Origin: a virus
Lineage: Duplodnaviria; Heunggongvirae; Uroviricota; Caudoviricetes
Length of the DNA: 6,125 bases
Strand: one strand, 5' to 3'
IMG/VR virus record: IMGVR_UViG_2734482594_000015
Shown here: positions 1 to 6,125 of the stretch, one piece after another
Numbering within the stretch: the stretch's first letter is position 1
How the letters are laid out: each line of letters starts with the position of its first letter
Notes under the pieces: generated by a model
Database searches by the model: none
The model's input: only the letters and a program-made list of their open reading frames with translations
What the model was told of the DNA's origin: nothing
Made by a program: the position numbers and the translations under genes

Positions 1-77
1 CTTTCTGGTGTGAGAACCTTAAGGAAACAACATGTTGGGTGGAGCGGACAATCCAAATGGCGAATTACCGTCTTATA

Positions 78-404
78 TCACTGGCGCTGACACTTCATCA
101 CCTCCGGACGTAAATCACCATCCTTTGGTGCATTCAGAAACGCGTTCAGTGTCCCCGGTGCATCAGTCGGTGCCACATCAATATCCCCGACACGGGTTGG
201 CTGCCAGCCGTTACAGTGAAGCGCAACCTCGTAATACCCCGGCTCAGCCTCAATCACATAAGCACCGTTATTGTCCGTCACGCAAGTGGCAACAACGTGT
301 GCCACAACGGTCGGACTGGTTCTTCTGGCCCGCAGTTCAATCGCACAATTTACGACAGGTTTACCCGCCCCATCTTTCAGTACACCTGAAATCTTTACTG
401 CCAT
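78..404 (-). CDS. stf: Side tail fibre (Stf-like) N-terminal domain fragment, truncated after about 108 aa
   Basis: Minus-strand ORF with ATG at 404-402 and TGA at 80-78. The product MAVKISGVLKDGAGKPVVNCAIELRARRTSPTVV...PGTLNAFLNAPKDGDLRPEV resembles the N-terminus of lambda Stf as I recall it (MAVKISGVLKDGTGKPVQNCTIQLKARR...PGTLNDFL...DDARPEV). It sits 63 nt downstream of lom, matching the lambda lom-stf spacing. The ORF track's longer start at 446 adds MTARWFRRAFCGVN, which has no counterpart in Stf and would overlap the hairpin at 421-440. Full-length Stf proteins are several hundred aa, so this is a fragment. Confidence 0.55.
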   Translation of the reverse strand: MAVKISGVLKDGAGKPVVNCAIELRARRTSPTVVAHVVATCVTDNNGAYVIEAEPGYYEVALHCNGWQPTRVGDIDVAPTDAPGTLNAFLNAPKDGDLRPEVMKCQRQ

Positions 405-415
405 ATTCACCCCAC

Positions 416-440
416 AAAAAGCCCGCCTGAACCAGCGGGC
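416..440 (-). terminator. Candidate intrinsic terminator downstream of lom
   Basis: On the minus strand: GCCCGC, loop TGGTTCAG, GCGGGC (6-bp GC-rich stem, plus-strand 421-440) followed directly by TTTTT (plus-strand 416-420). It lies between the lom stop and the stf-like start. Confidence 0.4.
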
Positions 441-467
441 AGTCATAACACTGTGTTACCTGGCTAA

Positions 468-1514
468 TCAGAACTTATAACCGACACCCACGATGAAACC
501 GTCAGTGCGCCAGTCACCACTGCCGGAACCTTCATAAGCAAGGTCAATGGCCACGGATTCGGTCGGGTTAAACTGCACGCCAGCCCCCCACGCCAGAGAC
601 GTGTTGCTGTGGCGACCGTCATCACTTCCGGTCAGCACATCGTGCGTTTTCCCCTTGTTGTCAGTTACGCGGAGATAATCCCCGGAGAAAGTCGACACAC
701 GGCTGTAAGCCACACCCGCCATCGCATACGCGCTGAACCANNNNNNNNNNNNNNNNNNNNNNNNNNNNNNNNNNNNNNNNNNNNNNNNNNNNNNNNNNNN
801 NNNNNNNNNNNNNNNNNNNNNNNNNNNNNNNNNNNNNNNNNNNNNNNNNNNNNNNNNNNNNNNNNNNNNNNNNNNNNNNNNNNNNNNNNNNNNNNNNNNN
901 NNNNNNNNNNNNNNNNNNNNNNNNNNNNNNNNNNNNNNNNNNNNNNNNNNNNNNNNNNNNNNNNNNNNNNNNNNNNNNNNNNNNNNNNNNNNNNNNNNNN
1001 NNNNNNNNNNNNNNNNNNNNNNNNNNNNNNNNNNNNNCGCCAGAGACGTGTTGCTGTGGCGACCGTCATCACTTCCGGTCAGCACATCGTGCGTTTTCCC
1101 CTTATTGTCAGTTACGCGGATATAATCCCCGGAAAAAGTCGACACACGGCTGTAAGCCACGCCCGCCATCGCATACGCGCTGAACCATTCATTCACGCGC
1201 ACAGACGGCCCCGCCATCACGCTGAACCAGCGGTTACGCACGGAATCCTCATGCCAGCGGGTATCGCTGTAACGGGTAAGCTGGCGATTCTTGTCTCCTG
1301 CATAGCTGAATGACGTCACCAGCCCCAGCGTATCCGTAAACTCATAACGGTATTTCACGTTAATGCCCTTCAGGTCATCGCTGCCTGGCATATCAGTATG
1401 GGTCTGAAGATACCCGGCGCTCAGCGTGGACTGATGTTCAGACGCCCATGCAGGCGCACCGGATACGGCCAGACAGATGGCTGCGGACAAAATGGCTGCA
1501 CAAACTTTACGCAT
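468..1514 (-). CDS. lom: Lom outer membrane protein (Ail/Lom/OmpX/PagC family beta-barrel); reading frame interrupted by an N-run and an internal 150-bp duplication
   Basis: ATG at 1514-1512, TGA at 470-468. A GAGAGG Shine-Dalgarno lies 5 nt upstream of the ATG. The N-terminus [28 protein letters not shown] is a typical signal peptide with an AxA cleavage site, and the C-terminus ...[10 protein letters not shown] ends in Phe as outer-membrane barrels usually do. The sequence closely resembles lambda Lom as I recall it. The 348-codon ORF is inflated by 297 N plus a repeated 150-nt segment; removing 447 nt gives about 199 aa, near the ~206 aa I recall for lambda Lom. Confidence 0.85.
591..740. 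repeat. Direct repeat copy A (150 bp) abutting the left edge of the N-run inside lom
   Basis: 591-740 matches 1038-1187 with 4 mismatches in 150 nt (for example ccccttgttg vs ccccttattg, gcggagataa vs gcggatataa). Both copies encode [22 protein letters not shown](L/I)[27 protein letters not shown] in the lom frame. Confidence 0.9.
741..1037. other. Run of 297 N (assembly gap or masked sequence) inside lom
   Basis: Directly visible. Its length is a multiple of 3, and the track shows the lom frame continuing through it as X. Confidence 1.
1038..1187. repeat. Direct repeat copy B (150 bp) abutting the right edge of the N-run inside lom
   Basis: Partner of 591-740, beginning exactly at the first non-N base after the gap. 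Confidence 0.9.
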
Positions 1515-1519
1515 AATTA

Positions 1520-1525
1520 CCTCTC
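1520..1525 (-). promoter_or_regulatory. Shine-Dalgarno sequence of lom
   Basis: Minus-strand GAGAGG with a 5-nt spacer (TAATT) before the lom ATG at 1514. Confidence 0.5.
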
Positions 1526-1535
1526 GCTTTTCTGC

Positions 1536-1562
1536 AATAAAAAAGGCACCATTTCTGGTGCC
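1536..1562 (-). terminator. Candidate intrinsic terminator between J and lom
   Basis: On the minus strand: GGCACC, loop AGAAAT, GGTGCC (plus-strand 1545-1562) followed directly by TTTTTTATT (plus-strand 1536-1544). It lies in the 67-nt J-lom intergenic region; there is no T-run on the other strand. Confidence 0.45.
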
Positions 1563-1581
1563 CGTATCTGGGTTATAAAAT

Positions 1582-4500
1582 TCAGCTAATCGTGATGCCT
1601 GCAGTGGCTTTCTTCATCACCACAACCAGCAAATCGCTGATACTTGCTGTGGGATACCAGCCATTTACCAGCCATGCCGATACAGAAAACTCCAGCGTCA
1701 TGTGACCGTGACCGGCAGGCATATCAATAACACCCGTATATATCAGCGTATTATCCAGGGTCGTTCGGTTATAAATTTCAGCACCGTTTTTCTTCACTAT
1801 CAGGCGGCATGACGAATAAATATTGTTATTCTTCCGCTCATGTTTAGCACCGCGAAACGCCACCGCGGGAATAACAATTTGCCGATCAAACGGCTGATCG
1901 TCATAAACCCTGACGGTAATGGTCCCTGATGGCCACCTCTCCGGTGCCCGGGAGTCCCGTGGGAAAGGTTTGCCCACTGTTTTAACGAGATCGCCTTCAA
2001 TCTGGTTCGCGGACAATTTTCCCAGAACCCGACAGTTCTTATTAATCGTGACGTTGTTGAGCGTCCCGGAGTTCGCGTTCACGTTACCGCTGATATCGGC
2101 ATTTTTCGCCGTCAGCCGTCCGCCAGGTGTCAGGGAAAATGCCGGAGGATTACCGCCGCTGGTAATGGTCGGAGCCGTCAGGCATTTCAGGAACACGTCG
2201 TTCATGAATATCTGATCGCCCTGACCAACAAACATCGGCTTTGTGTTGCCATTCGCAGGATTAATCATCGCAATCCTGTCTGCCGCCAGCAGCACCTGAC
2301 TCTGCATTCCTGCTGGCGTATTCTCAATACCGGCACCGATACCCGCAATATAAAGGCGTCCGTCCTTCATCTGTTGCAGCTTCACAGCCCACATGCTGTT
2401 CAGGTTATTATTTGTATCAACCTGAACTTTCTGTATCTGCTGGATTGCAGCACTCTGATTTTCCAGTTTTTTATTGACGGTTTGCGTGATTTCATTGCTG
2501 ACATTCGTAATGGACGTCCTGATTTCAGTCAGGTCCGGCGCAAGCTGACCGTTATCAATCTGCGTCCACAACTCCTTGCCGAGATGCGTTTTATTGATCA
2601 ACCCTTTATAAAAATTCAGATAACCTTCTGCATCATCGCTCGCCCGACCGATGGCCTCCACAAATGCCGATTTGCCAACGGTGTTCACACTGCGAACGTA
2701 AAAATAATAATCATGGCCCGGCCTGATATTGATACTGGCGGCTATCCAGTACAGCGCCGTGCCAAGATAGCGGGCGCTGGTTTCAACCTGCCTGATATCC
2801 GCAATCCGCTTTTCCGAAAACCAGAACTCAAACTGCACCGTCGGGTCATATACAGCCAGTTTCGGGACCGCCGTTATCTGAAAATACCCCGGTATCAGTT
2901 CAATAGTGACAGGCGCTGCCGGTGCCGCAATCCGGAACGATACCGACGCCGGATCGCCCTGCTGCCCCCGGGCATTTACCGCCCGGACTGTCAGACTGTA
3001 ATTCCCCAGCGCCAGCTGCCTGAAGCGGTATGTGGTTTCCGTCGTCCTGGCTGTGCTGACCAGCCGCTCACTGCCGTCGTCCGCTGCCACGGTCAGGCGA
3101 AGCAGGAAGCTCACACCCTTCACCACCTTCGGCGTGTCCCATCGCGCCAGCACCTGATATTCCCCGCTGTCTGCGGTGACTTCGGCGGTCAGATGCTGCA
3201 CCGCTGGCGGCGTGACACCATTCACCGTGCCGCGCCGGTCACCGTCAAAGTGTGCCCCGTTATCCACGATGGCCTCTTTTTCCGGCACATGCTGCACGGC
3301 GGTGATGGCATACGTGCCGTCGTCGTTCTCACGGATACTCACGCAGCGGAACAGACGCTGGCGCAGCGTCGGCAGCTTCAGCCCCCACACGCTGTATTCT
3401 GCAACGCCGTCAGGAACCCGGCTCACTTTCACCTTCACGCCGTCGGTGACGGACTGGACCTCCACGCTGACCGGATTGCCACTTCCGTCAACCAGGCTTA
3501 TCAGCGTGGTACCGGAGGACGGCAGCGTGATTTCACGGTCGAGCGTCAGCGTCCGGGTCTGGCTGTTCACCGCCAGTACGCGACCACCGGTGCTGATACC
3601 GGCATAATCATCATCGCAGATTTCAATGACATCACCCGGTACATGGCGAAGCCCTTCTGCGCCCACGCTGAAGTCCACGGTCTGCGTTTCCAGCAGTTCC
3701 GTTTTAATCAGCCACAGCCCGGCTCGGTGTGCCTGCCCCCGGCTGGTACAGCCAAAGGCATCCATCTTCGTGACATTACGACCGTAACGGGCAATGGCCT
3801 GCGTATCCTCCACAAGCTCTGTCGCCGTCTCCCAGCCGTTATCTGGGTCAATCCAGTTCACCTCAACGGCATTATGGCGGTCCTTCAGGGCGCTGAAGCT
3901 GTAGCGGAACGGCGCGCCATCGTCCGGCATCACCACATTACTGCGGTTATAGGTCCACACCTTATCCGACGGTCGGTCCTGCACGAACGTCAGCATCTGT
4001 CCGTTCCATACCGGCATACAGCGCATCGCCGAGCAGAAATCACTGAGAACATCCCACGCCTTACGCTGTGTGGTCAGGTAAGAGTTACAGGTGATGCGCG
4101 GCTCCGTGCCGCCAAATCCGTCCGTCACTGACTGGTCGCAGTACTGGCCGATGACATACAGCGCCCATTTGTCCACATCTGCCGCACCAAGACGTTTCCC
4201 CATGCCGTAGCGCGGATGAGTGAGCATGTCCCACAGACACCAGGCCATGTTGTTGCTGTATGCTGGCTTAAGCGTTCCGTCCCAGATACCGCTGTATTGC
4301 CGCGTCTGCGGGTTATAGTTCGACGGCACCTGCAGAATGCGCCCGCGAAGATGATAATTGCGACTCACCTGCTGGTTACCGAACTGCTCTGAATCCACCT
4401 GCACGCCGACCAGCGCCGTGTTCGGGTAGCACTGTTTCACATCGATGATTTCGGTGTACGACGACCAGAGCGTTTTGTTCTGCAGCTGGTCTGTGGTGCT

Positions 4501-5061
4501 GTCCGGTGTCATCCTGCGCATCCGGATATTAAACGGGCGCGGCGGCAGGTTACCCACCACCACCGAGGCCAGATACTGCGAAGTGGTTTTGCCCTTAATG
4601 GTGATGTCTTTTTCCGTCACCCAGCCACCGTTACGCTGTATCTGAACCAGCAGGCGGACTTCCGACGGATTCCGGTCACCCTTTGAGGTGGTTTCCACCA
4701 GTGCCTGCACACCGAAGGTCAGGCGCAGACGGTCGATGTTTGCCGACGTGATGGTCCGGGTGATCGGCGTGTCATATTTCACTTCCGTACCCAGCACCGT
4801 CTCGGAGCCGGAGGATTCAAAACCCTCCGGCGGTGTCTGCTCCTGCTCACCTGCACGGAACACCACCGTAACACCGGAAAAGTTTGTCTTCCCCTCGCTG
4901 TCCAGGACCGGCGTACCGTTCAGCAGCACGCTTTTTAATCCATCCACCGGACCGTCAACCGGCCCTTCGCTGATGGCATCAATCACACTCAGCAACTGCG
5001 TGGATTTCAGGTTGTCCTTCGCTTCGCGCGGGGTATGCCCCTTACTGCTGCCTTTACCCAT
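1582..5061 (-). CDS. J: Tail tip host specificity protein J (central tail fibre), 1159 aa
   Basis: Uninterrupted 3480-nt minus-strand ORF with ATG at 5061-5059 and TGA at 1584-1582. GAGG lies just upstream of the ATG. The N-terminus [34 protein letters not shown]... and most of the first ~810 residues closely match lambda gpJ (1132 aa) as I recall it. The C-terminal ~345 residues are homologous but clearly diverged. Confidence 0.95.
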
Positions 5062-5102
5062 TCCTCACGCTCCATAAACGACAAAACCGCCCGCAGGCGG
5101 TT

Positions 5103-5804
5103 TCACATAAAACATTTTGCATCAGCGACCAANNNNNNNNNNNNNNNNNNNNNNNNNNNNNNNNNNNNNNNNNNNNNNNNNNNNNNNNNNNNNNNNNNNN
5201 NNNNNNNNNNNNNNNNNNNNNNNNNNNNNNNNNNNNNNNNNNNNNNNNNNNNNNNNNNNNNNNNNNNNNNNNNNNNNNNNNNNNNNNNNNNNNNNNNNNN
5301 NNNNNNNNNNNNNNNNNNNNNNNNNNNNNNNNNNNNNNNNNNNNNNNNNNNNNNNNNNNNNNNNNNNNNNNNNNNNNNNNNNNNNNNNNNNNNNNNNNNN
5401 NNNNNNNNNNNNNNNNNNNNNNNATTACTCGCCATAATTCCTACCCCCGGCATCCATATAGCAACCGCCATAACAGCCGCCCCCAGCACCGCCTGAAACA
5501 CACCGCCACTTTTAGCTCCCACCAGACGCGGTACTATGTGGATCACTGCACCATTTGCCAGCGGCTCATTAAGACGGGCAGACAATTCGGTTTCACCTGC
5601 ATCACGCCCGGCAATGCGCACCTGATACCAGCCGTCACTCAGTTTCTGACGAAACGCCGGGAGCTGTGTGGCCAGTGCCCGGATGGCTTCAGCCCCCGTT
5701 TTCACACGAAGGTCGATGCGGCGACCAAATCGTTGTAAATCCCCGTAAAGGCAGATGCGCGCCATGCCCGGTGACGCCAGAGGGAGTGTGTGCGTCGCTG
5801 CCAT
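5103..5804 (-). CDS. I: Tail assembly protein I; central part hidden by an N-run
   Basis: ATG at 5804-5802. The N-terminal 127 aa (MAATHTLPLASPGMARICLYGDLQRFGRRIDLRVKTGAEAIRALATQLPAFRQKLSDGWYQVRIAGRD...) resemble lambda gpI. The start overlaps the 3' end of K as in lambda. The stop at 5105-5103 is only valid if the 291-nt N-run (97 codons) preserves the true length and frame; the resulting 233 codons compare with about 223 in lambda. Confidence 0.75.
   Translation of the reverse strand: MAATHTLPLASPGMARICLYGDLQRFGRRIDLRVKTGAEAIRALATQLPAFRQKLSDGWYQVRIAGRDAGETELSARLNEPLANGAVIHIVPRLVGAKSGGVFQAVLGAAVMAVAIWMPGVGIMASNXXXXXXXXXXXXXXXXXXXXXXXXXXXXXXXXXXXXXXXXXXXXXXXXXXXXXXXXXXXXXXXXXXXXXXXXXXXXXXXXXXXXXXXXXXXXXXXXXLVADAKCFM
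5133..5423. other. Run of 291 N (assembly gap or masked sequence) inside I
   Basis: Directly visible. Its length is a multiple of 3. No duplicated flanks were detected. Confidence 1.
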
Positions 5805-6125
5805 TTGTCGGTGTACCTCTCTCGTTTGCTCAGTTGTTCAGGAATATGGTGCAGCAGCCCGCCGTCACCGCAGTAAATGGCGGCATGATTCGGCACCGAT
5901 GAACCAAAACAGCACAGCAGCACATCGCCCGGCTGTGCCTCTGTCAGTGCGACACGGTAAAAACCCGTCACCTCCATATTGTCAAGATAGAGATTCTGAC
6001 CGTTACGCCACCAGTCATCCCCGCGATGAAAATCCGGCATCTCAATCCCTGCCAGATGATAAGCATCCCGGAACAGCGTGTAACAGTCCGTCACCCCGTG
6101 CTCAAAGCGCCGCCCGGTGAGATGC
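5702..6125 (-). CDS. K: Tail tip assembly protein K, C-terminal (NlpC/P60-like) part; 5'-partial, start lies beyond the window
   Basis: The minus-strand frame is open from the window edge to TGA at 5704-5702. The translation ...HLTGRRFEHGVTDCYTLFRDAYHLAGIEMPDFHRGDDWWRNGQNLYLDN...WRHRAWRASAFTGIYNDLVAASTFV matches the C-terminal half of lambda gpK as I recall it. The M at 6094 in the ORF track is an internal GTG (Val) codon, not a start. Confidence 0.85.
   Translation of the reverse strand, partial: HLTGRRFEHGVTDCYTLFRDAYHLAGIEMPDFHRGDDWWRNGQNLYLDNMEVTGFYRVALTEAQPGDVLLCCFGSSVPNHAAIYCGDGGLLHHIPEQLSKRERYTDKWQRRTHSLWRHRAWRASAFTGIYNDLVAASTFV

Follow-up and report, generated by a model that had tools for sequence, protein, structure and literature searches.

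A side tail fibre gene joined to the left terminus of IS21 in a lambdoid prophage of probable Shigella sonnei lineage

A 108-aa open reading frame on the minus strand of the window (the whole 6,125-nt stretch of DNA analysed here) is, we hold with high confidence, an insertion-truncated pseudogene that arose when IS21 entered the side tail fibre gene (stf) of a prophage of the Shigella sonnei lineage. The reading frame spans window positions 404 to 78, with an ATG at 404 and a TGA at 80-78, and its product reads MAVKISGVLKDG...DLRPEVMKCQRQ*. A truncated Stf frame of this length, strand and place, directly after lom, had been reported in the original prediction and was found as described. The minus-strand order of genes in the window is K, I, J, lom and the truncated stf, which is the distal end of a lambdoid tail module, and the J-lom-stf position of the 108-aa frame matches the gene order of phage lambda and of two Escherichia coli prophage loci, L001 and L002. 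The features of the window are as follows:

Window 1..92, minus strand: left end of IS21, nt 1-92 of 2,130, comprising the terminal inverted repeat and leader
Window 78..92, minus strand: IS21-encoded tail of the reading frame, TGT CAG CGC CAG TGA (CQRQ-stop), read directly
Window 93..404, minus strand: native 5' part of stf, 312 nt, codons 1-104, i.e. the collar/tail-docking domain plus 10 residues
Window 411..440, minus strand: terminator-like hairpin after lom and just upstream of the stf start (stem 440-421, then a T-run)
Window 468..1514, minus strand: lom (Ail/Lom outer-membrane protein), the upstream neighbour, split by a 297-N gap
Window 5061..1582, minus strand: tail tip gene J, intact, 1,159 aa
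Minus strand: tail assembly gene I, with 291 N inside the gene
Minus strand: C40/NlpC-P60 peptidase gene, K-like, partial in the window

The stop codon of lom and the start of the 108-aa frame are separated by 64 nt that contain the hairpin, and the corresponding position after lom is annotated as 'terminator' in phages mEp460 and Ayreon. A longer, 122-aa version of the frame, starting with an ATG at 446, was dismissed because this ATG precedes the lom terminator hairpin; the same ATG is unused as a start in RefSeq-annotated intact homologues and in lambda stf.

The 108-aa product matched the profile PF08400 (phage_tail_N) with E=9.8e-37 and 126.4 bits against a cut-off of 26.6. The match covered profile positions 1-104 of 134, and the intact homologue covers positions 1-131. 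With lambda orf-401, the 5' part of stf, the product shared 52% identity over residues 1-104 in a gapless alignment (E=6e-33). Both comparisons bear out the expectation that the product would align with Stf N-termini. A phmmer comparison placed residues 1-92 of the intact homologue on the collar domain of Ur-lambda Stf (PDB 9E7M/9MGH; E=3.4e-22). Residues 1-94 of Ur-lambda Stf have been resolved by cryo-EM as a six-strand beta sheet plus a helix, and twelve copies form a collar round the gpV/gpM junction (PMC12617516). The 104 retained residues thus span the whole collar domain, with 10 residues extra. It had been proposed that the gene was reduced to its N-terminal domain by a junction at a domain boundary, the fibre sequence being read as far as ..PEV. 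The first part stands, in that the gene is cut down to the collar domain. The native fibre sequence ends with ..PEVMK (codon 104, window 93), however, and not with ..PEV, and the cut as read from the alignments falls near a structural boundary and not exactly on one, being located 10 residues past the collar domain and inside the PF08400 model. Nothing suggests that the position of the cut is more than a chance landing site of IS21. As the frame reaches a stop at codon 108 and contains neither a shaft nor a C-terminal domain, it does not encode a complete fibre, and on its sequence it is best regarded as a pseudogene of the lambda-type Stf family and not as a functional member.

Identity with the fibre gene runs to codon 104 (..RPEVMK, window 93), and IS21 begins with TGTCAGCGCCAG.. 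at window 92. The first 312 nt are 100% identical to those of the two intact 471-aa genes in L001 and L002. The alignment with these genes shows no mismatch as far as ...GAGGTGATGAAG and no relation beyond, the last shared stf nucleotides before the junction being ...CGTCCGGAGGTGATGAAG. At the cut site intact relatives read ..PEVMKRFEEMVAQ.., and the intact protein continues as ...RPEVMK-RFEEMVAQAQQ..., whereas the window reads ...RPEVMK-CQRQ*. Of the reading frame, only the four terminal codons with their stop (TGT CAG CGC CAG TGA, window 92-78) are foreign, a 15-nt stretch with which IS21 begins in two independent full copies. When window 1-640 was compared by megablast with 5,426 complete E. 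coli genomes, an intact gene of 470-471 aa was found in about 10 prophages with 97-99.6% identity, and every match ended at window 93. Past the junction, each of the three frames meets a stop within 77 nt, and beyond window 93 the DNA shows no relation to stf. Rescue of the fibre by a frameshift was dismissed, since none of the three frames is open past the junction. Two earlier claims are confirmed by these results: no single frameshift restores the fibre, the other two frames stopping within a few codons, and the end of the reading frame is a rearrangement junction, at which stf sequence switches to foreign DNA after window 93.

The foreign DNA was identified by comparison with two complete copies of IS21, L003 and L004. 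Both copies measure 2,130 bp (TGTCAG...TTGACA), are bordered by 4-bp target duplications (TATG in L003, AGAA in L004) and carry the annotation 'IS21-like element IS21 family transposase', with istA followed by istB. Window 92..1 was identical to both copies at 91 of 92 positions. Homology between the window, L003 and L004 begins exactly at TGTCAG, and the three left flanks are mutually unrelated. The matching segment starts 101 nt upstream of istA in both reference records; the window stops 9 nt short of the istA start codon. The last 100 nt of the window gave 4,033 matches in 2,698 E. coli genomes, on plasmids more than on chromosomes, and such multicopy matches on chromosomes and plasmids are the signature of a mobile element. 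IS1 had also come into consideration as the inserted element, owing to an 'IS1 family transposase' annotation and to a GGTGATG junction that resembles an IS1 end. It was dismissed because the annotated record has IS21 nested in a piece of IS1 and because conservation of the element begins at TGTCAG. Both IS21 and IS600, the second element met at this locus, are among the 12 insertion sequences catalogued in S. sonnei 53G (PMC7373316).

The same stf-IS21 junction was found in CP010829.1, the complete chromosome of S. sonnei FORC_011 (PMC5447701). Gaps aside, window 1-590 and 1333-6125 are 100% identical to this chromosome. The layout of the FORC_011 locus (L005) was established by BLAST and by reading of the junctions:

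L005 10001-10312: stf nt 1-312
L005 10313-10740: IS21 nt 1-428
L005 10741-12004: complete IS600, inverted, 1,264 bp, with a 3-bp GTT duplication, 99.8% identical to annotated IS600
L005 12005-12677: IS21 up to nt ~1098
L005 12678-13854: second IS600, lacking the first ~87 nt, right end intact
L005 13855-14525: stf from ~nt 746 to its stop, 223 codons, open frame
L005 14476-15099: DUF4376 gene, intact
L005 from 15300: sitDCBA

In FORC_011 the fibre resumes at about codon 249, 3.5 kb downstream of its 5' part and behind IS21/IS600 debris, and the junction between IS600 and stf reads CCAGTACACCTCAGCCGTCTGGCGATACCC. Absent are stf codons 105-248, which make up the Ala/Gln-rich shaft, and the 3' ~1,030 nt of IS21 (nt ~1099-2130) including istB. 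Whereas istA and istB are both present in L003 and L004, the FORC_011 copy retains only a split 5' part of istA. A continuation of the fibre immediately downstream had been named as the observation that would speak against truncation. None is found there, although in FORC_011 a remaining part of the gene is still present on the far side of the IS cluster. The suggestion that a different fibre or receptor-binding module might be fused downstream is contradicted by this chromosome, which has the same gene's own C-terminal 223 codons, unfused.

The orphan 3' part of stf, situated directly behind the right end of IS600, overlaps the start of the DUF4376 gene. It is spanned by a 228-aa open reading frame (L005 13839-14525) with a TTG start in the IS600 end, and no Pfam family was matched on the distal stf piece of FORC_011. 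Downstream of the DUF4376 gene, S. sonnei carries sitDCBA, which encodes a metal ABC transporter (L005 15300-18749), and in EIEC-like E. coli prophages the cargo consists of ipaH type III secretion effector genes, one of them frameshifted (L001 10404-12167, L002 10403-12045). Cargo positioned after the fibre and DUF4376 genes is typical of a moron slot at a prophage end.

These observations can be combined into a probable course of events. A lambdoid prophage of the S. sonnei lineage would once have carried a 471-aa fibre gene with collar, Ala/Gln-rich shaft and C-terminal domain, followed by DUF4376. IS21 would have transposed into codon 104/105 of stf, and its left terminal repeat (TGTCAGCGCCAGTGA...) would have supplied four codons and an in-frame stop, yielding ...PEVMK-CQRQ*. 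In FORC_011, IS600 then presumably entered istA of this IS21 copy with the 3-bp GTT duplication, and a second IS600 may have entered stf at ~nt 745. Finally, one deletion would have joined IS21 nt ~1098 to IS600 nt ~88 and removed the 3' half of IS21 together with stf codons 105-248. This order of insertions and deletion is the one that we infer from the layout. That the gene was hit by transposition of IS21 is suggested by the direct contact, resolved to a single base, between stf and an intact end of the element. The window breaks off within IS21, so that istA/istB, the right end and any target duplication of this insertion lie beyond it, and in FORC_011 the right end of IS21 is deleted, so that no target-site duplication is left there to prove transposition. 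The truncated product itself probably has no function.

The genome from which the window derives most likely shares the downstream layout of FORC_011. It might instead contain a simple, complete IS21 of 2.1 kb with the rest of stf directly after it and a 4-bp GAAG duplication, an arrangement that we consider unlikely. The 92 nt of IS21 in the window fit the simple and the compound form alike, the simple insertion is the necessary ancestral state, and its form is predicted by the 4-bp duplications of other IS21 copies. The two strains must be very close, however, given the complete identity of window 1-590 and 1333-6125 (gaps aside) to FORC_011, and the simple form is undocumented among the genomes searched, as the junction occurs in no complete E. 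coli genome.

The original prediction had read the end of the frame as a deletion or recombination junction at a domain boundary, possibly near the prophage end, and had named no mobile element. A deletion did affect stf codons 105-248 in FORC_011, and the cut does lie only 10 residues past the collar domain. What replaces stf at window 92 is nevertheless an exact IS21 terminus, with IS21 sequence filling window 92..1, and the deletion endpoint is elsewhere, at IS21 nt ~1098/IS600 nt ~88 outside the window. Furthermore, the 3' part of stf and DUF4376 follow on the far side of the IS cluster, so that the prophage does not end here. The IS21 left terminus accordingly takes the place of the earlier reading, which we now regard as very improbable.

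Two N-runs interrupt the window. In lom, 297 N (window 741-1037) separate two copies of one 150-nt segment (591-740 and 1038-1187). The copies differ from each other at four positions and from FORC_011 lom at three and five positions, respectively. As a result of this gap and of the duplicated flanks, a spurious 348-aa open reading frame takes the place of the 199-aa gene. All differences between the window and FORC_011 lie in lom, at 591-1332, beside this gap. The lom region has the look of a gap left in scaffolding, or of paralogous lom copies from several prophages that were collapsed into one. In gene I, a second run of 291 N (window 5133-5423) replaces 250 nt of FORC_011 and, because the two lengths are unequal, represents a gap estimate and not a like-for-like mask. 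A draft assembly with two N-runs and a mis-assembled lom could in principle also contain a prophage contig wrongly joined to an IS contig. Such an artefact is hardly credible as the source of the stf-IS21 junction, since a closed chromosome and seven draft genomes assembled independently carry the same junction and since the gaps are more than 650 nt away from it.

Least probable of all is a natural stand-alone collar protein with the tail-docking domain encoded as a separate small gene in the manner of T5: separate collar proteins do exist (T5 p132, DT57C LtfC; PMC12617516) and the 104 retained residues include the entire collar fold, but IS21 provides the DNA of the last four codons and of the stop, the nucleotides are identical to the 471-aa gene up to the junction, and in other Shigella species the cluster members continue past this point.

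The exact 108-aa product was found on eight NCBI contigs, namely the FORC_011 chromosome and seven S. sonnei draft contigs. All seven draft contigs end 41-63 nt past the start of a 22-nt motif that spans the junction and so reach 31-53 nt into IS21, as would be expected of short-read assemblies at a repeat. Clustering at 90% places the product in a group of 208 members. Three 'partial' products from S. sonnei end at the junction or shortly ahead of it, at codon 102 on at least 1,000 contigs, at codon 99 on 101 contigs and at codon 104 on 45 contigs, in all more than 1,100 contigs. The places at which these contigs break fit an IS21 insertion that would be lineage-wide. Partial products of S. 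boydii and S. flexneri continue into RFEEMV... and hence come from genes without the insertion. The junction was absent from the 5,426 complete E. coli genomes, where no record aligned with the query continuously past window 93. It was likewise absent from the phage collection, where megablast gave the lom/stf 5' region only (at most 51% of the query, in Stx/lambda-like phages), and from the species-representative genome set, in which an exact 36-nt scan (CCGGAGGTGATGAAGTGTCAGCGCCAGTGATATAAG) returned 0 matches. The truncated allele was seen in no deposited phage of the collection searched.

The prophage of FORC_011 is a remnant. Upstream of the tail genes it has, in order, a YbcO gene, the Q antiterminator, IS3-family debris and the 3' ~340 nt of the tape-measure gene, and this fragment is followed by M, L, K, I, J and lom. 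No Pfam family was matched by the 121-aa open reading frame upstream of M, and DNA homology identified it as the 3' end of the tape-measure gene. By gene calls and by comparison with the intact relative, genes for lysis, terminase, head and tail tube are missing. Without them the element cannot form virions. The proposal that the phage would depend on J alone for adsorption therefore does not apply to this remnant, which is unable to build a virion.

In the FORC_011 remnant (L005 3406-9937) the reading frames of M, L, K, I, J (1,159 aa) and lom have stayed intact, and outside lom they are 100% identical between the window and FORC_011. Going by the state of these frames, decay may have been recent. 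In the prophage of FDAARGOS_943, an IS66-family element (tnpB/tnpC; L001 1-1933) lies directly upstream of tail gene L, and homology between L001 and S. sonnei starts only at L001 2007. Even prophages with an intact fibre are hence partly degraded.

A residual activity of either fibre piece was also considered. The 108-aa frame keeps the whole collar domain and its native start, and the product, were the frame transcribed, might be built into the dodecameric collar of co-resident or superinfecting lambdoid phages as a dominant-negative cap; separately, the orphan C-terminal 223 codons might be driven by an outward-facing promoter in the IS. We regard this as a very slim chance, and clonal inheritance would account equally well for how widely the allele occurs in S. 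sonnei. A dominant-negative cap, if real, would block attachment of side fibres and alter adsorption or host range, for example that of the Stx phages of S. sonnei.

For users of sequence data, the stf-IS21 junction offers a stable, apparently lineage-wide marker at which short-read assemblies break predictably. Public records name the product 'hypothetical protein FORC11_1838' or 'prophage tail fiber N-terminal domain-containing protein', and the latter is also the annotation of the intact gene. Short 'N-terminal domain-containing' fibre proteins that end in ...CQRQ* should be read as IS21 fusion artefacts and do not constitute a new collar-only class.

The IS21-truncated stf is an ordinary feature of an already known kind. 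It shares with stf of lambda PaPa (orf-401/orf-314) the J-lom-stf position and a homologous collar domain, and in both cases the side fibre is inactivated and J is intact. In lambda PaPa a frameshift mutation in stf prevents fibre synthesis (PMC12617516), and the record still annotates a 401-aa product, orf-401. The lesion described here is, in contrast, an IS insertion at codon 104 with a deletion of the shaft, and it does not represent an allele of the lambda PaPa type, as no fibre frame continues past it. Moreover, lambda PaPa is a viable phage, whereas the S. sonnei prophage is a remnant.

Also closely related are the EIEC-like E. coli prophages with an intact 471-aa gene (WP_197940023.1 in FDAARGOS_943, WP_046880233.1 in CFSAN029787). 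They have L, K, I, J and lom upstream and DUF4376 downstream in common with the S. sonnei locus. Their genes are uninterrupted and followed by ipaH, whereas in S. sonnei IS21/IS600 disrupt the locus and sitDCBA comes after it. As a member of the IS21 family, which encodes the transposase IstA and the helper ATPase IstB, the inserted element is represented in the window by its first 92 nt (window 92..1). The FORC_011 copy is defective, being split by IS600 and lacking nt ~1099-2130. Expansion of insertion sequences, with massive pseudogenisation, is the established mode by which genomes decay in Shigella (Hawkey et al. 2020, PMC7373316). The present case is the same in kind, with a resident IS in a coding sequence, nested IS and an adjacent deletion. 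It adds one more instance, in a gene without a role in the host, and stf stands as one among several hundred IS-inactivated genes in S. sonnei.

Follow-up and report, generated by a model that had tools for sequence, protein, structure and literature searches.

In a virus record of the Caudoviricetes (IMG/VR record IMGVR_UViG_2734482594_000015), the gene lom is interrupted by a run of Ns and the same 150 nt stand on both sides of that run. This raises the question whether lom carries an internal duplication in this genome or whether the repeat was produced during assembly. The analysis covered the whole stretch of 6,125 nt, termed the window below. The repeat is almost certainly an assembly artefact, formed by two overlapping contig ends that were not merged, and the real gene an ordinary single-copy lom.

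Organization of the window

Four genes (lom, J, I and the 3' part of K) and one stf fragment are encoded on the minus strand (Table 1). The gene order J-lom-stf is that of lambda, and the same order is found in annotated relatives. Terminator-like hairpins are located 3' of J (1563–1544) and 3' of lom (440–421). A protein identical to J is indexed in 1582 assembly-collection blocks, including chromosomes of ~4.8 Mb such as CP019689, which belongs to Shigella sonnei 75/02 (PMC5447701). In complete S. sonnei-type genomes IS elements lie on both sides of the module, and a single lom of 199 aa follows directly after J.

The tail-fibre gene stf is shortened to 122 aa, a truncation that is specific to the lineage, and IS elements lie close to it in the complete genomes. 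E. coli relatives, in which stf encodes 470 aa, align only from window position 93 onwards, so that window 1–92 is left uncovered by them; S. sonnei-type loci align from base 1. The finished genome of S. sonnei 75/02 (L127/L128, CP019689) has a large duplication, as it comprises two whole copies of the M-L-K-I-J-lom module, which lie 9417 bp apart with IS elements in between.

Table 1. Features of the window and of related draft contigs. Positions refer to the window unless a contig is named.
Feature	Position	Strand	Remark
Truncated tail-fibre (stf) N-terminal fragment, 122 aa	78..446	-	PF08400
lom, gap-interrupted	468..1514	-	ORFs and Ail_Lom match
lom 3' part, Lom residues ~110–199 and stop	468..740	-	on contig A
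Repeat copy 1, 150 nt	591..740	.	right end of contig A (window 1–740)
Gap-adjacent tract of contig A	619..740	.	departs from S. sonnei locus at 619, 690, 714; bases known in paralogs
Scaffold gap, 297 N	741..1037	.	true contig-end distance -150, i.e. overlap
Repeat copy 2, 150 nt	1038..1187	.	left end of contig B (window 1038–5132)
Gap-adjacent tract of contig B, fine mosaic	1038..1332	.	26 aligned positions off S. sonnei locus
lom 5' part, Lom residues 1–159	1038..1514	-	on contig B
Tail-tip gene J, 1159 aa	1582..5061	-	identical protein in relatives
Tail-assembly gene I, interrupted by second gap	start 5705, stop 5122	-	annotation in relatives
Second scaffold gap, 291 N, inside gene I	5133..5423	.	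stands for 250 real bases
K (NlpC/P60), 3' part only	right end of window	-	
lom duplications in N-free drafts	L143 3358–3717; L142 3354–3713; L144 665–1120		

The repeat and the gap in lom

A repeat search detected a single family of direct repeats in the window, namely 591–740 and 1038–1187 (150 nt, 97% identity, spacing 447 nt). The two copies are identical at 146 of 150 positions, an agreement that is far beyond chance. The mismatches (copy 1/copy 2) are G>A at 657/1104, G>T at 674/1121, G>A at 687/1134 and A>G at 714/1161. There is no unique sequence between either copy and the Ns; both copies touch the N-run directly. The junction of the putative tandem duplication is therefore the N-run and not the uninterrupted sequence by which a genuine intragenic duplication would be recognized.

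The N-run, the 150-bp copies and the four mismatches had been described in the first-pass annotation, and recomputation of the coordinates and of the comparison reproduced this description in every detail. Its reading of three mismatches as synonymous and one as a change of Leu to Ile also holds, as a single residue distinguishes the two collapsed Lom proteins (GDYLRV versus GDYIRV).

lom as a single-copy gene

When the Ns and one of the copies are deleted, an ORF of 600 nt encoding 199 aa is obtained. The collapsed product matches the Pfam family Ail_Lom (PF06316) over positions 1–199 of 199 with a score of 410 bits (cut-off 23), and lom is annotated at 600 nt in relatives. After this collapse, no missing part of lom is left for the gap to hold.

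In BLAST alignments with E. coli FDAARGOS_944 and CFSAN029787, the intervals that correspond to window segments 93–740 and 1038–5132 overlap, sharing exactly 150 nt. The identical overlap is present at ten loci of large S. sonnei-type assemblies (nine are complete chromosomes) and in the N-free IMG/VR contigs L136 and L137, i.e. at all 14 loci that were aligned across the gap (2 E. coli, 10 S. sonnei-type, 2 IMG/VR). Furthermore, the corresponding span is 447 nt shorter in 28 of 28 E. coli genomes covering at least 80% of window 1–2000. The 447-nt lom duplication did not recur in the relatives examined, including S. sonnei-type chromosomes with an identical J. Among 2.9 million IMG/VR contigs scanned there were zero occurrences of the reversed order (...GAACCA, 285–310 nt, CGCCAG...); the normal GAACCA/CGCCAG order was found in at least 120 stretches. 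No record matched the X-containing ORF of 348 aa, and a degenerate 97-mer, scanned for exact matches in the genome contig collection, likewise gave no hit. The real locus is one lom of 600 nt; the genome lacks the 447 extra positions (297 N and 150 nt).

No natural lom identical to the collapsed gene was found; in complete E. coli genomes, full-length matches reach at most 97.5%. Both versions of the collapsed Lom protein are absent among ~15 billion proteins, although the neighbouring J is widely indexed.

Length of the N-runs

The second gap of the window (5133–5423) is not flanked by a repeat. All relatives have 250 nt at this site of gene I, whereas the window has 291 N. With the 291 N, gene I comprises 584 nt and is out of frame; with 250 nt it comprises 543 nt, which is its annotated length. 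As written, gene I is frameshifted and the ORF listing gives a spurious read-through product of 233 aa. Since 291 N stand for 250 real bases, the lengths of the N-runs are size estimates of the scaffolder. Thus, the divisibility of 447 by 3 is a mere coincidence and has no value as evidence. The possibility that the N-runs mask real sequence of equal length was ruled out by the second run, which exceeds the real sequence by 41 nt and puts gene I out of frame.

Origin of the contig ends

Window segments 1–618, 1333–5132 and 5424–6125 have 0 mismatches to L125 (CP180008) and L127 (CP019689). In complete S. sonnei chromosomes, these segments lie together in a single contiguous stf'-lom-J-I-K locus. 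Every deviation from L125 and L127 is confined to the gap-adjacent tracts 619–740 and 1038–1332, and the sites in contig B lie within 1066–1332. The adjacency of stf', lom and J is also found in L136, L137, contig 2 of L099 and two E. coli genomes. As the outer parts match a single contiguous S. sonnei locus at 100% identity, the scaffold has its pieces in the correct order, and contamination or chimerism is limited to the contig ends.

The draft S. sonnei scaffold L138 (CXOB01000001.1) contains at least three lom copies besides the one of its J-1159 module. These are lom2, located beside a J of 1165 aa, c1, a remnant with an 85-bp deletion, and lom4, located beside IS1. With the exception of A at 1278, all deviating gap-adjacent bases of the window occur in these other copies. 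The end of contig A (591–740) has 1 mismatch to lom2, and a site-by-site table shows the paralog bases T619, A690 and A714 mixed with locus-compatible ones. Copy 1 matches, at 100% identity, a natural lom allele that is common among IMG/VR prophage contigs. Contig B, on the other hand, has only 3 mismatches to c1 over 303 nt (positions 1161, 1248 and 1278 within 1038–1340), compared with 26 differing aligned positions to the lom of the locus itself. Positions 1066–1137 are c1-like, including the A, T and A that set contig B apart from contig A. The sequence is locus-like at 1161 and 1248, paralog-like at 1273–1332 with a private A at 1278, and locus-like again from 1365. The exact allele of contig B is absent from IMG/VR.

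All four variant bases recur as natural polymorphisms among the 120 IMG/VR lom copies listed. Sequencing errors were ruled out as a source of the four mismatches, since the bases recur among these listed copies and are present in S. sonnei paralogs. The switching between parents within 300 nt and the absence of both collapsed proteins among the ~15 billion indicate that the contig ends are chimeric and do not represent a circulating lom allele. The proposal of the first-pass annotation that the ends carry distinct lom alleles from other prophage copies is thus supported by the paralog bases in L138, apart from A at 1278.

In the c1 allele, 85 bp are lost between two CGCCAG hexamers (window 506–511 and 591–596). 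This deletion cuts Lom after residue 159 (...SLAH*) and gives rise to a pseudogene variant. The deletion allele was observed in five independent contigs (L099 at 4567, L095, L058, L043 and L033). The first base of contig B is exactly the CGCCAG junction where c1 diverges from intact lom. Going leftwards, reads of c1 and of intact lom part at 591, which makes this position a branch point where an assembler or gap filler would stop. At the end of contig A (740) no structural branch was found; the next polymorphism in the matching allele lies 13 nt beyond.

Paralogous lom-J contigs are strung together by single-N joins in the IMG/VR scaffolds L099, L133 and L134, which derive from isolate genomes. 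One single-N join in IMG/VR starts in lom at the window-equivalent position 1074, and lom is accordingly a recurrent break point in short-read assemblies.

Proposed course of the assembly

The source is most probably a short-read scaffold of a Shigella sonnei-type genome that covers a degraded lambdoid prophage tail module (stf'-lom-J-I-K). In such genomes lom is present in multiple copies. The assembler or a gap-filling step would have broken within lom, and each contig end would have run into the shared lom region via reads or graph paths of paralogous copies. The resulting ends would overlap by 150 nt but, differing at 4 sites, would not have been merged. The scaffolder or gap filler would have set the contigs in the right order and written an estimated 297 N between them.

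GapFiller works inwards from both edges of a gap; closure requires that the two extensions overlap and that the filled size deviates from the estimate by no more than 50 nt (PMC3446322). A two-sided extension of this type, with closure rejected on account of a size disagreement, would give exactly such a picture. The responsible software step was deduced, whereas the overlap, the single copy in relatives, the full identity of the outer parts to the S. sonnei locus, the paralog bases and the wrong length of the second gap were observed. Points against the account are the size of the error, with +297 estimated for a true distance of -150, the lack of a structural branch at 740 and the occurrence of in-frame tandem duplications of lom in N-free drafts. 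An unmerged contig overlap with a gap placed by the scaffolder had already been suggested in the first-pass annotation, and the complete collapsed gene, the single-copy relatives and the wrong length of the second gap agree with it.

Alternative explanations

If lom contained a real in-frame tandem duplication of 447 nt whose middle 297 nt were unsequenced or masked, a Lom of ~348 aa with a repeated segment of the barrel would result. Such a duplication would be consistent with 447 being a multiple of 3, and in-frame tandem-duplicated Lom proteins do occur, if rarely, in N-free draft contigs (P0001 with 275 aa and P0002 with 259 aa, arising from perfect repeats of 228 and 180 nt). However, an in-frame length is meaningless when the lengths of the N-runs are unreal (291 versus 250), none of the relatives, including S. 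sonnei-type chromosomes with identical J, has the duplication, and the arrangement is absent from IMG/VR. The repeats are placed exactly at the edges of the gap, contig B starts at the deletion junction of a paralog and the two copies bear the bases of different paralogs, which is unlike a fresh duplication. A real duplication therefore has next to no probability. Mis-scaffolding, by contrast, would mean that contig A (stf' and the lom 3' end) and contig B (the lom 5' end and J) come from two prophages and are not neighbours, and the first-pass annotation had indeed considered that the left and right parts of the window may not adjoin. The differing lom alleles of the two ends point in this direction, as do the presence of several lom-J modules per S. 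sonnei-type genome, the doubled module of S. sonnei 75/02 and the N-free contig L134, in which the same stf' is joined to a paralog-type lom. The expectation was not borne out, since the unique parts of the two contigs (1–618 and 1333–5132) show 100% identity to a single contiguous locus in complete S. sonnei chromosomes. Their order and orientation are those this locus predicts, and the adjacency is repeated in L136, L137, L099 contig 2 and the two E. coli genomes. Mis-scaffolding is thus extremely improbable.

Part of the divergence next to the gap could be real if a gene-conversion tract from a paralogous lom (~619–885 in collapsed coordinates) had caused the assembly to break. N-free relatives do vary at 619, 690 and 714 (TGGGAA in L134, CGGGAA in L135 and TGGGGG in L136), and a natural allele matches the end of contig A at 100% identity. 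A single tract does not explain two versions of the same 150 nt, however, and contig B, with its private base at 1278, changes its parent allele several times in 300 nt. With the collapsed protein found nowhere else, a conversion tract is unlikely, and even if it were true the duplication would stay an artefact. In a wider sense, it is very unlikely that lom of this strain was truly reshaped by exchange with a paralogous prophage lom, be it by a mosaic conversion tract or, less likely, by an in-frame internal duplication. The assembly break would then be a sign of continuing recombination between the outer-membrane genes of S. sonnei prophage remnants.

Consequences for annotation

Taken at face value, the record with its unmerged contig ends yields a false Lom of 348 aa containing a run of X, or split lom fragments, and additionally a frameshifted gene I. 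Artefacts of the same class have probably already placed false proteins in public databases, the stf::Lom fusions of S. sonnei being an example. Proteins in which the stf N-terminus is fused to Lom are encoded in the public S. sonnei drafts L138 (6001–6747, CXOB01000001.1), L139, L140 and L141. The fusions P0019 (222 aa) and P0022 (248 aa) both end with ...SLAH and their ORF crosses a single-N scaffold join. Such fusion genes are probably false and arose in the same way. The value of the present analysis lies in quality control only; there is no new biology, and the lom duplication is not a real feature.

Head-to-tail in-frame duplications of 180 or 228 nt in lom were also observed in N-free E. 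coli drafts of one DDBJ project (BDJX, BDKO and BDKU; Table 1). The copies are 100% identical in two of the three cases and 99% identical in the third, and the products have 259 and 275 aa. These duplications may be real or may be assembler artefacts.

Comparison with known systems

Ko et al. 2022 (PMC9516828) name a gap between duplicate copies on one scaffold as a primary hallmark by which false duplications are recognized. As in the false duplications catalogued by these authors and the Vertebrate Genomes Project, near-identical copies are present on one scaffold with only a gap between them, their collapse restores the canonical gene and they differ slightly because they derive from different templates. 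The templates in that work are the two haplotypes of a diploid, whereas here they are paralogous prophage genes in a haploid bacterium. In the window, the copies abut the N-run and both map to one interval, the gene is restored by collapse and the length of the gap is unreal. Partial filling of the GapFiller type (PMC3446322) predicts duplicated flanks around residual Ns, as found here, and would be the putative mechanism.

Compared with lambda lom and the Ail-Lom family (PF06316), nothing is unusual here apart from the artefact, the allele at the contig ends being probably chimeric. The product of the window is likewise a full-length match to the family and its gene is located between J and stf.

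Follow-up and report, generated by a model that had tools for sequence, protein, structure and literature searches.

The J gene and its neighbours

The window (the whole 6,125-nt stretch of phage DNA that was analysed) carries part of a lambda-like prophage, with the following features.

1..93, strand not assigned: terminal part of an IS66-family insertion sequence, which cuts stf short (matches annotated IS66-family transposase copies at 100%)
78..446, minus: 5' part of stf (side-tail-fibre, phage_tail_N; Pfam PF08400), cut off after ~120 codons
468..1514, minus: lom (Ail/Lom outer-membrane protein), downstream of J, with a 297-nt N run inside and a 150-nt direct repeat flanking it
1582..5061, minus: gene J (tip attachment protein / central tail fibre), intact in the open reading frame list with 1159 codons plus stop
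5103..5804, minus: gene I (tail assembly; Pfam Lambda_tail_I and open reading frame list), with a 291-nt N run (5133-5423) inside
5702..6125, minus: 3' part of gene K (NlpC/P60 peptidase, by Pfam), running off the window

The gene order K-I-J-lom-stf matches that of lambda and of CFSAN029787. Homology to intact prophages ends at nt 93. Interruption of gene K was considered and rejected, as K just extends beyond the window end.

The J protein aligns colinearly with lambda gpJ (NC_001416, 1132 aa) over 1159 positions, with 82% overall identity (BLASTP). Six Pfam families were matched, all well over thresholds (Phage-tail_3, FNIII-A_GpJ, Ig_J, Ig_J_second, Phage_Tail_Tip and Ig_GpJ_C). The domains follow the order of the lambda gpJ family: a hub (Phage-tail_3, FNIII-A), two Ig/FNIII domains, a helical shaft, the Phage_Tail_Tip prism and the Ig_GpJ_C receptor-binding domain (RBD). 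From its sequence, J is identified as a member of this family, i.e., the tail-tip / central-fibre protein of a lambda-like prophage, and is predicted to be trimeric.

Mosaic structure of J

Comparison with lambda and other phages divides J into the segments listed below. The codon for residue 815 begins at nt 2619, and the range 1582-2620 corresponds to residues 815-1159 plus the stop codon.

2620..5061, minus: residues 1-814, lambda-like body with hub domains and two FNIII/Ig domains (segment identities)
2386..2619, minus: residues 815-892, alpha-helical shaft (AHS), long allele, lambda's being 28 residues shorter (identities and AlphaFold)
2086..2385, minus: residues 893-992, central straight fibre (CSF, beta prism), which holds the conserved island (Pfam Phage_Tail_Tip, 872-1000)
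2179..2274, minus: residues 930-961, equivalent of lambda J 902-933 (BLASTP alignment; F952 matches lambda F924)
1585..2085, minus: residues 993-1159, specificity module consisting of the CSF end and an Ig-like RBD of the 1A2 type, predicted receptor OmpC (1A2 match, Pfam and fold)

The names AHS and CSF are taken from PMC11101478. The original prediction was that J is lambda-like to about residue 810 and then departs from lambda, that a conserved island remains within the diverged region, and that the last ~150 residues are only loosely similar. Segment-wise comparison bears this out: identity to lambda is 95.8% over residues 1-814, 25.6% over residues 815-892 (where 28 residues have no lambda counterpart), 74.6% over residues 893-1010 and 39.6% over residues 1011-1159. 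The island corresponds to the CSF beta prism, in which residues 961-1000 are 92% identical to lambda. All peptide strings quoted with the prediction are present in J. Uniform high identity to lambda over the C-terminal 345 residues was looked for by alignment, and the values found were 26%, 75% and 40% for the three successive segments. At the DNA level, identity to lambda is ~90% until J nt ~2400, falls to 23-37% over nt 2461-2640, recovers to 88% over nt 2821-3000 and is ~50-60% beyond nt 3000. As the abrupt drop is seen in DNA too, we conclude that J is a recombination mosaic rather than the product of chance fluctuation.

The segments differ in their closest relatives. Residues 1-814 are 96% identical to lambda, 95-96% identical to phage 21, 434 and PhiR55_1, and 73-75% identical to the Stx-phage J proteins 1717, WGPS2 and WGPS6. 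The shaft (815-892) is 88-90% identical to those of phage 21, ev017, PhiR55_1, 1717 and WGPS6, vs. 26% for lambda, 434 and Turner. A single-sequence AlphaFold model places shaft helices at residues 806-823, 826-836 and 844-899; block-mean pLDDT is 93-97 across about 855-894. Residues 893-1003 are 93-95% identical to phage 21, PhiR55_1 and WGPS6, and 75% identical to lambda. This fibre includes the equivalent of the lambda J 902-933 peptide, which triggers the HepS abortive-infection nuclease and for which F924 has been described (PMC13043305). Pfam Ig_GpJ_C spans residues 1030-1159.

Thus, the diverged C-terminus comprises three modules with separate histories: shaft, beta-prism fibre and Ig-like RBD. 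Receptor choice is set by the RBD only, in the module at ~993-1159. The shaft does not track the receptor, because the same shaft allele is common to phage 21 (LamB) and Stx2a_WGPS6, which has a 434-type RBD. The 345-residue receptor-binding region originally proposed therefore stands in its distal part (~993-1159), which sets specificity; the shaft (815-892) and the fibre (893 to ~1000) are other modules. Mosaicism of J and a hypervariable "specificity region" (lambda 960-1132) are already documented (PMC6646904).

The receptor-binding module and its predicted receptor

The closest characterized relative of the specificity module is that of gpJ 1A2, an engineered lambda chimera (Eligo Bioscience; Brodel et al. 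2024, PMC11338833) that departs from lambda gpJ only beyond lambda aa 964. This junction corresponds to residue 992 of the window J. The 1A2 sequence (Supplementary Table 1, bioRxiv 10.1101/2025.02.28.640725) was available as an OCR copy with obvious errors; with four such errors set aside, 155/167 positions of residues 993-1159 are identical (~93%), and there are 12 real substitutions and no real indels. Eight members of the 1A2-type family align without gaps. [quoted passage not shown] Of the OmpC variants tested, 20/23 support delivery, including the E. coli O157 EDL933 allele; K-12 (MG1655) OmpC fails.

The fold of the module also agrees with that of J RBDs. Its AF2 model has a pLDDT of 82, and the first Foldseek match is 9wcb, the A8 gpJ with OmpC G17 from EDL933 (62% identity, TM 0.75; the A8 sequence is from PDB 9wca). 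The next matches are lambda J 8xck/8xcj, with and without LamB (TM 0.77-0.80). E values of 1e-19 to 9wcb/9wca and 2e-18 to 8xck support an Ig-like J RBD fold, and the predicted C-terminal domain, when compared with lambda J, thus matches the solved J RBD structures.

Close similarity to other RBD types was not found: identity is 39-40% to the LamB-binding type of lambda (J 985-1132), 59% to the LamB-binding type of phage 21 (J 1034-1160), and 38%, with different loop lengths, to the OmpC-binding type at the 434 J C-terminus. At J nt ~3000-3100, DNA identity to phage 21 drops from ~92% to ~60%. The suggestion that the mosaic implies a receptor different from that of lambda is consistent with these results, as the RBD is not of the lambda (LamB) type but of the type found in the OmpC-using gpJ 1A2. 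We consider it likely that the receptor of the window J is not LamB but OmpC, in those alleles that have EDL933-like loops. By analogy, the window allele, with its 12 substitutions, would be expected to behave like 1A2.

This RBD type is widespread. RBD DNA at ≥80% identity was identified in 3378/5426 complete E. coli genomes, so the window C-terminus is not unusual, but ranks among the most frequent J ends of E. coli prophages, in line with the original view that this is ordinary phage biology. The J fragment ynaA of the K-12 Rac prophage was considered as a cause of this abundance and rejected, as YnaA has no similarity to the J C-terminus. The matches in a large RBD protein search were all J fragments of <300 aa, several of them frameshifted, and were used for the structure-prediction alignment, not as a census. 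Among complete E. coli genomes, the best match to the window has 98.2% identity. An exact 60-mer search of GTDB representative genomes retrieved S. flexneri SFBU1023 and E. coli ECMA0423, which are 94-98% identical to the window.

The prophage in E. coli CFSAN029787 has an RBD 100% identical to that of the window. The OmpC of this strain is almost the same as that of EDL933, with loops of equal length (best match 9wcb_A, 760 bits, same length), and two 4-residue loop indels set it apart from K-12 OmpC. A lysogen with an EDL933-like OmpC, the kind permissive for 1A2, was thus found in one genome, which is not the window's own source. The 57 phage records with this RBD type all belong to Stx or other prophages from O157, O55 or ECOR strains, or to phages grown on E. 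coli C or ECOR13. K-12 is the listed propagation host for none of the 57. This fits the 1A2 phenotype without reaching statistical significance: we calculate a probability of about 0.15 that K-12 would be avoided by all seven RBD-type phages in the ECOR-derived PhiR set.

We propose that J was built by homologous recombination from at least three alleles, which would have supplied a lambda-like hub and FNIII body, a phage 21-like long shaft with beta-prism fibre, and an Ig-like RBD of the 1A2 type. As in the solved lambda J structures, the bottom loops of the three distal RBDs would insert into a trimeric porin from its extracellular side, the porin here being OmpC, in alleles with EDL933-like loops, rather than LamB. 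Porin binding may then spread the RBDs, twist the beta prism, flip the helical shaft and open the tail tip, leading to DNA ejection. Lambda gpJ undergoes these conformational changes on receptor binding, and A8 has been seen closed (9wca) and open when OmpC-bound (9wcb).

The differences from 1A2 are concentrated at two sites.

1819..1836, minus: residues 1076-1081 (RKNNNI), hypervariable hairpin loop of the RBD, with the greatest difference from 1A2 (KEHTDI)
1660..1662, minus: residue G1134, adjoining the lambda D1107 position; N in 1A2, and D, N or G in other alleles

Five of the 12 substitutions are consecutive, at 1076-1080 (RKNNN vs. KEHTD), and the others include G1134N, P1032A and R1070S. 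The lambda counterpart of the 1076-1081 loop in the alignment is 1048-1053, where indels are concentrated among natural J homologues (PMC6646904). Because the changes at 1076-1080 and 1134 align with lambda specificity hot spots (1048-1049 and 1107), the allele range, and in the extreme the receptor, could differ from those of 1A2. Only a few genomes were seen to carry the RKNNN allele: S. flexneri SFBU1023, E. coli ECMA0423 and the eight complete E. coli genomes with RBD DNA ≥99% identical, among them the ipaH-carrying CFSAN029787. A fragment from S. dysenteriae covers 60% of the RBD and matches it there at 100% identity. The RBD could thus bind OmpC with an allele range unlike that of 1A2, for example one tuned to Shigella/EIEC OmpC, or one that could include K-12 OmpC. 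The clustering of the differences and the presence of the allele in Shigella and ipaH-carrying E. coli are in its favour, but the OmpC of CFSAN029787 is of the EDL933-like kind that 1A2 already recognises, 1A2 itself is broad (20/23 alleles), and the Shigella/EIEC association could be mere shared ancestry. We regard such a shifted range as quite improbable. That the RKNNN / G1134 allele is a natural specificity variant, retargeted to other OmpC alleles or to another porin, is suggested by the location of the changes in loops controlling receptor switching in lambda; overall we think this unlikely. If true, the allele would show that receptor tracking by loop changes occurs in nature.

Binding to LamB, as in phage 21, or to another trimeric porin (OmpF, PhoE, OmpN) instead of OmpC was also weighed. 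Phage 21, a native LamB user, belongs to the same RBD super-clade (59% identity) and is one mutation from OmpC use (its J gains this by I1025T), and OmpF use evolves in the laboratory in lambda and phage 21 J. The phage 21 RBD groups with the ev017 type, which is ~82% identical to that of the OmpC-binding A8, so little sequence change can switch the receptor. However, the module shares 93% identity with an OmpC binder active in lamB-deleted cells, compared with 59% for phage 21 and 39% for lambda, which makes a receptor other than OmpC very unlikely. It is also conceivable that J comes from a decaying, non-inducible prophage that has lost adsorption function, the mosaic being a historical trace. 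An IS66-family element truncates stf at about nt 93, there is an odd in-frame duplication in lom around the masked stretch, and the prophage is visible over 6 kb only. Yet J is intact over 1159 codons, with all six domains far over Pfam thresholds, and laboratory lambda without Stf is still infectious. Loss of function, which would touch present-day activity and not protein identity, is extremely unlikely. OmpC thus remains the probable receptor.

The mosaic structure, domain architecture, fold and near-identity to 1A2 are established for the window J. The mosaic with a 1A2-type RBD is real and was correctly read, but it is ordinary and already known. It carries little weight for discovery, as the RBD type is already exploited as an OmpC-targeting module in engineered lambda particles. 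The value is in annotation: the window prophage is best recorded as a lambdoid phage predicted to use OmpC rather than LamB, and its permissive hosts are predicted to be those with OmpC alleles with EDL933-like loops, probably not K-12 OmpC. The window allele is also a further natural variant at loops that engineers may use for tuning OmpC-allele range.

Comparison with known J proteins

Lambda gpJ (PDB 8iyk, 8xck, 8xcj) shares with the window J its six-domain architecture, its gene order and a conserved CSF, including F924. It differs in its shaft, which is 28 residues shorter, in its RBD (39-40% identical) and in its receptor, LamB. Phage 21 J, which natively uses LamB, has about 92% DNA identity from the J start to about nt 3060, including the long shaft and CSF, but the two RBDs (1034-1159) share only 59% identity, and the phage 21 loop at the 1048 hot spot is longer.

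The RBD type of phage 434 J (OmpC) and Stx2a_WGPS6 occurs in proteins of the same family and domain order, but is only 36-38% identical to the window RBD. Given this low identity and the different loop lengths, we infer that it is an independent OmpC-binding lineage. A closer OmpC binder is gpJ A8, of the phage Turner / Stx1a-phage J kind (9wca, 9wcb), which has the same fold as the window RBD (TM 0.75-0.77) and belongs to the same super-clade. The A8 RBD is only 57-62% identical to that of the window; its loop at the lambda 1048 hot spot is 5-6 residues longer, and the one following "FPR" is shorter. K-12 OmpC is recognised by A8 but not by 1A2.

The 1A2 type shares with the window the Ig-like fold and the C-terminus "[20 protein letters not shown]". 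In 1A2 and the natural donors (VT1-Sakai, Stx2a_WGPS2, PPompW and PhiR55_1) the module is equal in length to that of the window, without indels, and the window module is about 93% identical to 1A2 and 91% identical to the natural phage copies. The window module sits on a long phage 21-type shaft, whereas that of 1A2 sits on the short lambda shaft.

The distal tail genes

The window holds the distal tail genes of a lambda-like prophage, all on the minus strand, and the gene order agrees with lambda and with intact E. coli prophages.

5702-6125, minus strand: K, 3' part, NlpC/P60 peptidase; continues beyond the window edge
5103-5804, minus strand: gene I, with a masked N run inside
1582-5061, minus strand: gene J, intact, 1159 codons
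468-1514, minus strand: lom, with a masked N run at 741-1037
78-446, minus strand: stf (side tail fibre), first ~120 codons, phage_tail_N domain
1-93: end of an IS66-family element, 100% match to annotated IS66 transposase copies (CFSAN029787, an O121 strain)

Similarity to intact prophages breaks off at nt 93. Because the stf reading frame stops at ~120 codons and the IS66 end lies at ~nt 93, we conclude that the insertion sequence has cut the side tail fibre gene short. The lom gene spans 348 codons versus the expected ~199. It carries an in-frame direct repeat of 150 nt (591-740 and 1038-1187; 97% identical, spacing 447 nt) whose copies border the masked 297-nt stretch, and its halves correspond to positions 1-159 and 110-199 of the Ail_Lom profile. 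This is either a genuine partial duplication/insertion or an artefact of assembly or masking. The masked run in gene I (5133-5423) is 291 nt, and the counterpart in Shigella flexneri SFBU1023 is ~250 nt; there may be a length difference of ~40 nt.

Mosaic structure of J

Overall identity of J to lambda gpJ (from NC_001416) is 82%, and is highly uneven along its length.

Residues 1-814: 95.8% identity to lambda gpJ
Residues 815-892: 25.6% identity; window protein 28 residues longer
Residues 893-1010: 74.6% identity; 92% over the "conserved island" (961-1000)
Residues 1011-1159: 39.6% identity

The original prediction described J as lambda-like to about residue 810 and departing from lambda at ~815, with one well-conserved island and a last ~150 residues only loosely similar. 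The pairwise alignment bears out each of these points, as identity across the C-terminal 345 residues (815-1159, exactly nt 1582-2620) is not uniformly high (25.6-92% by segment).

Pfam domains identified in J are Ig_J_second (716-818), Phage_Tail_Tip (872-1000) and Ig_GpJ_C (1030-1159), and the gap at 819-871 falls inside the stretch of greatest divergence. When modelled by AlphaFold as a single sequence, residues 805-905 are helical over 806-823, 826-836 and 844-899 (block-mean pLDDT 93-97 across ~855-894). Residues 815-892 are the helical shaft, in a longer allele whose excess over lambda is four heptads. By our reckoning this would lengthen the helix by ~4 nm (28 residues x 1.5 Å). The island is the central straight fibre (CSF, a beta prism), and the Ig-like receptor-binding domain (RBD) is confined to the last ~160 residues.

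Ten further J proteins served for comparison, by segment and by sliding window along the DNA. In the body (1-814), identity is 95-98% to lambda, 21, 434, ev017, Turner, PhiR55_1 and the prophage of CFSAN029787 (an ipaH-carrying E. coli), versus only 73-75% to the J proteins of the Stx phages in the comparison. Phages 21, ev017, PhiR55_1, 1717 and WGPS6 have the same long shaft and CSF allele (88-95%), and the short shaft of lambda, 434 and Turner is 26-28% identical to that of the window. The RBD (1034-1159) is 100% identical to that of the CFSAN029787 prophage, 91% to PhiR55_1 and Stx2a_WGPS2, 59% to phage 21 (LamB), 57% to Turner and A8 (an engineered OmpC-targeting chimera), 56% to phage 1717, 39% to lambda (LamB), and 36-38% to 434 (OmpC) and WGPS6. 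Thus, J is pieced together from at least three alleles, and the shaft allele does not follow the receptor.

Shifts in DNA identity along J are abrupt, as recombination joints would give. The RBD module is the sole part that Stx2a_WGPS2 has in common with the window J; DNA identity rises from 62-80% to 91-95% at ~J nt 2940-2990, at a conserved 21-letter motif where the junction of the engineers' chimeric J also lies. Phage 21 departs a little downstream of this joint, at ~nt 3000-3100.

Residues 881-960 (2182-2421, minus strand) are 99-100% identical in DNA to J of Stx2 phage 1717 (nt 2641-2880), versus 64-94% outside this patch, which indicates a putative additional small recombination tract. 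C960 in the CSF motif (2182-2184, minus strand) is private to the window J among the sequences compared; the residue is Arg in lambda and in the CFSAN029787 prophage, and Tyr in phage 21. Residues 930-961 (2179-2274, minus strand) are the counterpart of lambda J 902-933, a peptide by which HepS, the abortive-infection nuclease of Gifsy-1, is activated, with F924 as the trigger; Gifsy phages have Ile at this position and escape (PMC13043305). As the equivalent F952 is kept, the window J is predicted to trigger HepS.

Receptor and entry

In a PDB search, the nearest relative with a solved structure is "A8 gpJ 713" (9wca), with lambda J behind. AlphaFold, using a 17-sequence alignment, predicted an all-beta fold for the specificity module (residues 993-1159; mean pLDDT 82). 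The first Foldseek match of this model in the PDB, from the structure prediction originally suggested, is 9wcb (62% identity, TM 0.75), the open state of A8 gpJ 713 with OmpC G17 from E. coli EDL933, followed by 9wca and then lambda J 8xck/8xcj (43% identity, TM 0.77-0.80). In A8 and a second chimera, 1A2, lambda gpJ beyond residue 964 was swapped for natural E. coli prophage J C-termini, so that lambda particles were retargeted from LamB to OmpC (PMC11338833). Delivery was assayed in K-12 without lamB and ompC, with ompC alleles supplied on a plasmid (PMC11338833). A8 works through OmpC of MG1655 and EDL933, and 1A2 through that of EDL933, not MG1655. In the source data, 1A2 gave at least 76% GFP-positive cells at the top MOI for 20 of 23 OmpC variants; the failures were G1 (MG1655), G2 and G40.

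Natural equivalents of A8 (100% identical) occur in Stx1a phages, 2H10 and Turner, and the window RBD type differs from A8 in being only ~62% identical. The full 1A2 sequence was taken from preprint 10.1101/2025.02.28.640725 (Supplementary Table 1). With four evident OCR errors set aside, the window module matches the 1A2 C-terminal module at 155 of 167 residues, without indels. This match is the central result: the window RBD is of a type that is OmpC-using (experimentally, via 1A2) and functional without LamB. Together with the low RBD identity to lambda, and the comparison with J proteins of known receptor, this match upholds the proposal that the receptor is different from, or altered relative to, that of lambda. 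From its sequence, the window J probably uses OmpC in a 1A2-like manner.

The ompC gene of CFSAN029787 is intact, and its product best matches EDL933 OmpC (760 bits, equal length, ~seven substitutions), versus two four-residue indels relative to K-12 OmpC; "FTSG" is found in K-12 OmpC only and "VING" in EDL933-like alleles only. Thus, one lysogen with the identical RBD has a 1A2-permissive OmpC. Among phages with this RBD, none has K-12 as its recorded propagation host, the hosts being E. coli C or ECOR13. This fits the 1A2 phenotype but is not significant (estimated P ~0.15, seven ECOR-derived PhiR phages).

The 12 positions in residues 993-1159 at which the window differs from 1A2 (window to 1A2) are K1008E, P1032A, R1070S, the consecutive R1076K, K1077E, N1078H, N1079T and N1080D, and K1090R, T1101A, T1109S and G1134N. 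Among eight gap-free members of the RBD type, 30 positions are variable, most densely at 1076-1081, and position 1134 has three states. Given the offset of 28 residues, the lambda counterparts are 1048-1052 for 1076-1080 and 1106-1107 for 1134-1135. J lineages are defined by indels at lambda 1012, 1048-1049, 1077-1078 and 1107, and residues 1012 and 1107 are critical to a laboratory switch onto OmpF (Maddamsetti et al., PMC6646904). The private changes of this allele are thus located where specificity is tuned, and OmpC could be bound with a range of OmpC alleles shifted relative to 1A2, although we consider this unlikely. Receptor use within the RBD clade is labile. Phage 21, of the same clade, is a native LamB user, and I1025T alone, at the CSF/RBD junction (trimer axis), adds OmpC. 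The window J has Leu here (L1025; 1987-1989, minus strand), as does 1A2, and A8 and phage 21 have Ile. With a LamB user one change from OmpC, LamB or another porin may be the receptor, but this is very improbable. Private changes at tuning sites and labile receptor use are the reasons that we grade 1A2-like use of OmpC as probable, and the other two readings as we do.

By homology to the closed and open structures of lambda (PMC11101478) and the closed and OmpC-bound open states of A8 (9wca/9wcb), the bottom loops of the three RBDs would dock onto the porin trimer at its extracellular loops. The bases of the RBDs would then move apart, the beta prism would be compacted and twisted by new hydrogen bonds, and the helical shaft would flip, part of it refolding to beta strands. 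Dissociation of the FNIII strings and opening of the hub would lead to DNA ejection.

Distribution and relation to known phages

Of 5426 complete E. coli genomes, 3378 contain the last 459 nt of J at ≥80% identity; the median is two copies per genome, and for most copies identity is 90-95%. The same RBD type occurs in 57 phage records, including VT1-Sakai, many O157 Stx2a phages, PPompW prophages, P-EibA, JLK-2012 and several phages induced from ECOR strains. The window RBD is a standard E. coli J ending and no oddity.

The best complete E. coli genome match to the window is FDAARGOS_943 (98.2%), and the closest relatives are in EIEC-like E. coli and S. flexneri (97-98%). Among GTDB representative genomes, S. 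flexneri SFBU1023 and E. coli ECMA0423 are the only two with an exact match to a 60-mer from the RKNNN loop, and the CFSAN029787 prophage, whose RBD is identical to that of the window, adjoins ipaH genes. The genome matches, the 60-mer and the proximity of ipaH suggest that the prophage lineage is Shigella/EIEC-associated.

Recombinational mosaicism of J, with excess variation in the specificity region, has been published (PMC6646904), and the RBD type has been characterised and is already used in engineered vectors (PMC11338833). RefSeq annotates identical RBD and near-identical J sequences as gpJ. The original prediction was right, also in calling this ordinary phage biology: a mosaic J with a non-lambda RBD is real, ordinary and already known.
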